This document shows, piece by piece, positions 1-64,000 of a stretch of DNA of 64,000 nt. The stretch lies in NCBI GenBank assembly GCA_903831805.1, contig CAIKZD010000017.1, forward strand, positions 12,358 through 76,357, read 5' to 3'. This stretch comes from an uncultured bacterium (GTDB taxonomy: Bacteria > Patescibacteriota > Minisyncoccia > Moranbacterales > UBA2206). Under the pieces are notes generated by a model that was not told where the DNA came from, searched no databases, and worked only from the letters and a program-made list of their open reading frames with translations. The position numbers and the translations under genes are program-made. How positions within the stretch are numbered: the stretch's first letter is position 1; every line of letters begins with the position of its first letter.

Positions 1-1
1 G

Positions 2-22
2 GGTATCAAGATCGAAGGTTAA
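2..22 (+). CDS. 3' end of upstream gene, possibly ribosomal protein L11 (partial; ...GIKIEG stop)
   Basis: Frame-2 translation ends in GIKIEG then TAA. It lies directly upstream of rplA, as in the conserved rplK-rplA arrangement. Confidence 0.3.
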   Translation, partial: GIKIEG

Positions 23-74
23 TCAATTTAATTTGTGGGAGATTTATACTAATCGCTATCACCACGAAAAATAT

Positions 75-764
75 ATGAAACACGGAAAAAAGTATCGAGC
101 AGTGGCCGAAAAATTTGATAAGTATAAGATGTATTCCTTGGAAGAAGCCATCAAATTCTTGAAAGAGAACAAGGTTTCTAAATTCGATGAGTCCGTAGAA
201 GTGCACATCAAGACGAATGTTGACCCGAAGAAAACCGATCAACAATTGCGTGGCACGACTGAACTGCCACATGGCACTGGTAAGACCAAAAGAATTGTAG
301 TTATCACGACCACGCATGCGGCCGATGCCAAGGAGGCGGGGGCTGACGCGGTAGTGGGGGATGAATTTATCGAAAAAATCAAATCCGGCAAAGCTTTTGT
401 GGGAAAAGATGCTTTTGATATTTTGGTGGCTACCCCGGAAATGATGCCGAAACTGGCACCAGTGGCCAAAATCCTGGGACCGAAGGGCCTGATGCCAAAT
501 CCAAAAACCGAAACTGTCACCACCAAAATCAAAGAAACGGTCAAAGCGCTGAAAGGTGGCAAAGTGGCTTTCAAAAATGACAATGGCGCTATTGTGCATC
601 AAGTGGTCGGAAAATTGTCCTTCGATGATGCAAAATTGGTTGAAAATATCACTTCTTTTATTGCGAGCCTGGAAAAATTCAAACCGGCTAAGATGAAAGG
701 TAAATTAGTAACGAGAGTGAGTCTTTCTTCTACGATGGGTGTCGGCATGAAAATCAGCTTGTAA
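75..764 (+). CDS. rplA: 50S ribosomal protein L1
   Basis: ORF 33..764 reads MKHGKKYRAVAEKFDKYKMYSLEEAIKFLKE...TELPHGTGK, which is typical of L1. The in-frame ATG at 75 is the likely start. Confidence 0.9.
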   Translation: MKHGKKYRAVAEKFDKYKMYSLEEAIKFLKENKVSKFDESVEVHIKTNVDPKKTDQQLRGTTELPHGTGKTKRIVVITTTHAADAKEAGADAVVGDEFIEKIKSGKAFVGKDAFDILVATPEMMPKLAPVAKILGPKGLMPNPKTETVTTKIKETVKALKGGKVAFKNDNGAIVHQVVGKLSFDDAKLVENITSFIASLEKFKPAKMKGKLVTRVSLSSTMGVGMKISL

Positions 765-785
765 AATTACTTTTGGATATCGCGA

Positions 786-810
786 AAAAGCGCCGGCAGG
801 GCGCTTTTTC
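786..810 (+). terminator. rho-independent terminator after rplA
   Basis: Hairpin AGCGCC-GGCAG-GGCGCT followed by TTTTT. Confidence 0.6.
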
Positions 811-812
811 TA

Positions 813-841
813 TTGACGCTCAGGTATGTTTTTGCTATAAT
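813..841 (+). promoter_or_regulatory. sigma70-like promoter (TTGACG-17-TATAAT)
   Basis: TTGACG and TATAAT hexamers separated by 17 nt, upstream of the kinase-like gene at 865. Confidence 0.5.
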
Positions 842-864
842 CTTTGGGTGGTTAAATCTTTTTA

Positions 865-1455
865 ATGAGTTTTAAAACAATGGCAAAGAATAAAATCGTT
901 ATCGGGTTGATCGGAGAAAAAGGCGCCGGCAAAGGCACAGTTTCAGATTATTTAATTGAAAAATATGGCGCCGTGCATTATGGCACGTCCAAAATTTTGC
1001 GCCGTACCTTGGAAGACATCCATGTAAGTGTGACGCGTGACAATCTGGTGAAGCTGGCACTGGTGCTGAAAGAAGGCTATGGTCCGTCCATCATCATCGA
1101 TTCCTTGATCCAGGATATGGAAAAAGCTCAGTCGGACATCATCATCGCCGACGGCATCCGAATGCATGGGGACGTGGAACCTTTTCGCCAAAAATTCGGC
1201 CAGAACTTTTTCTTGGTGTATGTGACGGCTGATTTGAAATTGCGCTACGCGCGCACTAAAGCTAGAAAACAAAATGCCGGTGAAGGTGAAGCAACACTGG
1301 AAGAATTTTTGGAAGAAGAAGGACGGCTCACAGAAGTGTCCATCCATGAAATCGGTCGCCAAGCGGATTTCAAGATGAACAACAACGGCACAGCCGAAGA
1401 ACTGATCGCCCAGACGGAAGAGATGATGGGAAAGATCACGAATAAATACGAATAG
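865..1455 (+). CDS. P-loop nucleoside monophosphate kinase, adenylate/UMP-CMP kinase-like (possible (d)CMP/dNMP kinase)
   Basis: P-loop GLIGEKGAGKGT (the GKGT of the AK/CMK family), an NMP-binding-like ADGIR motif and LID-like arginines (YARTKARK). Lies next to dCMP deaminase and thyA. Confidence 0.5.
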   Translation: MSFKTMAKNKIVIGLIGEKGAGKGTVSDYLIEKYGAVHYGTSKILRRTLEDIHVSVTRDNLVKLALVLKEGYGPSIIIDSLIQDMEKAQSDIIIADGIRMHGDVEPFRQKFGQNFFLVYVTADLKLRYARTKARKQNAGEGEATLEEFLEEEGRLTEVSIHEIGRQADFKMNNNGTAEELIAQTEEMMGKITNKYE

Positions 1456-1484
1456 AAAACGAATATATACAAACGAATTTACGA

Positions 1485-1512
1485 ACACCTCTGAATAGGG
1501 GGTGTTTTTTTA
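1485..1512 (+). terminator. rho-independent terminator
   Basis: ACACCTC-TGAATA-GGGGGTGT followed by TTTTTTT. Confidence 0.5.
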
Positions 1513-1624
1513 TGCTGATTATGGCGAAGTATGTCAATTTTGACCAGAGGAGAGAAAGATAGTAAAATTAAGGAACCCCCTATGAAAAGAAAGGAGAGAT
1601 AATTAAAAGTTAAAAAATAAAAAA

Positions 1625-2194
1625 ATGGCCAATAAGAAAAAATTTAAGAGTACTAGGATAGGCTGGGATGAAACTTTTATGAATATGGCTACATTGCTGA
1701 CGCGAAGGGTTTCTTGCATCGTTGTGAAAACTGCCGCTGTCTATGTCGACGCTAATCACAGAGTGGTTTCTTTAGGATATAACGGTCCGGTCAAAGGCGG
1801 GTATAATTGTGACGAAGTGGGGTGTGCCAAAATAGACGGTAATCCGAAGACGGGAAAGTTGGAACGATGCCGTGGAGCACACGCGGAAATAAATGGAATA
1901 ATCAATGCAATCAATCCAAGAACATTGGAAGGCGCCACTCTTTATACTGTAAAATATCCTTGCTTTGATTGTATGAAAGCCTTGGCCAATGCGGGAATAA
2001 AAGAAATCGTTTACTACGAAAAATATTTAAGAACGCAAACCGGCGGTGAGAAGTTTGAAGAAGAGACTGAGTCTGAAGACTTGGCGAAAATGAAAAAAAT
2101 AAAAGTTAGGAAATTCAAGGGTGAAGTTCTTTGTTTGCCAGCCGAGAGTTTTGATTCTAAAGAGAATAAAAAAAGAGAAAAAGCGTGCTGTTAA
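1625..2194 (+). CDS. deoxycytidylate (dCMP) deaminase, ComEB-like
   Basis: Zinc-dependent CDA motifs HAEINGI and PCFDCMK, plus the LGYNG signature. Confidence 0.8.
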   Translation: MANKKKFKSTRIGWDETFMNMATLLTRRVSCIVVKTAAVYVDANHRVVSLGYNGPVKGGYNCDEVGCAKIDGNPKTGKLERCRGAHAEINGIINAINPRTLEGATLYTVKYPCFDCMKALANAGIKEIVYYEKYLRTQTGGEKFEEETESEDLAKMKKIKVRKFKGEVLCLPAESFDSKENKKREKACC

Positions 2195-2215
2195 TTATTT
2201 AGCTTTAAAATTTTT

Positions 2216-3205
2216 ATGTTGCAAGAAAAAAAACATCCTGAGTATCAATATTTGGAACTTTGCCAAGACATCCTGGACAATGGAACCGCGCAGACTGATC
2301 TTGGCACAGGCGTAGTGACTCATAGTCTCTTTGGTCGTCAGATCAGATTCGATCTTGCTGAGGGTTTTCCATTGCTAACTACCAAAAAAGTCTACTGGAA
2401 AGGTGTTTTGCAAGAGCTCTATTGGTTCTTGTCCGGTCAATCCAATATCAAATATCTCGTGGATAATAATGTGCATATCTGGGATGATTATCCATATAAG
2501 ATTTACCGTGAATTGATGGAAAAAAAGGAAGTACCGGAGATGACCAAGGAAGAATTTGTTGAAAAAATCGCCACGGATGATGAATTTGCCGAGCAATATG
2601 GAAAATTGAAACATATCTATGGAGAGATGTGGCGACATTGGCCGGCCAAAGATGGACGTGGAATCGATCAAGTGCAATGGATTGTGGATGAGATGAGAAA
2701 GGATCCTGATTGTCATAATGCTATTGTCAATTCCTGGAACCCGGAATTTCTTTATGCCATGGCTAAGCCGGAAGAAGCTTCACGCTTTCCAATCTGCCAC
2801 AATATGTATCAATGCAGTGTTAGCAAGGGTAGGCTTTCCTTACAGCTCTATCAGAGAAGTGCGGATATTTTCTTGGGTGTGCCGTTCAATATTGCTAGTT
2901 ATGCGTTGCTCACTATAATTTTAGCTAAAGTGACGGGTAATCAGCCAGGCGAATTCATCCATACCTTTGGAGATGTACATGTGTACGAAAAACATATTGA
3001 AGCGGTCAAAGAACAATTGGCGCGTGAGCCATTGCCGTTTTCCAAAATAACAATTTCTGATGAGGTGAAAGAGTTGGATGATTTCCGTCCGGAGCATGTC
3101 ACGTTGGAAAATTATGCCGCCCATCCGCCAATCAAAGCCGAATTGGCGCCGACCGGGGGACTTGTGACGAAGAATTGGAAAGAATTTGTGCAGAAAAAAT
3201 CATAA
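2216..3205 (+). CDS. thyA: thymidylate synthase (ThyA), long form with internal insert
   Basis: LQLYQRSADIFLGVPFNIASYALL, catalytic ICHNMYQ and WNPE motifs. 329 aa with a small-domain insert similar to the L. casei and T4 forms. Confidence 0.9.
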   Translation: MLQEKKHPEYQYLELCQDILDNGTAQTDLGTGVVTHSLFGRQIRFDLAEGFPLLTTKKVYWKGVLQELYWFLSGQSNIKYLVDNNVHIWDDYPYKIYRELMEKKEVPEMTKEEFVEKIATDDEFAEQYGKLKHIYGEMWRHWPAKDGRGIDQVQWIVDEMRKDPDCHNAIVNSWNPEFLYAMAKPEEASRFPICHNMYQCSVSKGRLSLQLYQRSADIFLGVPFNIASYALLTIILAKVTGNQPGEFIHTFGDVHVYEKHIEAVKEQLAREPLPFSKITISDEVKELDDFRPEHVTLENYAAHPPIKAELAPTGGLVTKNWKEFVQKKS

Positions 3206-3215
3206 ATATAAAACA

Positions 3216-3716
3216 ATGAAAATCATTTTGGTTATGGCTGCGACGCTCGATGGCAGGATTGCGAAATCGAGTGATCATTTTCCGGATTGGACGAGTAGGG
3301 AAGATAAGAAATTTTTCCAGCGAGTTTCCAAAGAAGCTAGGGTGGTCATTATGGGCGATAAAACCTTTGCCACTTTTCCATCTCCGTTGAAAGATAGGCT
3401 GAATGTGGTTTTTACGATGGAAGAAAATAAGCCAATGATAGAAGGAGTTAAATGGGTGAAAGGCGAGCCGGCAGATGTGATAGCCGAATTGGAAAAAATG
3501 GGATACGAAACGGCGATTTTAGGCGGCGGTGCATTTGTTAATGGAATGTTTCTGGAGAAAAAGTTAGTGGACGAAATTTATGTGACCATTGAGCCGAAAA
3601 TCTTTGGTGATGGCATATCACTTTTTAAGGGAGATTTTGACGTTAATTTGAAACTGAAAGAAATAGAGAAAATCAATGACGATGCGGTGGTGTTGAAGTA
3701 TGAGGTGGTAAAATAA
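3216..3716 (+). CDS. dihydrofolate reductase-fold protein (RibD C-terminal-like DHFR family)
   Basis: MKIILVMAATLDGRIA... and VVIMGDKTF motifs. Immediately downstream of thyA. Confidence 0.65.
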   Translation: MKIILVMAATLDGRIAKSSDHFPDWTSREDKKFFQRVSKEARVVIMGDKTFATFPSPLKDRLNVVFTMEENKPMIEGVKWVKGEPADVIAELEKMGYETAILGGGAFVNGMFLEKKLVDEIYVTIEPKIFGDGISLFKGDFDVNLKLKEIEKINDDAVVLKYEVVK

Positions 3717-3734
3717 TATTTTATTGTATAGAAT

Positions 3735-4571
3735 ATGAAAGATGTTTTATATGTACCAGGAGGATTTGATGTTTTGCATTCTGATCATAAAAAATATATA
3801 AAAAAATGTTTCAATGCAGTTTCTAAACAATTTAAAATTGATAAGGTCATAATTGGTTTGATTTCCGATAATGATCTTCAGGTCAAAGGGAAAGAAAGAC
3901 CAATATTTTCCTATGAGTGGAGAAAGGAAGATTTAATTGATTGGGCCAAAAATAACTTTAAAGATGTTGAATTTGAGGTTGAAAAATTAAATACATCTTG
4001 TTTCAAAAAATTTCCTCAAAATGATAAGATACTCAAAAGAATTATTACAATAAGTAGTGAACATAAGAATAGCCTTCCAATCAAAGAGCTTTGCGATTGG
4101 CATCCAAAAGTTTTTTTTATTAATCCGACTGGGAAGAAGCATACTTCCGATATTCCAGATAGAATAGAGAAAATGAAAAAACTATCGGGGTGTTTTATTA
4201 GAAAAGTATCCGCAATAGTAGTGAGAAGTGGAGATATAGTTAAAATAACGAAAAATGGCACAAGTAAGAAATGTCTAGAAAATAATTGTGACAAATATAA
4301 AGACCTTATTGCAAAGTATAAAAGAACAGGGAAAAAGATGCCTTCGGATGTGCCTTGCGATTTCCCTCATGCCGAGATTAGAGCATTAGGCTATTCAAAA
4401 AATGGTGACGATATGGTCATAGCTAGTTCGCCTTGTATGCAATGTGCGGAAGGGATAGTATCAAAAAAAATTAGAAGAGTAGTTTATTTTGAGGAGTATC
4501 ATGATTTTACACCAATTGTCTTTTTAAAGAAGCATGGAGTTGCATGCAGAAAGGCTGGTGTTAATAAATAA
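3735..4571 (+). CDS. fusion protein: N-terminal cytidylyltransferase-like nucleotidyltransferase (HxGH) plus C-terminal dCMP/cytidine deaminase-like zinc deaminase
   Basis: N-terminus GGFDVLHSDH...IGLISDND...YEWRKEDLI is TagD/CTP-transferase-like. C-terminus HAEIRAL...SPCMQCA carries the CDA zinc motifs. Markedly lower GC than its neighbours. Confidence 0.6.
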   Translation: MKDVLYVPGGFDVLHSDHKKYIKKCFNAVSKQFKIDKVIIGLISDNDLQVKGKERPIFSYEWRKEDLIDWAKNNFKDVEFEVEKLNTSCFKKFPQNDKILKRIITISSEHKNSLPIKELCDWHPKVFFINPTGKKHTSDIPDRIEKMKKLSGCFIRKVSAIVVRSGDIVKITKNGTSKKCLENNCDKYKDLIAKYKRTGKKMPSDVPCDFPHAEIRALGYSKNGDDMVIASSPCMQCAEGIVSKKIRRVVYFEEYHDFTPIVFLKKHGVACRKAGVNK

Positions 4572-4590
4572 TTTATTAATAAATAGTGTT

Positions 4591-5259
4591 ATGAAATACG
4601 AAGTAGAAATCAAAAGTCTTTTGCAAACTAACGAAAATGCGCAGAAGTTGCGGGATAAGTTGGCTGAACAGGGGATTGAAATAAAAAATAAGTACAAACA
4701 ACTTAATCACTATTTTCTGAACGACGGGGATTTCACTAAATTAGAAGAAGAGTTGTTACCTTTGTTTTCTGATGAGAAAAAAGAAAAACTGAAGAAAATT
4801 TTAGAAGAAGGCCAGAACCATTCTTTGAGAACTAGAGAGATGAACGGCGAGGCATTCTTTGTGATCAAAGCCTCGGTGGATGATACCACTTCGTCCAATG
4901 GAATTTTGCGCATGGAATTTGAAGAGACGGCTGGCATTTCCATGGACGCACTGAACAAGCTTTTGGAAGAGGCGGGATTTTCCTATCAAGCTAAATGGTC
5001 GCGAGAAAGAGAGGAATATGGCAAAGATGATTTCTATATCACGATCGACAAGAACGCTGGCTATGGATTTTTGTCGGAGTTTGAGATTCAGACGGAAGAC
5101 CAAGAAAAATTAGGCGAGACGAAACAGCGAATTGTGGATTTCATGGGAGATCTTGGGCTCCAAGAACTTTCTCAAGATCGTCTGGAACGGATGTTCAAGT
5201 TCTACAACGAAAACTGGCGTGAATATTACGGCACGGAGAATGTTTTTAATGTGGAGTAG
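4591..5259 (+). CDS. CYTH-domain protein (CyaB-like class IV adenylyl cyclase / triphosphatase family)
   Basis: MKYEVEIKSLL N-terminus and an acidic EFEIQTED motif typical of CYTH. The ATG at 4591 is preferred over the ORF-track start. Confidence 0.6.
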   Translation: MKYEVEIKSLLQTNENAQKLRDKLAEQGIEIKNKYKQLNHYFLNDGDFTKLEEELLPLFSDEKKEKLKKILEEGQNHSLRTREMNGEAFFVIKASVDDTTSSNGILRMEFEETAGISMDALNKLLEEAGFSYQAKWSREREEYGKDDFYITIDKNAGYGFLSEFEIQTEDQEKLGETKQRIVDFMGDLGLQELSQDRLERMFKFYNENWREYYGTENVFNVE

Positions 5260-5329
5260 CCAAATATTGCTAAATTCTGGCATATTGGCTAGAATGGTAG
5301 AGAAGAATAATAGTTAGATATATTTAGAT

Positions 5330-6895
5330 ATGGCCAAATATACACCGGTTATCGGGATGGAAGTGCATGTGGAGTTGAAGACTGCTTCGAAGATGTTTTG
5401 TGATTCCAAGAACGGGATGGGAGAGGAGCGCGAGCCGAATGTGAATATCTGTCCGGTCTGTACCGGGCAACCGGGGACTTTGCCGGTGCCAAATGTTCAA
5501 GCCATTGAATTTGTACAATTGGCCGGTTTGGCTTTGGGTTGCACTTTGCGGTTGGATTCCAAATTTGACCGCAAGAACTATTTCTATCCGGATCTGCCGA
5601 AGGGCTACCAGATTTCGCAATATGATCAACCGTTGTGCGAAAAAGGAAAGCTAAGAATTGATGGGAAAGAAATCGGCGTGACTAGAATTCATTTGGAAGA
5701 AGACACGGGGAAACTCATTCATCCGAAAGGCGTGAATTATACCTTAGTTGATTTCAATCGGGCTGGTGTGCCTCTCATGGAACTGGTGACGGAACCGGAC
5801 ATTGAGACGGGCGAAGAGGCGCGCTTGTTCTGTCAGAAGCTGCAACAGATCTGCCGCTATTTGGAAATTTCGGACGCGGATATGGAGAAAGGCCACATGC
5901 GTTGTGAAGCTAACATCTCGCTCTACAAAGAAGGGGAAGACAAATTGTCCGGCACCAAAGTGGAAGTGAAAAACATCAATAGTTTTAAATTTGTGGAAAA
6001 AGCCATTGCTTTTGAAATTGAACGTCAGACGGAACTTTTGGATAAGGGCAAAGAAATTGTGCAGGAGACGCGCGGCTGGGATGCTAATCGCGGCGAAACA
6101 GTGTCACAAAGAAAAAAGGAATCGGCCCATGACTATCGCTATTTCCCCGAGCCGGACATTCCACCGCTCAAGTTTGATGAAAATTATGTCGAAGCGCTGC
6201 GCCGGAAATTGCCGGAACTACCGGACGCTAAAATTGCTCGGTTTGAAAAGGAATATGCATTGCCGAAAAGTGACGTGGAAATTTTAACGGCCGATAAAGA
6301 AATGGCGGAATATTTTGAAGAAGTGGCGAGTGAAATAAAAGAAAAAATTTCCTGCCATGAGATTGAAGCGGCGGAAAACAAAGCCTTGAAATTGGCCGCC
6401 AACTATATCATTACCGAACTCAGGAAACATTTGTCAGAACATAATCATAGTATGGCAGACATTAAAATTACTCCGGAGAATTATGCGGAATTGGTGGGGC
6501 TAGTAGCTTGCGGGAAGATTAATTCCACCGCCGCGCAAACAGTATTAGCAGAAATGTACAAAACCGGTGGTGATCCTTCGCAGATAATTTCCGAAAAGAA
6601 TTTAGCACAAATGGACGGTGGAGATGAAATGGAGGCCATGGTGGAAAAAGTCTTGGCAGCCAATGCGGCTTCGGTGGCGGATTTCAAAGCCGGCAAAGAG
6701 AACGCGTTGAAATTTTTGATGGGACAAGTGATGTCGGCTACGCAAGGAAGAGCTAATCCTATGGCTGTTAATGAATTACTTAGAAAGAAATTATCAGGCA
6801 GTACAGATGTCAGATCCGCCTCTGGCGGAAAAGAATCGGGCGGCAAAGCCAATCCGAGCGCAGCCATGGAAATGATTAAGAAAAAAATTACATAG
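5330..6895 (+). CDS. gatB: Asp-tRNA(Asn)/Glu-tRNA(Gln) amidotransferase subunit B
   Basis: MAKYTPVIGMEVHVELKT...CPVCTGQPGTLP and a C-terminal GatB/YqeY-type domain. Confidence 0.9.
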   Translation: MAKYTPVIGMEVHVELKTASKMFCDSKNGMGEEREPNVNICPVCTGQPGTLPVPNVQAIEFVQLAGLALGCTLRLDSKFDRKNYFYPDLPKGYQISQYDQPLCEKGKLRIDGKEIGVTRIHLEEDTGKLIHPKGVNYTLVDFNRAGVPLMELVTEPDIETGEEARLFCQKLQQICRYLEISDADMEKGHMRCEANISLYKEGEDKLSGTKVEVKNINSFKFVEKAIAFEIERQTELLDKGKEIVQETRGWDANRGETVSQRKKESAHDYRYFPEPDIPPLKFDENYVEALRRKLPELPDAKIARFEKEYALPKSDVEILTADKEMAEYFEEVASEIKEKISCHEIEAAENKALKLAANYIITELRKHLSEHNHSMADIKITPENYAELVGLVACGKINSTAAQTVLAEMYKTGGDPSQIISEKNLAQMDGGDEMEAMVEKVLAANAASVADFKAGKENALKFLMGQVMSATQGRANPMAVNELLRKKLSGSTDVRSASGGKESGGKANPSAAMEMIKKKIT

Positions 6896-6900
6896 CATTA

Positions 6901-6933
6901 AAAAAGCTTTCCCATTGACGGAAAGTTTTTTTG
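6901..6933 (+). terminator. rho-independent terminator after gatB (A-run before, U-run after)
   Basis: AAAAAAGCTTTCC-CATTGAC-GGAAAGTTTTTTT. Confidence 0.7.
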
Positions 6934-7255
6934 AGATAAGGTGGGGAGAAGTTAAAAGAAAGAAGGATGAACCTTAACAAAATAGATGGAGGGAATATGT
7001 TGGAGCTCTGTGGGAACAAATATGAGGCGCAGTGTATAGGTGTAGATTTATGATCTGGGCAAGGTATGGTGGAAGGTGGTGGGGAATTATATCCATAGAG
7101 CAGATAAGAAGGAGTGCTCTATCGGAGTTGAATGATGGCATAGTAACGGCGTATCCTCGGGAACTAAAAGCACTTGTAAAAGAAAAAATAGGCAAGTTGG
7201 GAGGGGTTTTCTGTCCGACTTGTATGGCAAAATAAAAAATCAACCAAAGAGGTTA

Positions 7256-7447
7256 TGTATGCAGACTGCCAGAAATGCCTGCCATATGGGTGGCATGAAG
7301 GGACGCGAGAATGGGATGGTGAAAATTATCATCCCGCGGGATGTTGCCTGGGAGGAGGTTACCTCCCATGATTTATCTAATCTGAATGCCGGAGGTGTTA
7401 ACGCTCCCAAGGGCATGAGGATTGTAGAGATTGAACGCAAAAAGTGA
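7256..7447 (+). CDS. small hypothetical ORF (about 63 aa) in the gatB-miaA spacer
   Basis: ATG preceded by AAGAGG and followed by a strong hairpin terminator. No similarity recognised; it could instead be part of an ncRNA. Confidence 0.2.
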   Translation, partial: CMQTARNACHMGGMKGRENGMVKIIIPRDVAWEEVTSHDLSNLNAGGVNAPKGMRIVEIERKK

Positions 7448-7450
7448 GAG

Positions 7451-7495
7451 TGAGGCGGCTGGTCCAATTGGATCAGTCGCCTCGAATTATTTTCT
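7451..7495. terminator. strong hairpin, likely bidirectional terminator
   Basis: GAGGCGGCTGGTCC-AATT-GGATCAGTCGCCTC followed by AATTATTTTCT. Has U-runs on both strands; sits between a plus-strand unit and the minus-strand miaA. Confidence 0.5.
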
Positions 7496-7510
7496 AGAGT
7501 AATAAAGGCT

Positions 7511-7546
7511 GGCGAACGGTCCGCTGATTACAGCGAACAGTCCGCT
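7511..7546. repeat. 36-bp GGCGAACGGTCCGC-N8-GCGAACAGTCCGCT element (intergenic copy)
   Basis: Near-identical to 62327..62362, which lies inside atpD. Related to the palindrome at 17704..17736. Confidence 0.7.
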
Positions 7547-7567
7547 ATTTGTGATAGGCAGGCTCTT

Positions 7568-8584
7568 CTAGGATAAAAATTTTTCCACTTCTTCTTCAAT
7601 TTTTTGATAATAATCTAGCCATACGATACGCGCATCTTTTTTAAACCACGTCAGCTGCCGTTTGGCATAATCTTTTTCGGCTAGGTATATTTTTTCCAAT
7701 AAGTCTTCTTCGGAAGTAATATGCCCGCGTAAAAATTGTGGAATAAGTTTGTAGCTCAAACCGAAGCTTTCCATTTTTTTCCAGCTGAGGCCAGTAGCAT
7801 GTAGTTTTTGCACTTCGTCTATCATCCCACCGGCAAATCTTTTTTGGACATTTGACTTGATTCTTTCGTGCAAGACTTCTTTTTCTCGCGCGATGCCGAT
7901 CTGGAGGAAGTCGTGCTGCGCTTGGCGTGGGAGTTCAACTCCCATTAGGGGAGTTGAACTCCCTGTTTTTATTTTTGGCACTTTGCCTATGGCTTTGCAG
8001 ATTTCAATCGCTCGAATCAGTCGCACTGGATTTTTGGCGTCGATAGTTTTGGCACGCTCGGGGTCTAATTTTTCGAGCATAGTGAAAAGTTCTTCTGTGG
8101 TTTTGTTACGTAGCATGCTACGTAACACCGGATCAGGCGCGACTTCGGGATAACTGACATTATCGACGATGGCTTTGATCCAAAAACCGGTCCCACCGGC
8201 GATGATGGGGACTTTTCCGCGCGATAGAATTTCGGCGATAACTTTGTCGGCATATTTTTTAAATTTGGCGGCGTTATATTCAGTCTTGGGACTGACGATG
8301 TCGATGCCATAATGGGGGATTCCTTCTGAAAGAAAGACGTTGCCCCCTCTGTCCCGACGAGTACATCGGGACGTCTCCCCCGAGTACAGGGGAGAAGGAA
8401 TTGGGTCAGACTCAATTTTTCCAGTGCCGATGTCCATGCCGCGATAAATCTGGCGGGAATCCGCGCTCAAAACTTCGCCGTTAAATTTTTTGGCCAGTGA
8501 AATAGCGGCCGAAGATTTGCCACTAGCAGTCGGACCGAGGATGACGATTATTTTAGGAGAAAGCCTCTTTTTTTTAGTGCTCAT
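7568..8584 (-). CDS. miaA: tRNA dimethylallyltransferase
   Basis: IVILGPTASGKSSAAISLAKKF...SADSRQIYRGMDIGTGK. Start set to the in-frame Met before the P-loop. Confidence 0.85.
   Translation of the reverse strand: MSTKKKRLSPKIIVILGPTASGKSSAAISLAKKFNGEVLSADSRQIYRGMDIGTGKIESDPIPSPLYSGETSRCTRRDRGGNVFLSEGIPHYGIDIVSPKTEYNAAKFKKYADKVIAEILSRGKVPIIAGGTGFWIKAIVDNVSYPEVAPDPVLRSMLRNKTTEELFTMLEKLDPERAKTIDAKNPVRLIRAIEICKAIGKVPKIKTGSSTPLMGVELPRQAQHDFLQIGIAREKEVLHERIKSNVQKRFAGGMIDEVQKLHATGLSWKKMESFGLSYKLIPQFLRGHITSEEDLLEKIYLAEKDYAKRQLTWFKKDARIVWLDYYQKIEEEVEKFLS
7929..7965. repeat. perfect 15-bp inverted repeat inside the miaA CDS
   Basis: GGGAGTTCAACTCCC-ATTAG-GGGAGTTGAACTCCC, coding for ...TPLMGVELP.... 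Confidence 0.6.
8343..8394. repeat. AGTA-loop hairpin module inserted in frame in miaA
   Basis: CCCTCTGTCCCGACGAGTACATCGGGACGTCTCCCCCGAGTACAGGGGAG. Encodes the non-conserved peptide ...SGETSRCTRRDRGG.... Confidence 0.7.
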
Positions 8585-8691
8585 AAGATAGTGTAATAGT
8601 TTAGGTAAAACTAGCAAAAAAATTGATAAAGAGCAAGGAATTGTAGTCTTGACCAGGTGGCGATCTGGTTTGATTTAAAAAATATGAAATA

Positions 8692-8720
8692 TTGTACGGC
8701 ATTTTTTTAAATGCTATAAT
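8692..8720 (+). promoter_or_regulatory. sigma70-like promoter (TTGTAC-17-TATAAT)
   Basis: Hexamers with 17-nt spacing, upstream of the delta-60 repeat gene. Confidence 0.45.
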
Positions 8721-8783
8721 AATGACGTGTAAAATGTCTAACAGAAAAATATAAAAATTTAAATTAGCAAATAAAATATTGAG

Positions 8784-11700
8784 ATGAGAAGAAAATATTT
8801 TTTAAGAATAACAGTAATTATAATCGTTGTTTTTTTACTGGCAAAAGGCCATGTAGCGCACGCGGCTGATCGGTTCAGTGCTTTGACAATCGGGGGATCG
8901 AACAACGATACTATAAACTCTATTGTCCAAACCTCAGATGGCGGTTACGCGGCGGCGGGATATACAGCCAGTTATGGCGCGGGAGGCAACGATGTTTATG
9001 TTGTCAAATTCACATCTGCTGGCGCCCTGGACACGTCTTTCGGCACCGGCGGCACACTGACGCTTGGCGGAGCTGGTGATGATAGCGCAAATTCTATTGT
9101 TCAAACCTCTGAGGGTGGCTATATTGTGGCGGGATATACAAATAGCTATGGCGCGGGAAACTATGATTTATACATAATTAAACTTACTTCCGCAGGCGCC
9201 CTGGACACGTCTTTCGGCACCGGTGGCACACTGACGCTTGGCGGAGCCGGTAATGAGCAAGCGCGTTCTATTATTCAAACGACTGATGGTGGTTATGCAT
9301 TGGCGGGATATTCAGACAGTTATGGCGCTGGAAGCACAGATGTTTATATTGTTAAATTCACATCTGTTGGCGCCCTGGACACATCTTTCGGCACCAATGG
9401 AACGCGGACGGCTGGCGGAAATCTAGATGATGCGGCAACTTCTATTGTTCAAACAACTGACGGCGGTTACGCTATCGCTGGGAATACATATAGTTATGGC
9501 GCGGGAGGTAGTGATTTCTATATAATAAAATTCACATCTGTTGGCGCCCTGGACACATCTTTCGGCACCGGTGGCACACGGACGGTTGGCGGAGCCAGCA
9601 CTGATATTGCAAAGTCAATCATCCAAACAACCGATGGCGGTTACGCGGCAGCGGGATATACAAATAGCTATGGCGCGGGAGACTATGATGCTTATGTTGT
9701 CAAATTCACATCCGCTGGCGATCTGGATACATCTTTCGGCACCGGCGGCACGCGGACGATTGGCGGCACGGCCTATGATAGCGCAGCTTCCATCATTCAA
9801 ACAACTGACGGTGGCTACGCTTTTGCTGGGGATACAACCAGTTATGGTACATTGAGTAGTAATTTTTACATTGCCAAGCTTACTTCCAGTGGTGCTTTGA
9901 ACACGTCTTTCGGCACCGGTGGAACGTTGACGGTCAGTAGTTTCGGCAGTACTGGTGATAATGCAAATTCCATCATTCAAACAACTGATGGCGGCTATGC
10001 GGTGGCGGGGGATCCTGTGGTTATGCACTATAGTGATGGGTTTATTATCAAACTCGATACTGCGGGTTCTATGGGCAGCAGTTGCAGTAATGCGACTGGC
10101 TATGGCGGCGTGCTTGGTAGCGGTGGTGCAATAAATTCCGGCGGCACGCTTAGTAATGGCGGCACCCTTGGTAGCGGTGGTGGTGCAATAGGTTCCGGTG
10201 GCACAATTTCAGAGAAATGCAGTGTTTCTATTTCCCTGCCGACTGTTGCAACCGAAGAAGCTACTGATATTGCTGCTGATGCTGCTACTGCTAACGCTAA
10301 CTTGAGCGATACTGGCGGGGAAAATCCAAATCGTCTCATTCAATACGGCACCACGAGTGGCGTTTATACCAACTCTTGCGCCGCCGGCACTGGCGATGTG
10401 GGGGATTTTTCTTGCGCGATGACTAGTCTCTCTCCCAGTACGACCTATTATGTCAGGGCCGAAGCGATAAATTTCGCTGGAACATCTTATGGTACAGAGA
10501 TGAATTTCACGACCACAGACATCGCTCAGCTGGTGGCTCCTGTCGTAGATTCAGATTCCTCTAATCCATTTGATGATTGTCAGCCGAAGACTTTAAAAGC
10601 TAAAGCAGTTTCATCTTCAGAAATTAAATTGAAGTGGAAGGATAATTGCAGCGGGGAAGACGGCTATATTATTGAAAGAGAAACAGCAAAAGGAAAATTT
10701 AAAAAGATAGATTCGGTCGGCGAGAATAAGAATTCCTATACAGATAAAGGCCTACTCTCTAAAAAGAAATACACTTATAGAGTCAAGGCATATGAAGGAC
10801 ATGACAAAACTGGCCACACTAATAAATCGAGTGCCACAACTTTGGCCGTGATGACACCGACTAAGACTTCCCGGACGCATGTTTCCGAAACGACTCCAGC
10901 TTCAACTGATAATCCTAGTGAAGCAACCGTGACTACGAGTGTTGATACGCTTAATGTTCCAGGCAATAGTAATGGCGAGTCTTTATCGGTGGACAAAATT
11001 AATAAAAACCCAGAGAAAAAAGATTCTATCATAGCGCAAGAAGGGAAACTCTTGGGCGATTTTATCGAAAGTCCTGCCGGTCAAAAAACTTCCGCCGCGG
11101 TTACTGGTCTGGGTATCCTTGTGGGCGCGATTGTGGCGGCGGCGACTAGCGCTATTCCGCTCATAGCATCGTCTTCAGGTGGCGCTCCATTTGCTAGTGG
11201 ATTACCAAAACGCTTCAGTTTTTTCGGAATTATGACTCCCAGAGAAAAGAAAATAAATTGGGGCGTGGTGTTTGATATCGACACTCATCGACCGATCGCT
11301 GGCGCTTTAGTTTCTATACTTAATGCTGAGGAAAGAGTGGTTGATTCAATGACTACTAATATGGAGGGAAAATTCGGGTTCCTAGCGGCTAAAGGAGGGT
11401 ATACCTTCAGGATTTCCAAAAAAGATTACGCACTGTTCACTGAAAAGAATACGGATGATTTTTATGGAAAAATTTATGATGGAAAAATTTTCACAATTGA
11501 AAATGATGATGTAGCTGAGACTAATATCGCCATAAGGTCGACTAAAATTGATTGGCGTGAACTTTCCAAAAGAAAGTTGGCAATATACAAAATGGCGCTT
11601 TCAATTATAGGCAGGCATTCATTGTTGGTTTTATTCTACGGCTGTTTCGTCATTTCAGCCACTATATTGTACGTTTCTCCTTCAACATTTAATGCCTTCA

Positions 11701-12014
11701 CGGTGGCTGTGTATGTAGTTATAATAGCGCACAATCTGTTTTTTAAAGTGAAAAAATATGGATTGATAACCGATCAACGGGGCGAGCCACTGCCGTTTAC
11801 CATGGTCAGTATCTACGCTGGAGAACAGCATGACAGGCGCGCAGCTTTCGCGATCAGTGATATTTTGGGACGCTATTTTGTGTTGGCTAAAGATGATAAA
11901 TATCTGATGAAGATGCAGGGTCAAACGAGAGGAGGAGCATCTTTCGGAAAATCGTTTGATATTAATGTCAGGGACGGAGTCTTTAGGCGGGATGTAGTCA
12001 TTAAGGGAGAATGA
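8784..12014 (+). CDS. large secreted/membrane-anchored surface protein: about 9 delta-60-type repeats (DTSFGTGG, ~58-aa period), fibronectin-III-like domain, Gly-rich linker, C-terminal TM segments and carboxypeptidase-regulatory-like domains
   Basis: Signal peptide MRRKYFLRITVIIIVVFLLA. Periodic SFGTGGT...GGYxxAGYTxSYGAG...YxxKLTSxGALDT repeats, then KLKWKDNCSGEDGYIIERE...YTYRVKAYEG (FN3) and C-terminal hydrophobic segments. Confidence 0.7.
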   Translation: MRRKYFLRITVIIIVVFLLAKGHVAHAADRFSALTIGGSNNDTINSIVQTSDGGYAAAGYTASYGAGGNDVYVVKFTSAGALDTSFGTGGTLTLGGAGDDSANSIVQTSEGGYIVAGYTNSYGAGNYDLYIIKLTSAGALDTSFGTGGTLTLGGAGNEQARSIIQTTDGGYALAGYSDSYGAGSTDVYIVKFTSVGALDTSFGTNGTRTAGGNLDDAATSIVQTTDGGYAIAGNTYSYGAGGSDFYIIKFTSVGALDTSFGTGGTRTVGGASTDIAKSIIQTTDGGYAAAGYTNSYGAGDYDAYVVKFTSAGDLDTSFGTGGTRTIGGTAYDSAASIIQTTDGGYAFAGDTTSYGTLSSNFYIAKLTSSGALNTSFGTGGTLTVSSFGSTGDNANSIIQTTDGGYAVAGDPVVMHYSDGFIIKLDTAGSMGSSCSNATGYGGVLGSGGAINSGGTLSNGGTLGSGGGAIGSGGTISEKCSVSISLPTVATEEATDIAADAATANANLSDTGGENPNRLIQYGTTSGVYTNSCAAGTGDVGDFSCAMTSLSPSTTYYVRAEAINFAGTSYGTEMNFTTTDIAQLVAPVVDSDSSNPFDDCQPKTLKAKAVSSSEIKLKWKDNCSGEDGYIIERETAKGKFKKIDSVGENKNSYTDKGLLSKKKYTYRVKAYEGHDKTGHTNKSSATTLAVMTPTKTSRTHVSETTPASTDNPSEATVTTSVDTLNVPGNSNGESLSVDKINKNPEKKDSIIAQEGKLLGDFIESPAGQKTSAAVTGLGILVGAIVAAATSAIPLIASSSGGAPFASGLPKRFSFFGIMTPREKKINWGVVFDIDTHRPIAGALVSILNAEERVVDSMTTNMEGKFGFLAAKGGYTFRISKKDYALFTEKNTDDFYGKIYDGKIFTIENDDVAETNIAIRSTKIDWRELSKRKLAIYKMALSIIGRHSLLVLFYGCFVISATILYVSPSTFNAFTVAVYVVIIAHNLFFKVKKYGLITDQRGEPLPFTMVSIYAGEQHDRRAAFAISDILGRYFVLAKDDKYLMKMQGQTRGGASFGKSFDINVRDGVFRRDVVIKGE

Positions 12015-12025
12015 TAGATAATTAT

Positions 12026-13492
12026 TTATGCAAGTCTTCCTTCTAAATTCCAAGTATTGACGCGTGTTATCCTAACTTCAAGAAGCTTGCCAGCCAACTT
12101 TTTTTGGCTGGTTTTAATTTTTACATTTTTAAGGGTGCGTGTGTGTCCGAAATATTTACCAGCCCTACCATTGTCTACTAATACGTCAAAAGTTTTGCCG
12201 AGATATTGCTGATTGTTTTTGAGCGCCGACGCGGCTAGAATTTCATTTAAATATTTCTCGCGGCGAACTTTTTCTTCTTTTTTGATGTTATCCTTCAATT
12301 TGAACGCAGCTGTGCCTGGGCGCGGGGAGAATTGGCCAAAATATGACATATCATATTGCACTCGACGCATCACGCCGGCGGTTTTTTCCAGCTGGACTTT
12401 AGTTTCGCCGGGGAAACCGACAATGATGTCGGACGACAATGCAAAAATCTTCTCTGGTTTATTTTTAGCAAAACTATTTTTAATTTTTTCAATCAGCTGT
12501 AAATAATGCGCGCGGGTATAGTGGCGGTTCATATTTTTCAAAATTGTGTCGTCGCCCGACTGGATAGGCAAGTGTACTGCTTCGCAAACTTTTTCCAAGC
12601 TAGTGATGGTTTCAATCAGTTCAGCTGTCATATCTTTTGGGTGCGGCGTCATAAAACGGATCCAAAAATCTCCCGGAATGGCATTGATGGTTTTGAGGAG
12701 GTCAGAAAAATTCACAACATCACCCTCTCTGTCTCGAGTACGAGACATCTCTCCCGAGTACAGGAGAGATGGAAACATTTTGCCCCCTCTCCCGTACTCG
12801 GGAGAGGGCTGGGGAGAGGGCAATGGTTCGTAGCTGTTGACGTTCTGTCCAAGGAGCGTTATTTCTTTAACGCCTGATTTGATGAGCTTTTTAATTTCTT
12901 GCAAGATTTCTTCGGCCGGGCGTGAAACTTCTCGTCCGCGGGCGTAAGGCACGACGCAGTATGAGCAGAAGTTGTTGCAGCCGGTCATGATGGGGACATA
13001 AGCTTGGGCAGAGTTTGCGTATTTTGGAGTGACGGTTAAATAGCAATTGTCATTCTGAGCGGAGCATAGCGGAGTCGAAGAATCTGCTTTGTGGTGTAAC
13101 TGGCGATGATTATTAGTAGATTCTTCGACTTCGTCCGAGTACGGACTTCGCTCAGAATGACATAATAAAAAATTTTCAAGTTCTTGCATGAAGTCTTTGA
13201 TTTCACAAAACAAAGCCACCTTATTTTTCAATTTTTCCTGTATATCTTTCCGATTGGCCAGGCAGCCGGTCAGCACTATTTTTGTTTGCGGATTATTTTT
13301 CCAAAGATTATGGATCTGTCCGTACGCTCGGTCTTCAGCCATTTTTCTGACACCGCAAGTGTTGAAAATTACGATATTCGCTTTCGTAATGTCTTTGGCT
13401 GGCTGGATTTTTTGCGCTTCCAAAAACCCGGCCATCCGCTCTGAATCGCTGACATTCATCTGGCAGCCGAAGGTTTTGATGAAATATTGCAT
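12026..13492 (-). CDS. miaB: MiaB-family radical-SAM methylthiotransferase (tRNA-i6A37 methylthiotransferase-like), carrying two in-frame repeat insertions
   Basis: MQYFIKTFGCQMNVSDSE (MTTase N domain), CNNFCSYCVVPYARG radical-SAM motif and a C-terminal TRAM domain. Adjacent to miaA. Confidence 0.75.
   Translation of the reverse strand: MQYFIKTFGCQMNVSDSERMAGFLEAQKIQPAKDITKANIVIFNTCGVRKMAEDRAYGQIHNLWKNNPQTKIVLTGCLANRKDIQEKLKNKVALFCEIKDFMQELENFLLCHSERSPYSDEVEESTNNHRQLHHKADSSTPLCSAQNDNCYLTVTPKYANSAQAYVPIMTGCNNFCSYCVVPYARGREVSRPAEEILQEIKKLIKSGVKEITLLGQNVNSYEPLPSPQPSPEYGRGGKMFPSLLYSGEMSRTRDREGDVVNFSDLLKTINAIPGDFWIRFMTPHPKDMTAELIETITSLEKVCEAVHLPIQSGDDTILKNMNRHYTRAHYLQLIEKIKNSFAKNKPEKIFALSSDIIVGFPGETKVQLEKTAGVMRRVQYDMSYFGQFSPRPGTAAFKLKDNIKKEEKVRREKYLNEILAASALKNNQQYLGKTFDVLVDNGRAGKYFGHTRTLKNVKIKTSQKKLAGKLLEVRITRVNTWNLEGRLA
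12722..12830. repeat. compound AGTA/TACT-loop hairpin module in frame in the MiaB-family CDS
   Basis: GTCTCGAGTACGAGAC, TCTCTCCCGAGTACAGGAGAGA and CCCTCTCCCGTACTCGGGAGAGGG. Encodes ...EPLPSPQPSPEYGRGGKMFPSLLYSGEMSRTRDREG.... Confidence 0.7.
13048..13162. repeat. MITE-like element family 1 (TIR TGTCATTCTGAGCGGAGC...GCTCAGAATGACA), copy inside the MiaB-family CDS with the reading frame preserved
   Basis: Terminal inverted repeats match the intergenic copies. The ORF is continuous through it (...LLCHSERSPYSDEVEESTNNHRQLHHKADSSTPLCSAQNDNCY...) in the linker between the MTTase and radical-SAM domains. Confidence 0.7.
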
Positions 13493-13547
13493 GAAAACGC
13501 TGTAGAGACGCCCCAACGGGGCGTCTCTACGTTGTTAAATGTTTAAT

Positions 13548-15299
13548 TTATTTTTTTTCTTTAATTTCTTTTTTAATCTTTTCCAAAAATTCTTCAATCT
13601 TCATAGTCTCCTGATTTTCTTCCCCTCGCGTTCGCACAGATACACTATTGTCCGCAGCTTCTTTTTCGCCCATTACTAAGATGTATGGCACTTTTTGTTT
13701 GGCCGCGGTGCGTATGCGTTTGCCAAGCGATTCATCGGAGTCATCAATTTTCGCGCGAATGCCAGACGCGATGAATCGCATCTCTACTTCTTTGGCGTAA
13801 TCTTTAAACTTTTCTGAAACTGGCAGAATTACAGCTTGCACAGGGGAGAGCCATGTTGGGAAAGCGCCGGCATAGTGTTCGATGAGAATGCCCATGAAAC
13901 GTTCGAAAGAGCCCATAATAGTTCTATGAATAAGAACTGGTGTTTTAGCTTGGCCGTCCGCATCGATGTAACTGCAGTCAAATTTCAGCGGCATCTGGAA
14001 ATCCAATTGAATAGTGGCGCATTGCCAAGTGCGGCCGATGGCGTCTTTCAATTGGAAATCGATTTTGGGCCCATAGAAAGCGCCGTCTTTTTCTTTGAGA
14101 CCATAATTCTCGCCGTATAGTTCACCCAGAATTTTTTTCAAATCAATTTCGGCTTTGTCCCAAACGGCGATGTCGCCCATGAAATCATCCGGTCGAGTGG
14201 AGAGATAGGCTTTGTACTCAAGACCAAAAGGTTTATAAATCTTATCCACTAGCTTAACCACGTTCTTAATTTCTTCTTCCACCTGATCCGGGCGGATGAA
14301 AATGTGGGCGTCATCTTGAGTGAATTGCTGCACGCGGAACAGGCCCCCGAGCTGGCCGGATTTTTCGTGGCGAGTGATGAGGCCCGGTTCGGCGTAACGC
14401 AAGGGGAAGTCGCGGTATGATTTCATGGAACTGTTGTAAATCATAATCGCCCCGGGGCAATCCATCGGGCGCAAGGCAAATTGTTTGTCGCCCTCAAGAC
14501 TGGTGACAAAGTACATGTCGTCTTTATAATGATCCCAGTGGCCGGACTTTTTCCAAATGGAGACATCCAACATTGACGGGCAAAGAATGGTGTCATAAGC
14601 AAATTCTTTTTGCGCTTCCATCCAGAAATTTTTCAGCTCATTGAAAATCACAGCGCCTTTCGGATGGAAAAATGGTATTCCGGGTGCCACATCATGAAAA
14701 GAAAACAGATCCAGCTCTTTCCCAATTTTCCGATGGTCTCTTTTTTCCGCTTCTTCCAACATATGCAGATAATCTTTCAGTTCAGCTTTAGCGGCAAAGG
14801 CTACGCCATAAATTCTTTGTAACATCTTGTTTTTTTCATCGCCTTTCCAATAGGCCCCGGAAATTTTGGTCAGTTTCAATGCGTCGGACCTGATTTCACC
14901 GGTCGAATCAAGATGCGGGCCGCGGCAAAGGTCGACAAACGCCCCGGTTTTATACACAGAAACTACGCCCTCGCCGGCTTTGATGAGGTCTTCAATTATT
15001 TCGACTTTGTAATCCTGGCCGGCCCGCTGAAAATCTTCGATGGCGTTGCCGACTGTCATCTCCGCTCGTTCAAATTTATGATCGGCTTTGATTATGACTC
15101 GCATCTTTTCTTCCAAGATGGGCAGGTCTTCCGGAATGAGAGTACGCGGTAGGTCGAAGTCATAATAGAAGCCGTTTTCGATGGCCGGCCCCATGGCAAA
15201 CTTAGCTTCGGGAAACATTTCCAGGACCGCGGCGGCCAAAACATGTGCCGCGCTGTGGCGTAAGATCTCCAAATTTTCGGGCGTGGTTTTTTCTGACAT
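13548..15299 (-). CDS. thrS: threonyl-tRNA synthetase (short form lacking the N-terminal TGS domain)
   Basis: MSEKTTPENLEILRHSAAHVLAAAV..., class II motifs and a C-terminal anticodon-binding domain. Confidence 0.9.
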   Translation of the reverse strand: MSEKTTPENLEILRHSAAHVLAAAVLEMFPEAKFAMGPAIENGFYYDFDLPRTLIPEDLPILEEKMRVIIKADHKFERAEMTVGNAIEDFQRAGQDYKVEIIEDLIKAGEGVVSVYKTGAFVDLCRGPHLDSTGEIRSDALKLTKISGAYWKGDEKNKMLQRIYGVAFAAKAELKDYLHMLEEAEKRDHRKIGKELDLFSFHDVAPGIPFFHPKGAVIFNELKNFWMEAQKEFAYDTILCPSMLDVSIWKKSGHWDHYKDDMYFVTSLEGDKQFALRPMDCPGAIMIYNSSMKSYRDFPLRYAEPGLITRHEKSGQLGGLFRVQQFTQDDAHIFIRPDQVEEEIKNVVKLVDKIYKPFGLEYKAYLSTRPDDFMGDIAVWDKAEIDLKKILGELYGENYGLKEKDGAFYGPKIDFQLKDAIGRTWQCATIQLDFQMPLKFDCSYIDADGQAKTPVLIHRTIMGSFERFMGILIEHYAGAFPTWLSPVQAVILPVSEKFKDYAKEVEMRFIASGIRAKIDDSDESLGKRIRTAAKQKVPYILVMGEKEAADNSVSVRTRGEENQETMKIEEFLEKIKKEIKEKK

Positions 15300-15520
15300 A
15301 AAATTATTATTAAAAATTAAAAAAGCACCAAAATAAAATTAGAATTTCGAGGCCCGATGTTATATCGGACGGTTCCACTCGAATTCCCAAATTTATTTGG
15401 GCGCTCTTTTGACCAGATTTGTCAGGTCTTACAGAAGCTCAGCGGTTGGTAGTCGCGTCAAGGCTTCTTCTTAACAGTAGTCTAATTATACAAAAATCGG
15501 AGAAATAGTCAAATCGAGGG
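15300..15520 (-). promoter_or_regulatory. candidate thrS leader: promoter TTGACT-16-TATAAT plus a degenerate T-box element (AAUUCGAGUGGAACCG) and terminator hairpin
   Basis: On the minus strand: TTGACTATTTCTCCGATTTTTGTATAAT, a stem-I-like hairpin with an ACUACCA loop (Thr codon ACC followed by A), hairpin CCCAAAT-AA-ATTTGGG, then AATTCGAGTGGAACCGTCCGATATAACATCGGGC and a U-rich tract before the ATG. Confidence 0.4.
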
Positions 15521-15589
15521 CCTCATTTCCAATCTTGGCTTGCTTATGCTAGAATAATGGGTGGATAATCAACTTTTTAACATAAAATT

Positions 15590-16987
15590 ATGTATTGCAT
15601 CATTCTTTGCGGCGGATCCGGTACACGTCTCTGGCCGCTGTCGCGTAAAAATTTCCCCAAACAATTCTTGAAACTCTATTCGGAGTATTCTTTGTTGCAA
15701 GAAACTTTTTTGCGCATGAAAGAAGTTGTGCTGGAGAAGAACATCTATTTCGTGACTAATGAGGAAAACTATTACAATGTTTTTAACCAAATTAAAGAAA
15801 TATATCCTGAATTTTCTCAAAGCCAGATCATCAAGGAGCCAAAAAGCCTTAATACTATGCCAGCCATAATGTTGGCCTCAAAATATTTACAAGAGAAGAT
15901 CGGGATATCTGAAATGGCACCGATTATTATGGTGCCAGCTGACCATTATATCGGGAATAAAGAAGCGTATGTGTCTGTTGCTAAAAAGGCGCTTTCCCAG
16001 ATCGGGAATAATGTGGGCACGATAGGAATCAAGCCGACCATGGCGCACACCGGTTTGGGCTATATCAAAAAAGGTGAGAAGATGGGGGATTATTTCAAAG
16101 TCGATAGCTTCAAAGAAAAGCCTGACAAGAAGACCGCTCAAGAATTTTTCACTTCAGGGGATTATCTGTGGAACGGCGGGATGTATCTATTCACTGTGAA
16201 GACCTTCTCCGAAGAGATTAAAAAACATGCGCCGGAAATGGACGTCTTATTTTGTGAAAAGTACGATGTTTTTTTGGAAAATTTTGAAAAGTTGCCACCT
16301 CTTGCGATAGATGTTGTCATCTCGGAAAAATCTGACAGAATGATTACAGTGGAAGGAGATTTCGACTGGAGTGATATCGGAAGTTTTGATGTTCTGGCTG
16401 AAATAGTGCAGAGAAAAATAGACGAAAATCCAAGACATGTCTATGTGGATTCTCATAATTCTTTCGCGCTTTCCGCCAATGATGACAGACTGATAGCCAT
16501 TTCTGGCATTGATGATGTGATTGTCATAGAAAGTAATGACAGTATTTTGGTCCAGAAAATGGGAGAAAGTAATGACGGCGTGAAAAAGGTGGTTGAATAT
16601 CTGAAAAAGAATAAGCGCAAAGAATTGGAACACAATATAATGGGCTACCGGCCGTGGGGGGAGTATGAAGTGCTGGTGGATGATGATAATCATAAAGTGA
16701 AAAAAATCATTGTCTATCCCGGCGCCAAGCTTAGCTTACAATCTCACAAAAGGCGGGCGGAGCATTGGATTGTAGTGAAAGGCACGGCCAAGGTGGTGAA
16801 CGGCGAAAACCTTTTGACGCTGCATGAAAATGAAAGCACCTACATCTCAGCCCATTCCAAACATCAATTAAGCAACCCCGGCGAAACTAATTTGGAAATC
16901 ATTGAGGTGCAGACGGGAGACTACTTTGAAGAAGACGACATCTATCGTTATGAAGACGTCTATGGTCGTCCGCAGGAGATAAAATAG
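15590..16987 (+). CDS. mannose-1-phosphate guanylyltransferase / mannose-6-phosphate isomerase (bifunctional, C-terminal cupin)
   Basis: MYCIILCGGSGTRLWPLSRKNFPKQFL N-terminal NTP-transferase motif; C-terminal cupin QSHKRRAEHWIVVKGTAKV. Confidence 0.8.
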   Translation: MYCIILCGGSGTRLWPLSRKNFPKQFLKLYSEYSLLQETFLRMKEVVLEKNIYFVTNEENYYNVFNQIKEIYPEFSQSQIIKEPKSLNTMPAIMLASKYLQEKIGISEMAPIIMVPADHYIGNKEAYVSVAKKALSQIGNNVGTIGIKPTMAHTGLGYIKKGEKMGDYFKVDSFKEKPDKKTAQEFFTSGDYLWNGGMYLFTVKTFSEEIKKHAPEMDVLFCEKYDVFLENFEKLPPLAIDVVISEKSDRMITVEGDFDWSDIGSFDVLAEIVQRKIDENPRHVYVDSHNSFALSANDDRLIAISGIDDVIVIESNDSILVQKMGESNDGVKKVVEYLKKNKRKELEHNIMGYRPWGEYEVLVDDDNHKVKKIIVYPGAKLSLQSHKRRAEHWIVVKGTAKVVNGENLLTLHENESTYISAHSKHQLSNPGETNLEIIEVQTGDYFEEDDIYRYEDVYGRPQEIK

Positions 16988-17471
16988 AATCTTTCAAAAG
17001 CATAAAGCGACATTTCGGTAGTTTTTTGGGAAAATAAAAGAGGACATTATTCGGCACGCGAATAATGTCCTCAGGAGGAAAGGTACGGGCGGAAGATGCG
17101 AGGTTCCAGTTGTGGGAAGTGGAATGTCATTGTTGTTGGCGCTTTATTGTTAAAAAGCGACAACTTGTACATTCACTCAGTGTGGAATGTCTCGTCCTCT
17201 GCCAGTAGGGGAAAGTACTAATTATAAGATAGCATGGGTAACTTAAATTACCAAATGCTTAGGAGAGTTATCCACAGGGGATGGTTGACAGTGATAGAGA
17301 GACACTGGTAGAATATCATTGCAAGGTAATCGCATGCATACCTTGCAATAATAAAAAGTAATATCTGCCAAACTTTCTCACTTCATTATTTATTTTCCGC
17401 CGTCATTCAAATTTAATCTGACGGTCGGTCGTAATAATATAAAAATAGGGAGTGGCGGCGGAAAAAACAAA

Positions 17472-17696
17472 ATGCAAAATGAAAAAGAAAAGGTGCATTC
17501 GGAGATGCTCCGGGCGGGGAAGAAAACTTATTTCTTCGACGTCAAAAAAACTTCCAAAGGCGACAACTATCTGACGGTCGCCGAATCATACACTGACAAA
17601 GAAGGTAAGAAAGTGATTAACCGCCTGTTGATTTTCAAAGATCAATTTGCGGATTTTGGTAATGCTCTCTTGAGGCTCAAGGAATATTTTCAGTAA
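17472..17696 (+). CDS. PUR-alpha-like nucleic-acid-binding protein (DUF3276 family)
   Basis: EMLRAGKKTYFFDVKKTSKGDNYLTVAES...RLLIFKDQFADFGNAL matches the bacterial Pur-like repeat. Confidence 0.5.
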   Translation: MQNEKEKVHSEMLRAGKKTYFFDVKKTSKGDNYLTVAESYTDKEGKKVINRLLIFKDQFADFGNALLRLKEYFQ

Positions 17697-17703
17697 CTTC
17701 TTA

Positions 17704-17745
17704 TGAACGGACTGTCCGCAAGGAGCGGACAGTCCGCTTTTCGTC
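17704..17745 (+). terminator. palindromic GCGGACAGTCCGC-family hairpin terminator
   Basis: CGGACTGTCCGC-AAGGAG-CGGACAGTCCG followed by CTTTTCG. Confidence 0.6.
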
Positions 17746-17775
17746 TGCGTGGTGACTTTTATTCAATTAAAGAAA

Positions 17776-18168
17776 ATGAAAGTTTATAATAAAAATTTTG
17801 ATGAATGGAACGTTTTAAAAAAGGAATTACATAAAAGAAAAAATATTCCCTTCTTTCACGAGCGTGAAATATGGTGGTGCGCACTAGGTTTGAATGTAGG
17901 GTTTGAGGAAGATGGAAAAAATGATAATTTTGAGAGACCGATTTTGATTATGCGTGTGTTTAGCCATGAAGTTTTGTGGGTGTTGCCTATGACGAGCCAA
18001 GATAGAACTGGAGAATATTATCACCAGTTCAGATATCGCGGAGAAAAATATTCAATAATTATTTCCCAATTAAAACTCATAAGCAGTCGAAGATTACTCA
18101 GAAAAATTAGAAAGTTTTCTGAAAGGGATTTTCTTGAGGTGAAAAATAAGATCAAAAATCTTTTATAA
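17776..18168 (+). CDS. MazF/PemK-like endoribonuclease-fold protein (orphan toxin-like)
   Basis: EIWWCALGLNVGFEEDGK...ERPILIM...VLPMTSQ...SIIISQLKLISSRRL aligns with the MazF/EndoA pattern (DVYxADL..GSEQGGxRPVLV...ITSQ...QIRTIDKxRL). Confidence 0.5.
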   Translation: MKVYNKNFDEWNVLKKELHKRKNIPFFHEREIWWCALGLNVGFEEDGKNDNFERPILIMRVFSHEVLWVLPMTSQDRTGEYYHQFRYRGEKYSIIISQLKLISSRRLLRKIRKFSERDFLEVKNKIKNLL

Positions 18169-18293
18169 AAAAAACGATCCCCACTCTTGAGGAGCGGGGT
18201 CTCGGAGCCCGAAGGCGTTTGTAGTCCAAGTATAGCATAGCAGCTATACTTGTCAACAGTAATACGCATACTTATAAATAATATTTCAGAATT

Positions 18294-19910
18294 ATGCTCG
18301 AAGAAAATTTAAAAAAATATTTCAACTTCAATGAATTTCGCTCCGGCCAGCGGGAAGTGGTGGAGGCGATCGTTGGGGGTCGTGACACGGTGGCGCTGAT
18401 GCCGACCGGCGGCGGAAAATCATTGTGCTATCAATTGCCGGCGGTGATGCTGCCTGGGCTCACGGTTATCATTTCTCCGCTCATCGCTCTCATGAAAGAT
18501 CAGGTGGACGCGCTGGTGGTGCGCGGCATCCCGGCCACCTTTCTTAATAGCAGCATAGACGCGGTGGAAGTCGCAAGGCGCGTGACGGACATCAAAAGCG
18601 GTAAGACAAAAATCCTCTACATCGCCCCGGAACGTTTGGCGGCGCCCAGTTTTCAGCGGCTTTTTTCAGAATTCAAGATAAGTTTCTTGGCCGTGGACGA
18701 AGCGCATTGTGTTTCGCAGTGGGGCCATGATTTTCGACCGGATTATTTGCATATCAAGAAGCATATTGACGCTTTGCCCACGCGTCCGATTGTGGCCGCC
18801 TTCACCGCCACCGCCACGCCGGAAGTCAAAGCCGATATCATAACTCGCCTGGGCCTCGCGGCTCCGACTGTTTTTACGCGCGGCTTTGATCGGCCGAATT
18901 TGAAATTTTTTGTACAAAAAAACATCAAACCTAAGGAGCGGTACCTGGAAACGCTGCGAATCATAAAAAATCTGGCCGGATCAGGCATTGTCTATACACT
19001 TTCCAGAAAAGAAGCGGAGACGCTGGCAGATTTTTTGAATAAAAATAGTTTGACGGCGACGGCTTATCACGCCGGTCTGCCGAGCGACAAGCGAAGCCGG
19101 ATCCAGGAGGATTTTATGGAAAATCGTTTTAAGGTGATTGTGGCCACGGTGGCTTTTGGCATGGGGGTGGATAAAGCGGATGTGCGCTTTGTCATCCATG
19201 TTGGGATGCCGGGCAGCTTGGAAGGCTACTATCAAGAAGCCGGGCGTGCCGGGCGCGATGGCGAAGAAGCTTATTGCATTTTGCTGCATAGCAAAAAAGA
19301 CACCAATACGCATAATTTTTTTCTGAGGGGTGACCGGAAGCTCATCATGGATCAAGGCAAAAGCTGGGAGGAGGCGGGAGAAATTTTGGAGATAAAATAT
19401 CAAAAATTGGAAAAGATGCTGGCCTATGTGGCGGATGCAAAGTGTCGCCGCCGCATGATTCTTAAATATTTTGACGATCCGGAATATGCTAAAGAAAAAC
19501 AGAATTGTCGCGGATGCGATGTGTGTTTGCGCTGGAAGAAAAAAACGGAAACAGACACTATGGAAAGTGATTTTTCGCAACATGCGGCGCGTCGGCAATT
19601 GATCGGCGCCACGATCAAAGAAACCGTGCGCTTGCATGCGGAAGGCTATCGGCCTTTGCAGATTGCTAAGATGCGGTCCTTGGGCGCAAGTACGATTATG
19701 GGGCACCTCATCGATTGGTATGTGTCCGGTGGAGAGGTGAATATGGAGCAATTAATTTCTCCGGTTGAAGAAGAAAAAATTGTGGAAGTCATAAAAAGAG
19801 TCAGAACGCAAAGATTGAAACTGCTCAAGGAAGAATTACCGGAAGAGATTAGCTATGAAAAAATCAGGCTGGTATTGGCGAAAATGAAGCGCGGCGATAT
19901 TTTTGAATAA
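18294..19910 (+). CDS. recQ: ATP-dependent DNA helicase RecQ
   Basis: FNEFRSGQREVVEAIVGGRDTVALMPTGGGKSLCYQLPA, a DEAH box (VDEAHCVSQWGHDFR) and a C-terminal zinc-binding CxxC region. Confidence 0.85.
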   Translation: MLEENLKKYFNFNEFRSGQREVVEAIVGGRDTVALMPTGGGKSLCYQLPAVMLPGLTVIISPLIALMKDQVDALVVRGIPATFLNSSIDAVEVARRVTDIKSGKTKILYIAPERLAAPSFQRLFSEFKISFLAVDEAHCVSQWGHDFRPDYLHIKKHIDALPTRPIVAAFTATATPEVKADIITRLGLAAPTVFTRGFDRPNLKFFVQKNIKPKERYLETLRIIKNLAGSGIVYTLSRKEAETLADFLNKNSLTATAYHAGLPSDKRSRIQEDFMENRFKVIVATVAFGMGVDKADVRFVIHVGMPGSLEGYYQEAGRAGRDGEEAYCILLHSKKDTNTHNFFLRGDRKLIMDQGKSWEEAGEILEIKYQKLEKMLAYVADAKCRRRMILKYFDDPEYAKEKQNCRGCDVCLRWKKKTETDTMESDFSQHAARRQLIGATIKETVRLHAEGYRPLQIAKMRSLGASTIMGHLIDWYVSGGEVNMEQLISPVEEEKIVEVIKRVRTQRLKLLKEELPEEISYEKIRLVLAKMKRGDIFE

Positions 19911-19936
19911 ATACGCAATCTTTTTGTAGTAGTTTT

Positions 19937-20254
19937 ATGATTCATGTTAGCACTCCATTTGAAAACGCTGTTTATGCGGCTTGCCGGAAAATTCCCCGCG
20001 GGCGTCTTTCGACGTATGCGGAAATCGCCAGAGTTATTAAACATCCTAAGAGTGCGCGAGCGGTGGGGAATGCCCTGAACAAAAATCCTTATGCGCCGCA
20101 AGTCCCGTGTCACCGCGTGGTGCGCAGTGACGGCTCAGTAGGCGGTTTCGCAACTGGCGAAAAGAAAAAAACCGCAATCTTGCAAAAAGAGAAAATAGTC
20201 ATCCATAACGGCCGGGTAGTGAACTTTCCAGAGGTTTTTTATAAGCTTAAATAG
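19937..20254 (+). CDS. ogt: methylated-DNA-protein-cysteine methyltransferase (MGMT/Ogt) DNA-binding/catalytic domain protein
   Basis: PCHRVV active-site motif with the catalytic Cys retained. Confidence 0.7.
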   Translation: MIHVSTPFENAVYAACRKIPRGRLSTYAEIARVIKHPKSARAVGNALNKNPYAPQVPCHRVVRSDGSVGGFATGEKKKTAILQKEKIVIHNGRVVNFPEVFYKLK

Positions 20255-20313
20255 CGGTTTTTTTTGTGATATAATACAGTTACTTACGATTAACTATTAA
20301 TTTTAATAATACT

Positions 20314-20811
20314 ATGTCAAAAACGGAGGAAAACTTGGCCACAGCGTTTGCCGGGGAGTCGCAAGCTAACAGAAAATATCTGGCCTTTGCTGAAAAAGCG
20401 GAAAGTGAAGGACAAGCGGGGCTGGCTAAGCTTTTCCGTGTGGCGGCTGAGGGGGAAACGGTGCATGCCATTAACCATTTGAAAGCACTGGGCGGCGTGG
20501 CCGAAACGGCGGAAAATTTAAAGAGTGCTATTGCCGGGGAAACGTATGAAATTGAAAAGATGTATCCGGAATTTATCTCGGCCGTAGAGGCGGATGAAAC
20601 GCCAGCCAAATTGAGTTTCACCCGCGCCGAAAAAGTGGAAGAAGTGCACCAGAAACTTTTTCAAGAAGCTTTGGCTAAACTTGAAGCGGGCGAAATAGTG
20701 GCAGACGGCGACTACTATGTCTGCAGTGTCTGCGGTTTTCCATCAGCTGGAGAGGCGCCGGAAATTTGTCCGATCTGCGGCGCGCTAAAGGATAAATTCA
20801 AAGAAGTCTAA
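20314..20811 (+). CDS. rubrerythrin
   Basis: Ferritin-like diiron motifs (E..H) and a C-terminal rubredoxin-like CSVCG...CPICG. Confidence 0.85.
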   Translation: MSKTEENLATAFAGESQANRKYLAFAEKAESEGQAGLAKLFRVAAEGETVHAINHLKALGGVAETAENLKSAIAGETYEIEKMYPEFISAVEADETPAKLSFTRAEKVEEVHQKLFQEALAKLEAGEIVADGDYYVCSVCGFPSAGEAPEICPICGALKDKFKEV

Positions 20812-20835
20812 TTTTTTGCGGGGGAGAATAAAAAA

Positions 20836-21666
20836 ATGAACAATTCACTTGAATGGTATTCTAATGATCCTCATAAAAAGCCCGACTATCTAGTGGAAGA
20901 AGCAGATAGAGAGAGGCCGGAGGAATTTATAAGAAAAATACATTTCCGGGATGGCGAAGTTCCTTTGAGTAATGATTTCCCGCGGGAAATCGTGGAGCTT
21001 GTCATGAGGGATAAGGTGGTTCGAAGGGCACTTCAGGAAATCATGGAGAAGCGCGGAGAAGAGGATATTAAACACGCCGTCAGGATGGCTGGGATGGTCA
21101 TTATGGTGGCTGAAAGAATGGACCTTTCCCCGGATGATAGAGAGTTGCTAATCCGATCAGCATTAGTGCATGATGTTGGAAAAATAGGCATACCACAAGA
21201 AATTCTCGATAAACCGGGAGAACTTTCCGAGGAAGATATAAATATTGTGCATAAGCACGTAAGAATAGGCTGGAATTTTCTGAGAGAATTAGGGGATGAT
21301 AAATTGGCGGAAATCGTTGTCCGGCATCATGAGATTAATGGTTATCCGCGGAGCGGGAGAGATCAGCGGGAGATTAAAAGAGCAGATGGAAAAGAAAGGC
21401 GAGTGCCGAAGCCTGAGTACAATCGTTTGGCTAAGTTCCTATCCATATTTGACGTTTTTGATTCGCTTGGAAACCGGATTTATAATGACAAAAAAACAAT
21501 CCATGAAATTTTGGCTGAGAGACGCGATGAATTGAAAGATCTCAATTCTTCAGAAGAAAAAGTGCTAGTGTCTCTGCTTGAAGGAAGAGAAAATGATCCG
21601 GAATATATCCTGCGAAAAGAAGTGGAAAAAACTACCGAGGGCCTGTCGGCCGATGCCGCTTCTTGA
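20836..21666 (+). CDS. HD-GYP domain phosphohydrolase
   Basis: LVHDVGKIGIP and VVRHHEINGYPRSG (HHE..GYP) motifs. Confidence 0.7.
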   Translation: MNNSLEWYSNDPHKKPDYLVEEADRERPEEFIRKIHFRDGEVPLSNDFPREIVELVMRDKVVRRALQEIMEKRGEEDIKHAVRMAGMVIMVAERMDLSPDDRELLIRSALVHDVGKIGIPQEILDKPGELSEEDINIVHKHVRIGWNFLRELGDDKLAEIVVRHHEINGYPRSGRDQREIKRADGKERRVPKPEYNRLAKFLSIFDVFDSLGNRIYNDKKTIHEILAERRDELKDLNSSEEKVLVSLLEGRENDPEYILRKEVEKTTEGLSADAAS

Positions 21667-21683
21667 CAACTTTTTTCCAGGTG

Positions 21684-21712
21684 TTGCGCGATTTTCACAA
21701 AACCCCTATAAT
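21684..21712 (+). promoter_or_regulatory. sigma70-like promoter (TTGCGC-17-TATAAT) for hup
   Basis: Hexamers with 17-nt spacer, about 60 nt upstream of the HU gene. Confidence 0.5.
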
Positions 21713-21755
21713 ACACAGGTAAAAGGGGAGGGTAATTAATTTAATCAATCCCGCC

Positions 21756-22055
21756 TTGGCGGGACAAAACGAAATGGCAAAAATGACAAAGGCTCAGATC
21801 ATGAGCGCGATGGCCGAGAAAACCGGTCTAGCTAAAAAAGAAGTAGTAGCATTCATGGATGCTCTCACTGGTATGGCGTATTCAGAAGTGAAGAAGAACG
21901 GAGAATTCGTTCTACCTGGTTTTGGAAAATTGGTCAAAGTGAATCGTAAGGCTCGTATGGGCGTCAATCCTGCCACCGGAGCAAAGATCCAAATTGCTGC
22001 GAAAACTGTGGCTAAATTTCGTTTAGCGAAAGTGGCTAAAGAAGCTGTCTTATAA
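21756..22055 (+). CDS. hup: DNA-binding protein HU
   Basis: MTKAQIMSAMAEKTGLAKKEVVAFMDAL...GFGKL...RMGVNPATG. The true start is probably the Met at 21774. Confidence 0.85.
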   Translation: MAGQNEMAKMTKAQIMSAMAEKTGLAKKEVVAFMDALTGMAYSEVKKNGEFVLPGFGKLVKVNRKARMGVNPATGAKIQIAAKTVAKFRLAKVAKEAVL

Positions 22056-22080
22056 TCTTCCTTTAGGACTGAAAGTTGAA

Positions 22081-22122
22081 AAGACCCTCGCCTATAGCGG
22101 GGGTCTTTTTTTGTGATATAAT
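22081..22122 (+). terminator. rho-independent terminator fused to an extended -10 promoter (TGTGATATAAT)
   Basis: AAGACCCTCGCCTATAGCGGGGGTCTTTTTTTGTGATATAAT. The same T-run/TGTGATATAAT module occurs at about 20252..20275. Confidence 0.65.
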
Positions 22123-22171
22123 AGACTAAAGGTGTGTAGTATTAATAATATAATTTTTAACTTTAAAGAAT

Positions 22172-22969
22172 ATGGAAGAAGGCATTGCAAAAATGGAAGG
22201 TTGCGATAAGCGAAAAAAATATAGTTTCGCTCTTATTGCGCTGGGGCTGATTTTAGTGGCAGCCGTGGCGGTGGTTTCGCTGCTGCGTGAACGCCTGGTC
22301 AATCCGACACAAAATCAGATCGTGGTCTATGGGGAAGGGAAGGTGCAATATTTGCCGGACACGGCCACTGTGACTCTTGGCGTGCAAGTGAACAAGGTCA
22401 CCACTGCCGCGGACGCCTTGTCTCAAATGAATGATAAGATTAAGCGCATCACGGACGCCCTGGTGGCTCTTGGCCTGCCGACGACTGACATTAAAACCGA
22501 AAGCTACAATTTGTCACCGGCGTATGATTACAAAGATGGTGCTTCAGTAGTGGTCGGTTACAACGCCAGTCAGAATTTGGACATCAAGGCTCGCGGGGTG
22601 GATAAAAATACGGACCTGGTGAACAAAGTGGTGGCCGCAGCGGGAGACAATGGCACGAATGTGGTGCAAGGCGTCAACTATTTCCTGGATAACCCTAACG
22701 ATTTGCGACAAAAAGCCCGTATTGCGGCCATTTCAGACGCCAGGAGCAAAGCCACGGCTTTGGCTGCTGCAGCCGGCATCAAACACCTCGGCAAAGTTTT
22801 GAGTTGGTATGAAGACGCGCCAGTGACTGGTGGCGGAAATTATCCGATGGCTACGGACGCCCAAGGCTTGGGTGGCATGGCGGCGTCAAAAGCTATTAGC
22901 GCGCCGCAAATTTCTTCCGGCACGCAAGATATCGTGGTGGATATGGCAGTCAATTTTGAAACAAACTAA
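22172..22969 (+). CDS. SIMPL-domain (DUF541) membrane-anchored protein
   Basis: N-terminal TM segment; VYGEGKVQYLPDTATVTLGVQV...TESYNLSPAYDY pattern. Confidence 0.65.
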   Translation: MEEGIAKMEGCDKRKKYSFALIALGLILVAAVAVVSLLRERLVNPTQNQIVVYGEGKVQYLPDTATVTLGVQVNKVTTAADALSQMNDKIKRITDALVALGLPTTDIKTESYNLSPAYDYKDGASVVVGYNASQNLDIKARGVDKNTDLVNKVVAAAGDNGTNVVQGVNYFLDNPNDLRQKARIAAISDARSKATALAAAAGIKHLGKVLSWYEDAPVTGGGNYPMATDAQGLGGMAASKAISAPQISSGTQDIVVDMAVNFETN

Positions 22970-22980
22970 AAAAACAAAAA

Positions 22981-23184
22981 ATGGAACAAGACTTGCAAGC
23001 CAGACTGGATGCGCAGGACAAAAAACTGGCGGACATCTATGTCTCAATTGAAAAAGCCAGGAAATATTTTCTCTGGACCTTAATCATTACCATCATCACG
23101 ATTGTCTTGCCAATCGTGGCCTTGGCTTTCGTTTTGCCGTGGTTCATCAAAACTATTTCTTCGGCGTATAGCTTGGGAATGTAG
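22981..23184 (+). CDS. small membrane protein (hypothetical)
   Basis: 67 aa with a single TM segment. Confidence 0.35.
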   Translation: MEQDLQARLDAQDKKLADIYVSIEKARKYFLWTLIITIITIVLPIVALAFVLPWFIKTISSAYSLGM

Positions 23185-23194
23185 AAATTTCCTT

Positions 23195-24448
23195 CTAGTT
23201 TCTTCCGCGATCTTTCATCGCTGTTTCAATGCGCCGGACCGCGAGAGCGTAGGCGCCTAGCCGCATAGTGGTGCGGTATTTTTCTTTTTCGTGCCAGACT
23301 TCGTCAAAAGCGCGTTCCATGATTTCCTGGAGGCGTGAGCGCACTTCTTCTTTTTTCCAATAATATCCACTGGCGTTTTGCACTTGTTCGAAATAGCTGA
23401 CGACCACTCCGCCGGCGTTAGCCAGGATATCCGGAACGATAAGGATGTTTTTTTCATTGATAATTTTTTCCGCCTCCGGAGAAATTGGGCCATTGGCCAG
23501 TTCTACAATCAATTTTGTTTGGATAAAATTCACATTTTCGGCATTGATGGAATTTTCGAGAGCGGCCGGAATGAGGATATCGACTTGGTGTTCGAGGCAA
23601 TGTTTTTCGCCTTCATTGTTGGCGCCGACATAGCCGGCCACCGAGCCGGTATTTTTTTTGTGAGCAGCCACTGCTGCCACTTTAAGTCCCATATAGTTGC
23701 AAATAGTCCCGTGCGAGTCGCTGAGAACTGCTACGCGATAACCTGCCTTTTCGAGCAGTTCAGCCATAAAACTGCCGGCATTGCCAAAGCCTTGGATGGC
23801 GACGGTGGAATTTTTGGCTAAGCCTAATTTTTCGGCGGCGCGGGCCATGACATAAACTGCTCCTTGAGCGGTGGAAAATTCCCGCACTTCCGAACCGCCA
23901 AGACTAAGAGGTTTCCCGGTGATTACTCCCGGCGCGTGAGTCCCAAGCATTTTTTCATATTCATCTAGCATCCAACCCATGATGCGCGGGTCGGTGTAGA
24001 CGTCTGGTGCGGGAACATCCAGTTCTGGCCCGACAAATTTGGCCATGGCCCGCATATAGCCTCGAGAAAGTTCTTCCAGCTCGCGATCGCTCAATTTTTT
24101 CGGGTCGACTGCCACGCCGCCTTTGCCTCCGCCAAGAGGAATGTTGACCACGGCTGTCTTCCACGTCATCCAGGCCGAGAGCGCTTTCACTTCGTCGCGC
24201 GAGACGTCCGGATGGAAACGGATACCGCCTTTGAACGGCCCGCGAGCGTCATTATATTGCGAACGCCAACCGGTGAAAACTTCCATGTGTCCGTCATCCA
24301 TCTTGACGGGGATGGAAACTTCCAGAATCCTTTGCGGATGCTGGAGTTGGGCATAGATGTTTTTGTCAATCCTGAGGAGTTCGTTGACGGTGGCCAACTG
24401 CTGCAGGGCATTTGCAAAGGGGTTGTTCTTTTCCATATATTTCTTCAT
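23195..24448 (-). CDS. gdhA: NAD(P)-specific glutamate dehydrogenase
   Basis: KGGIRFHPDVSRDEVKALSAWMTWKTAVVNIPLGGGKGG (Glu/Leu/Phe/Val dehydrogenase signature). Confidence 0.9.
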   Translation of the reverse strand: MKKYMEKNNPFANALQQLATVNELLRIDKNIYAQLQHPQRILEVSIPVKMDDGHMEVFTGWRSQYNDARGPFKGGIRFHPDVSRDEVKALSAWMTWKTAVVNIPLGGGKGGVAVDPKKLSDRELEELSRGYMRAMAKFVGPELDVPAPDVYTDPRIMGWMLDEYEKMLGTHAPGVITGKPLSLGGSEVREFSTAQGAVYVMARAAEKLGLAKNSTVAIQGFGNAGSFMAELLEKAGYRVAVLSDSHGTICNYMGLKVAAVAAHKKNTGSVAGYVGANNEGEKHCLEHQVDILIPAALENSINAENVNFIQTKLIVELANGPISPEAEKIINEKNILIVPDILANAGGVVVSYFEQVQNASGYYWKKEEVRSRLQEIMERAFDEVWHEKEKYRTTMRLGAYALAVRRIETAMKDRGRN

Positions 24449-24544
24449 ATTATTTGATTATCCTTACTAATAATACAAATGAGTATTCCCGGGAAACAGT
24501 TCTTACCGAGGCGAACCTTTTTTGCTATACTAGAAAACATACAT

Positions 24545-25096
24545 ATGGAAAAAACAATCATTCTCGGCGGCCACAAGATAGCGTATACTCTCCGCAAAAA
24601 CCGACAATCCAAACATCTGCGCCTGTCAGTTTCAGCTGATGCGAGCGTGCGCGTGAGCGTGCCCATCCGCGTGAGTGAAAAAATGGCGGAAACTTTTTTG
24701 CGTGCCAAAGCCGATTGGGTCATGGACCGTCTGGCGGATTTTGCAAAAAAAACAAGCGCCTTGCCGCCGGCGACGCGCGCTGATTATTTGAAGTACAAGG
24801 AATTGGCGCGCGAGATCGCGGCCAAAAAGTTGCAGCATTTCAACGCGGAATATGGATATACCTGGCAAAAGATTTCCGTGCGGAACACCAAAACCCGTTG
24901 GGGGAGTTGTTCGGCCGCGGGAAACTTAAGTTTCAGCTACCGCATTATTTATTTACCGGCGCATTTGTGCGACTACATCGTGGTGCACGAACTCTGCCAC
25001 CTCGGCCAGTTCAATCATTCAGCGAAATTTTGGAATCTGGTGGCGCGCGCCGTGCCGGATTACAGGAAGAGGAGAAGGGAGATAAAGAAAATGTGA
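24545..25096 (+). CDS. M48-family / YgjP-like (DUF45) metal-dependent hydrolase
   Basis: WGSCS...HELCHL zincin motif. Confidence 0.7.
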   Translation: MEKTIILGGHKIAYTLRKNRQSKHLRLSVSADASVRVSVPIRVSEKMAETFLRAKADWVMDRLADFAKKTSALPPATRADYLKYKELAREIAAKKLQHFNAEYGYTWQKISVRNTKTRWGSCSAAGNLSFSYRIIYLPAHLCDYIVVHELCHLGQFNHSAKFWNLVARAVPDYRKRRREIKKM

Positions 25097-25196
25097 TTGT
25101 GTGAAGCGGTTCAACCGCTAACGGTAAAAATCTGAACCACTGATTTTCACGTGAGACCACGTGATTTCACTGAAGGAAAAATCATCATAGCAGTAT

Positions 25197-25353
25197 TGTC
25201 ATTCTGAGCGAAGCCTGTAATCAGGCGCAGTCGAAGAATCTGCTCGGTGTAACTACTAGTTTACCTATAAAGCACAAGTCTCGAGGTAACCACTGGCAGA
25301 TCCTTCGACTGCGTTCATCGCCTCATCGGCGACTCACTCCGCTCAGGATGACA
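25197..25353. repeat. MITE-like element family 1 copy (intergenic)
   Basis: TGTCATTCTGAGCGAAGC...GTCGAAGAATCTGC ... GCAGATCCTTCGACTGCG...GCTCAGGATGACA. Confidence 0.75.
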
Positions 25354-25594
25354 GCTATTTTTTGTATAATAATCTTTTATATAAGCCAAAAAACACCCCA
25401 GCCCTTTACAAAAAGGCGTTTTGGGTGTATACTACTATATTAGTGCCTTAACAATCGAATTTCATGAATTTGCCACGGCAGAAAGGGTTTTTATCTATGA
25501 AAAGAATTTTTTCTGCTGTGGCGAAATCAATAGAGATAAGACTGCTAAATAGTTTTGTTTTTAACAAAAAACATCAGAATAGAAGGAGGGGGAT

Positions 25595-25936
25595 ATGACA
25601 CAAGAAATTAGTATGGATCAATCGGAAAGATGGAGCAAAGCTTTGCTTGCAGCTGCAGATAAGTGCAGAGATAATTGGAAAGCAGCGCGCAATGAATGCT
25701 TTTCAAAAAATGCCATCGAAAATGTCACCATAGAAAAGATGGAGAATCCTTTTTTGTGGCAGCTGACCTTCACACGCTTTGATAAAGTGCGTGAAATACG
25801 TGAGGTCTTCGACGCCAAGGATCCATATTATAGAGTAGATCAATCGCGGGGGGACGCAAACTTTGAAGTCGATGCAATATCATACTTCATATATCTTGCG
25901 AACGATGTCTATCATGAAATGGATATTAATAAATGA
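25595..25936 (+). CDS. hypothetical protein (113 aa)
   Basis: Strong Shine-Dalgarno (AGAAGGAGGGGGAT-ATG); no recognisable domain; between MITE copies. Confidence 0.5.
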   Translation: MTQEISMDQSERWSKALLAAADKCRDNWKAARNECFSKNAIENVTIEKMENPFLWQLTFTRFDKVREIREVFDAKDPYYRVDQSRGDANFEVDAISYFIYLANDVYHEMDINK

Positions 25937-26026
25937 AAATCTCCCGATGAACAGTGAAATAAAAAAGCCAGCGACGGCAATATCGTCTCTGGCTTTTAAA
26001 TTTGGTTAAAGAAATGTGTCATCCTG

Positions 26027-26146
26027 AATGTAGCGAAGCGTAATGAAGGATCTGCTATGTGTAATAACTAGTTTTACGATAAATCACAAAGCTGGTTGTA
26101 CCCACTGGCAGATCCTTCGTCCGGCTAGCGCCATCCTCAGGATAAC
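26027..26146. repeat. MITE-like element family 1 copy (degenerate, intergenic)
   Basis: TGTCATCCTGAATGTAGCGAAGCG...GCAGATCCTTCGTCCGGC...CTCAGGATAAC. Confidence 0.65.
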
Positions 26147-26194
26147 GAGCTTATTTCCTAATAGTGGACATTAGAGAATGTTTTCGACGTTTGA

Positions 26195-26225
26195 TTGACA
26201 AAAAAATGTCAGTTGCTATTATAAT
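26195..26225 (+). promoter_or_regulatory. near-consensus sigma70 promoter (TTGACA-16/19-TATTAT/TATAAT)
   Basis: TTGACAAAAAAATGTCAGTTGCTATTATAAT, upstream of the hypothetical gene at 26299, which also has a strong SD (CAAGGAGG). Confidence 0.55.
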
Positions 26226-26298
26226 AAACTAGCTCCTTTTTATTTGCAGTTAACCTTTTAGAAACACTAAAAATCCACAATTATTCAAGGAGGATGTC

Positions 26299-26703
26299 AT
26301 GAATAATATTATGCAGTTTGATGAAGAAAAGATCAGAAGATTGCCAGAGATTTTTTCTGTAGCTGATTCCATCGGCTCCATCAGATGTTATGATGGTTTA
26401 AGTTCCAATTTTCCGTGCATAGTTCTGAGGATTGATACAGGAGAATTTTTTAATCCGTCTTTACTGCATGTTTTTCATCTGGTAGGTATTAATAATCATT
26501 GCATGATGGAGTTTTTCCATAATGGAAAAGTTCTGAAGGAATTGGCATATGCCAGGTTTGAACAGGAAGGAGAAAAAACAATAAATGTAGTGAATGTTTT
26601 AGTGAGGAATATTGTCAGAGAATGTGGTACTTCAGTAAATGATGTGGAAAGGAAAAATATCGCGACTGCAATCAAAAAATTGCTCGAAGATAGATTTCAA
26701 TAG
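26299..26703 (+). CDS. hypothetical protein (134 aa)
   Basis: Consensus promoter and SD; no recognisable domain. Confidence 0.5.
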   Translation: MNNIMQFDEEKIRRLPEIFSVADSIGSIRCYDGLSSNFPCIVLRIDTGEFFNPSLLHVFHLVGINNHCMMEFFHNGKVLKELAYARFEQEGEKTINVVNVLVRNIVRECGTSVNDVERKNIATAIKKLLEDRFQ

Positions 26704-26724
26704 CTCCTTTGTTTCTTTAAGTGC

Positions 26725-26768
26725 AAAAAAGGACAGGCCTGTTGTCGATACACGGTCTGTCCTTTTAA
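26725..26768. terminator. bidirectional terminator between convergent genes
   Basis: AAAAAAGGACAGGCCTGTTGTCGATACACGGTCTGTCCTTTTAAA. Confidence 0.6.
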
Positions 26769-26786
26769 ATTTCCTAAAAAATAAAT

Positions 26787-29700
26787 TTAATATTCCGTCA
26801 CATACACCTTCCCATCTCCAATAATTGTTTGGATTTTTTCGGGAAGACTGGCGACGTTTTTCACGCAATAGGGCGTTTCGATTTTTTTGCCGCCGATGTT
26901 GAGATATACTTTAGTCGAGCCGAGATCACAGCGGTCAAAAAGCGCGGAGAGTTCTTTCAGCGTGGTTTGCGAGAAGGCGGCGGGAAGAGAGATGGTGATG
27001 CGCGGTTTTGGCTCGACCGGAGAAATATTTTTTGTATCAATAGTTCTAGAATCTTCCACAGAAGATTCTTTTTTTTGAGGAATATGGGCCGGGGCGGGAA
27101 TGTGGCCGTTGGTTTTTTGGGTGTGGAGGATGCGGGTGAAGTTTTCCATTTCGGCCGGTGTGACGGCTTTCACGCTGTCGGCCAAAAGTTTGAACTCGCC
27201 GTCTTTATTGGACAGTTTGCCGGTGGCGAGGATAATGCGGTCTGCCACCCAGATCGAGCCGGTGGCTTCCAGGGTTTTCGGGAAGACCAGAATCTCCATG
27301 CGCGCATCCATATCTTCTACGGTGACAAAAGCCATCATTTTTTGGTTTTTGAGATAGATTTTTTTGATGGCTGAAATGATGCCACCGATGGAAATGTTCT
27401 GATTGACATGTTCTGGTCCCACGCTCCGAATTGGCACGGCCATTTTGGAAAAGTATTCCATATATTCTTTGACCGGATGATCACTGATATACAGACCCAA
27501 TAATTCTTTTTCCCAAGTGAGACGATCCTTTTTTTCGGCCGGGGGCACGGTGGCCAATCTGATTTCCGGCAGTTTCACTTCTTCCAAGCTGAACAAACTG
27601 CCTTGGTTGGTGCCGGTCAAGCGGTCCAGATTTTTGCTGTGAGTGATGATGTTCTCGATGGAGGCGATGATGGCGTTCCGCTCGGCGAAAAGGTCGAGGG
27701 CCCCAACTTTGGCCAGGGCTTCGATGGATTTTTTGTTCAAATCTTTGTGGCGCACCCGTTCGATGAACTGCGTGAAGCTTTGGAATTTTCCGCCCCGTTT
27801 TCTTTCGGCCACAACTTCATGGGCGATGGTGTGGCCGACATTTTTGACAGCGTTCAAGCCGAAGCGGATTTTGACCGTTTTGTTTTCGGCGTCGTTGATG
27901 ACGGAAAATTCTTCAAAACTTTCATTGATGTCGGGCGGCAAAACTTCAATGCCCATTTCGCGGCACTCCGCCACTTCGATGGCCACGCGGTCGATGTTGT
28001 CTTGGTCGGAAGTGAGGAGAGCGGCCATAAATTCGGCGGGGAAGTGGGCTTTCAAGTAAGCCGTTTGATAGCCGACCATGGCATAACAAGCCGCATGACT
28101 TCGATTAAAACCATATCCGGCGAATGGTTCGATGTAAGCGAAAACTTTTTCCGCTACGGCCCCGGAAATGTTTTGTCTGATGCAGCCGTCGATGAATTTG
28201 GTTTTTTGCTCTTGAATCAAAGCGAACACTTTTTTGCCCATGGCTTTTCTGAGCACATCCGCTTCACCAAGCGAGAAGCCGGCCAGTTGTTGGGCGATCT
28301 GCATGACTTGTTCTTGATAGACCGCTACACCATAAGTTTTTTCCAGGATCGGTTTCAATTTCGGATGGAGATATTCGATGCGCCGTTCGCCGTGTTTTCG
28401 CGCGATGAAGTCCGGGATCCAATCCATCGGGCCGGGACGATAGAGGGCTACCATAGCGATGATGTCTTCGAAGACGTTAGGCTTCAAAAGTTTCAAATAT
28501 CTTTTCATGCCGGAACTTTCCAGCTGAAAAACGCCGGTAGTGCGGGCTTCCTGCAGCAGTTTGAAAGTTTTTTTGTCATCTTCCGGAATGTCGTTCACAT
28601 CCAGTTCGATGTCTCGGATTTTTTTCACGATGCGAAGGGTATTTTGGATGATGGTGAGATTTTTCAAACCTAAAAAGTCCATCTTAAGGAGGCCAATTTT
28701 TTCGATGAAGCTGGATTTGGTGGAAGAAGAATATTGCGTCACCATGCCGGATTCTTTGCCGATAATCTTTTGTAGGGGAGTGTATTCCATGACCGGTTCT
28801 TTGGTGATGACTACGCCGCAAGCGTGCATGGAAGCATGGCGCGCCACGCCTTCCAAGCGCGCGGCCGAGTCGATCAATTTTTTGCCGTTCGGGTCGTTAG
28901 CCCGCAAGTCGGAAAATTCTTTCACGTTTTCTAGTGCTTCGGCAATGTTGGAAAACATCGGAATGAGTTTGGCGGTGTGATCGCAAAAATCATAGGGAAG
29001 ACCGAGCGCACGGCCGGCGTCCCGGATAGCGGCTCTAGCAGCCATGGTTCCGAAGGTGATGATTTGGGCCACATGATCGTCGCCATATTTTTCGCGCACA
29101 TAAGCCAACACTTCATCACGCCGGTCGTCGGCAAAATCCATATCCACATCGGGCATGGAAATTCTTTCCGGGTTGAGAAAACGTTCGAAAAGCAGATCAT
29201 ATTTGATCGGGTCAATGTTAGTGATGCCGATAAGATAACTCACGAAACTACCGGCCGCACTGCCACGTCCCGGGCCGACCACAATGCCCTGCGCGCGGGC
29301 CCAATTGACGAAATCGGCCACAATGAGAAAGTAGGAAGCGTAGCCGGTTTTCTTGATGATGTCCAGCTCATAAGCCATTCTGGTTTTATGCGTCTCCGTG
29401 ACAGCGCCAGCAAATCTTTTTTGCAAACCTTCCTCGGTCATTTGCAAAAGATAGGTTTCGGCGGTGAAACCTTCCGGCACATCATAGTGCGGCAACTGAG
29501 TCTCGCCGAGCTTAATTTCCACGTTGCATTTCGCAACCACCTCCTGGGTGTTGGCCAGGGCTTCCGGCACATCCTTGAAATGTTCGGCCATCTCTTCCGG
29601 ACTTTTGAGATAGAGTTCGAAATCCATCAGATTCATGCGATTGGTTTCCGTCACTTTGCGGTTGGTCTGGATGCACAGGAGAATATCCTGGATTTCGTTA

Positions 29701-30356
29701 TCTTCTTTTTTGACATAGTGGATATCATTAGTGGCCACGATCGGAATGCCGGTTTTTTTGGAAATTTCAATGAGCGCTTCATTGGCGATGGCTTGATTGG
29801 GAAATTTGGGATGATGCTGGATTTCTAAATAGAAATTGCCCACGCCGAAAATATCTTGATATTCCAGCGCCAGTTTTTCCGCTTTTTCCAGCCCGCTTTT
29901 CACCGCGGCGGAGGGCACTTCGCCTTCCACACAGGCGCTGAGGCCGATGAGTCCGTCGGAATATTGCCGCAACAGTTCACGGTTGATGCGCGGCTTGTAG
30001 TAGAAGCCGTCGATATGGGCAAAAGTGATGAGTTTCATCAAATTTTTATAACCAATTTCATTTTTGGCGAGGAGGATTAAATGGAAACGCGTGCGGTCTT
30101 CGGTGGTGTTGTTTTTGCTTTTATAATCACCGGCGGTGAGATACATCTCGCAACCGATGAGAGGCTTGATGCCGCGCGCTTTGGCTTTGATGAAAAATTC
30201 CACCGCGCCATATAGCACGCCGTGATCGGTGATGGCTAGGGAATCCATCCCGAGCTCTTTGGCGCGATCAAGAATGTCGTCAATCTTAGCTAGGCCGTCT
30301 AATAAAGAGTAGTGGGTGTGGACGTGGAGATGTGTAAATTTTGGAGTGGTGGACAT
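26787..30356 (-). CDS. dnaE: DNA polymerase III alpha subunit
   Basis: N-terminal PHP domain (HLHVHTHYSLLDG...ITDHG), then polymerase core, OB fold and a C-terminal extension. Confidence 0.9.
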   Translation of the reverse strand: MSTTPKFTHLHVHTHYSLLDGLAKIDDILDRAKELGMDSLAITDHGVLYGAVEFFIKAKARGIKPLIGCEMYLTAGDYKSKNNTTEDRTRFHLILLAKNEIGYKNLMKLITFAHIDGFYYKPRINRELLRQYSDGLIGLSACVEGEVPSAAVKSGLEKAEKLALEYQDIFGVGNFYLEIQHHPKFPNQAIANEALIEISKKTGIPIVATNDIHYVKKEDNEIQDILLCIQTNRKVTETNRMNLMDFELYLKSPEEMAEHFKDVPEALANTQEVVAKCNVEIKLGETQLPHYDVPEGFTAETYLLQMTEEGLQKRFAGAVTETHKTRMAYELDIIKKTGYASYFLIVADFVNWARAQGIVVGPGRGSAAGSFVSYLIGITNIDPIKYDLLFERFLNPERISMPDVDMDFADDRRDEVLAYVREKYGDDHVAQIITFGTMAARAAIRDAGRALGLPYDFCDHTAKLIPMFSNIAEALENVKEFSDLRANDPNGKKLIDSAARLEGVARHASMHACGVVITKEPVMEYTPLQKIIGKESGMVTQYSSSTKSSFIEKIGLLKMDFLGLKNLTIIQNTLRIVKKIRDIELDVNDIPEDDKKTFKLLQEARTTGVFQLESSGMKRYLKLLKPNVFEDIIAMVALYRPGPMDWIPDFIARKHGERRIEYLHPKLKPILEKTYGVAVYQEQVMQIAQQLAGFSLGEADVLRKAMGKKVFALIQEQKTKFIDGCIRQNISGAVAEKVFAYIEPFAGYGFNRSHAACYAMVGYQTAYLKAHFPAEFMAALLTSDQDNIDRVAIEVAECREMGIEVLPPDINESFEEFSVINDAENKTVKIRFGLNAVKNVGHTIAHEVVAERKRGGKFQSFTQFIERVRHKDLNKKSIEALAKVGALDLFAERNAIIASIENIITHSKNLDRLTGTNQGSLFSLEEVKLPEIRLATVPPAEKKDRLTWEKELLGLYISDHPVKEYMEYFSKMAVPIRSVGPEHVNQNISIGGIISAIKKIYLKNQKMMAFVTVEDMDARMEILVFPKTLEATGSIWVADRIILATGKLSNKDGEFKLLADSVKAVTPAEMENFTRILHTQKTNGHIPAPAHIPQKKESSVEDSRTIDTKNISPVEPKPRITISLPAAFSQTTLKELSALFDRCDLGSTKVYLNIGGKKIETPYCVKNVASLPEKIQTIIGDGKVYVTEY

Positions 30357-30376
30357 AAAAATTTAGTTTGTTTAAG

Positions 30377-30419
30377 AATTTTCAATAATCAATTTACAAT
30401 TTTCATTCAATAATCAATA
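30377..30419. repeat. 43-bp AT-rich repeat AATTTTCAATAATCAATTTACAATTTTCATTCAATAATCAAT (copy 1)
   Basis: Identical to 63628..63670; extended flanks are similar; lies in the dnaE/rnhB divergent promoter region. Confidence 0.8.
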
Positions 30420-30869
30420 TTTAATATTCAATTTCGTAATTTTTAAATTAAAAAATTTAAGACATTTATTGAAGATTGATTATTGATCATTGGAAATTGG
30501 AGACAATAAAAACTACCCCAGAGAAGTAGCTTTAAATATTACGCATGATGATACAGTATTTTCCATCTTTTTTATTATCCCCTTAATCCGGATTGCTCCA
30601 TGGATGCGGCAGGATGATTATGAATCCAGTATAGCACAGAGTGTTTTCCATAACAAAAAAGAACCTGGCTATAGTTCCAGATCTTTTTTGTTTTCTTTAA
30701 TATACAGGCCTATATTTATTTCCCGCTTATATGATAAGATGGAAACAATAAACGAAAGAACTATAAAAACACAAAGTTTATTATCTCAAAAAACCATGAA
30801 CATGTCAACCCTGTTAAATAAGTGAGTAAAAATGGGGGCTTGAAATTTTGTAGCTATTTAAATAATGTA

Positions 30870-31658
30870 ATGCCAATAATCATTATGGGGAAAAATTTAA
30901 CAGGGTCAATAGTTGAATTATTCGAGGAAGAAAGGGCTTTTTTTGCCCAAGGATATGATGCAGTTGTCGGAATTGATGAGGCGGGAAGAGGACCATTAGC
31001 CGGACCTGTCGTAGCTGCCGCTACAACAGTCCGGAATTTCCAATTTCTAATTTCCAATTTCCAAACAAATCCTAATGATCAAATTTCTAATGACAAAGAT
31101 TTTTTCAAAAAATTAAATCTCATCAAAGATTCTAAAAAACTTTCAGAGAAGCAGCGCGAGATGTTATATGATTTCATCCAAGAAAATTTCTATGTCGGAG
31201 TGGGGATTTGCGATCACTTGACCATTGATCGAATAAATATTCTGGAAGCGACGTATTTGGCGATGAAGAGCGCGGTGAGTGAACTCACGCGAATCATGAA
31301 CCATGAATCACGAATCATGAATGAAAAAAACATAATTCATAATTCAAAATTCATAATTCTGGTGGATGGCAATAAAGAAATTCCCAATCTTTCCATTGAC
31401 CAAAAAGCGATCGTGGGCGGGGATGGCTTGGTGAAATCGATTGCGGCAGCGTCCATCATTGCCAAGGTGACGCGGGATCGAATGATGAAAGAGGCACACG
31501 GAAAATATCCGCAGTATAATTTTTTGCAGCACAAAGGTTACGGCACTAAGATTCACATGGATGCGCTCAAAAAATTCGGTCCGTGCGAGATCCATCGCCG
31601 CAGTTTCCGGCCGGTGAGAGATGTGCTGGATATGTATCGCTCAACTATCAGCAATTAG
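30870..31658 (+). CDS. rnhB: ribonuclease HII with two in-frame AT-rich repeat insertions
   Basis: DAVVGIDEAGRGPLAGPVVAAA and C-terminal motifs. The start could alternatively be the Met at 30885. Confidence 0.8.
   Translation: MPIIIMGKNLTGSIVELFEEERAFFAQGYDAVVGIDEAGRGPLAGPVVAAATTVRNFQFLISNFQTNPNDQISNDKDFFKKLNLIKDSKKLSEKQREMLYDFIQENFYVGVGICDHLTIDRINILEATYLAMKSAVSELTRIMNHESRIMNEKNIIHNSKFIILVDGNKEIPNLSIDQKAIVGGDGLVKSIAAASIIAKVTRDRMMKEAHGKYPQYNFLQHKGYGTKIHMDALKKFGPCEIHRRSFRPVRDVLDMYRSTISN
31033..31098. repeat. AT-rich TTCCAATTTC/TCTAAT repeat inserted in frame in rnhB
   Basis: GGAATTTCCAATTTCTAATTTCCAATTTCCAAACAAATCC..., encoding RNFQFLISNFQTNPNDQISNDKDFF. Confidence 0.55.
31290..31359. repeat. 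AT-rich GAATCATGAA/ATAATTCA repeat inserted in frame in rnhB
   Basis: CGAATCATGAACCATGAATCACGAATCATGAATG...CATAATTCATAATTCAAAATTCATAATTC, encoding RIMNHESRIMNEKNIIHNSKFIIL. Confidence 0.55.
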
Positions 31659-31712
31659 CCAACAGCGGCCGAATGGCTTGATTTTAAGCGGTATTTGGAG
31701 TAAGCTGGAAGT

Positions 31713-33425
31713 ATGAAAGAACAAATTAAACAACTTTTGGAAAACGCTATCGTGGAGCTCAAAAACCAAGAAAAATGGCCTGATTTTGATGCATTTGAAA
31801 TCGAAGTGGATTATCCGAAAAACGAAGCTTTTGGCGATTTCACGACGAACGTGGCAATGAATCTGGGACGAAGCCTCAAAAAAAATCCGGCGGAAGTGGC
31901 CAAGGCTTTGTCATTAGTCATTGGTCAACAGTCACTAGCGAAAGATATTTTTGATAAAGTTGAAGTGGTGGCGCCGGGGTATATCAATTTCTATTTTTCC
32001 AAAAAATATTTGCAAGACAAGGTGGCGGAGATTAATGAGAAGAGAGAAAAATTCGGTGATTTTGAGAGCAAGGAAAAAGCTATGGTGGAATATTCTCAGC
32101 CGAATACGCACAAGGAATTCCATGTCGGGCATCTACGCAATGTCATTATTGGGAGCACATTGGTGGAAGTTTTAAAAAAAGCCGGACAAGTTGTGACGGC
32201 TGCCAATTATATCGGCGATACCGGCACGCATGTGGCCAAATGTTTGTGGTCGCTCGAAAAATTTTACAGCGAAAAAGATTTGGACGCAGCTGAGAACAAG
32301 GCGGAATTTTTAGGCAAAGCTTATTCCCGCGCGGCGGAGGAAATAGAAAATAATAAAGAATATGAAACAGAATTTAAAGCTTTGCAAAAAGAATTTGAAG
32401 GTGGAGATGAAAAACTCACGCGTCTATGGCAAAAAACCCGACAATGGAGTCTGGATGAATTTATGCGGATTTATGATAAGCTAGGAGTGCATTTTGATGT
32501 TTTTTTCTATGAAAGCGAGGAAGAAATTGAAGGCAAAAAAATGTTGCCAGAACTGCTTAAATCAGGCGTGATAAAAAAAAGTGAGGGAGCCATCATCGCT
32601 GACTTAGAACAATATGGTTTGGGCGTCTTGGTCTTGCAGCGCAGTGATGGGGCGGCGCTTTATGGCCTTAAGGACATTCCTTTGGCCATTAAAAAGTTTG
32701 AAGAATATCAGATAGAAAGAAGTGTGTATGTGGTGGATGTCAGACAGAGCCTCTATTTTGATCAGTTGTTTAAAATTCTTTCAGAAATCGGTTTCAAAAA
32801 AGAGATGGCGCACGTCGGTTACGATTTTGTGACGCTCAAGGATGGGGAAGGCATGTCTTCGCGTAAAGGCAATATCGTGCCGGCTAATTTTCTCATGGCA
32901 CAAGTTGAAAGCAGGGTAAGAGAGAAATTTTCCAACGCGCCGAGCCCGGAAGGCATCTCGCTGGGTGCGATAAAGTTTTTCATGCTCAAATATTCTTCTA
33001 AAAGCAAAATAGAGTTTGATATCGACGAGTCAGTGCGATTGGAAGGTTCGACGGGGCCGTATGTGCAATACGCGCATGCTCGCATCTGTAGTATCTTAGG
33101 CAAAGCGGCGGAGCAGGGTATCGACGTGGCCGGAGGAGCGGATTTAACTGAACTTGTCCACGAAAAAGAACTGATGCTGATCCGCGAATTGGATAAATTC
33201 CCACTCCTGGTGGCGGAAACGGCCAAGACTTATGAGGTGCATAAATTACCGTATTATGCCATCCGACTGGCTGATAAGTTCCATTCGTTCTATAATGACT
33301 TGAAGGTCATTGACGCGGATAATCTGGCAGTGACCAAGGCCAGACTGAAATTAATTGAAGCGGTTAAAATAGTATTGCAAGAGACATTGCGCCTCATCGG
33401 CGTTTCGGCGCCGGATAGGATGTAA
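31713..33425 (+). CDS. argS: arginyl-tRNA synthetase
   Basis: Class I HVGHLRN motif and DALR anticodon-binding domain. Confidence 0.9.
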   Translation: MKEQIKQLLENAIVELKNQEKWPDFDAFEIEVDYPKNEAFGDFTTNVAMNLGRSLKKNPAEVAKALSLVIGQQSLAKDIFDKVEVVAPGYINFYFSKKYLQDKVAEINEKREKFGDFESKEKAMVEYSQPNTHKEFHVGHLRNVIIGSTLVEVLKKAGQVVTAANYIGDTGTHVAKCLWSLEKFYSEKDLDAAENKAEFLGKAYSRAAEEIENNKEYETEFKALQKEFEGGDEKLTRLWQKTRQWSLDEFMRIYDKLGVHFDVFFYESEEEIEGKKMLPELLKSGVIKKSEGAIIADLEQYGLGVLVLQRSDGAALYGLKDIPLAIKKFEEYQIERSVYVVDVRQSLYFDQLFKILSEIGFKKEMAHVGYDFVTLKDGEGMSSRKGNIVPANFLMAQVESRVREKFSNAPSPEGISLGAIKFFMLKYSSKSKIEFDIDESVRLEGSTGPYVQYAHARICSILGKAAEQGIDVAGGADLTELVHEKELMLIRELDKFPLLVAETAKTYEVHKLPYYAIRLADKFHSFYNDLKVIDADNLAVTKARLKLIEAVKIVLQETLRLIGVSAPDRM

Positions 33426-33442
33426 ATATTAGCAAAAAAAAT

Positions 33443-34609
33443 ATGAAAATAGGCATAGACGCACGCACCATTTTAAATCCCGAGAAAGGAGAGGCTATCG
33501 GAGTCGGACATTACACATACCAGTTGATCCGCCACTTGCTGGCTATCGATAAAGAGAACGAATACGTTTTGTTTTTCGATTTTCGCGTGCGAGAAAAAGA
33601 CGTCAAGAAATTTGCACAGTCGAACGTGAAAATTAAATTCTATCCTTTTTCCGATTACAAAAAATATATGCCAGGGGCCTATAATGAAATTTTAGGGATG
33701 GCCACCTTGCTCCGTGAAAATTTGGATATTGTCCATTCGACGTCCCCGATGAGCCGCATCCCCGTGAGCTATCGCGGGAAAACCGTGGTGACAGTGCATG
33801 ATCTGGCCGTCTACAAGGTACCGGACGTTTTTCCGCAGCTGAAACGGACGAAAATCAGGACGACCACTAATTTGATGGTCAGTCACGCGGACATGATTAT
33901 CGCCGCTTCACAGTCGACCAAGAATGATATAGTGGATATTTTTGAAGCCAAGGAAGAGAAGATTAAAGTCATTTACAGCGGATTTGATAAACGGATGAGT
34001 GAAGAATCGAAAATGTCCCGGGGCGTGGTGTTGGAGAAATATGATATCGGCAAAGATAAAAAATATATCCTGTTCCTTGGAACGATCGAGCCGATCAAAA
34101 ACATCACGCGCTTGTTTGAGGCTTTCAAAAAATTTAAGGAAGACAGTATTAAAGAAAGTGGGAAATGCAATCATAAATTGGTAATGTCCGGCAAAAATGG
34201 TTGGTTGGCGCAGGAATATCGCCAGATTGCCAAGGATTTAGGCTTGGCCAAAGATGTAATTTTCACCGGTTATGTTATTGGTGATGAGTTGGTGCCGCTG
34301 TTCAAGAACGCCGATTTTTTTGTGATGCCGTCGCTCTACGAAGGATTTGGTATGACCGTGCTGGAAGCTTTTGCCACCGGCACGCCAGCCATCTTGAGCA
34401 ACGTTTCTTCCATTCCGGAGGTGGCGGGGGACGCCGCGCTTTTGGTCAATCCTTTGAAGACTGAGGAGATTGCGGAAGCCATGAAACTTTTTGCCCAAGA
34501 CGAAAACTTGAAAAACGCTTATCGTGCCAAAGGACTCGCGCAAGTGGAAAAATTCAATTGGGAAAAGTGTGCGCGCGAAACACTGGAAGTGTATAAGAGT
34601 CTGAAGTAG
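33443..34609 (+). CDS. glycosyltransferase family 4 (GT1 fold)
   Basis: [36 protein letters not shown]. Confidence 0.75.
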
Positions 34610-34617
34610 AAATTTTT

Positions 34618-34923
34618 ATGTTTGAATCAATTTCCAATGCCGAAGCGAAACAATTGATTGCGGAAAAAAAAGACAACGCAAAATTTTCCATCCTGGATGT
34701 GCGGACGCCGGAAGAATTTCAAGGTGGCGCCATAGCCGGCGCGAAAAATATCAATATCTATGAACCGGATTTTCGAGCCAAGTTAAACGCGCTGGACAAG
34801 GAAGGATCTTATCTGGTATATTGCAGGAGTGGCGCGCGTTCCAAGGCGGCAGCGAAAATTATGCAGCAACTCGATTTTTCTGAAGTGTACGAAATTGACA
34901 ATGGTTTTACGAATTTTCAATGA
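34618..34923 (+). CDS. rhodanese-domain sulfurtransferase (single domain)
   Basis: Catalytic loop YCRSGARS. Confidence 0.75.
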   Translation: MFESISNAEAKQLIAEKKDNAKFSILDVRTPEEFQGGAIAGAKNINIYEPDFRAKLNALDKEGSYLVYCRSGARSKAAAKIMQQLDFSEVYEIDNGFTNFQ

Positions 34924-34959
34924 TATAAAAGCGTTTGAGGGACTATCCATCCCGATGCT

Positions 34960-35205
34960 TTCGGAAAGAAATCCTTTTTTAAGGAGAGTAGACTCTGACG
35001 GGTTCCGCTTCAGCGGCGGATGAAGGCCCGTAATAGCCGTTTCAGAGGGTTGATTAGTTGAATAGTTTATTAGTTGATTAGGAAAGAAGCCTAATTAACC
35101 AATAAACTAAGTGACTAATTAACTAAATTAAGGTGGTACCGCGATTAAAGTCGCCCTTAAACGTAAGTTTTTGGGTGTTTTTTTATTTTTAATATACACA
35201 ATTAA
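34960..35205 (+). promoter_or_regulatory. T-box riboswitch leader of ileS
   Basis: Canonical T-box sequence AAATTAAGGTGGTACCGCG at 35126..35143, followed by hairpin CCCTTAAAC...GTTTTTGGGTGTTTTTTTATTTTT (terminator). Upstream are a stem-I-like nested hairpin and a long imperfect inverted repeat. Confidence 0.6.
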
Positions 35206-35219
35206 ACATTTAATTTATC

Positions 35220-35367
35220 CGTCATCCTGAGCGGAGTGAGCCCGCTTCAGCGGGGGAACGAAGTCGAAGGATCTACTTACATTACCTCAGGCTTATTGAT
35301 TTATAAAAAAGCCAGTGGTAACGCAAAATAGATTCTTCGACTTCGCTACGCTCCGCTCAGAATGACG
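35220..35367. repeat. MITE-like element family 1 copy, inserted between the ileS T-box terminator and the ileS start codon
   Basis: CGTCATCCTGAGCGGAGTGAGC...GTCGAAGGATCTAC ... TAGATTCTTCGACTTCGCTACGCTCCGCTCAGAATGACG. Confidence 0.75.
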
Positions 35368-35376
35368 ACTTATACT

Positions 35377-38300
35377 ATGAGTTTTAGAAAAGTAGAATCG
35401 AATCAAAAATTTCCGGAGATGGAAATGGAAGTGCTTAAATTTTGGGGGGAGAATAAAATTTTTGAGAAATCTTTAGAGAATCGCAAGGACGCTAAAGAAT
35501 ATAGTTTTTATGATGGACCGCCGTTTGCCACGGGCACGCCGCACTATGGACATATCGTGGCTAGTGTCATGAAGGATGTAGTTCCGAGATATTGGACCAT
35601 GAAGGGATATTACGTCGAGCGTAAATGGGGGTGGGATTGTCATGGGCTACCGATTGAGAATATCGTGGAAAAAGAATTAGGCTCAAAGAAAAAGAAAGAT
35701 ATTGTAGAAATGGGAGTGGAAAAATTTAATGAGCTTTGCCGCAGCAAGGTTCTGACCTATGTGGATGTGTGGGAGAAAGTTGTCAGTCGCATGGGGCGTT
35801 GGGCGGATATGAAAACCTCTTATCGGACGATGGACAAAGACTATATGGAAAGTGTATGGTGGGTTTTTAAAGAGCTTTGGGATAATGGACTAATCTATGA
35901 AGACTATCGCTCGATGCATGTTTGCCCAAGGTGTGAAACTACTTTGTCGCAATCAGAAGTTTCTGAAGGATATAAAGATATAAAAGATTTGTCAGTCATT
36001 GCAAAGTTTGAGCTGATTGATGAGCCGGGGACTTTTGTTTTAGCGTGGACGACGACACCCTGGACATTGCCGGGCAATGTGGCTTTGGCAGTGGGAGAAG
36101 AATTAGAATATGTGAAAGTGAAAGATTTATGGATTCCTCTGGATAAAGATAATATAAAGCCATTAGAAGAAGGAAAAACTCCGCCGGCAGTAGAAATGAA
36201 AGAGGAATATTATATTATTGAGAAGAATTCTTTTGAAAAATATAAAAAGATGTTTCATAACGCTGAGCCAAACGTTATAGAAGAATTTAAAGGTAAAAAT
36301 TTGATTGGCAAAAAATACGTTCCGCTTTTTGATTTTTATAGTAAAGACGAAAAATTAGCTAATCATAACAATGGTTGGAAAATTTATGCCGGTGATTTTG
36401 TGACGACCGAAGAAGGCACAGGCGTGGTGCACATAGCCCCGGCCTTTGGAGAAGATGATATGCGACTAGGGAAAGAAAATAATTTGCCCTTTGTGCAACA
36501 CGTGGCAATGGACGGCAGTTTCAAAGAAGAGTTGGGAGAACTGGCCGGACTGAACGTAAAACCGATTGAAAATCCACAAGCGACGGATGTGGAGATTATA
36601 AAATATCTAGCCAAGCATGGCACGCTCTTCCATAAAGAAAAATTTGAACATAGCTATCCGCATTGTTGGCGCTGTGACACGCCACTCATCAACTATGCGA
36701 CGAGTTCATGGTTTGTAGCTGTCACTAAAATCAAAGACAAAATGTTGGAGGTGGCCAAAAATATTAATTGGTCGCCGGCTAACATGAAAGAAGGCCGGTT
36801 CGGCAATTGGCTAGAAGGCGCGCGCGATTGGTCCATTTCCCGCCAGAGATTTTGGGCTTCTGTCATGCCGATCTGGGTGTGCGAAGAATGCGGCGAACAG
36901 AAAGTTTTTGGTAGTGTGGCGGAATTGGAAAAATTGAGCGGCGAGAAAATTGATGATTTGCACAAACACATCGTCGACAAAGTTACATTTCCTTGCGAAA
37001 AGTGTCAGAAGAAAATGAAGCGCGTGCCGGATGTACTCGACACTTGGTTTGACAGTGGCTCAATGCCATACGCTCAAAAACATTATCCGTTTGAAAATAA
37101 AGAACGCTTCGACAAAACTTTTCCCGCCAATTTCATTGCGGAAGGTGTGGATCAAACCCGGGCCTGGTTCTATTATTTGCATGTTATTGCCAGTGGCGTG
37201 AAAGAGCAAGAGGCTTTTCAGAATGTTATTGTGAATGGGATTGTTCTCGCTGAAGATGGCAAGAAGATGAGTAAGAAGCTACAAAATTATCCGGATCCAA
37301 TGGAAATGTTTGAAAAATATGGGGCGGACAGCGTGCGGCACTATCTGATGAGCTCGCCGGTGGTGGCTGCGCAAAATATGAATTTCATGGAAAGTGAGGT
37401 GGGTGAAATCACGCGAGGAATGATGCGCATGCTCTGGAATTCCTATTCATTCTTCGTGCTTTACGCGGACATCGACAAATTCGAAGCGGACAAAAACTTT
37501 GATCCAAAAAAACTGAATGGTCTTTTGGACCGCTGGATGGTTTCAGAACTACATATGCTGATTAAAGATTTCAATGGGCACATGGAAAACTATGAATTGC
37601 ATAAAGCGGCGCGCCTCTTGCCGAAGTTTATCGATAATCTTTCCAACTGGTACATTCGCCGTTCGCGTAAACGCTTTTGGAAAAGTGAAAACGATGGCGA
37701 CAAGAATGAAGCTTATCAGACTTTGTATTATGTTTTGGTAGAACTTTCCAAAGTTATGGCACCGTTCACGCCATTTATCGCGGAAGAAATTTGGAGAAAT
37801 TTGACGAGTGGCGTTTCAGAACCCCTCCGCCCCTTCGGGACACATCCCCTGAGTACAGGGGAGGGGGAAGTTGCGTCTGTGCATCTGCAAGATTTTCCGG
37901 CGGCAGATGAAAAATTGATTGATGAGAAAGTGAATAAAAATATGCAAGATCTTCGTGAAATTATAACTCTTGGCTTACAAGATCGGGCTAAAAACGGAAT
38001 TAAGGTTCGTCAGCCATTGAAAAGGGTTATTCTTGGACAAAAATACGCCGATGTTTTTAATGAAACTATTAATAAGATTGAATGGAGCAGTATTCTCATA
38101 GAAGAACTTAATGTTAAAGGCGCGGAGCTTGGAACGAAAACTGAAACAGTTATGATTGATACAGAAATCACTCCCGAACTGAAGCTTGAAGGGGCTGCGC
38201 GGGAAATCATTCGTCATATTCAACAGATGAGAAAAGATGCCGGCTACGAAGTGGATAACCGAATTGAGGTGTGGTATGATGGCTTAAAAGAGGTTTTTGA

Positions 38301-38439
38301 TAGTTTTGGAAGCTTAATCGCCAAAGAAACTTTGGCGAATAATGTTCTTTTGAAAAGCGAATCAGCGCTAGTGGCTGATTTAGAGAAAGTTTTTGAGCTG
38401 GACGGGGAGAAGGTTAGTGTTGCTATCAAAAAGAAATAA
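35377..38439 (+). CDS. ileS: isoleucyl-tRNA synthetase (long, eukaryote/archaeal-like type)
   Basis: HYGH and KMSKK class I motifs, CP1 editing domain and a C-terminal zinc region. Start moved downstream of the MITE-derived ATG. Confidence 0.9.
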   Translation: MSFRKVESNQKFPEMEMEVLKFWGENKIFEKSLENRKDAKEYSFYDGPPFATGTPHYGHIVASVMKDVVPRYWTMKGYYVERKWGWDCHGLPIENIVEKELGSKKKKDIVEMGVEKFNELCRSKVLTYVDVWEKVVSRMGRWADMKTSYRTMDKDYMESVWWVFKELWDNGLIYEDYRSMHVCPRCETTLSQSEVSEGYKDIKDLSVIAKFELIDEPGTFVLAWTTTPWTLPGNVALAVGEELEYVKVKDLWIPLDKDNIKPLEEGKTPPAVEMKEEYYIIEKNSFEKYKKMFHNAEPNVIEEFKGKNLIGKKYVPLFDFYSKDEKLANHNNGWKIYAGDFVTTEEGTGVVHIAPAFGEDDMRLGKENNLPFVQHVAMDGSFKEELGELAGLNVKPIENPQATDVEIIKYLAKHGTLFHKEKFEHSYPHCWRCDTPLINYATSSWFVAVTKIKDKMLEVAKNINWSPANMKEGRFGNWLEGARDWSISRQRFWASVMPIWVCEECGEQKVFGSVAELEKLSGEKIDDLHKHIVDKVTFPCEKCQKKMKRVPDVLDTWFDSGSMPYAQKHYPFENKERFDKTFPANFIAEGVDQTRAWFYYLHVIASGVKEQEAFQNVIVNGIVLAEDGKKMSKKLQNYPDPMEMFEKYGADSVRHYLMSSPVVAAQNMNFMESEVGEITRGMMRMLWNSYSFFVLYADIDKFEADKNFDPKKLNGLLDRWMVSELHMLIKDFNGHMENYELHKAARLLPKFIDNLSNWYIRRSRKRFWKSENDGDKNEAYQTLYYVLVELSKVMAPFTPFIAEEIWRNLTSGVSEPLRPFGTHPLSTGEGEVASVHLQDFPAADEKLIDEKVNKNMQDLREIITLGLQDRAKNGIKVRQPLKRVILGQKYADVFNETINKIEWSSILIEELNVKGAELGTKTETVMIDTEITPELKLEGAAREIIRHIQQMRKDAGYEVDNRIEVWYDGLKEVFDSFGSLIAKETLANNVLLKSESALVADLEKVFELDGEKVSVAIKKK
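37821..37868. repeat. AGTA-loop hairpin module inserted in frame in ileS
   Basis: CCCCTCCGCCCCTTCGGGACACATCCCCTGAGTACAGGGGAGGGGGAA, encoding SEPLRPFGTHPLSTGEGEV. Confidence 0.7.
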
Positions 38440-38452
38440 GGAGGACGCAACA

Positions 38453-38638
38453 TTGAAAACTCGCACGTTGTTAGTGTTTTTGGGTGGGATAATTTCTGCG
38501 GTTATTTTAGGCTGTTGCTTTGACCTAAAAGTTCTTGTAGAAATTATCGCGAGGCTGTTTGTCGCTGTTCAAATAATTTTCTTTTTTAGCGGTGTTGGCA
38601 TGGCAACCGCAGAATCTTTAAGGGGGGGAAAGGTATGA
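38453..38638 (+). CDS. small two-TM membrane protein (TTG start with strong SD overlapping the ileS stop)
   Basis: AAGGAGG 8 nt upstream of the TTG; hydrophobic 62-aa product; 4-bp overlap (ATGA) with the next ORF. Confidence 0.35.
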   Translation: MKTRTLLVFLGGIISAVILGCCFDLKVLVEIIARLFVAVQIIFFFSGVGMATAESLRGGKV

Positions 38639-38856
38639 CTAAAGAAAGAAGAAAGAAATTTTCTTTTCGGGGTTGGATTGTGGCACTCTTTTCCGGTGAA
38701 TGTCAGGTCTGCAAGAGAACCACCGGTGCCAACTTGGTCACTTGTCGGCGCAATCACCGTGATTTTATTTTCGTTTGCGATGGTTGCTCAAGAAATTTTT
38801 CTGAGCCTGTGAAGATGGAGGAGAGATCAATCCTTTGTGAAGAGGACTATTTCTAA
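38635..38856 (+). CDS. small Cys-rich zinc-ribbon-like protein (hypothetical)
   Basis: Strong SD (AAGGGGGGGAAAGG); CQVCKR...CRRNH...CDGC cysteine pattern. Confidence 0.4.
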   Translation: MTKERRKKFSFRGWIVALFSGECQVCKRTTGANLVTCRRNHRDFIFVCDGCSRNFSEPVKMEERSILCEEDYF

Positions 38857-38868
38857 ATCCGAAGGGGT

Positions 38869-38909
38869 GGGGTCGCTTTTATCAATGTGATTAGCGACCC
38901 CTGTTTTTA
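38869..38909 (+). terminator. rho-independent terminator
   Basis: GGGGTCGC-TTTTATCAATGTGATTA-GCGACCCC followed by TGTTTTTATTT. Confidence 0.75.
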
Positions 38910-39065
38910 TTTAAGAAATATAATCGAGTGTTACTTATCAAGTGAAAGGCTGAAACACTTGCGCTAGAGCGAAAAGTATGCTATAATTAGGTTGTAAGTG
39001 GCCAAAGTAGGCCAAAAAATACGGGTTTATGCCCCGTTTTTATTTTTTTACAGCTTAAAACAAAA

Positions 39066-39839
39066 ATGTCTAAACAAGCGCTAAAAACCAAATATATCGT
39101 CCATCCTATCGCTGTCGCCGTGGTTTTTGTGTTTTTGACGACGCAAGTGCAAGCCAGTGAAATTACGTCGGACAATATTATAAAATATGTAAATATGGCG
39201 CGCTCGGCGCAAGGCACAAATGAATTAGTTGTTAATGATAAGCTTAATCAGGTGGCGCAGGATAAACTGAACGATATGATTGCCAATAAGTATTTTGCAC
39301 ACACTTCACCCGCTGGCATTAATCCGTGGTATTGGTTTCAGAAGGAAGATTACAACTATCATTATGCCGGTGAGAATCTGGCCATTAATTTTAAGACAGC
39401 AGAAGGCGAACAAGCGGCTTGGATGGCCAGCCCGACCCATCGTAAAAATATCTTGGAACCTAACTATCAGGAAATCGGCGTAGCGGTTGGGACAGCGGAA
39501 ACTGACGGACAGCTTTCTATCGTTGCTGTGCAAGAATTCGGTACGACTTTTGCCGGCGTGCCGGCCGACGGGAAAAAATTTGCGCCTTTGCCAAATCCTG
39601 AGTTGATAAAAGATGCGGGTAAAACTGTTCCGCAAGTTTTGTCAGCTAAAAGTGTGGAGCCGGAACAAGCTAGTTCTTTTAGGATGGAAATAATCAATCA
39701 AGGTTTTCTAGCGGCGATGATGTTCATTATGCTTTCCCTCGCTTTTGCCGCCGCCGCCTTTTTAGCCATAGCTTTGGATAAGATTTGGGTAATTTTGGAG
39801 GATAAAAAAACCAAGAAAGAAGCTTTGTCAGCAGCTTAG
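39066..39839 (+). CDS. CAP/SCP/PR1-like (YkwD-type) secreted protein with C-terminal membrane anchor
   Basis: Signal peptide; YFAHTSPAG...HYAGENLA...AWMASPTHRKNIL; C-terminal hydrophobic tail. Confidence 0.65.
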   Translation: MSKQALKTKYIVHPIAVAVVFVFLTTQVQASEITSDNIIKYVNMARSAQGTNELVVNDKLNQVAQDKLNDMIANKYFAHTSPAGINPWYWFQKEDYNYHYAGENLAINFKTAEGEQAAWMASPTHRKNILEPNYQEIGVAVGTAETDGQLSIVAVQEFGTTFAGVPADGKKFAPLPNPELIKDAGKTVPQVLSAKSVEPEQASSFRMEIINQGFLAAMMFIMLSLAFAAAAFLAIALDKIWVILEDKKTKKEALSAA

Positions 39840-39994
39840 AAAATTTATAATCGAATTTATTTAAGTGATAAAAACCGGCCAAAAATCCGGTTTTATTGAC
39901 AAATTTTGGCGGATGTGCTTAAATGCATAATCATGGCTTGAGAGAGAGGAGAAGTTCTAAATATAGGAAAAAATGATCAAGGGAGGGGTATTGC

Positions 39995-40414
39995 ATGAAA
40001 AAGAATGTGGTCATGAAAGTTCTTTTAGCGGGTGACGAGGAGTTAAATAGGAAGTTGTTAAGGCATTTCTTGGAGCGCATAGCTCACTGTGAAATAGAAG
40101 AAGCAACGAATGGGCAAGAAGCGATTGACTTGTTACGAGGTCAAACTTTCGACCTGTTTGTAACGGACTTCGAAATGCCCATAAAAAATGGGATAGATGT
40201 CATCCTTTCTATTCTGGGAAGTGGCGTGGGAGATACTGAAATAATTGTTGTTTCAGGCAATCTTCTTAAATTCATGGACGAGCTTTCCAATAGAGCTGAA
40301 AATTACGAGGAAATTTTGGAGCGGATTTATCCATTGCCAAAGCCGCTTCCCAGACAGATATTTAATTCTATCGTCCAGAAATGTTATCGACGCATCAGTA
40401 ATGATGTAGGATAG
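39995..40414 (+). CDS. single-domain response regulator (CheY-like receiver)
   Basis: VLLAGDEE...DLFVTDFEMP (phospho-acceptor Asp) and a receiver-domain fold pattern. Confidence 0.7.
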   Translation: MKKNVVMKVLLAGDEELNRKLLRHFLERIAHCEIEEATNGQEAIDLLRGQTFDLFVTDFEMPIKNGIDVILSILGSGVGDTEIIVVSGNLLKFMDELSNRAENYEEILERIYPLPKPLPRQIFNSIVQKCYRRISNDVG

Positions 40415-40418
40415 CTTG

Positions 40419-40460
40419 GCCCAGGGAGAGAAGGTTTTTCTCCCCTGGGCTTTTATTTTT
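40419..40460 (+). terminator. rho-independent terminator
   Basis: GCCCAGGGAGAGAAGGTTTTTCTCCCCTGGGC followed by TTTTATTTTTAT. Confidence 0.7.
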
Positions 40461-40492
40461 ATATTTTTCCGATTTACGATAGAATATGAATA

Positions 40493-41245
40493 GTGCGAGT
40501 AGGGAAGTGTATAATATTTTTCAAAAAAGTGGATTATAAATATCAAGCTATTGTTTTAGGCAAATATGATGTCGCCGAAACTGATCGCATTTATGTGCTT
40601 TACACCAGGGAAGCAGGCAAGATCCGACTTCCGGCGCATGGAGTGCGAAAACCTCAGGCGAAATTGGCGGGCAATTTGGAGACGTTGGCGCACTCTGAAG
40701 TTTTTGTGGCGCGCGCGCGCGGAAAAGGCAGGATCACCGGAGTGATTCCCGTGGATTTTTTTGCTTCCATCAAAGAGAAAATTCATACCATGGAAAAAGT
40801 TTTTTGGGTTTTGGGAATTTTCGATCGTTTGGTGACGCAGGAAGAGAAGGATGAGCGCATCTTTGAATTGCTTCTTGGCTATTTGCGAGCCATTGACGCG
40901 GCCGAAGTGGAAGATGCAACCAAGACGGACATTTTCACGTACGGTTTTATTTTTAAACTGCTCCATCTTTTGGGATATGGTTTAGAAATGAGCAAATGCG
41001 TGGCTTGTGGCGCGATGCTCAAGCCCGGGGAGAATTTTTTTGAGAGCGAGCGCGGCGGCACAGTGTGCGCGGCTTGTGCGGCACGCGGAGGAAAACGGGT
41101 GAAAATCACGGACGAAGCGGTGAAATTCATCCGGCTATTTTTGGAAAACAAAATTGAAAATCTGGGCAAGATAAAGGCGGAAGAAAAAAAACTGAGCAAT
41201 CTGAAATTGGTGGCGTCAGAAGCCATCAAATGGATCGCGGGGTAG
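40493..41245 (+). CDS. recO: DNA repair protein RecO
   Basis: YQAIVLGKYDVAETDRIYVLYTREAGKI N-terminal OB fold; C-terminal zinc finger CVACG...CAACA. The true start may be the in-frame GTG at about 40529. Confidence 0.7.
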   Translation: MRVGKCIIFFKKVDYKYQAIVLGKYDVAETDRIYVLYTREAGKIRLPAHGVRKPQAKLAGNLETLAHSEVFVARARGKGRITGVIPVDFFASIKEKIHTMEKVFWVLGIFDRLVTQEEKDERIFELLLGYLRAIDAAEVEDATKTDIFTYGFIFKLLHLLGYGLEMSKCVACGAMLKPGENFFESERGGTVCAACAARGGKRVKITDEAVKFIRLFLENKIENLGKIKAEEKKLSNLKLVASEAIKWIAG

Positions 41246-41335
41246 CAGGGAAAAAAGAAGCAAGAAGCGTTTGATTATCAGCGGAAAATTAGATATAATA
41301 ATGGCAGGAAATAAAAATTCAAAAATAAAAAAAGT

Positions 41336-43243
41336 ATGTCTCTTTTCAATATCGAAGACAAACTCTATAAAAAAGATACACCGGAAAATCTTTCGCAGCA
41401 TGCGGTTAGTGAATATAATCCCAGTGCCACTGAAATGGGGAAAAATATTCCCATCAAGGAAGATTTATGGGTGAAAGATCAGGTAGGCTTGGCTAAATCG
41501 GAAAAGCGAGAAGTCGCCGCCGGGCTGGTTATATTATTAGTTATCCTGGCCATCATCCTGGTGTTAGCTATCGGTTTTTTAGTGCAGCAAGGGGCCTTTA
41601 ATAGCAAAAACGCGTTTGTTGCGATCGGTGGGGCGGAACAGGTGGAAAGTGGGCAAACAGTCACATACGAGATTGATTACAAAAATAATAATTGGATCGG
41701 GATGAAAAATGCTGCCATTAAGATTGCCTACCCGGAAGAGTTCCGTCCAGAACCGAGTGAAAATTTCAAAGAAGATAGTCGGACTTCTGGCACATACACC
41801 CTTGGCACAGTGGCTTTGCGTTCTTCCGGCAAGATTTTTTTCAGCGGCAAGGCCTACAGTCCTAAGGGCGCTTTGATTTATCTGAAGACGAGCTTAGTCT
41901 ATCAGCCAGCCTTTTTTTTCGGAAACTTTGAAACTGCGGCTCAACTTGGCGTGAATGTGATTTCCGCTCCGATTACTTTCGAAGTTGAGGGACCGCAGGA
42001 CCTGGTCAGTGGCAACGCCTTGGATTATGTCATCAACTACCGCAATGATGGCAACGAAGAGCTGGCCAATCTGCAGATCAAGGTGCAGTATCCGGAAGGT
42101 TTCAAATTTGTGTCTTCTGATCCGGCCAGTCAGGAGGGTGTGAACACTGCTTGGACAATCGGCAGCTTAAAGCCGGGCGGCTCGGGGAAGGTGGTCATCA
42201 GAGGTGAGTTAGCGGGAGGCGATGGGATAAATCGCGCGGCCAAAATTTCCATCGGCGTGGTGGATAAGGGAGAATTTGTGAGTTACAACAATGAAACTGT
42301 GGACACGCGCATTGTGGCTTCTCCATTGGCTGTGTTTCAGACAGTTAACGGAACTCAGCAGCGGAGTGCTAGCGCGGGAGAATATTTAAGCTTCAACGTG
42401 ATCTACAAAAATAATGGCAATATTGGGTTGCGCGATGTGATTGTGACGGAAAAACTAGATAGTCCTGTTTTAGATTATGCTACGTTGCAAATAAAAAATG
42501 GGAGCTTTGACGAAGCGAAGAAGCTGATTACCTGGAAAGCTCCTGATGTGCCGGCGTTTAAAAGTCTAAATCCGGGAGTCAGTGGAGAGTTTAATTTTTC
42601 CATCAAAGTGAAAGGGAATATTCCATTGGATGGCGATATTAAGAAAAATTTTGTGATTACCAGTTTGGCTGCTATTGATAGCCCGGATGTGCCAACACCC
42701 ATTTCAGCGAATAAAATAATTTCCAGTAATAAGCTGGACATGAAACTTAACAGTAAGATAATTTTGGAGACGAAAGGCTTTTATCACGATGCGCAGATTC
42801 CTAATGCCGGACCGATTCCGCCCCGGGTTGGACAGGAAACCACTTATACGTTACACTGGAAGGCCATGAATGTTTCCAATGATATAAATAATGTCACGGT
42901 CACGGCCAATATCCCGACCAATACTGTTATGACCGGCAAAATTTTCCCAGCTGATGCGCGCCTAAACTATAACGAAAGAACCAATTCTATCAGCTGGAAT
43001 ATTGGCAAGATGGATGCGGGGGAGGGTGTGTTGAACGGCGCACCGGAGGTGGCTTTCCAGGTCAGGATCAAACCCTCACCGGATCAATTCGAACAATCAG
43101 TCGGACTTTTAGGAATATCGACTTTGAATGCCAAAGATCTTTTCTCGGGTGAGAATCTGACAATCACAAATGACGCGAAAACGATCAATCTTTTCGAAGA
43201 TAAGACGCTCGTGGACGTGGGCGGGGATAGAGTTTCAAATTAA
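41336..43243 (+). CDS. membrane-anchored surface protein with repeated DUF11/CARDB-like beta-sandwich domains
   Basis: N-terminal TM anchor, then repeated YxxxxxNxGNxxLxNVxVT-type modules. Confidence 0.55.
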   Translation: MSLFNIEDKLYKKDTPENLSQHAVSEYNPSATEMGKNIPIKEDLWVKDQVGLAKSEKREVAAGLVILLVILAIILVLAIGFLVQQGAFNSKNAFVAIGGAEQVESGQTVTYEIDYKNNNWIGMKNAAIKIAYPEEFRPEPSENFKEDSRTSGTYTLGTVALRSSGKIFFSGKAYSPKGALIYLKTSLVYQPAFFFGNFETAAQLGVNVISAPITFEVEGPQDLVSGNALDYVINYRNDGNEELANLQIKVQYPEGFKFVSSDPASQEGVNTAWTIGSLKPGGSGKVVIRGELAGGDGINRAAKISIGVVDKGEFVSYNNETVDTRIVASPLAVFQTVNGTQQRSASAGEYLSFNVIYKNNGNIGLRDVIVTEKLDSPVLDYATLQIKNGSFDEAKKLITWKAPDVPAFKSLNPGVSGEFNFSIKVKGNIPLDGDIKKNFVITSLAAIDSPDVPTPISANKIISSNKLDMKLNSKIILETKGFYHDAQIPNAGPIPPRVGQETTYTLHWKAMNVSNDINNVTVTANIPTNTVMTGKIFPADARLNYNERTNSISWNIGKMDAGEGVLNGAPEVAFQVRIKPSPDQFEQSVGLLGISTLNAKDLFSGENLTITNDAKTINLFEDKTLVDVGGDRVSN

Positions 43244-43258
43244 GTCTAGTTATGGAAA

Positions 43259-44452
43259 ATGTTTAAGATATTCGAGAAAAAAAATCAAGCCAGAACTGGA
43301 ATAGTTACGACCAAAAACGGAGAAATCAAGACTCCGTTTTTTATGCCGGATGCCACGCGGGGTTTTGTGAAATTTCTCAATAATGAGGATATTGCAAGAA
43401 CGGGGATTGTACCGATGGTGGTCAACACTTATCATCTCTTTCTTAGTCCTGGGATGGAAATTGTTAAGAAAGCCGGGGGCATCCATAAGTTCATGAATTA
43501 TGATAAGCCTTTGTTGTCCGATAGCGGGGGCTATCAAGTTTTTTCTTTGATCCATAAAAGTCCTAAGATGGGGAAAATTACCGACAACGAAGTTGTTTTC
43601 CGTTCGCCGACCAGCGGAGAAAAGCATATTATTACTCCGGAAAAATCCATCCAAATCCAATTTGATTTGGGCGTGGATATGATGGTGTGCTTTGATGATC
43701 CGCCACCGAACAATTATTCCAAAGCGCGGATTGCGGCCGCGGTCGAACGGACCATTTTTTGGGCGGAGCGGTGCCTCGTTGAATATGAAAAACAAATCAA
43801 AAAAAGAAAAATTACCGCAGGCAATCGGCCGCTCATTTTCGCCGTGGTACAAGGCGGGGAATATGTGGATCTGCGCCAAAGATGTGTTGAGGGTCTGATT
43901 GAAGTGGGCAAAAAAGTGGGAAGAGATTGGGATGGTTTTGGTTTTGGTGCCCGACATGTGAATGAAAAAGGCGTTTTTTTGGAAGAAATCTTGCGGGCCA
44001 CAGCTAGTTTCATTCCTGAAAAAGCTTTGCGCTTCGCTCTCGGAGTGGGTACGCCGGAAGATATTGTCAGATGCTATTTGATGGGCTGGGATATGTTTGA
44101 TTGTGTCATACCGACGCGCGAAGGCCGGCACGGAAGAATATTTCTGCGGATTCGAGGTCAGCAACCCCTCCCCAGCCCTCCCCAACCCCTCTCCAACTCT
44201 CCCCTTAGTAAAGGGGAGAGGGAAAGACACGGCGCGGGGGGATTCTATGAAACAATCAATATGAATAATGGGAAATTTGCGGAGGATTTTTCCAAGATTG
44301 ACGCGCAATGTGATTGCGACCTATGTCGAAATCACACACGGGCTTATGTGCATCATCTTTTCAAGTCTCGCGACCCGCTCGGGATGAGACTGGCCGCAAT
44401 TCATAATTTGAGATTCTATGTGGAGCTGATGGAAGAATTAAAAACGCTATAA
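43259..44452 (+). CDS. tgt: queuine tRNA-ribosyltransferase
   Basis: TPFFMPDATRG and zinc site CDCDLCRNHTRAYVHHL. Confidence 0.9.
   Translation: MFKIFEKKNQARTGIVTTKNGEIKTPFFMPDATRGFVKFLNNEDIARTGIVPMVVNTYHLFLSPGMEIVKKAGGIHKFMNYDKPLLSDSGGYQVFSLIHKSPKMGKITDNEVVFRSPTSGEKHIITPEKSIQIQFDLGVDMMVCFDDPPPNNYSKARIAAAVERTIFWAERCLVEYEKQIKKRKITAGNRPLIFAVVQGGEYVDLRQRCVEGLIEVGKKVGRDWDGFGFGARHVNEKGVFLEEILRATASFIPEKALRFALGVGTPEDIVRCYLMGWDMFDCVIPTREGRHGRIFLRIRGQQPLPSPPQPLSNSPLSKGERERHGAGGFYETINMNNGKFAEDFSKIDAQCDCDLCRNHTRAYVHHLFKSRDPLGMRLAAIHNLRFYVELMEELKTL
44164..44226. repeat. C/T-rich palindromic module inserted in frame in tgt
   Basis: CCCCTCCCCAGCCCTCCCCAACCCCTCTCCAACTCTCCCCTTAGTAAAGGGGAGAGGG, encoding QQPLPSPPQPLSNSPLSKGERER. 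It sits immediately before the zinc-binding region. Confidence 0.65.
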
Positions 44453-44455
44453 ACT

Positions 44456-45799
44456 ATGCTAGAGCTAGATAAGAAGAAGAAGAATTCTGGAAACTTAGAA
44501 TTGCTGGCGCCGGCAGGCAATTTGGAGAAGTTAAAATACGCCATTGCCTATGGCGCGGACGCTGTCTATGCCGGCGTGCCGGATTTTTCTTTGCGGGTGC
44601 GCATTAATAATTTTACGGAAAGTACGCTGTGCGAAGCGGCGGACTATGCACATAAGCATGGAAAAAAAATTTATATTACGCTGAACATTTATGCTCATAA
44701 TTTTCATTTAGAAAAAATCACGGCGCATTTGAAATTTTTGAAAACATTATCAATTGACGGCGTGATCGTGAGCGATCCGGGCATCATCAATTTAGTGAAG
44801 AAATATCTGCCCAAGGTGGACATGCATCTGTCTACGCAGGCCAACGCTACTAATGTTGAGGCGGTGAAATTTTGGCAGCAGATCGGAGTGAAAAGAATTG
44901 TGCTGGCGCGCGAAGTGACCCTGGAAGAAATTCGCGAGATTAGGGCATCCGTGCCAAAAATGGAATTGGAATATTTTATCCACGGGGCGATGTGCATGAG
45001 TTATTCCGGGCGGTGCATCTTGTCCAAATGGATGAGTGGGAAAAGCGCGAATCTGGGGGATTGCACGCAGCCGTGCCGATGGGCGTATCGCCCAAAATTA
45101 CAAATTACAAATGACAAATGTCAAATAAATTCCAAAGTTCAAATTTCAAATTCAAAAAATAATTTAGACGAAGTATTGGCGATGAGCGTTGTAGATAATC
45201 AAGAAAAATTTGAGATGGATTTGGAAGAGGATCGACACGGGACATATTTTTTCAATAGTCGAGATTTGAACCTGGCCGCGCATATTGCCGATTTGGCAGA
45301 GGCAGGTGTGACGAGTTTCAAGATCGAAGGGCGGGCTAAGAGTGTCTATTATGTCTCAGTGGTCACGCGGGCTTATCGCAAAATTATAGCCGCTATTGGG
45401 AAAAAAAGTTTAAATTTAGTAATCAGAGCACAGCAGAAAGAACTGGACACGCTAGTGAATCGAGGCTATACCAACGGCTTTCTTTTGGGGGCGGAACCGG
45501 AGCATAATTTTTCAGGAAAATTGAGCGAGACGCCGTGGAAGTTTTCCGGCGTGGTGGAAGGCAAGAAAAAAATTGGCAAAGAAATTTTTAATATAATTTT
45601 TGCGCACAATGAAATGTATGCGCGGGACGTCATCGAGGCGGTGACACCCAAAGAAAACGTGAAAGTCAAAATTAAAAAAATCTTAAACTACAAACTTGAA
45701 AAAGTAACTGAAATCCATGGCGGACACGCCAACCGATTTTTTGTGCAGTTTGACTTGGTTTTACCGAAAGGTGTGCTTCTGCGGAGGAAAGTAAAGTAA
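44456..45799 (+). CDS. peptidase U32 family protein with in-frame AT-rich repeat insertion
   Basis: LELLAPAGNLEKLKYAIAYGADAVY...GAMCMSYSGRC. Confidence 0.8.
   Translation: MLELDKKKKNSGNLELLAPAGNLEKLKYAIAYGADAVYAGVPDFSLRVRINNFTESTLCEAADYAHKHGKKIYITLNIYAHNFHLEKITAHLKFLKTLSIDGVIVSDPGIINLVKKYLPKVDMHLSTQANATNVEAVKFWQQIGVKRIVLAREVTLEEIREIRASVPKMELEYFIHGAMCMSYSGRCILSKWMSGKSANLGDCTQPCRWAYRPKLQITNDKCQINSKVQISNSKNNLDEVLAMSVVDNQEKFEMDLEEDRHGTYFFNSRDLNLAAHIADLAEAGVTSFKIEGRAKSVYYVSVVTRAYRKIIAAIGKKSLNLVIRAQQKELDTLVNRGYTNGFLLGAEPEHNFSGKLSETPWKFSGVVEGKKKIGKEIFNIIFAHNEMYARDVIEAVTPKENVKVKIKKILNYKLEKVTEIHGGHANRFFVQFDLVLPKGVLLRRKVK
45094..45165. repeat. AT-rich CAAAT/TTCAAA repeat in frame in the U32 peptidase CDS
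   Basis: AAAATTACAAATTACAAATGACAAATGTCAAATAAATTCCAAAGTTCAAATTTCAAATTCAAAAAAT, encoding KLQITNDKCQINSKVQISNSKNN. Shares CAAATGTCAAATAAAT with the intergenic copy at 60146..60212. Confidence 0.6.
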
Positions 45800-45805
45800 C
45801 TTCTT

Positions 45806-46828
45806 TTAAGTTAAGATCCGGATCAAGGTCCGGCCGATTATTCTTTTGCCCACAGCCCAAGTGATAAAATTGAATAAAATATTTCTTACGGGCCAAAGAA
45901 TAATGACGACGACCAGCATGGCTTCGTGCAAGTATTTGTCGCGCAGAGCGGCATGAATTTTTCGGGCTTTGTGGCGCGGGTCAAGAATAGTTTTGGCGAT
46001 GTCTTCACCTGAAACTAGTGCTTGATAGATGCCTTCGCCGGTGAAACCATCGGCCAGTCCCGCCGCGTCGCCTGCGAGAAAGATGTTTCCGAATTTCCAG
46101 CCGCGATAATCGCAATTGATGAGGAAAACTTCACGGGGTACGTTTTCAAGACTGATATTTCTTTCTTTGGCCCAGGCTTCGAATTTTTTTTGGGCAATGA
46201 GAGGTGAAAAAACTTTTTGAGGATAGCCATATCCGATGGAGATGTGGTCACGGTGCGGAAATATCCAGGAATACCAAGAACTGAAAAATTTGGAATTGAG
46301 AAAAATTTCAAAATCAGGAAAGTCTCCCAGGGGAAGCTTGTATTGCACAGCCACGCCGGCCAATCTCGTTTTGATCTTGAGAAACCGGCGCACGACTGAG
46401 TTGGATCCGTCCGCGCCGATGAGAAATTCAAAGCCAATTTTTTCTTGATCATTAATGATCAGATAATCTTTTTCAATTTTGCCAACATGGGATGAGGTGC
46501 GCACAGTGACATTGTGCCCCAGTTTTTGGAGTTGCCAAGCCCCTAAATTTTTCCGGTCGATGGTGTAGAAAAAAGTTTCCCCAAAATTGATGCGCGTCCT
46601 GACGCGAGGGGAGTTGAAAAAAATTTCATTGTATTTGTAGTCAATTATACTCTCAGGCAAATTGAGATACTGGATGCTTTTCCGTGTGAGGCCGCCGGCG
46701 CAGATTTTGGGTCCGATTTCAGCGTTTTTTTCCAAAATAAGCACGCTTTTTCCCGCCTCGCCCAAAATTTTGGCGGCATTGAGTCCCGCTGGTCCCGCCC
46801 CGATGATGATGACTTCGTATTTTTCCAT
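45806..46828 (-). CDS. geranylgeranyl reductase-family FAD-dependent oxidoreductase
   Basis: MEKYEVIIIGAGPAGL...ICAGGL. The ORF-track 5' extension to 47062 runs through a MITE and is probably artefactual. Confidence 0.75.
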   Translation of the reverse strand: MEKYEVIIIGAGPAGLNAAKILGEAGKSVLILEKNAEIGPKICAGGLTRKSIQYLNLPESIIDYKYNEIFFNSPRVRTRINFGETFFYTIDRKNLGAWQLQKLGHNVTVRTSSHVGKIEKDYLIINDQEKIGFEFLIGADGSNSVVRRFLKIKTRLAGVAVQYKLPLGDFPDFEIFLNSKFFSSWYSWIFPHRDHISIGYGYPQKVFSPLIAQKKFEAWAKERNISLENVPREVFLINCDYRGWKFGNIFLAGDAAGLADGFTGEGIYQALVSGEDIAKTILDPRHKARKIHAALRDKYLHEAMLVVVIILWPVRNILFNFITWAVGKRIIGRTLIRILT

Positions 46829-46883
46829 AAGTTTGTTTATTTTATTCCAGTATAAAGGAAGGCGGGGAAAAGGCAATCTTTTT

Positions 46884-47032
46884 GTCATCCTGAGCGGAGT
46901 GAGTCGCCGATAAGGCGAGGAACGCAGTCGAAGAATCTGCTTTGTGATAATTCTTGTTTTGTGATTTATAGTAAAATTAGCAGCTACACCAGGCAGATTC
47001 TTCGACTTCGCTACGCTCCGCTCAGAATGACA
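46884..47032. repeat. MITE-like element family 1 copy (intergenic)
   Basis: TGTCATCCTGAGCGGAGTGAGTCGCC...GTCGAAGAATCTGC ... GCAGATTCTTCGACTTCGCTACGCTCCGCTCAGAATGACA. Confidence 0.8.
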
Positions 47033-47079
47033 AATCACTACATCGTTTAAGTATAGAGCCAATCTTGTTTGACTTTTTC

Positions 47080-47265
47080 AGCTTTTAGGGATAGGATAAA
47101 GATACTTCTGGGGTTTGGCTCCCGGAGGAAAATTTAAAAAGAGTCTCGACATTTAGTCGGGGAAATCAGGTGGAACCGCGGACTTGATGTAAGTGATTAA
47201 TTACTTACATCGAAGCTCGTCCTGAACATGCGATTTTTTTGTATGTTCTGGACGGGCTTTTTGTT
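47080..47265 (+). promoter_or_regulatory. T-box riboswitch leader of glyQS
   Basis: AAATCAGGTGGAACCGCGG (47163..47181) matches the T-box consensus AANNNGGGTGGNACCGCGG. A downstream hairpin TTGATGTAAGT...ACTTACATCGAAG and a U-run follow; an upstream hairpin loop contains GGC (Gly). Confidence 0.6.
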
Positions 47266-47338
47266 TCTCTCTACGAATTACGAATTGGTACGAATATACG
47301 AATTAGAAAAGATAATTTTTTAAAAATACCAAAACAAT

Positions 47339-48745
47339 ATGAGTGAAAAAAACAATAATGAACAATCCATGATGGAGAAAATGACATCGCTGTGCAAAAG
47401 GCGGGGGTTTGTTTTTCCGAGCAGTGAAATTTATGGCGGGATGCAGGCCATTTATGATTACGGTCATTATGGCACACTGCTCAAAAATAATATTCGTGAT
47501 GCGTGGCTCCGCCACATGGTGCAGTTACGCTCGGATGTCGTAGGATTGGATAGCGCCATTTTCATGCATCCGAAAACTTGGGTGGCCTCGGGACACGTGG
47601 GCGGGTTCAACGATCCGCAGGCGGATTGCAAAAAATGTAAGTCACGTTTCCGGGCCGATCATATTTTGGAAGAATTTGGTATCAACGCTGATAAAGCACC
47701 TTTGGAAGAACTAAATGCACACTTGGACAAATTGCGCGCGGAGAAAAAATTGAAATGTCCCAATTGCGGTTCGACCGATCTGACGGAAGCCAAGATTTTC
47801 TCTCTCATGGTCAAATCCAATATCGGTTCGCCAACGGACGAACTGAAAGAAGAAAATGTGGTCTATCTGCGGCCGGAAACTTGTGGCGGCATTTATTTGG
47901 AATACAAAAATACCGTCGATTCACTGCATGTGAAATTGCCATTCGGCATCGCGCAAGTCGGCAAAGCTTTCCGGAATGAAATCGTGGCGCGCCAATTCAT
48001 TTTCCGCACGCGCGAATTTGAGCAGATGGAAATGCAATATTTCTTGCATCCGAGCATGATGAAAGATAAATATGAAGATTGGAAGAAAACGCGCTGGCAA
48101 TGGTACTTAGAATACGGCATTGCCGAAAATGAAATTCGCTGGTATAAGCACGAAAAATTGGCGCATTATGCTTCGGAGGCGTTTGACGTGGAATATAATT
48201 TCAAAACTCTCGGCGGCTTCAAAGAGGTGGAAGGCGTGCATGCGCGCGGTGATTGGGATCTGTCTCAGCATGCCAAGTTTTCCGGCGTGGACCTGAGCTA
48301 TTTCGACGAAAAATCTGGCGAAAGATTCATCCCACACATCATGGAAACTTCCGTGGGTCTGAATCGTTTGGTGCTGATGTTCCTCGACCAAGCCTACCAA
48401 GAAGAAACAGTGGGCGAGGACACGCGAGTGGTTTTGAAATTAGACAAACGTCTGGCGCCGATCAAAGTAGCGATTTTGCCACTTTCCAAAAAAGAAGAAT
48501 TATCCAAGCCAGCCAGAGAAATTTATGAAAAATTACGTGAGAATTTTATGGCCGAATATGACGAAACACAATCGATTGGCAAGCGCTACCGCCGCCAAGA
48601 TGAAATCGGCACACCGTTCTGCGTGACAGTCGATTTTGAAACGCTGAATGATCAATCGGTGACCGTGCGAGAACGTGATAGCATGAAACAAGAACGGGTT
48701 AAGATAGGGAAGTTAGAAAGTTATTTGAGAGAGAATTTATCATAA
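47339..48745 (+). CDS. glyQS: glycyl-tRNA synthetase (alpha2 dimeric type)
   Basis: RRGFVFPSSEIYGGMQAIYDYGHYG, the hallmark of alpha2 GlyRS; class II motifs. Confidence 0.85.
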   Translation: MSEKNNNEQSMMEKMTSLCKRRGFVFPSSEIYGGMQAIYDYGHYGTLLKNNIRDAWLRHMVQLRSDVVGLDSAIFMHPKTWVASGHVGGFNDPQADCKKCKSRFRADHILEEFGINADKAPLEELNAHLDKLRAEKKLKCPNCGSTDLTEAKIFSLMVKSNIGSPTDELKEENVVYLRPETCGGIYLEYKNTVDSLHVKLPFGIAQVGKAFRNEIVARQFIFRTREFEQMEMQYFLHPSMMKDKYEDWKKTRWQWYLEYGIAENEIRWYKHEKLAHYASEAFDVEYNFKTLGGFKEVEGVHARGDWDLSQHAKFSGVDLSYFDEKSGERFIPHIMETSVGLNRLVLMFLDQAYQEETVGEDTRVVLKLDKRLAPIKVAILPLSKKEELSKPAREIYEKLRENFMAEYDETQSIGKRYRRQDEIGTPFCVTVDFETLNDQSVTVRERDSMKQERVKIGKLESYLRENLS

Positions 48746-48785
48746 TTCTCAAAAGATGTTTAAAGTTGCCATGAGGAGGTAAGTT

Positions 48786-49127
48786 ATGCGTTATGTCAAA
48801 CCCGGAGAAGATAGTCTGGAAGCATTGGAAGAAATGGCATGTGGTGAAGGGGCTTCTGGTGGAGTCGAGAATGATCCAAATTTGGAGCGGGAATTCCAAG
48901 ATATGGAAGACCGACCGGAAATTACAGCATCGGAGGGCGGTGCCGGGATAGTAAAACAATGCGAAAGCGGTGTTGTGGCTGCCCTCAGAACAATTAACCG
49001 TATCCTTATGCATCAAGCAGGTGATCCTGACATTCGTAGAATAAGGGACAGGTTGTCAAAGGCATATGACGATTTGCAGGAAAACCATCCGGAAATCGGC
49101 GAAGAGCTGACAAATGGCAAGGATTGA
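48786..49127 (+). CDS. acidic hypothetical protein (113 aa)
   Basis: No recognisable domain; followed by the perfect palindrome AGAGAAAGAGACGACGTCTCTTTCTCT. Confidence 0.4.
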   Translation: MRYVKPGEDSLEALEEMACGEGASGGVENDPNLEREFQDMEDRPEITASEGGAGIVKQCESGVVAALRTINRILMHQAGDPDIRRIRDRLSKAYDDLQENHPEIGEELTNGKD

Positions 49128-49203
49128 CGGGAGGCTGGAAATAGAGAAAGAGACGACGTCTCTTTCTCTATGAAATAAAAAATAATAATTTTATATAAAC
49201 TAT

Positions 49204-50154
49204 ATGAATATTCAAGAAATATACAAACTAGCCATCGAACTTGGGATAAAAAATGATTTTCGGACAAGAAAGGAAATCGCGGAATATTTGAAAGAAAAAA
49301 AAGAAGAATATGAAAATCTTCCGAAAGATGAAAAGAAATATTTTGACCAAGAAAAACTGACTAATCCTTATTCCGATTCTAGGATAAATTTTGCCGGAGG
49401 AAAAAAGGAAATTCGAAAAATAGTCGCTAGCATTGATATAACTCAGGGCGGACTTTTGATTGCCAAAGAGTTAGGGGTGGACTTGGTTTTCAATCATCAT
49501 CCGGTCGGGTTGGCTCTGGCAGGCCTCGACGATGTGATGAATTACCAAATTGATCAGATGGAAAAATTAGGCGTGCCGGTGAATGTGGCGGAAAAGCTGA
49601 TCCATAAAAGAATATCGGAAGTGGCACGGGGCATCAATCCGAGCAATCATTATGCGGTGGTGGATGCGGCCAAGGCGCTAAAAATAAATCTAATGAACGC
49701 TCATACGCCGGGAGATAACTGCGCCGCTCAGTTTGTTTCGCGAAAAATTGAAGAAGCTCAACCTAGATATGTCAAGGATATTTTAAAAATCCTTATTGAA
49801 ATTCCGGAATATCAAGAGGCGAAAAAACAAGCTAGCGGTCCAATGATTTTTTCCGGAGCGGAGAAAAATCGAACAGGGAAAATAATCGTTTCTGAATTTA
49901 CGGGCGGAACAGAAGGATCCAAAGAAATTTATCAAGTTATGGCCAACTTCGGGGTGGGGACAATCATCAGTATGCATCAAAGTGAAGAGCATCGGAAAGC
50001 GGCGGAAGCGGCGCATATCAATGTCGTGGTGGCCGGACATATATCGAGCGATTCATTGGGTATGAATTTAATTTTAGATGAACTGGAAAAGAAAGGCATG
50101 GAAGTCATCCCTTTTGGCGGATTAATAAGAATAAATCGAAATAAGAAAAAATAA
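49204..50154 (+). CDS. Nif3-family (YbgI/YqfO-like) dinuclear metal-centre protein
   Basis: DLVFNHHPVGL (HHP motif) and NAHTPGDNCAAQ match the Nif3 signatures. Confidence 0.55.
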   Translation: MNIQEIYKLAIELGIKNDFRTRKEIAEYLKEKKEEYENLPKDEKKYFDQEKLTNPYSDSRINFAGGKKEIRKIVASIDITQGGLLIAKELGVDLVFNHHPVGLALAGLDDVMNYQIDQMEKLGVPVNVAEKLIHKRISEVARGINPSNHYAVVDAAKALKINLMNAHTPGDNCAAQFVSRKIEEAQPRYVKDILKILIEIPEYQEAKKQASGPMIFSGAEKNRTGKIIVSEFTGGTEGSKEIYQVMANFGVGTIISMHQSEEHRKAAEAAHINVVVAGHISSDSLGMNLILDELEKKGMEVIPFGGLIRINRNKKK

Positions 50155-50159
50155 AATCT

Positions 50160-51428
50160 ATGAACTATAAAAAAACAACATTAAAAAATGGTTTACGCAT
50201 CATTACCGCTCCGATGAAGGGCACGCAGACGGTGACGATCGTGGCGGCGATCGGGGTGGGTAGTCGGTTTGAAACTGACAAAGAAGCAGGGCTGTCGCAT
50301 TTCATTGAACATATGTTGTTCAAAGGCACCGAGAAACGGCCGACCACGCTCGACATTGCCACGGAGATGGATGAGATCGGCGGCGATTTCAATGCGTTCA
50401 CTTCCAAAGACACGACTGCCTATTATGCCAAGGCGGACGCCCGGCACGCGCAGGTTATAATTGACATAATTTCCGACATCTATCTCAATTCCAAATTCGA
50501 AGAAGCGGAGATTAAAAAAGAAAACGGCACCATCATCCAAGAGATCAATATGTATGAAGATATGCCGATGCGCAATGTGGAAAATGTTTTTGAGCAGTTG
50601 CTTTATCCTGGTATGCCGCTCGGGCGCGACATTGCCGGCACCAAAAAAACCGTGGCATCTTTCAAGCGAAAAGATTTTCTGAACTATATCCGCCGCCACT
50701 ATATGGCCAACGACACGGTGATTTGCGTGGCTGGGAAATTGGATGAGAAAAAAGTTTTGGCGCAGCTCGAGAAAAGTTTTTCCGGCATGGAAAAAAAGAA
50801 AGACACGAAAATCGTCAAAGTGAAAGAGGTGCAGAAAACTCCAGCACTCAAGATCCAATTCAAGAAAACCGACCAGACCCATTTTGTCTTGGGGCTGCGC
50901 GCCTTGAATAGGGATCACAAGGATCGCTATGTTCTCTCTTTGCTTTCCACAATTCTGGGCGGCGGGATGTCGAGCCGGCTCTTCATCGAAGTGCGAGAGA
51001 AGCGGGGCTTGGCCTACTATGTTCGGACTGCGGTGGAAGCGTACGAGGACGCGGGGTATATCGCGACGCAAGCCGGGGTGGAACATAAAAATTTGAAATT
51101 GGCTTTGAAGACTATCCTGGAAGAATACGCGAAAATTGCCAGAGAAGAGGTGAGCGAAAAAGAACTCAAAAAAGCCAAGGACTATATCAAAGGAAAAACC
51201 GTGATGGGGATGGAGGCATCGGATGCGGTGGCTATGTTTTTCGCGGGGCAAGAAGTGGAGCGAGAAAAAATCATGACAGTAGAAGAAAAATTCAAATTTA
51301 TTGACGCGGTCACCGTGAGAGATATCTTGCGGGTGGCCAAGAATGTTTTCAAGGACGAAAAGCTCAACCTGGCGCTGATCGGACCGCATAAAGTTACGAA
51401 AGAATTAAGGGGTTTGCTTAAGCTTTAA
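50160..51428 (+). CDS. M16-family zinc peptidase (insulinase-like)
   Basis: HFIEHMLFKGT (inverted zincin HxxEH motif). Confidence 0.8.
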   Translation: MNYKKTTLKNGLRIITAPMKGTQTVTIVAAIGVGSRFETDKEAGLSHFIEHMLFKGTEKRPTTLDIATEMDEIGGDFNAFTSKDTTAYYAKADARHAQVIIDIISDIYLNSKFEEAEIKKENGTIIQEINMYEDMPMRNVENVFEQLLYPGMPLGRDIAGTKKTVASFKRKDFLNYIRRHYMANDTVICVAGKLDEKKVLAQLEKSFSGMEKKKDTKIVKVKEVQKTPALKIQFKKTDQTHFVLGLRALNRDHKDRYVLSLLSTILGGGMSSRLFIEVREKRGLAYYVRTAVEAYEDAGYIATQAGVEHKNLKLALKTILEEYAKIAREEVSEKELKKAKDYIKGKTVMGMEASDAVAMFFAGQEVEREKIMTVEEKFKFIDAVTVRDILRVAKNVFKDEKLNLALIGPHKVTKELRGLLKL

Positions 51429-51448
51429 TTAGGGCTTAGAATGAGATT

Positions 51449-52474
51449 ATGAATGAAATTAGAAAAATTGAAATTTCCACGGCCACCATTTTCAAAACTA
51501 TTTTAATCCTGTTGTCCATAGTGTTTTTGTATATGGTGCGCGATATCGTGATGCTGCTTTTCATCGCGGTCATTATTGTGGCGGCCATTGATCCGGCTGT
51601 AGATTTCATGCAAAAGAAAAGAATCCCACGGCCCATTGGAACTCTGATCATCTATATAGTTCTATTGGCCTTGATTTCTTTAGCAGTTTCATTTCTTATC
51701 CCCCCGATGACTAAACAGCTGCACGAATTCTCCGGCAATCTTAATCAATATTATGCCGGCGCGGAGAATTCTCTGAATAATTTCGGCACGCTCTTGCAAG
51801 GCCAGCATATCGACATTGGAGTGAGTCGGATGGTCAATGAAATCGGCAACGCGGTGGGCAACATTCCGCGCAGTATTTTTTCCACGACCGTGGGAGTTTT
51901 CTCGAGTGCGTTGTCATTTATCGTAGTGCTTTCCATGGCTTTCTATATGTCAGTCGAAGAGGACGGCATCAAAAAATTCATCGTTTCTCTGACGCCCGAA
52001 CCGCACAAAAAATATGCCGCCAGTCTGACTACTCGAATTGAAAGCAAGATTGGCCGTTGGATGGCCGGGCAATTGATGTTGATGATTATTATTTTCATCT
52101 TGGACTACATCGGCCTTACTTTGATTGGTATGCCGTATGCACTGGTCTTAGCCTTTTTGGCCGGAATTTTGGAAGCGGTGCCGTATGTCGGTCCGATTGC
52201 TTCGGCCATTCCCGGCATCATCATCGGCTTTCTAGTCTCTCCGGTCAAAGGCTTTCTGGCTTTCTTGGTTTATCTAGTGGCGCAACAATTTGAAACCAAT
52301 GTCATTGTGCCGCAGATTATGAAAAAAGCCTTGGGCCTAAATCCGGTCGCGACCATCTCGGCTATCCTAATCGGCTTTAAACTGGCCGGAGTGCTGGGGG
52401 CGATCATTGCTGTGCCGACTGCCACGGCAATCAGTCTTTTCATTGCAGACTTAATGGAACGAGAAGAAAAATAA
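51449..52474 (+). CDS. AI-2E family transporter (PerM/UPF0118)
   Basis: Multi-TM protein with the characteristic family pattern. Confidence 0.8.
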   Translation: MNEIRKIEISTATIFKTILILLSIVFLYMVRDIVMLLFIAVIIVAAIDPAVDFMQKKRIPRPIGTLIIYIVLLALISLAVSFLIPPMTKQLHEFSGNLNQYYAGAENSLNNFGTLLQGQHIDIGVSRMVNEIGNAVGNIPRSIFSTTVGVFSSALSFIVVLSMAFYMSVEEDGIKKFIVSLTPEPHKKYAASLTTRIESKIGRWMAGQLMLMIIIFILDYIGLTLIGMPYALVLAFLAGILEAVPYVGPIASAIPGIIIGFLVSPVKGFLAFLVYLVAQQFETNVIVPQIMKKALGLNPVATISAILIGFKLAGVLGAIIAVPTATAISLFIADLMEREEK

Positions 52475-52479
52475 TTTAT

Positions 52480-53172
52480 ATGGATACAGGCACACTCTAT
52501 ATCGTCGCGACTCCAATCGGCAATCTCAGTGACATTACCTATCGAGCGGTGGAAATCCTTAATAAGGTTGATTTGATTGTGTGCGAAGACACCAGGACCA
52601 GCCGGAAACTTTTGGATCATTATGGCATAAAAACCGCCACGATGTCTTTCTATCAAAATATTCGCAGTGGGGGAGCGAGCAAGCCGGTGCCGAAAACGGA
52701 AAGAATCATTGCAGAACTTACGAGCGGCAAAAATGTGGCACTCATTACGGACGCCGGGACGCCTGGGATTTCAGACCCGGGCAATCAATTGGTGGCGGCG
52801 GCAGTGCGCGAAGGGGTTGTGGCCATTCCAGTGCCGGGCGCTTCGTCACTTACGACTCTCATCAGTGTGGCCGGCCTTGATCTGACCCGCTTTGTCTTTT
52901 TGGGTTTTCCGCCACACAAAAAAGGCCGCGAAACTTTTTTCAAAGAAGTGACAGCTTTCAATTTTCCCGTTATCTATCTGGAATCGCCACATCGCCTGAT
53001 GAAAAATTTGGAACTGCTGAAAACTTTGGCACCAGAAAAGAATGTCATTCTGGGACGGGAGCTGACCAAGATGTTTGAAGAAATTGTGCGAGGGTCGGTT
53101 GGGGATGTGCTGGAATATTTTGAAAAAAATCCGGGAAAAGTGAAAGGGGAGATTGTGATAATTGCGTATTAA
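52480..53172 (+). CDS. rsmI: 16S rRNA (cytidine1402-2'-O)-methyltransferase
   Basis: LYIVATPIGNLSDITYRAVEIL...LIVCEDTR. Confidence 0.85.
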   Translation: MDTGTLYIVATPIGNLSDITYRAVEILNKVDLIVCEDTRTSRKLLDHYGIKTATMSFYQNIRSGGASKPVPKTERIIAELTSGKNVALITDAGTPGISDPGNQLVAAAVREGVVAIPVPGASSLTTLISVAGLDLTRFVFLGFPPHKKGRETFFKEVTAFNFPVIYLESPHRLMKNLELLKTLAPEKNVILGRELTKMFEEIVRGSVGDVLEYFEKNPGKVKGEIVIIAY

Positions 53173-53178
53173 AAAACT

Positions 53179-54600
53179 ATGAAACAGAAAAATTTTTATA
53201 TAACCACAACCCTGCCCTACGTGAACGCTGATCCGCATATTGGATTTGCCAAGGAAATTGTGGAGGCGGATGTGTTGGCGCGGTATCATCGTGAAAAAGG
53301 CGAGGAAGTGTTTTTCAATACGGGTGTTGACGAGCACGGACTTAAGATTTTGAAAAAAGCCGAGGAGTTGGGAATCGATCCACAAGTCTATTGCGATCAA
53401 AAAGCGCCGGAGTTTGATAAATTAAAATCAGCCTTGAACTTGAGTTATAACAATTTCATCCGTACGACTGATGCGCATCACATTGAAGCGGCGCAAGAAT
53501 TTTGGCGGCGGTGTGAAGAAAATGGTGATATCTACAAAAAAAATTATAGCGTGAAATATTGCGTAGGGTGCGAATTGGAAAAAACCGAGTCGGAACTGGT
53601 GGATGGTCGCTGTCCGCTCCATCCGAATGCGGAGCTGGAGCTGATCGAAGAGGAGAATTATTTTTTCAAGTTTAGCGCCTATCAAGAAAAACTTCTGGCA
53701 CTGTATGAAAAAAATCCAGAGTTTGTTCTGCCAAAGAAAAGATTCAATGAAATCAAAAGTTTTGTCGAGCGAGGACTGGAGGATTTCAGTATCTCGCGGC
53801 TCAAAAGTAAAATGTCATGGGGCATACAAGTGCCAGGGGACGAAGAACATGTGATGTATGTCTGGTTTGATGCATTGGTCAATTACATTTCCGCGCTTGG
53901 CTGGCCTGATGAAAAAGGCAATTTTGAAAAATTTTGGCCAGGTGTGCAAGTGTGCGGCAAGGATAATCTGCGCCAACAATCGGCCATGTGGCAGGCGATG
54001 CTTCTGTCGGCCAAAGTACCAAACTCCAAACAAGTTTTTGTGAATGGTTTCATTACGGTGGACGGGCAAAAAATGAGCAAGTCTATCGGTAATGTCATCT
54101 CGCCATTGGAAATGGTGGAAAAGTTTGGCGTGGACGCGACGCGTTATTTACTTTTGTCTGGAGCTAGTTTTGGTGAAGACTTCGATATCACTTGGGAAAA
54201 AATGACGGAAAAATATAACGCCGATTTGGCGAATGGGTTGGGAAATCTTTTGTCGCGAGTGATTACGTTGGCTGAAAATATTGCGCATGAGCCAAAGGTC
54301 GAACCTTTGGATTCCAAAGGTTCGACCTTTGGCGAGCTGATTGAAAAGTTGGAGTTGGGTAAGGCACTGGAACATATCTGGAAAATAATCGACGAGGATA
54401 ATAAATTTATCGGGGAGAAGAAGCCGTGGGAATTGGTGAAAAATAATCAGGCGGAATTTGAAAAGGTAATGCAGAAATTATTGGATGACTTGAGTTTGAT
54501 TTCTGAATTGCTCGTGCCTTTCATGCCAGACACTGCTGCAAAAATAAAAACAGCTCTGGAAACGAAAAAAGTTGAGCCGTTGTTCCAGAGGATAAAATAA
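53179..54600 (+). CDS. metG: methionyl-tRNA synthetase (short form)
   Basis: YITTTLPYVNADPHIGFA (HIGH-type motif) and KMSKSIGN. Confidence 0.9.
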   Translation: MKQKNFYITTTLPYVNADPHIGFAKEIVEADVLARYHREKGEEVFFNTGVDEHGLKILKKAEELGIDPQVYCDQKAPEFDKLKSALNLSYNNFIRTTDAHHIEAAQEFWRRCEENGDIYKKNYSVKYCVGCELEKTESELVDGRCPLHPNAELELIEEENYFFKFSAYQEKLLALYEKNPEFVLPKKRFNEIKSFVERGLEDFSISRLKSKMSWGIQVPGDEEHVMYVWFDALVNYISALGWPDEKGNFEKFWPGVQVCGKDNLRQQSAMWQAMLLSAKVPNSKQVFVNGFITVDGQKMSKSIGNVISPLEMVEKFGVDATRYLLLSGASFGEDFDITWEKMTEKYNADLANGLGNLLSRVITLAENIAHEPKVEPLDSKGSTFGELIEKLELGKALEHIWKIIDEDNKFIGEKKPWELVKNNQAEFEKVMQKLLDDLSLISELLVPFMPDTAAKIKTALETKKVEPLFQRIK

Positions 54601-54605
54601 AAAAA

Positions 54606-54640
54606 GTCGTTGCGTAATGTCGCGCAACGACTCGAATTGT
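54606..54640 (-). terminator. hairpin terminator (U-run on minus strand; serves the DUF4177 gene, possibly bidirectional)
   Basis: GTCGTTGCG-TAATGT-CGCGCAACGAC flanked by A-run and T-run. Confidence 0.55.
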
Positions 54641-54656
54641 ATGGTTAAGGAATATT

Positions 54657-54851
54657 TCAACCAATACCCAACCAGCTTTTTCCACTACTTGGCGCTATTA
54701 GACGCTTGAAGTAGAATGATCTTTCATGCAGGTGGCTATTGTCGAAGCCGACCAATTCCCAACCTTTTTTTCCGAGGATGTTTAGAATATCCTGAGTTCC
54801 TTCATTGGTTTTTTGTATACTTTGTACAATTTTATATTCCCATTGTTGCAT
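54657..54851 (-). CDS. DUF4177-domain protein
   Basis: MQQWEYKIV...LNILGKKGWELV, the characteristic DUF4177 pattern. Confidence 0.6.
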   Translation of the reverse strand: MQQWEYKIVQSIQKTNEGTQDILNILGKKGWELVGFDNSHLHERSFYFKRLIAPSSGKSWLGIG

Positions 54852-55010
54852 AAGATTACCTCTTAGTTGATGTTTTTTGTTAAATCGCCTTGTTTTTAAA
54901 GAATATAGTAGTATGTATTATCTGATAACATTTGTCAATCTTCATTAAATTTATATAGTGAATATTGCTTAATTTAAGGCAAAAAATGACAAAAGTAGCT
55001 TACATGCATT

Positions 55011-55148
55011 TGTCATTCTGAGCGAAGCGTAGCGAAGTCGAAGAATCTGCTTTGTGTTTCCAGTGGTTATCCTATAAGGGTAAAACTTGTGGTAATGCAA
55101 AGTAGATCCTTCGGCTGCGTCCGAGTACGGACTTCGCTCATGATGACA
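55011..55148. repeat. MITE-like element family 1 copy (intergenic)
   Basis: TGTCATTCTGAGCGAAGCGTAGCGAAGTCGAAGAATCTGC ... GATCCTTCGGCTGCGTCCGAGTACGGACTTCGCTCATGATGACA. The right arm contains the GTCCG-AGTA-CGGAC hairpin. Confidence 0.75.
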
Positions 55149-55255
55149 AGCTTACTAATGACGGGTTTTTACTAAACATTAAATCTAGTGAATTAAATAA
55201 CGAGATTGCCGCGGTCGTTTTGAGTACAAAACTCCCTCGCAATGACAGAATTTCC

Positions 55256-56143
55256 ATGATTGACACCCATGCCCACATTGATGACCACCAATTTGACGCC
55301 GACCGCGAAGAAATGATTGGACGGGCTTTTAGTAGCGGCGTGGAAAAAATCGTGACTATTGGGGCGGGGCTAGGATCGAGTGCGCGGGCGGTGGAGGTGG
55401 CTAAGAACCATGACAATATTTTTGCCGTGGTGGGGTTGCATCCGGAATATTTTATGCAGCATGGAGCGTGGAATGAAGAGCATAAGCAAAAGTTGGAAGA
55501 ACTGGCGCGCGCGGAAAAAGTGGTGGCTATCGGAGAAATTGGATTGGAATATCATTCACATGACGGAGCGCCTATAGCAGATGAACAAAAAGAGTTTCAA
55601 AAAGAAGGTTTTATCTATCAATTAGAATTAGCTAAGAAATTAAAGTTGCCAGTGGTCATCCATTGCCGTGGGGAGCGTGCGCCCGTAGGCGAGAAATATC
55701 GGGAAGTAGGCGAGGCGTATGAAGATGTGCTGGAGATTTTGGAAGATTCTTTCGGAACCCCTCCGTCCCGAGTACGAGACACCTCCCCTGAGTACAGGGG
55801 AGGGGGAGAACTCCCTTTTGTTGTTTTTCATTCTTTCGGCGGACGATTGGATTTTGCCAGGAAAGTCATGGCGCGCGAAAATATCTTTTTTTCTTTCAAT
55901 GGCAATCTGACTTATGCTAAACCGAGTGCGGAAATTTTGGAAGTGGTGAAAATGATTCCACTCGAAAAAATCATGTTGGAAACCGATTGCCCGTATCTTT
56001 CCCCTGTGCCGCACCGGGGGGAACGGAATGAGCCGGCTAATGTGGTTTATGTGCGGGATAAAATTGCAGAAATTAAAGCCATAGATAAAGAAGAAGTGGA
56101 CAAAATCACTTCCCAAAATGCGGTCAAATTTTTCCGTTTTTAG
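55256..56143 (+). CDS. tatD: TatD-family metal-dependent deoxyribonuclease/hydrolase
   Basis: MIDTHAHIDD...GLHPE...GEIGLE...HCR. Confidence 0.85.
   Translation: MIDTHAHIDDHQFDADREEMIGRAFSSGVEKIVTIGAGLGSSARAVEVAKNHDNIFAVVGLHPEYFMQHGAWNEEHKQKLEELARAEKVVAIGEIGLEYHSHDGAPIADEQKEFQKEGFIYQLELAKKLKLPVVIHCRGERAPVGEKYREVGEAYEDVLEILEDSFGTPPSRVRDTSPEYRGGGELPFVVFHSFGGRLDFARKVMARENIFFSFNGNLTYAKPSAEILEVVKMIPLEKIMLETDCPYLSPVPHRGERNEPANVVYVRDKIAEIKAIDKEEVDKITSQNAVKFFRF
55757..55810. repeat. AGTA-loop hairpin module inserted in frame in tatD
   Basis: CCCCTCCGTCCCGAGTACGAGACACCTCCCCTGAGTACAGGGGAGGGGGAG, encoding GTPPSRVRDTSPEYRGGGEL. Confidence 0.7.
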
Positions 56144-56235
56144 GGAAATTTTCCAATTATTGACTTTTTTTTCTTTTTGTTAGACAATTAGATGTACCCT
56201 GATGAGCCTGATTTGGCTGTGATAAAAATAAAATC

Positions 56236-56499
56236 ATGGAAAATGAGACGGAAAAAAACAGTGCTGAGAAAAAAGCGGATAAAAATGAAACACGAAAAAC
56301 TTTTTCCGTTATGGCCCTGGCCTGGGAATTGGGCTATCTGATTGCCATCCCATTGGTGGCGTTGACACTCGGCGGCCGCGGCCTGGATAAGAAATTGGGC
56401 ACTTCGCCACTCCTGCTTCTCATCGGCGTAGTAGCGGCCATCATCCTTTCCTCGTATATGGTGTATAAAAAAACAATTGATATAATGGACCAAAAATAA
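56236..56499 (+). CDS. AtpZ/AtpI-like small membrane protein preceding the F0 genes
   Basis: LGYLIAIPLVALTLGGRGLDKKLGTSPLLLLIGVVAAI matches the AtpZ pattern. Confidence 0.6.
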   Translation: MENETEKNSAEKKADKNETRKTFSVMALAWELGYLIAIPLVALTLGGRGLDKKLGTSPLLLLIGVVAAIILSSYMVYKKTIDIMDQK

Positions 56500-57251
56500 T
56501 GGATATTTCTCTTGTGCCGGAAACGATCTTCCATCTCGGAAGCTTTCCGTTCACCAATTCGCTTATCATGACTCTCGTCACTAGCGCCATCATCATTGGC
56601 ATTTCTTTTTTTGTCCAAAAAAACACTAAACTCATTCCGCGTGGTTTTCAGAATTTGTTCGAAGCTATCATAGAATATTTTTTCGAACTGGTGCACAGTG
56701 TAACACAGGACAAGGAAGAAACCCGCCAGTTTTTCCCGATCGTGATGACCATTTTCATTTTCATCATCATTTCCAACTGGATGGGACTTCTGCCGGGCGC
56801 TGGCACGGTGGGCTTGCATGAAGTGAAGGAGGGGAAATCAATCATAGCGCCGTTCATTCGGAGCGGTTCAGCTGATCTTAACACAACTTTGGCCTTGTCG
56901 CTCATTGCGGTTTTCACCGCCAATTTTATGGGCATTTCGGCCATCGGGCTGGTGCGTTATGGCAAAAAATTTCTGATCAATCCTTTCAAAAAACCTTATT
57001 TCATCGGCACGTTCGTGGGCGTGTTGGAACTCATCAGTGAAATGGCTAAGATCATTTCTTTTTCCTTCCGGTTGTTCGGCAATGTTTTCGCCGGTGAAGT
57101 GCTTTTGATTGTGATGCTGAACCTGGTGCCATATTTTGTCCCATTGCCGTTTTTGTTTTTGGAAGTGTTTGTCGGATTCGTGCAGGCCTTGGTTTTTTCC
57201 ATGCTCACTCTGGTTTTCCTGAAAATGGCAGTCACAGCGCACGATCACTAG
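56499..57251 (+). CDS. atpB: F0F1 ATP synthase subunit a
   Basis: NWMGLLPG...FRLFGNVFAGEVLL. Confidence 0.9.
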   Translation: MDISLVPETIFHLGSFPFTNSLIMTLVTSAIIIGISFFVQKNTKLIPRGFQNLFEAIIEYFFELVHSVTQDKEETRQFFPIVMTIFIFIIISNWMGLLPGAGTVGLHEVKEGKSIIAPFIRSGSADLNTTLALSLIAVFTANFMGISAIGLVRYGKKFLINPFKKPYFIGTFVGVLELISEMAKIISFSFRLFGNVFAGEVLLIVMLNLVPYFVPLPFLFLEVFVGFVQALVFSMLTLVFLKMAVTAHDH

Positions 57252-57325
57252 GAAGTTTATAAAGTTCATCAAGTTCATAAGGTTGGAAAGTTTGTAGCGT
57301 TGTAAGGTTAATTAATTTTTTTTAA

Positions 57326-57613
<288 letters not shown>

Positions 57614-57698
57614 GTCAGTCATCGGTCAATGGTCATCAATCCGCATAACTTTGCGGGTTGAGAACGATTAACTGAATAAATATCTTAAAGCTAATTAT

Positions 57699-58184
57699 AT
57701 GGAATTATTGAACAGTTTAGGCATCAATGGAAAACTATTACTGGCGCAGATCATCAACTTTTTAATCCTGCTTTTTGTGTTGTATAAATTCGCCTATGGC
57801 CCAGTGTTGAAAATGTTGGACGAGCGCACCAAAAAAATCGAGAAAGGCATGAAAGACGCGGAAGCTTCCGGCAAAAAACTAGAGGAGATTGCGGCGCGCG
57901 AAAAAGGCATTCTGGATGAAGCGCGTAATCAGGCCAAGGAAATCGTGAAACGTTCGGAAGACACAGCTGCGGCGCAAGCGGAAGAAATTGTGATTGTCGC
58001 CAAGGACCAAACGCAGAAAATGGTGGAAACGGCGCAGAAACAAATTGAACAAGAGAAGAATAGGATTCTGGCGGAAGCGAAATCCGAAATTGCCAATTTA
58101 GTGATGGCGGCCACGGAGAAAATTATTGGAGAGAAGTTGGATAGTGAGAAGGATAGGGAATTGATAAAGGACGCGATAAAATAG
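57699..58184 (+). CDS. atpF: F0F1 ATP synthase subunit b
   Basis: N-terminal TM segment followed by a long charged coiled coil. Confidence 0.85.
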   Translation: MELLNSLGINGKLLLAQIINFLILLFVLYKFAYGPVLKMLDERTKKIEKGMKDAEASGKKLEEIAAREKGILDEARNQAKEIVKRSEDTAAAQAEEIVIVAKDQTQKMVETAQKQIEQEKNRILAEAKSEIANLVMAATEKIIGEKLDSEKDRELIKDAIK

Positions 58185-58185
58185 C

Positions 58186-58587
58186 ATGAAAATTACAGCC
58201 GCACAATATGCCAAGTCGCTTTACGAAGTGACTCGAGAAAAAACTCAAGCGGAGATTGATGGTTTTGTGGCGAATTTTCTCAAGGTGCTCAAAAAAAACA
58301 ATCAGTTGAAGTTGGCCGGAAAGATCATGGAGAAATTTTCTGCCATTCATGACGCGAAAAATGGCATCATTAGCGCGACCGTGACGAGCGCGCGGGAGTT
58401 GGACGAAAAAAATTTGAAAGAAGTGGAAGAATTTGTGGCCAAGAAATATGAGGCGAAGAAAGTTATTTTGAAAAATATTGTGAGAAAAGATATTAAGGGT
58501 GGAATCATTTTGCAAGTGGGGGATGAGATGCTGGATGCAAGTGTGGGAAGGAAGATTGATGATTTGAGATATATTCTGAACCACTGA
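58186..58587 (+). CDS. atpH: F0F1 ATP synthase subunit delta (short OSCP)
   Basis: C-terminal GGIILQVGDEMLDASVGRKIDDL. Confidence 0.8.
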   Translation: MKITAAQYAKSLYEVTREKTQAEIDGFVANFLKVLKKNNQLKLAGKIMEKFSAIHDAKNGIISATVTSARELDEKNLKEVEEFVAKKYEAKKVILKNIVRKDIKGGIILQVGDEMLDASVGRKIDDLRYILNH

Positions 58588-58630
58588 TTAATTTAAAATT
58601 TATAATTTAAAATCGTAACAATATAATTTT

Positions 58631-60139
58631 ATGTCGAAAGATTACATCATTGAGCAGTTGAAAAAACAAATTGAAAATTTTGCGGCGGTGGCGACGACGG
58701 AGAAAGTCGGGACGGTCGTGGAAGTGGGGGACGGCGTGGCTAAGATTTCCGGCCTCTCTGACGCTATGGCTTCTGAGATGTTGGAATTTCCCGGCGGCGT
58801 GTATGGCGTGGCACTTAATCTCGAAGAGGGCGCGGTGGGCGCGATGATCCTGGGAAAATATGAAGGCATTAAGGAAGGCGATACAGTCAAGTCAACCGGT
58901 CGCATTTTGTCAGTGCCGGTGGGCGACATGATGGTCGGCCGCGTAGTGAGTCCACTCGGGGAAGCGATTGATGGCAAAGGTGAAATCACATCTGACATAT
59001 ATTACCCGGTGGAAAAAGTGGCGCCGGGCGTCATTACGCGAAAATCAGTGAGTGTGCCGGTGCAGACTGGAATCAAAGCCATTGACGCCGTCATTCCGGT
59101 CGGGCGCGGCCAGCGCGAACTTATTATTGGCGACCGCCAAACCGGCAAAACTGCGGTGGCCATTGACGCTATCATTAATCAGAAAGGCCAAAACTTGATT
59201 TGCATCTATGTGGCCATTGGACAGAAGGAATCGAAAATTTCTCGCATCGTGGCGGAGTTGGAAAAACGGGGAGCGATGGAACACACAATCGTGGTGGTGG
59301 CGGGAGCATCTGACCCGTCAGCTTTGTCATTCATTGCCCCGTATGCCGGCACAGCCATGGCGGAATATTTTATGGACAAAGGCAAAGATGTGCTCATTAT
59401 TCACGATGATCTTTCAAAACACGCTTGGGCCTATCGCCAGATTTCTTTGATCTTGCGCCGTCCACCGGGACGCGAAGCTTACCCGGGTGACATTTTCTAT
59501 TTGCATTCCCGTCTTTTGGAACGATCGGCGCGTTTGAATGATGATTTTGGCGGCGGTTCCATTACGGCTCTTCCAATCATTGAAACGCAAGCTGGCGATG
59601 TGTCCGCCTACATCCCGACCAATGTGATTTCCATTACCGATGGCCAAATTTATTTGGAAACCGATTTGTTCTATAAGGGTATTCGCCCGGCGTTGAATGT
59701 TGGGTTGTCAGTGTCTCGTGTCGGTTCCGCCGCACAAACCAAAGCCATGAAAAAAGTGGCCGGCAAACTAAGGCTTGATCTTGCACAGTTCCGCGAACTG
59801 GAAGCGTTCGCGCAATTCGGCTCAGACTTAGATGAAAACACCCGAAGACAGATTGAAAGAGGTCGAAGAACAGTGGAAATTTTGAAACAGGACCAATATG
59901 AGCCAATGCCGATGGAACAACAAGTGGCGGTGCTGTATGCTCTCACTAATGGTTTCATCGACGACGTCGAAGTGGAAAAAGTGAAAGCCTGGGAAAATGA
60001 TTTTCAGAAATATATGAAATCCGGCGGCAAGGCAGTTTTGGAACTCATCGCTGAAAAGAAAGAATTGTCGGAAGAAGTGGTGGCAAGTTTGGAAAAAGCG
60101 ATTAAGGAGTTTAAGGAAGTGTACCAAAATGGGAAGTAG
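58631..60139 (+). CDS. atpA: F0F1 ATP synthase subunit alpha
   Basis: [21 protein letters not shown]-loop and conserved alpha-subunit core. Confidence 0.95.
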
Positions 60140-60145
60140 ACGAGG

Positions 60146-60212
60146 AAATTTCAAAATCCAAATTTCAAATGTCAAATAAATATCAAATGGCTAAATGACA
60201 AATTAGAAATTA
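60146..60212. repeat. AT-rich CAAAT repeat (intergenic atpA-atpG)
   Basis: GGAAATTTCAAAATCCAAATTTCAAATGTCAAATAAATATCAAATGGCTAAATGACAAATTAG, related to the in-CDS insertion in the U32 peptidase. Confidence 0.55.
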
Positions 60213-60218
60213 TTTTTT

Positions 60219-61172
60219 ATGGCTAGCACAAAAGATATTCAAAGAAGAATAAAATCCGTCGGCAATACGCAGAAGATTACGCGGGCGATGGAGATGGTGA
60301 GCGCCGCTAAGATGCGAAAATCGGTGGCGTCGGTTTTGGCCATCCGGCCGTACGCGCACGCCGCGTGGGGAGTGCTCACGAATTTGAGCCGCGCCTTTGC
60401 GGAATATAAGACCGGACTTTTGGAAGTGCGCGAAGTGAAAAGAGTGCTGGCCATTGCGGTCACCTCGAACCGGGGACTGTGTGGAGCTTTCAATTCGCAG
60501 ATTTCCAAAAAAATCAGAGAGGAAATTTTGCACCCGGAGAGCTTGAAGATGAATCGGGTAGGCAAGAAGAGAATTGAATCTACTCAGGAGAACATTGAAA
60601 TTGATTTCATCACGATTGGCAAAAAAGGGGAGGGTGTCGTGCGACGTAATGGCAAAAATATCATCGCCTCGTTCAATGACTTATCCTATCTGCCGAAAGT
60701 GGACGATGTGCGAGTGGTGGGTAAAATGGTGATGGATGATTATCTGGCCAAAAAATATGACAAGGTGGTGATTTTCTATACCGATTATGTGTCGGCCATG
60801 AGCCAACAGGCCAAGGTCCGTCAGCTCTTGCCGATTTCGAAAATTGATTTGGAGAAGCAGATCGCCGAGATGGATGTGTTGGCCAAAGAATATGGCTTGA
60901 AGGAAGTACGTTCGGAATATAAAGTGGAACCGACGCCGAATTTGGTTTTGGAATATATTTTCCCGCGCCTGATTGAGATGCAGATCTATCACGCCATTCT
61001 GGAATCGAACGCCTCGAAAGAATCGGCCCGCATGCTAGCCATGAGAAACGCCACAGACGCGGCCGGTGAAATGAAAAACAGTCTGACATTCGTGTTCAAT
61101 CAGATCCGGCAAGGCAAGATTACGCAGGAGATTGCGGAGATTTCCGCGGGAAGAGCGGCGTTGGAGAATTAG
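60219..61172 (+). CDS. atpG: F0F1 ATP synthase subunit gamma
   Basis: MASTKDIQRRIKSVGNTQKITRAMEMVSAAKMRK. Confidence 0.9.
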   Translation: MASTKDIQRRIKSVGNTQKITRAMEMVSAAKMRKSVASVLAIRPYAHAAWGVLTNLSRAFAEYKTGLLEVREVKRVLAIAVTSNRGLCGAFNSQISKKIREEILHPESLKMNRVGKKRIESTQENIEIDFITIGKKGEGVVRRNGKNIIASFNDLSYLPKVDDVRVVGKMVMDDYLAKKYDKVVIFYTDYVSAMSQQAKVRQLLPISKIDLEKQIAEMDVLAKEYGLKEVRSEYKVEPTPNLVLEYIFPRLIEMQIYHAILESNASKESARMLAMRNATDAAGEMKNSLTFVFNQIRQGKITQEIAEISAGRAALEN

Positions 61173-61475
61173 AAGTCTGAACCACTGACCGTGCCTCGCC
61201 GGCAGGCGGGTTCGCACGTGATTATCCTGATTGCACTGATTTAAAAATACAAAATAGCAAAGTAATGTAGAGGTTTAATTTATTAAACCTTACCCGGAAA
61301 CATTTTCCGGAGACAGGCAGGTTTGATAAATCAAACCTCTACATAAAAAAGAAAGAAGTTCTTTGGAAAATTTTGGAGAAAAAAATAGAGCCCACATCAG
61401 TTATGATGCAGGCTCGGGTGAGGCAAAGAACGGGGAGGTTCAGGTCGGAGACGCTGAATTAAGCATGCTGTTGAG

Positions 61476-61805
61476 CTATACGAGTACGAAAGAATAAAAG
61501 TTGTAACGGCGGCTCGCATCATCCTCTTTTTGCAGATAGCCTCCTTGAACATCCGGGCTGGCGTCAGCGCTTAGTCCGTGTAAACCGGCTAGAAGTGTGG
61601 CTATGGAAGCGGCTGTCTTCTCGTCTTGTATTACCAATGAAGAACTGAAATTATTGAAATTGATTTCCCTCTCTTTCCATGGATAGGCCTTATGTTTAAA
61701 GCCTCCAGTGGGGTCATAACATACGAGAGTAGCATGTCCTTCAAGAAAAAATAACATTATCCTGGTTCCTTTTTTGAAAATACATCCGGGTTTTTCTCCT
61801 GACAT
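61476..61805 (-). CDS. hypothetical protein (109 aa) encoded antisense to the atp operon within the atpG-atpD insertion
   Basis: Own SD (AAGGAG) and consensus promoter; no domain recognised. Confidence 0.45.
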   Translation of the reverse strand: MSGEKPGCIFKKGTRIMLFFLEGHATLVCYDPTGGFKHKAYPWKEREINFNNFSSSLVIQDEKTAASIATLLAGLHGLSADASPDVQGGYLQKEDDASRRYNFYSFVLV

Positions 61806-61890
61806 GGTGGTCTCCTTGTTGTGCTTGTTGTAAAAGAATGTTAGAAAATGGTTTGTTGAAATGATTTCGTGGAAACACTAACAACCCCTC

Positions 61891-61920
61891 ATTATACTCC
61901 AAAACCACAAAAAAGTCAAG
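61891..61920 (-). promoter_or_regulatory. consensus sigma70 promoter (TTGACT-17-TATAAT) on the minus strand
   Basis: Minus strand reads TTGACTTTTTTGTGGTTTTGGAGTATAAT, driving the hypothetical gene 61476..61805. Confidence 0.55.
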
Positions 61921-62023
61921 CCCCGAAAAATGGCTTTGCCATCTCGGGGTGAAAGTTGAATTTTAACTGGTGAATATTAGCTTAGATAAAGCAATATTTA
62001 GTAGTTAGGGTTTAAAGAGAATT

Positions 62024-62166
62024 GTCATTCTGAGCGAAGCGAAGTCGAAGAATCTACTTTGTGTTTCCATTGGTTATGCTATAGATTGCAAAGCTAGTGG
62101 TAACGCAGGGCAGATCCTTCGACTGCGTTCCTCCGCTAGCGCGTCGTTACTTCGCTCAGGATGACA
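62024..62166. repeat. MITE-like element family 1 copy (between the minus-strand gene and atpD)
   Basis: TGTCATTCTGAGCGAAGCGAAGTCGAAGAATCTAC ... GCAGATCCTTCGACTGCG...CTTCGCTCAGGATGACA. Confidence 0.75.
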
Positions 62167-62203
62167 AAGTTGGTAAATAATCAAGTTAATAAATAATTTG
62201 TAA

Positions 62204-63627
<1,424 letters not shown>

Positions 63628-63628
<1 letters not shown>

Positions 63629-63670
63629 ATTTTCAATAATCAATTTACAATTTTCATTCAATAATCAATT
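63628..63670. repeat. 43-bp AT-rich repeat (copy 2), atpD-atpC spacer
   Basis: Identical to 30377..30419. Confidence 0.8.
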
Positions 63671-63752
63671 TTCCAATAATCAATGTCATTGAAAATTAAG
63701 TTATTGAAAATTCAATGAAAATTGAAAAATGTAAATTGAAAATTAGAGACTT

Positions 63753-64000
63753 ATGTCAAATCAATCAATTAAATTTAAGATCATCACTCCAGAGCGTACC
63801 GTTTTCGAAGCCGAGATATCTCAGGTGACTTTGCCGGTGACCGAGGGTGAGGTGACTATTTTGCCCAGTCACAGGCCATATATCGCCTCGCTTGAGCCGG
63901 GGGAAATCATTTTGAAGACGAAAAAGCAGGAAGGCGAAGAAGAAACCAGCTTGGTAGTTTCGGGCGGCTTTATCGAATTCAATGAAAATAGTTTAGTCGT
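63753..64000 (+). CDS. atpC: F0F1 ATP synthase subunit epsilon (5' portion; runs off the window end)
   Basis: MSNQSIKFKIITPERTVFEAEISQVTLPVTEGEVTILPSH. Confidence 0.8.
   Translation, partial: MSNQSIKFKIITPERTVFEAEISQVTLPVTEGEVTILPSHRPYIASLEPGEIILKTKKQEGEEETSLVVSGGFIEFNENSLV

Follow-up and report, generated by a model that had tools for sequence, protein, structure and literature searches.

A probable hotspot of orphan-gene turnover between ygjP and dnaE, with two apparently separate small genes

Results

The two convergent genes ygjP and dnaE enclose a gap of 1.7 kb in the stretch of DNA that we analysed (64 kb in all, hereafter the window), and two small orphan genes, ORF-A and ORF-B, lie in this gap together with two MITE-like repeats (Table 1). 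The left-hand flank had been labelled an M48 peptidase in the first-pass annotation of the window, a label that we take to mean the YgjP-like zincin family (PF01863). The right-hand flank was assigned to dnaE because an identical gene in same-species contigs carries Pfam PHP, DNA_pol3_alpha and related domains. Both ORFs were recovered at the coordinates claimed earlier. They differ in composition from the flanking genes, with a GC content of 40% in ORF-A and 34% in ORF-B against about 50% in the flanks, and with 40% and 31%, respectively, against about 60% at third codon positions. The nearest genome matches are Parcubacteria MAGs. Contigs of the same species differ by one SNP across 1.7 kb, and thus carry no population signal.

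Table 1. Positions in the window of the genes, repeats and expression signals between and including ygjP and dnaE.
Feature	Position	Strand	Details
ygjP, YgjP-like zinc metallopeptidase (left flank)	24479..25096	+	PF01863, E 6e-44
Species-specific spacer	25097..25196	+	short hairpins and two CACGTG palindromes; read off the sequence
MITE-like palindromic repeat, copy 1	25197..25353	.	terminal inverted repeats TGTCATTCTGAGCG...CGCTCAGGATGACA; hairpin z -8.3
Terminator-like hairpin and ORF-A promoter element	25362..25433	+	conserved in L007, L008 and L013
ORF-A leader	25436..25594	+	27-bp hairpin 25465-25529; second hairpin 25531-25563; GGAGG 25585-25589
ORF-A	25595..25936	+	113 aa, acidic (pI 4.9), soluble, species-specific orphan
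ORF-A intrinsic terminator	25963..25997	+	stem AAAAGCCAGCGACGG...CGTCTCTGGCTTTT
MITE-like palindromic repeat, copy 2	26017..26147	.	long hairpin, z -7.8
ORF-B cassette	26150..26776	+	promoter, 5'UTR (70 nt), ORF, terminator; shared with L007
ORF-B promoter	26195..26222	+	TTGACA, 16 nt, TG-TATTAT; matches 11/12; conserved in L007
ORF-B	26299..26703	+	134 aa; soluble orphan; Cys and His conserved at C30, C40, H57, H60, C68, H74 and C109
Bidirectional intrinsic terminator common to ORF-B and dnaE	26727..26766	.	conserved in L007
dnaE, DNA polymerase III alpha subunit (right flank)	26787..30356	-	

The 362 nt that separate the two ORFs are filled by the terminator of ORF-A, which starts 27 nt past the stop codon, the second MITE-like repeat and the promoter of ORF-B. 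Because each gene has a promoter and a terminator of its own, ORF-A and ORF-B are read as separate transcription units, that is, as two predicted monocistronic genes and not as an operon. The promoter of ORF-A (-35 TTTACA at 25405-25410, a spacing of 17 nt, and -10 TATACT at 25428-25433) reached a scan score of 10/12. The near-consensus promoter that had been reported for ORF-B is indeed present (TTGACA/TATTAT), as is the terminator said to be shared with dnaE, whose hairpin has a z-score of -5.1 on the plus strand and -4.4 on the minus strand, with an A-run upstream and a T-run downstream. Likewise, the Shine-Dalgarno sequences that had been singled out as unusually strong were found (AGAAGGAGGGGGAT and CAAGGAGGATGTC), with GGAGG placed 5 nt 5' of each ATG. 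This description is fair, since a suitably spaced GGAGG core precedes no more than about six of the plausible gene starts in the window.

The repeats are short and non-coding, have terminal inverted repeats and occur in dispersed copies, as MITEs do. Seven copies of the family, 120-160 nt in length, are found in the window, each of which forms one long hairpin (z -4.4 to -9.3). The two copies in the gap are both real members of this family, although the second begins at about 26017 rather than at 26027, where it had been placed before. Of the two genes, only ORF-A has a MITE copy on either side; the bracketing proposed for both genes does not extend to ORF-B, which lies between the second copy and dnaE. 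Copy 2 has the same orientation as copy 1 and is 67% identical to it, and it is 77% identical to the MITE of a related locus, L007. Neither copy shows a clear target-site duplication at its ends, and the loci compared offer no exact empty site. A 37-nt MITE end was the only match in the plasmid collection, and nothing relevant to this MITE was found in the literature.

ORF-A is probably a real gene that is specific to its species. It matches only copies from the same species, which are 99-100% identical, and a word-indexed search of 5.8 billion proteins returned no relatives outside that species. Since only near-identical copies exist, its coding status is without comparative support, and the sole polymorphism seen among the same-species contigs is non-synonymous (I5S). 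By codon score its frame ranks first among the six possible ones, and an ORF of at least 113 codons arises in only 33 of 2000 shuffles (1.65%); the score itself, 0.086, falls close to the 5th percentile of the genome's gene windows. No membrane segment was predicted in the protein. The leader, of about 160 nt, is unusually structured (MFE -49.6 kcal/mol, z -5.75, with none of 200 shuffles equally stable), and no Rfam family reached the threshold in it, nor was one at or above its gathering score anywhere in 24900-27000. The terminator-like hairpin and promoter element upstream of the leader is shared more widely: it is 78-79% identical to sequence in the ygjP-dnaE gap of two related lineages, L008 and L013, between which one compensatory pair change is seen, and it also occurs in L007. 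By contrast, the leader, body and terminator of ORF-A (25432-26017) have no counterpart in any related locus or collection that we compared, and the spacer next to ygjP has none in any of the related loci.

ORF-B has one homologue, P0003 in L007, which is 72% identical across all 134 aa with zero indels, and the ratio dN/dS between the two is 0.31. From this comparison ORF-B is judged to be a genuine gene under purifying selection. Its start at 26299 is confirmed, as L007 lacks the second Met. The similarity extends beyond the coding region: the cassette that comprises ORF-B and its expression signals is 80.7% identical over 627 nt to positions 424-1042 of the L007 contig, and the flanks on both sides are unrelated. 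The promoter and UTR of ORF-B align visibly between the two loci, whereas other intergenic DNA is without similarity. An exact 9-mer, ATTTCCTAA, brackets the cassette at 26153-26161 and 26769-26777; it occurs only three times in the window and is degenerate in the second species. The order of features also differs, as in the window ORF-A and the second MITE precede the cassette and dnaE follows directly, whereas in L007 the cassette directly follows ygjP and is succeeded by a MITE and the conserved element. In the same species pair, dS is 0.49 for ORF-B and 1.59 for the adjacent ygjP. The lower divergence of ORF-B relative to the synonymous sites of ygjP, together with its different position within the gap, suggests lateral movement. 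Lateral exchange or relocation of the cassette among close relatives is probable, as judged from the L007 sequence from sample SRR22388067, a single 1.3-kb contig of a short-read assembly; this contig terminates in repeats and may contain a false join. Constraint at the nucleotide level could be an alternative reason for the low dS of ORF-B.

Both proteins lack recognisable domains, as had been noted from the letters alone: neither has a significant match in Pfam, NCBIfam, PHROGs or PADLOC, and a sequence search of the PDB gave nothing below E 0.9 for either. The word-indexed search returned same-species clusters only, plus the 72% homologue of ORF-B. A HMMER search with an ORF-B profile against 1.84 billion representatives gave its own cluster as the only accepted matches; three further matches at E ~1e-4 were repeat or ankyrin proteins that share a short helical motif, and were discarded as artefacts. 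No relatives of ORF-A or ORF-B were found in IMG/VR or among GenBank phages, and none of ORF-B in a scan of JGI metagenomes with its alignment. The AF2 model of ORF-A is of low confidence (pLDDT 64) and the structure model of ORF-B is unusable (pLDDT 47, Foldseek E >0.8), and fold searches from these low-confidence models returned generic or meaningless matches only. A deep alignment that might improve the predictions cannot be built for these orphans. The biochemical activity of ORF-A and ORF-B is not readable from sequence or predicted structure.

The convergent pair of ygjP and dnaE is kept in five other lineages, and the gap is complete in four of these (L008, L013, L014 and L015), each of which holds different small orphan genes. 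A 60-aa ORF, ORF-C, occupies the gap of L013 and is interrupted by an in-frame stop in L008; L014 has a membrane protein of about 155 aa with CxxC motifs, and L015 has a CxxC membrane protein of about 155 aa together with two other small ORFs. Family matches are lacking for all of these gap genes, ORF-C included. The N-termini of ORF-C and of the two ORFs studied here look alike by eye, but there is no significant similarity, and we rejected ORF-C as a relative. Paralogues or decayed remnants of ORF-A and ORF-B were found neither in the window nor in L008-L011. ORF-B is absent from all four complete gaps, and it is present in two of the six lineages whose gap was examined, namely its own species and L007; ORF-A is confined to one species. 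Neither protein is thus a conserved housekeeping factor. The variable islet that the first-pass annotation had suspected stands, as the content of the gap is non-conserved and atypical in composition and the flanks are kept.

Discussion

We consider it reasonably probable that the gap between ygjP and dnaE is a hotspot of gene turnover, which holds two unrelated, independently transcribed orphan genes rather than a functional pair. In this reading, ORF-A would have replaced a different orphan of 60 aa, ORF-C, downstream of the conserved terminator and promoter element. ORF-B would move with all that it needs for expression, in a cassette some 625 bp long that consists of promoter, 70-nt UTR, ORF and bidirectional terminator. 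The patchy distribution of both genes suggests that they encode dispensable accessory proteins. The locus resembles the flexible islets and hotspots of other genomes in its conserved flanks, its content that differs per lineage, its atypical GC and its cargo without known function. It differs from them in that the gap is very small (0.4-1.7 kb), that no integrase, tRNA or att site was noticed in it, and that what it carries are single orphan genes with a promoter and a terminator apiece.

It is unlikely, in our view, that ORF-A is a structured non-coding RNA or a chance open frame: the structured leader, the low-confidence model, the non-synonymous polymorphism and the lack of homologues beyond near-identical strains would fit such a reading, whereas the GGAGG core in front of the ATG, the codon score relative to the other five frames, the rarity of so long an ORF in shuffles, the closely following terminator and the lack of an Rfam match speak for a protein. 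Another reading would make ORF-A the passenger of a composite of two MITEs, a mobile insertion cassette with a transposase acting in trans. The arrangement is suggestive, as ORF-A, the promoter element and the terminator lie exactly between same-orientation copies of one family, and seven copies in 64 kb suggest activity; as in known MITE-flanked insertion cassettes, the palindromes are short and non-coding, bear terminal inverted repeats and occur in several copies. However, the two copies are much diverged from each other, the repeats lack a recognisable target-site duplication, the composite occurs only once and shows no sign of having moved, and the enclosed DNA is partly ancestral to the site, since the promoter element is present in L008 and L013, which are free of MITEs here. 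Separate MITE insertions are therefore more likely, and we give the composite little chance. Equally slim are the prospects of the idea that the ORF-B block is a new, minimal, recombinase-less mobile expression cassette with 9-bp direct repeats, moved by a host recombinase in trans, for which the gap would serve as a landing pad in related Parcubacteria. The block is reminiscent of integron cassettes and of Xer-dependent (dif) modules in being compact and single-gene, without a recombinase, at two positions and bounded in the window by a short direct repeat. Unlike these, it has its own promoter and terminator, its 9-bp repeat is degenerate in L007, and no attC-like or dif-like site was seen at the block by eye; an own promoter is atypical of integron cassettes.

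It would be tempting to see in the two genes a toxin-antitoxin, anti-phage or anti-defence module, as the first-pass annotation did. Type II toxin-antitoxin modules form one operon under one promoter, with genes that overlap or lie a few nt apart. ORF-A and ORF-B share with them the look of two small same-strand neighbours in a variable, low-GC islet, with strong ribosome sites, and ORF-A is acidic like many antitoxins and inhibitors. Yet they are split by a terminator, a MITE and a promoter, which leaves no operon and no co-transcription, and in L007, the only relative with ORF-B, the gene directly follows ygjP with no ORF-A before it. No co-occurrence was seen there, as tblastn found no ORF-A on that contig, which stops 330 nt past ORF-B and so leaves room for one downstream. 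In addition, neither protein has toxin or antitoxin homology, a detectable DNA-binding domain such as that of an antitoxin, or a Pfam, NCBIfam or PADLOC match, and neither hits a known family of toxin-antitoxin, defence, anti-defence or phage proteins. A two-gene conflict module is thus highly improbable, and the claim of a functional pair does not hold. Somewhat less remote, though still doubtful, is that one or both proteins act singly against phages or mobile elements, in defence, anti-defence or immunity. Fast turnover, patchy distribution, foreign composition, small size and autonomous strong expression signals would suit such a role, and a gene for a PemK-like toxin, similarly low in GC, lies 7.4 kb upstream. 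This argument is purely circumstantial, and no PADLOC or PHROG match was significant (best E 0.013 and 0.07), the PADLOC best being PDC-M07B for ORF-A (E 0.013), with none for ORF-B. Anti-defence proteins such as anti-CRISPRs are carried by phages, prophages or mobile elements, often beside an HTH regulator; here there are no relatives in phage or viral collections, the neighbours, ygjP and dnaE, are housekeeping rather than defence genes, and no HTH gene is adjacent.

Thus, we suggest that the gap is a site where single orphan genes come and go between two stable neighbours. The case also advises caution: small, strongly expressed gene pairs between repeats should not be taken for toxin-antitoxin or defence modules unless their transcription architecture and co-occurrence have been checked. 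Many proteins in the small genomes of CPR/Patescibacteria lack a known function, and the locus, which reveals no new system or function, adds a small data point on the origin and spread of orphan genes in such reduced genomes. It shows that even a stretch as short as about 1 kb, set between two core genes, can have its content replaced entirely from one close relative to the next, and it suggests that orphan genes can move together with the signals for their expression.

Results

Both ORFs that the first-pass annotation placed in the region 25097-26790 are open on the plus strand. Its strong Shine-Dalgarno sites were confirmed as a GGAGG core 5 nt before the ATG of both ORF-A and ORF-B, a core shared, by our reading, by only ~6 plausible gene starts across the 64 kb. 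The proposed ORF-B promoter was likewise recovered (TTGACA, 16 nt, TG-TATTAT; 26195-26222), as was the terminator common to ORF-B and dnaE, a bidirectional hairpin at 26727-26766. Three further signals had been missed: an ORF-A promoter (TTTACA, 17 nt, TATACT; 25405-25433), a 160-nt leader folding far more stably than shuffled sequence (z -5.75), and an intrinsic terminator at 25963-25997. Because ORF-A has its own promoter, leader and terminator, the two genes are separate monocistronic units; the 362-nt spacer between them contains a terminator, a MITE-like repeat and a promoter. The islet is AT-rich, with a GC content of 40% (ORF-A) and 34% (ORF-B) vs about 50% in the flanks, and a GC3 of 40% and 31% vs about 60%. 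In the species-specific spacer after ygjP, two CACGTG palindromes 6 nt apart (TCACGTGAGACCACGTGA; 25140-25168) could form a putative protein-binding site.

Features of the islet, its neighbours and dispersed repeats (window positions)
Feature	Position	Strand	Remark
YgjP-like zinc metallopeptidase (ygjP), left neighbour	24479-25096		PF01863, E 6e-44
MITE copy 1	25197-25353		
ORF-A	25595-25936	+	113 aa
MITE copy 2 (MITE2)	26017-26147		
ORF-B	26299-26703	+	134 aa
dnaE, right neighbour	26787-30356	-	
Second repeat family (GC-rich hairpins)	12724-12773, 55758-55807, 8350-8399, 37819-37868		

Both islet repeats are members of a long-palindrome family with seven copies in the window and termini TGTCATTCTGAGCG...CGCTCAGAATGACA; copy 1 lies where it was first placed, and copy 2, given as 26027-26146, is slightly longer. 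Over 37 nt, the left terminus of MITE2 (26017-26053) matches Planktothrix agardhii plasmid NZ_LR882964.1 (18641-18677) at 97% identity; ends of this family therefore occur in distant phyla. A second dispersed family, distinct from the MITEs, consists of two short GC-rich hairpins (CCTCTCTGTCTCGAGTACGAGACA...). An AT-rich 45-nt repeat is 98% identical between intergenic sites 33 kb apart (30377-30421 and 63628-63672), the latter forming part of an inverted pair with 63687-63744. Elsewhere, the ORF at 8784-12014 (1076 aa) is a repeat-domain protein with 5-6 tandem 174-nt (58-aa) repeats at 69-81% identity (8919-10013).

ORF-B is a real gene. Its homologue P0003, on a relative's contig (L007), is 72% identical across all 134 residues with zero indels, keeps seven Cys and His residues, and gives a dN/dS of 0.31; the annotated frame has the top codon score among six. 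The true start is 26299, as the second Met, from which some gene callers derive a 130-aa product, is Ile in L007. ORF-A, judged solely on intrinsic evidence, is probably a real gene: it has its ribosome site, promoter and terminator, its frame also has the top codon score among six, and an ORF as long arose only 33 times when the local sequence was shuffled 2000 times. All its other copies are from the same species and 99-100% identical, with one SNP in 1.7 kb. Both proteins are soluble and lack a hydrophobic segment, and ORF-A is acidic (pI 4.9). An upstream ORF in the ORF-A leader (25464-25598, plus strand; 44 codons, or 33 from an internal ATG at 25497 in the apical loop of a 27-bp hairpin) overlaps the ORF-A start with its stop as ATGA; it is probably non-coding because its codon score is negative (-0.11), and could couple translation to leader unfolding.

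As first proposed, neither protein has a recognisable domain: no significant match came from Pfam, NCBIfam, PHROGs or PADLOC. PDB sequence searches with both gave none, nor did IMG/VR and GenBank phages, nor JGI metagenome contigs for ORF-B. An exhaustive HMMER scan of the ORF-B profile against 1.84 billion representatives recovered just its own cluster plus three repeat proteins, discarded as artefacts. The ORF-A structure model (pLDDT 64) resembled nothing more specific than generic alpha/beta and designed proteins, and the matches of the ORF-B model (pLDDT 47) are meaningless. By these searches the two proteins are related to nothing known.

The organism belongs to the Parcubacteria (CPR/Patescibacteria), as do the MAGs that match it most closely. 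Convergent ygjP/dnaE order is conserved in five other lineages and lost entirely in the more distant relatives L009 and L010. Gap contents, read in four of the five (L008, L013, L014 and L015), differ in each, and no occupant matched any family; neither ORF-A nor ORF-B was detectable in L008 by tblastn. The two ORFs thus do not behave as conserved housekeeping genes in syntenic positions, and the variable-islet reading stands. The L008 orthologue of ORF-C (10774-10956, plus strand) has its TGA where L013 has AGG (Arg), the remaining frame being intact; it may be a pseudogene or a case of recoding, or reflect an assembly error.

The ygjP-dnaE gap in related loci
Locus	Similarity to window	Gap	Content
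L013	DnaE C-terminus 75%	448 nt	one 60-aa orphan, ORF-C
L008	YgjP 85%	441 nt	ORF-C with in-frame TGA, codon 21
L014	DnaE C-terminus 55%	about 640 nt	~155-aa membrane protein with CxxC motifs
L015	DnaE C-terminus 53%	about 1218 nt	L014-type membrane protein and two other small ORFs
L016	DnaE C-terminus 53%		

Discussion

The best-supported reading is that the islet is a miniature gene-turnover hotspot holding two orphan accessory genes that are unrelated and each autonomously expressed, in which the MITE insertions may be bystanders or facilitators. The suspicion of a toxin-antitoxin or other two-gene module fails three defining tests, namely shared operon, co-occurrence and family membership. 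ORF-A or ORF-B alone might act in phage or mobile-element conflict. Their rapid turnover, their foreign composition and the strength and autonomy of their expression signals would fit such a role; against it, the neighbours are housekeeping genes, viral relatives are absent and no positive evidence emerged. More credible than this pair as a toxin-antitoxin or accessory candidate is a PemK-like toxin gene (17749-18168, plus strand; PF02452 on an identical same-species contig) with a very low GC content of 31.7%. It is preceded by a DUF3276 gene, and a 74-aa gene lies at about 17472-17696.

There is a minor possibility that ORF-A is a non-coding transcript or an ORF arisen by chance. A ~70-nt element (25362-25433) is common to the window, L007, L008 and L013: a short hairpin followed by T's, terminator-like for ygjP, with one compensatory pair change between L013 and L008, a -35 box in the loop and a -10 box 17 nt later. 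This promoter precedes ORF-C in L013 and L008 and ORF-A in the window, and the stretch 25432-26017, with the ORF-A leader, body and terminator, is without counterpart in anything searched. ORF-A therefore stands where ORF-C does in those loci, downstream of an ancestral promoter. It is unlikely to have come in within a composite flanked by MITEs, since the promoter element that such a unit would enclose is itself ancestral at this locus.

The ORF-B block (26150-26776) is 80.7% identical to L007 424-1042, with promoter and UTR visibly alignable between the species and neighbouring non-coding DNA unalignable; dS is 0.49 for ORF-B vs 1.59 for the adjacent ygjP. The L007 copy of the block comes immediately after ygjP, with a MITE and the conserved element downstream of it; the window copy has ORF-A and MITE2 before it and abuts dnaE. 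An exact 9-mer, ATTTCCTAA, with only three occurrences in the 64-kb window, brackets the block at the limits of L007 homology (26153-26161 and 26769-26777); the corresponding ends are degenerate in L007. We take the low dS, alignable promoter and UTR, unalignable surroundings and differing sub-positions as provisional evidence for movement or exchange of the cassette since the species split, as seen through one 1.3-kb short-read contig (L007) ending in repeats.

CPR genomes are expected to carry orphan genes in variable islets, and the finding is real. What is left as modestly interesting is a self-contained ORF-B cassette found in two positions without any recombinase.

Follow-up and report, generated by a model that had tools for sequence, protein, structure and literature searches.

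Introduction

The closest described counterparts of the element reported here are the ultrashort T-boxes of Actinobacteria, in which a short Stem I, with a K-turn and with the specifier in its apical loop, is combined with a Stem II S-turn and a 21-nt Stem IIA/B pseudoknot (PMC7583486; bioRxiv 10.1101/2023.02.28.530422). Structures of the Mycobacterium tuberculosis and Nocardia farcinica ileS T-boxes (6UFG, 6UFM) are cited in PMC7583486. The ultrashort class is described as translational, with all members regulating ileS (10.1101/2023.02.28.530422). Transcriptional T-boxes are held to need a long Stem I for fast capture of tRNA, an ultrashort one being affordable only under translational control (PMC7583486), and on that argument an ultrashort Stem I would not be certain to sense tRNA efficiently during transcription. 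The TBDB class II model has been applied to Actinobacteria and truncated class I hits alone (PMC7778990). No description of a native T-box in Patescibacteria, CPR, Parcubacteria or Saccharibacteria was found in the literature searched, and according to a 2024 perspective virtually nothing is known of regulation in Patescibacteria (PMC11665869).

Here we analyse the leader of ileS at 34930-35190 in a 64-kb stretch of patescibacterial DNA, the whole of which is referred to as the window. The leader is very probably a T-box riboswitch responsive to tRNA-Ile, with control predicted to be exerted by transcription attenuation. Judged from sequence, what would be new is the joining of an ultrashort Stem I decoding module to a terminator, and this in a phylum-level group other than Actinobacteria. 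Because some of the ultrashort leaders in Actinobacteria that have terminators may have been recorded already, we do not call the class categorically new.

Identification of the leader and its relatives

The ileS gene (35377..38439, + strand) encodes an isoleucine--tRNA ligase of 1020 aa, identified by TIGR00392 (927 bits) and Pfam domains, and the leader lies between it and a rhodanese-domain gene (34618-34923). The first in-frame ATG, at 35362, falls within the right TIR of a MITE-like repeat; the start at 35377 follows from the N-terminal consensus shared by 23 relatives, xxFKKVESNQKFPEMEKEIIKFW. The closest IleS proteins are 63-78% identical and belong by name to Candidatus Moranbacteria/Moraniibacteriota, Parcubacteria or Patescibacteria.

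Detection of the T-box in the window needed permissive-filter Rfam scans, as none of the families matched at gathering thresholds. RF00230, against which the preliminary description had proposed that the leader be checked, gave a full-length alignment to 34966-35161 in the permissive scan, but its 42.7 bits fall short of the gathering score, 93. With an E-value of 4.5e-6, for the entire 64-kb window against all 4227 Rfam families, the match is better than chance. In this alignment the discriminator half is near-perfect and the Stem I half is placed on the wrong sequence, which accounts for the low score. Relatives behave in the same manner. Six scanned leaders score 39-61 bits, all below 93, and three others (L093, L016 and L066) were missed at E <= 0.01. 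A covariance-model score below threshold was named in the preliminary description as a refuting result, and formally the leader gives that result. Since all the scanned relatives are sub-threshold, the gathering score excludes the whole class and is a poor ground for refuting membership.

A covariance model comprising Stem II and Stem IIA/B, termed R1, was built from 10 relatives with the window left out. Run with filters off, it finds a single significant site in the window, 34961-35048, with a score of 46.9 bits (E about 8e-8), the next best match reaching 12.5 bits. Together with the RF00230 and IleS matches this bears out, for a CPR lineage, the proposal of the preliminary description that a T-box precedes ileS. 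The feature had been taken to begin at 34960. It actually starts at about 34930, 30 nt farther upstream.

The comparison set consists of 97 ileS loci drawn from reference genomes, metagenomes and nearest-homolog contigs; the metagenome scan, made with a single IleS protein, gave seven loci. In almost all close relatives the T-box core lies 80-90 nt before ileS. Six loci (L081, L082, L084 and L095-L097) have a TrpR-family ORF between the core and ileS, and there the distance is 800-1100 nt. Leaders of this kind, and those with a variant A2, escaped a regular-expression search limited to 800 nt from ileS but were found by R1 and a relaxed motif. R1 recovered eight leaders from outside its training set (L002, L008, L016, L066, L082, L084, L085 and L095), each with an AUC loop, a UGGU bulge and a terminator, and the relaxed motif added L014, L051 and L073. 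The same design thus precedes ileS in about 20 Patescibacteria loci, with a terminator in all except L073. By name the lineages that carry it are Moranbacteria-like, Saccharibacteria/Saccharimonadia, Peribacteria and unclassified Patescibacteria MAGs. The element was not found at most other Patescibacteria ileS loci, for example those of Falkowbacteria, Kaiserbacteria, Uhrbacteria, Gracilibacteria and Minisyncoccus.

No tRNA gene is present in the 64-kb window. The one tRNA-Ile gene found beside a leader of this type directly follows ileS at the Peribacteria locus L034. The tRNA has a GAU anticodon, which is complementary to AUC, and ends in AUCGCCC-A-CCA, where A73 and the CCA are complementary to UGGU.

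The decoding half

The leaders compared share a fixed order of modules. Stem I, the first of these, spans 34930..34959 (+ strand, as are all the leader features that follow) and was assigned by comparison with relatives. Its C-stem, AGCG/UGCU (34930-33/34956-59), is drawn from pairing in relatives. The sequence pattern then indicates a K-turn, with a UUU bulge at 34934-36 and tandem GA at 34937-38 and 34954-55; the base as a whole, AGCG-UUU-GA...GA-UGCU, would conform to the GA motif of such turns. Comparison with relatives also places a 4-bp helix, GGGA/UCCC (34939-42/34950-53), and an apical loop, CUAUCCA (34943-49). The loop contains the specifier, AUC (34945-47), an Ile codon upstream of ileS, so that in a hairpin of 30 nt in total the codon occupies the terminal loop.

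An equivalent hairpin is present in all relatives and the AUC in its loop is invariant, in 13 aligned leaders and in 8 more inspected directly. The sequences that surround the codon vary (CUAUCA, AAAUCA, AUAUCA, UCAUCA, CAAUCA, UUAUCG, CUAUCAA, CCAUCAA and CGAUCA), giving a loop consensus of NNAUCR or NNAUCAA. The Stem I helix is 92% paired in relatives, with compensatory changes at five of five pairs, and none of 500 shuffles equalled the observed covariation score. The C-stem and NC helix both pair in 16 parsed leaders of differing sequence, examples being AUUCU/AGAAU as against ACUCU/AGAGU, GGC/GCC and AGCG/UGCU. The window deviates at one position. The base after the specifier is C34948, found in the window and in the independent assembly L088; the other 20 leaders all have A here, except for G in L097. 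The window loop therefore has no purine directly after the specifier, and the adjacent A34949 might act as a substitute.

Stem II (34961..34998) is assigned from the R1 match and covariation. It comprises a lower helix UCGGA/UCUGA, an S-turn loop AAGAAA/GAGUAGAC and an upper hairpin UCCUU-UUUU-AAGGA. The 5-bp lower helix is 100% paired in relatives and all five pairs show compensatory changes. The consensus of the internal loop in relatives is AAGAAA/RRUAGAM, that of an S-turn.

The Stem IIA/B pseudoknot follows at 34999..35038, again on the basis of covariation and R1. Stem IIA is formed by CGGG (34999-35002) and CCCG (35027-30), which are invariant across relatives, and Stem IIB by the loop GG (35025-26) with CC (35037-38). 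The loop-to-tail pairs of Stem IIB are AU in six cases, GC in two, and GU and UA in one each. Relatives have a compact core, CGGG-UAAG-CCCG-UAAUA-GCUG. The window has in loop 1 of the pseudoknot a 20-nt hairpin insertion (35004-35023, CCGC-UUCA-GCGG), which is specific to it, and the R1 alignment accommodates 23 nt where the consensus has 3 nt. The 12-mer CCGCTTCAGCGG has just two exact occurrences in the window, one in this insertion and the other in the adjacent MITE-like repeat.

A different architecture had been drawn for this region in the preliminary description. Stem I was placed at 34994-35047 as CUCUGA-CGGG...CCCG-UAAUAGCCGUU-UCAGAG, with AUA-G in the 3′ internal loop as the Ile specifier. 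These strings exist, AUA is an Ile codon, and the minimum free energy (MFE) fold of the single sequence does draw the outer helix. Comparative pairing evidence leads us to reject that helix. CUCUGA/UCAGAG is 64.6% paired, as opposed to the 100% pairing and five compensatory pairs of the lower helix of Stem II, with which it is mutually exclusive. In relatives GUAAUAGC is replaced by AACAGC or AAACGC so that AUA is not kept, becoming ACA or AAC. The segment fits the IIA/B pseudoknot, including a covarying pseudoknot pair, and a separate hairpin upstream holds the invariant AUC. We consider it close to certain that the earlier architecture is wrong, and continue with Stem I at 34930..34959 and AUC as the specifier.

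A purine-containing linker, UUUCAGAGG (35040..35048), connects the pseudoknot to Stem III and is conserved, as UUGAGG, AAUGAAG or UUAAGAG in relatives. Stem III (35049..35123), identified as an inverted repeat and by folding, is a long AU-rich hairpin of 75 nt with a calculated energy of -30.2 kcal/mol. The preliminary description had noted a long imperfect inverted repeat here. The repeat and its loop, AAAGAAG, are present; the arms are 34 nt with 79% complementarity and not the about 20 bp that had been given. The counterpart hairpin in relatives varies in length from about 15 to about 95 nt. The Infernal alignment had suggested AUU, in GAUUAG at 35051-56, as a specifier. It was rejected, being part of the 5′ arm of this variable stem and not conserved.

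The expression platform

The T-box sequence and antiterminator occupy 35126..35158 on the basis of the Rfam alignment. The T-box sequence itself, AAUUAAGGUGGUACCGCG, is at 35126-35143 as previously claimed, the 19-mer given then beginning one base earlier. Helix A1 is formed by AAGG (35130-33) and CCUU (35155-58), and A2 by GCGAU...GUCGC (35141-54). Between the two is a 7-nt bulge, UGGUACC (35134-40), consisting of UGGU and ACC. Across 13 leaders A1 and A2 are 94% paired, the closing pair of A2 being AU in eight, GC in three and GU in two.

Folding identifies an intrinsic terminator, a hairpin CGCCCUUAAAC-GUAA-GUUUUUGGGUG (35152-77) followed by U7AU5 (35178-90). The terminator-like hairpin and U7 run of the preliminary description are thereby substantiated at 35152-35190. 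A simple scanner found no terminator in 34600-35500 owing to a 2x2 UU/UU internal loop, and the hairpin was located by explicit folding. The terminator takes up CCUU, the 3′ strand of A1, in its 5′ arm, and terminator and antiterminator are alternative helices, with calculated energies of -11.6 kcal/mol for the terminator and -6.2 kcal/mol for the antiterminator. A hairpin and U-tract overlapping CCUU, with a run of at least five U residues, occur in all 13 leaders folded, the window and 12 others.

Could the leader act on translation by sequestering the ribosome-binding site, as in the actinobacterial ultrashort ileS T-boxes? Precedent is on the side of this reading, since the ultrashort T-boxes described previously are all translational (bioRxiv 10.1101/2023.02.28.530422; PMC7583486), and L073 is without a U-tract and has AAGGAG 8 nt before AUG. 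The window and the 12 other folded leaders have, in place of a Shine-Dalgarno (SD) sequestrator and anti-sequestrator, a helix that competes with the antiterminator and leads directly into at least five U residues. An SD-like 4-mer precedes 4 of the 33 long ORFs in the window and ileS is not among them, which makes SD sequestration unlikely. In addition the switch is about 190 nt from the AUG, with the MITE-like repeat between. Translational control is accordingly a very improbable explanation here. We infer a transcriptional output from the U-tracts in all leaders tested and from the near absence of SD sites.

A consensus scan predicts a promoter-like site on the + strand at 34895..34924 (TTGACA, 18 nt, AATGAT; 10 of 12 matches), overlapping the end of the rhodanese gene, the stop codon of which is at 34921-23. 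Transcription from this site would start at about 34930, the base of Stem I. Boxes resembling -35 and -10 elements also sit just upstream of Stem I in relatives.

A repeat in the 5′ UTR and the integrity of the switch

Inverted-repeat analysis defines a MITE-like palindromic repeat of 148 bp, assigned to neither strand, at 35220..35367 with TIRs CGTCATCCTGAGCGGAG and CTCCGCTCAGAATGACG. Situated in the 5′ UTR, it is separated from the U-tract on its 5′ side by 29 nt and from the AUG on its 3′ side by 9 nt. The preliminary description was correct in placing a 148-bp MITE between terminator and start codon with the switch and the ORF both undisrupted. The TIRs are 17 nt and match at 94%. Six two-armed copies occur in the window (13048-13162, 25197-25353, 35220-35367, 46883-47032, 55011-55148 and 62023-62166), against 0.07 TIR matches expected by chance. 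They are 115-157 bp in size and all intergenic, so that the TIRs, size, non-coding character and copy number are those of a MITE. No shared direct repeat lies beside any of the six aligned copies, and a target-site duplication is in this respect missing. The ends read (T/C)GTCAT...ATGAC(A/G), the terminal pair being C...G in the ileS copy and T...A in the others, and this covariation suggests selection for the hairpin itself. RNA of the ileS copy is predicted to fold at -77 kcal/mol. Neither the leaders of relatives, L088 excepted, nor 103 other loci contain the repeat. L088 represents the same population, assembled independently, and differs from the window by one base in 7 kb, inside ileS; the repeat is specific to that one population.

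Is the copy in the window still a working switch? Three oddities unique to it, namely C34948, the 20 nt inserted into the IIA loop and the MITE-like repeat of the UTR, may leave room for a weakened one. A decaying or hypomorphic T-box could have lost tRNA sensing wholly or in part, with ileS relying on leaky read-through or on the MITE. These three lesions would be its marks. The R1 score of the window, 46.9 bits, is lower than the 63-78 bits of the close relatives used to build the model, and tight binding of tRNA in the actinobacterial class is reported to depend on the pseudoknot (PMC7583486). The same review notes, however, that a plain hairpin can largely substitute for the pseudoknot (PMC7583486), and the 20-nt insertion forms a hairpin of its own within the loop. 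No helix is broken, and AUC, the UGGUACC bulge and the terminator are likewise preserved. Two independent assemblies give an identical leader, whose discriminator and terminator are nearly identical to those of L091 despite IleS identity of 76%. A consensus scan for sigma-70-like promoters found none on the + strand of the ileS copy of the repeat and, ileS being essential, a dead switch that is OFF by default would be costly. On balance we regard decay as unlikely, and a working tRNA-Ile-responsive T-box is the reading that we retain.

Leaders of glyS and thrS

Two further leaders in the window resemble T-boxes. In the permissive scan RF00230 also matches 47129-47224, at 28.4 bits, upstream of glyS, whose product is a GlyRS (NF003211, 618 bits). 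This leader has a UGGAACC bulge, a long terminator and an 8-bp hairpin with loop GUUUGGCU, which holds GGC. The hairpin is kept in two relatives with compensatory changes in the stem, the loops having GGC and GGA. Upstream of thrS, on the minus strand, RF00230 aligns over its full length with 29.7 bits and a local E-value of 4.8e-5. The thrS leader displays a K-turn stem GAAGC/GCUUC, a loop CUACCAA with the Thr codon ACC, a UGGAACC bulge, a U-tract and a promoter, TTGACT-N17-TATAAT. The R1 scan of the window found no Stem II module of the R1 type in either leader. The descriptions draw on three sequences for glyS and one for thrS, thinner evidence than for ileS. Should it hold, ileS would not be the sole gene with the ultrashort design in this lineage.

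Proposed mechanism and implications

The features described suggest how the ileS leader might work. The apical loop of the K-turn hairpin would expose AUC, an Ile codon, for pairing with the GAU anticodon. [quoted passage not shown] The decoding half possesses no platform to bind the tRNA elbow. The UGGU of the bulge would pair with the ACCA-3′ end of uncharged tRNA and stabilise the weaker antiterminator. Absent uncharged tRNA-Ile, the stronger terminator would form and transcription would end before ileS. The MITE-like repeat was presumably inserted later, downstream of the terminator, and read-through RNA would carry its 148-nt hairpin just before the AUG.

What might this mean beyond the one gene? 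That there is a CPR-wide, unannotated family of miniature T-boxes, with an ultrashort Stem I, no elbow contact and a terminator, represented here also at thrS and glyS by leaders without a recognisable Stem II, is a proposition for which we see the chances as about even. If true it contradicts two generalisations, that a long Stem I is needed for transcriptional control and that ultrashort T-boxes are translational and confined to ileS. A family joining an ultrashort Stem I to a terminator would then be a natural test of the kinetic argument for the long Stem I. Either slow polymerase or pausing could compensate, or Stem II and Stem IIA/B could suffice. Switches responding to tRNA on three aminoacyl-tRNA synthetase (aaRS) genes in 64 kb would show RNA-level sensing of amino-acid starvation in reduced, largely SD-independent CPR genomes. 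Patescibacteria T-boxes would also supply regulatory parts for new genetic systems. Pipelines based on thresholds overlook the class, whose members would be recovered with a covariance model of their own.

The interest of the locus lies in this class, a terminator-coupled ultrashort T-box that is widespread in Patescibacteria, more than in the MITE. The repeat is of minor interest, in that a 5′ UTR downstream of a terminator tolerates a 148-nt hairpin.

Comparison with known systems

The repeat shares with MITEs, REP/BIME-like and IS200/IS605-associated palindromic elements a small size, non-coding character, TIRs of at least 17 nt, several intergenic copies and a presence that varies between close relatives. 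It differs from MITEs in showing no visible target-site duplication and in the covariation of its terminal base pair.

The class I T-boxes of Firmicutes (RF00230; Bacillus subtilis tyrS and glyQS) have in common with the ileS leader the T-box sequence, the 7-nt UGGN bulge, A1 and A2, the mutual exclusivity of terminator and antiterminator, a basal K-turn, the order Stem II, Stem IIA/B and Stem III, and an aaRS gene downstream. In contrast to class I, the leader is without a long Stem I, a specifier in a side bulge, and the AG bulge and distal loop (IDTM). Its Stem I of 30 nt places the specifier in the terminal loop.

The likeness to the actinobacterial ultrashort (class II, ‘US’) ileS T-boxes is closer. 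The target gene, the AUC in an apical loop and the short K-turn Stem I are common to both, as are the S-turn strands AAGAAA/RRUAGAM, the compact IIA/B pseudoknot and the UGGU bulge discriminator. A distal elbow-binding platform is absent in both. The ultrashort class II is defined by a short Stem I that bears the specifier in its apical loop and has no IDTM, followed by a Stem II S-turn and Stem IIA/B, and this arrangement is what was found here. The S-turn strands of the window, AAGAAA/AAUAGAA, recur in the actinobacterial-type ileS leaders L062, L068 and L036. The differences concern output, host and detail. Where the actinobacterial leaders have an SD sequestrator, those of Patescibacteria have an intrinsic terminator with a U-tract. 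The former are from Actinobacteria, the latter from Patescibacteria of Moranbacteria-like, Saccharimonadia and Peribacteria lineages. Many of the Patescibacteria members add a hairpin between Stem I and the base helix, resulting in a three-way junction, and their Stem III is often greatly expanded. The copy in the window differs further from the actinobacterial type in the C that follows its specifier and in the 20-nt insertion in its pseudoknot loop.

Additional leaders in the window

Besides the ileS leader, two other aminoacyl-tRNA synthetase genes in the window are preceded by leaders with T-box features. The first, a sub-threshold T-box leader at 47069–47266 (+), lies upstream of glyS (47339–48745) and scores 28.4 bits across 47129–47224 against the Rfam T-box model RF00230, for which the gathering score is 93 bits. 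From 5′ to 3′ it consists of a promoter-like TTGACT-N17-TAGGAT (47069–47097), a hairpin CUUCUGGG-GUUUGGCU (loop)-CCCGGAGG (47105–47128) with the Gly codon GGC in its loop (47117–47119), Stem III (47145–47161) and a terminator (47215–47257) followed by a U-run, all on the + strand; the bulge reads UGGAACC. The leader lacks both a Stem II module and a long Stem I, and the base after the Gly codon is U, not a purine. The codon hairpin is retained in two related glyS loci, L098 (GGC) and L101 (GGA), with compensatory changes in the stem.

A hairpin UGUGG-CUUUGGCU (loop)-CCACA is also present at about 1090–1115 of L104, a Paceibacterota glyS locus. It has the UUUGGCU loop in common with the Moranbacteria glyS leaders, and neither a T-box core nor a terminator is found 3′ of it.

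The other leader is T-box-like and occupies 15512–15319 on the − strand, upstream of thrS (15299–13548). Full-length alignment of this single sequence to RF00230 gives 29.7 bits, with a local E value of 4.8e-5. A promoter TTGACT-N17-TATAAT (15512–15485) precedes a K-turn hairpin, GAAGC-CUU-GA-...-GA-GCUUC (15467–15434), the apical loop of which, CUACCAA, carries the Thr codon ACC at 15450–15448. Stem III (15401–15386), a UGGAACC bulge (15377–15371) and a long terminator with U6 at its end (15329–15319) follow on the same strand.

Palindromic repeat family

The window contains six intergenic copies of a MITE-like palindromic repeat, at 13048–13162, 25197–25353, 35220–35367, 46883–47032, 55011–55148 and 62023–62166. 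Two adjoin the ileS and glyS T-box leaders, and a third sits a short way downstream of thrS. The copies show covariation in their terminal base pair (C...G vs T...A), their internal sub-hairpins differ in sequence with pairing kept, and none of the six has a target-site duplication. The family was not found in any other fetched locus. The 64 kb contain just two exact matches to the 12-mer CCGCTTCAGCGG: one at 35005–35016, inside the window-specific insertion of the Stem IIA loop of the ileS leader, and another 237 nt downstream at 35242–35253, in a sub-hairpin peculiar to the ileS copy of the MITE.

Start codon and gene layout

Three candidate starts for ileS are available: 35362, the ATG of the mechanical ORF, within the right terminal inverted repeat of the MITE; 35377; and 35419, the public gene call (P0001, 1006 residues). 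The conserved N-terminus of the relatives supports 35377 as the predicted start. Regions upstream of long ORFs are A/U-rich, and a Shine–Dalgarno-like 4-mer occurs within 22 nt before the start in only 4 of 33. Most genes are on the + strand and GC skew is positive in all 4-kb bins.

Relatives of the ileS locus

Ten metagenome-assembled genome records (L007, L008, L010, L016, L018, L019, L030, L031, L075 and L080) encode IleS 47–57% identical to that of the window, and some also have the ultrashort T-box. The labels in their record titles, Gammaproteobacteria, Bdellovibrionales, Promethearchaeota or archaeon, look doubtful.

In one Moranbacteria-like sub-clade (L081, L082, L084, L095, L096 and L097) the T-box is 800–1100 nt upstream of ileS, with a TrpR-family ORF of 175–181 residues (PF01371, 64.5 bits) in between, for example at L096 1354–1899. 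Since it precedes this ORF, the T-box would govern a two-gene unit of TrpR-like gene and ileS. The ileS leader of another relative, L073 (1340–1600), shares the AUC-loop Stem I and the S-turn; there is no U-tract 3′ of the discriminator and AAGGAG stands 8 nt ahead of the AUG. This leader may be a translational variant inside the same T-box family.

Follow-up and report, generated by a model that had tools for sequence, protein, structure and literature searches.

A minimal T-box attenuator upstream of glyQS that probably senses tRNA(Gly) in a Patescibacteria/CPR bacterium

The leader of the glyQS gene in the stretch of DNA analyzed here (64 kb in length, termed the window below) is most probably a T-box of minimal architecture that attenuates transcription in response to tRNA(Gly). 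We put the probability of this reading at about 0.8. What we observe are covarying structures, mutually exclusive terminator and antiterminator folds, a codon that matches the downstream gene, and the position of the promoter. The binding of tRNA and the sensing of its charge would then proceed by analogy with the established T-box mechanism. The features of the leader and its gene are as follows.

47069–47097, plus strand: sigma-70-type promoter-like site, comprising −35 TTGACT (47069–47074), a 17-nt spacer and −10 TAGGAT (47092–47097)
47105–47128, plus strand: ultrashort Stem I of 8 bp, 47105–47112 paired with 47121–47128, with apical loop GUUUGGCU (47113–47120); from the MFE fold
47117–47119, plus strand: glycine specifier codon GGC, located in the apical loop 3′ of an invariant U
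47129–47143, plus strand: A-rich single-stranded linker AAAAUUUAAAAAGAG of 15 nt, replacing the Stem II or IIA/B domain
47144–47162, plus strand: Stem III, UCUCGAC (47144–47150), loop AUUUA and GUCGGGG (47156–47162); from the Rfam alignment and the MFE fold
47163–47224, plus strand: T-box sequence and antiterminator, starting with the purine linker AAAU (47163–47166); RF00230 positions 149–216, and constrained fold
47183–47215, plus strand: 14-bp hairpin inserted atop helix A2, with a single bulged G, 47183–47196 paired with 47201–47215, loop UUAA
47213–47266, plus strand: intrinsic terminator, a 21-bp hairpin (47213–47259) with the U-tract UUUUUGUUU (47258–47266)
47339–48745, plus strand: glyQS-type (dimeric) glycine–tRNA ligase, the regulated gene, starting 72 nt past the U-tract

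The open reading frame at 47339–48745 (plus strand) encodes GlyRS, scoring 617.8 bits with NF003211 (cut-off 312) and 488.8 bits with TIGR00389. Its closest relatives among 185,579 species genomes all come from Patescibacteria/CPR MAGs, with identities of 55–74%. Uhrbacteria (74%) and Nealsonbacteria (71%) are followed by Nomurabacteria, Saccharibacteria, Kuenenbacteria and others, and 17 or more metagenome contigs encode the identical protein. We assign the host to the Patescibacteria/CPR. A first-pass annotation of this DNA had proposed a T-box-type leader controlling glyQS. That proposal is upheld by the NF003211 assignment of the downstream gene and by the recurrence of the same architecture before other glyQS genes. 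The supporting argument, that glyQS is the textbook T-box-regulated gene of Firmicutes, is inapplicable because the nearest GlyRS relatives are Patescibacteria/CPR MAGs; the leader, moreover, has no long Stem I. The same annotation had correctly picked out the upstream hairpin at 47105–47128, with GUUUGGCU as its loop and GGC at 47117–47119 as the glycine specifier.

The gene 5′ of the leader lies on the opposite strand. The promoter-like site matches the consensus at 9 of 12 positions, the −10 box TAGGAT being weak. It ends 7 nt before the hairpin, with transcription predicted to start at approximately 47104–47105, at the foot of Stem I. The promoters of the homologous leaders are stronger, with up to 12 of 12 matches, and their −10 boxes end 15–37 nt before the specifier loop. 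Ahead of the loop, the transcript can therefore accommodate no more than the 5′ half of a short stem. A palindrome at 46884–47031 was considered as a part of the leader and ruled out; it belongs to a six-copy repeat, is a mobile palindromic element, and lies 5′ of the promoter. ARAGORN found no tRNA gene in the window, in 23 related loci, or in approximately 18 kb of flanking sequence.

Relatives of the leader were sought in 80 species-level glyQS loci, about 25 of them CPR-like. A strict motif search of these found the element only in L013 (Moraniibacteriota) and L020. A third, L002, was added by the covariance model R1 described below, so that the element is sporadic, occurring in three of the 80 retrieved loci. 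A metagenome scan, with a pattern constrained only at the core and at the 3′ antiterminator strand, returned 23 loci. Since the core was fixed by the fetch pattern, its conservation within this set cannot count as independent evidence. Wherever a pattern-found locus extends far enough, the downstream gene is that of GlyRS, except in L096 and L102, where it is that of ThrRS. We removed duplicates (L091 and L101), a truncated leader (L089) and three of thrS type (L093, L096 and L102), leaving 20 glyQS leaders including that of the window. Automatically picked hairpins in L088, L090, L094 and L099, the L013 loop and the L020 promoter were reassigned by homology. Addition of L002 gives 21 glyQS leaders with an analyzable Stem I, and the comparison with related leaders suggested by the first-pass annotation thus reveals a common design. 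The GlyRS proteins encoded downstream of the related leaders are 49–81% identical to that of the window. In L020 an extra open reading frame lies between the leader and glyQS.

Stem I in the window is a simple hairpin. A G47113–U47120 pair may optionally close the loop, leaving UUUGGC; otherwise the loop has 8 nt. There is no K-turn, internal specifier loop, AG bulge or distal loop, and the stem is devoid of an IDTM, the elbow-binding distal platform. UGG is invariant in the 20 aligned loops and also in L002, making 21 loops. The third base of the specifier is C in 17 of these, A in three, those of L013, L085 and L100, and U in one, all of which give Gly codons. The loops fall into two types. 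Type A has the form G-N-U-U-G-G-N-N and is found in 14 leaders including the window, and type B has the form R-G-U-G-G-C-R-Y and is found in six. Ten of the 14 type A leaders have a K-turn-like base, with a covarying C-stem, a bulge of 3–4 nt and GA...GA. Among the 14 type A leaders compared, the K-turn at the base of Stem I is missing from the window, L082, L083 and L092. In the window UU on the 5′ side (47106–47107) pairs with A-G on the 3′ side (47126–47127), giving a continuous helix. We tested the covariation of the two types separately, because MAFFT, when given all 20 segments, misplaced the type B loops by a single column. In type A (n = 14) both partners have changed in 10 of 11 pairs, with a score of 0.529 compared to 0.237 on shuffling (0 of 500), and controls in which the strands were slid gave at most 0.20. 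In type B all cells are paired (100%), and five of six pairs are compensatory.

The A-rich linker between Stem I and Stem III is approximately 10–25 nt long across the class of glyQS leaders. The distance from the loop to the core is 53–69 nt in 19 of 20 leaders, which is too short for a Stem II domain, and no conserved helix was found between Stem I and Stem III in the homologs examined. The linker ends in a conserved AGAG before Stem III, which Rfam aligns with its own conserved AGuG. The lengths of the segments around Stem III vary and MAFFT was therefore dropped for this helix. Its covariation was analyzed on trimmed constructs defined by anchors, with the 5′ register picked partly from the pairing. 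On this basis 98.2% of cells are paired over 19 homologs, with six of six pairs compensatory and a score of 1.10 compared to 0.35 on shuffling (0 of 500).

The T-box sequence, AAATCAGGTGGAACCGCGG at 47163–47181, had been placed correctly by the first-pass annotation, with one mismatch to the consensus that it quoted (AGG vs GGG). In the antiterminator, helix A1 is formed by CAGG (47167–47170) and CCUG (47221–47224), and helix A2 by GCGG (47178–47181) and UCGU (47217–47220). Between the 5′ strands lies the 7-nt bulge UGGAACC (47171–47177), whose UGGA would be predicted from its sequence to pair with the tRNA 3′ end UCCA. The bulge is conserved across the related leaders. Helix A1 covaries, becoming CUAG/CUAG in L002, CGAG/CUCG in the thrS leader of the window and AAGG/CCUU in its ileS leader. 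Folding with the bulge constrained gives the antiterminator a free energy of −20.0 kcal/mol. The insertion atop A2 appears both in the fold and as a 33-nt insert in the Rfam alignment. It is not conserved, ranging in the homologs from 4 to approximately 44 nt and often reduced to a mere GAAA or UGAA loop. A role as a conserved tRNA contact that compensates for the missing ones was therefore ruled out.

The terminator hairpin is GC-rich, has a free energy of −30.2 kcal/mol and is present in the MFE fold of the whole leader. Its 5′ strand includes the 3′ strand of the antiterminator, the two overlapping by 12 nt (47213–47224), and the two structures are mutually exclusive. Folding of the alternatives, as had been advised, thus confirmed that an antiterminator–terminator pair exists and changed the assignment of its parts. 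The hairpin CUUGAUGUAAGUGA/UUACUUACAUC(G)AAG that had been taken as the terminator is real, at 47183–47215, and according to both the Rfam alignment and constrained folding it forms part of the antiterminator, where it extends A2. The run of seven U that had been read with it is likewise present (T7 in the DNA, 47234–47240), located in the apical loop of the true terminator. The same switch geometry is found in all 24 related leaders, with terminators of −21 to −32 kcal/mol, antiterminators of −6 to −20 kcal/mol, and a U-tract directly 3′ of the terminator in each case. Over 20 homologs 95.3% of terminator cells are paired, with a score of 0.479 compared to 0.256 on shuffling (0 of 500) and no more than 0.078 in slid controls. 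None of the eight compensatory pairs of the terminator falls in the segment that the search pattern held constant. In 12 of the 24 leaders the terminator apex contains a U-run of 5 nt or more. It is located just past the completed antiterminator, and before the 3′ strand of the terminator is made.

The scan with Rfam model RF00230 that had been recommended as a check gave nothing at the gathering score anywhere in the 64-kb window. A permissive local scan gave a partial match of 28.4 bits (local E = 1.8e-4), where the gathering score is 93. The alignment is confined to model positions 149–216, corresponding to Stem III, the T-box sequence and the antiterminator, and positions 1–148, corresponding to Stem I, are unaligned. 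In a permissive Rfam scan of 15 CPR glyQS loci the leader of L013 was not even reported. The standard model cannot detect a glyQS leader of this kind. To take the lack of a covariance-model hit as a refutation, as had been suggested, would wrongly reject the leader, since RF00230 is silent at its gathering score. R1 is a covariance model trained on 12 type A leaders with the window left out. It finds 47106–47224 with 58.5 bits and E = 6e-12 over the full length of the model, the K-turn positions being deleted as expected. Applied to the 80 species loci, it recovers L013 and L020 (the latter of type B, which was outside the training set) together with the new member L002 from Nealsonbacteria (47.6 bits). 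L002 was not chosen by the search pattern. It has the same hairpin, GGGA[GAUUGGCA]CCC, and the change of its helix A1 from CAGG/CCUG to CUAG/CUAG is compensatory.

We envisage that the leader would operate as follows. Transcription would start close to 47104, and the first structure to form would be the 8-bp hairpin presenting GGC in its apical loop. The 15-nt single-stranded linker, Stem III and the T-box sequence would follow, after which the RNA could fold into the antiterminator (47167–47224) with its 7-nt bulge exposing UGGA. By default the far more stable terminator would capture the 3′ strand of the antiterminator, and transcription would end 72 nt short of glyQS. With plentiful uncharged tRNA(Gly), GGC would be bound by the anticodon and UGGA by the free 3′ end of the tRNA, U73-C-C-A. 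The antiterminator would thus be stabilized, and RNA polymerase would read through into glyQS. A charged tRNA would be unable to make the UGGA contact. The discriminator of bacterial tRNA(Gly) is U73, which would fit the UGGA of the bulge if the tRNA(Gly) of the host shares it. The ileS leader of the window has UGGU where the glyQS leader has UGGA, and this difference in sequence would be consistent with matching to the discriminator.

In this mechanism the tRNA would be held neither by the distal platform of Stem I (IDTM) nor by the S-turn of Stem II. The three G-C pairs between codon and anticodon might offset the missing contacts, perhaps extended by pairing of the invariant U (UU in type A) with A37/A38 of the tRNA. 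The anticodon loops of E. coli and B. subtilis tRNA(Gly) read UUGCCAA. In addition, the U-run in the terminator apex could act as a polymerase pause, giving the tRNA time to bind. When B. subtilis glyQS is deprived of its platform, RT50 rises approximately 16-fold but tRNA-dependent readthrough is retained, and a pause just 5′ of the decision point helps anchoring (PMC13001445). Glycine T-boxes already dispense with Stem II because the GGC:GCC pairing is strong (PMC7583486). Counting against the proposal, transcriptional T-boxes generally require the IDTM, so that tRNA is caught quickly during transcription, and truncated Stem I elements barely bind tRNA without Stem II (PMC7583486, PMC11297988).

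The absence of both known tRNA-holding devices raises the possibility that the leader is a decayed remnant that no longer senses tRNA, and is either constitutive or an attenuator controlled in another manner, for example by a protein or an effect of transcription speed. The missing K-turn in the window and the sporadic occurrence among CPR glyQS loci point in the same direction. Yet UGG, a wobble position that varies only among Gly codons, and UGGAACC have all been kept while the GlyRS proteins have diverged to 49–81% identity. Moreover the codon becomes ACC before thrS, and compensatory changes maintain every helix. Without selection for tRNA pairing such features would not persist, and we regard decay as unlikely. 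If tRNA is sensed, the control might instead be translational, as in class III, with an alternative helix sequestering the ribosome-binding site. Short Stem I elements with an apical specifier, and insertions on A2, have so far come mostly from translational T-boxes (PMC7583486, PMC10482949). However, the competing helix here has 21 bp, is GC-rich and is followed by UUUUUGUUU, an arrangement common to all 24 related leaders. The start codon lies 72 nt past the U-tract and outside the helix, and in L020 another open reading frame intervenes before glyQS. Translational control consequently seems very unlikely to us.

Both the gene context and the T-box core match the textbook case, and the leader might on these grounds be a class II glyQS T-box of the canonical Bacillus type, with a long Stem I and a low Rfam score arising from divergence only. 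We give this hardly any credence, given that RF00230 positions 1–148 are wholly unaligned and that GGC lies in the apical loop of an 8-bp hairpin. The promoter-like site is just 7 nt before that hairpin, those of the homologs are 15–37 nt before the loop, and the sequence 5′ of the promoter is a mobile palindromic element rather than Stem I. Finally, the motif might have arisen by chance beside an ordinary terminator of the upstream gene. The 12-mer core GGTGGNACCGCG has exactly two occurrences in the 64 kb where 0.38 matches are expected (allowing up to one mismatch), and such a core can arise randomly, in that 5 of 100 shuffled sequences give at least two matches with up to one mismatch. Yet each copy precedes an aminoacyl-tRNA synthetase gene and has the same orientation as that gene, and the gene upstream of the leader is on the opposite strand. 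The fold of 47060–47270 has −73.8 kcal/mol (z = −5.9), and none of 200 shuffled sequences was as stable. The whole architecture recurs with covariation in more than 20 independent loci, and R1 finds the window with E = 6e-12 when it is left out of the training. For practical purposes chance may be dismissed. Our preferred reading is thus that of a minimal T-box attenuator responding to tRNA(Gly).

The published scheme divides T-boxes into four classes (PMC10482949). Class I has a long Stem I with IDTM, an internal specifier loop and Stem II; class II, that of glyQS, differs in having a linker for Stem II. Class III has a short Stem I with the specifier in the apical loop, requires Stem II and is mostly translational, and class IV has a Stem I of intermediate length. 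In this scheme tRNA binding is augmented by the IDTM, the S-turn of Stem II, or both. The leader in the window combines the Stem I of class III, the linker of class II and the terminator of classes I and II, and therefore falls outside all four. Class II, as in Bacillus subtilis and Oceanobacillus iheyensis glyQS, resembles it in being specific for glycine with a GGC specifier, in preceding the gene for dimeric GlyRS, and in having a linker for Stem II, a Stem III, a UGGA bulge and an antiterminator that competes with an intrinsic terminator to give transcriptional control. Probably it shares the pause before the decision as well. Unlike class II, the leader in the window lacks the long Stem I, internal specifier loop, AG bulge, distal loop and interdigitated T-loop platform. 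Its specifier is apical, it has no K-turn, it scores 28.4 against 93 with RF00230, and its host belongs to the Patescibacteria rather than the Firmicutes.

Class III, as in Nocardia farcinica and Mycobacterium ileS, can be compared to the extent that PMC7583486 and PMC10482949 summarize the work of Sherwood et al. (2015). On these accounts it shares with the leader in the window a short Stem I without IDTM, a specifier in an apical loop of 5–6 nt (UUUGGC in the window, if the G-U pair closes) and insertions on helix A2, which are frequent in class III. As there described it differs in needing Stem II and a IIA/B pseudoknot that clamp the anticodon stem-loop, where the window has a 15-nt linker. 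It also has mostly a translational sequestrator instead of an intrinsic terminator with a U-tract, and is isoleucine-specific and actinobacterial, whereas the leader in the window is glycine-specific and from CPR. The staphylococcal glyS T-box is again a glycine system with a lineage-specific hairpin, stem Sa, in its antiterminator/terminator domain (PMC4574755, PMC9177973). However, stem Sa is conserved and accompanied by a full-length Stem I, whereas insertions of the kind in the window vary from 4 to approximately 44 nt and Stem I is truncated. TBDB was built from RF00230 hits and an Actinobacteria-only class II model (PMC7778990), and such leaders would not be contained in it because of its RF00230-based assembly. 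In a literature search that lay outside most subscription journals, we found nothing linking a T-box to Patescibacteria, the candidate phyla radiation or Parcubacteria.

We consider it fairly likely that the glyQS leaders form a fifth class of T-box, transcriptional and specific for glycine. These would hold tRNA by just two short duplexes, one with the apical codon (possibly of 4–5 bp by U/UU:A37/A38 pairing) and the other with the NCCA end, having neither an elbow platform nor a Stem II clamp and perhaps aided by a pause at the U-run. They would be part of a wider, undescribed repertoire in Patescibacteria/CPR (glyQS, thrS, ileS) that models derived from RF00230 cannot detect. If this is correct, a conserved, natural T-box that lacks both devices and apparently acts on transcription would mark the smallest unit able to sense tRNA, and the extent of T-box that is required would become directly testable with a leader of approximately 165 nt. 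T-box regulation, usually called a Gram-positive trait, would, judging from these leader sequences, govern no fewer than three synthetase genes of a CPR bacterium with a small genome. Counts of riboswitches in CPR would be underestimates, because Rfam-based surveys miss such leaders. Minimal T-boxes would also be attractive as parts for engineered tRNA sensors.

Two more sub-threshold T-box leaders in the window came from R1 and the motif search. The ileS leader (34966–35161, plus strand) scores 42.7 bits with RF00230 over the full model. The thrS leader (approximately 15482–15310, minus strand) scores 22.1 bits. The latter opens with a short K-turn-based hairpin, GAAGC-CUU-GA-CGCG[ACUACCAAC]CGCU-GA-GCUUC, with ACC (Thr) in its apical loop. 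The three metagenome leaders of thrS type (L093, L096 and L102) likewise have ACC in the apical loop, right after a strong promoter. The thrS leaders belong to the same class and have added hairpins before Stem III, which are missing from the glyQS leaders. Whether leaders of one genome or of different genomes are compared, the apical-loop codon matches the synthetase gene, being GGN in glyQS and ACC in thrS leaders. A U lies 5′ of the codon in all 25 apical loops, which read UGGN in the 21 glyQS leaders and UACC in the four thrS leaders.

Two T-box leaders lie in the window in addition to that of glyQS, and were scored against RF00230, the Rfam T-box covariance model:

34966-35195, (+) strand: second T-box leader in the window, upstream of ileS (42.7 bits with the full model covered, under the gathering score of 93)
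15310-15511, (-) strand: third T-box leader in the window, upstream of thrS (only 22.1 bits)

The ileS ORF occupies 35377-38439 and matches TIGR00392 with 927.5 bits. Its leader has kept both a region resembling Stem II and a Stem I of greater length. The core is GGTGGTACCGCG at 35132-35143, where the bulge reads UGGU; a hairpin and U-run follow. CCCGUAAUAGCC possibly includes an AUA specifier.

The thrS ORF (15299..13548) matches TIGR00418 with 701.5 bits. The leader has a promoter of the form TTGACT-17-TATAAT and a short, K-turn-based Stem I whose apical loop, ACUACCAAC, contains ACC. CGAG-UGGAACC-...-CUCG forms the core. The predicted fold has an MFE of -57.1 kcal/mol (z = -6.5), in which the Stem III region is paired with the region 3' of the antiterminator, an unusual terminator geometry.

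Three metagenome loci of the thrS type carry leaders that share the core CAGGUGGAACCGCGGGAG..CUCUCGUCCUG with the glyQS leaders:

L096, about 240-460: thrS downstream
L102, about 1840-1982: thrS downstream
L093, 1740-1899 as oriented, minus strand: little sequence beyond the leader

In each a strong promoter is followed directly by a hairpin with ACC in the apical loop, and there are additional hairpins 5' of Stem III that are possibly Stem II-like. All three look like transcriptional threonine T-boxes with a short Stem I.

In the related species locus L020 the glycine T-box leader is separated from glyQS by an ORF (1105-1475) that encodes about 123 aa and has no function assigned; the leader would therefore control a two-gene operon. 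Among the type A leaders (glyQS leaders with the loop G-N-U-U-G-G-N-N), the closing pair of the specifier loop (alignment columns 24/33) is A opposite C in five (L090, L092, L098, L099 and L100), and G-C in the others. Where the pair is A opposite C, the last base of the loop is G or A, not U.

The window contains a palindromic element six times, each time about 115-155 nt long and bounded by the inverted ends GTCATYCTGAGCGRAG:

13049-13161
25198-25352
35221-35366
46884-47031
55012-55147
62024-62165

Matches to the arms number 12, where 0.01 would be expected. One of the six copies is located between the T-box terminator and the start codon of ileS, and another a short way upstream of the promoter of the glyQS leader. 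The element resembles repeats of the MITE or REP type.

ARAGORN found no tRNA genes in the 64-kb window and about 18 kb of flanking sequence (L105 and L109). About 2-3 kb left of the window start (L109, 5129-6531) a bAvd-like gene adjoins a reverse transcriptase gene; the pair resembles a diversity-generating retroelement and neighbors secE-nusG-L11-L1.
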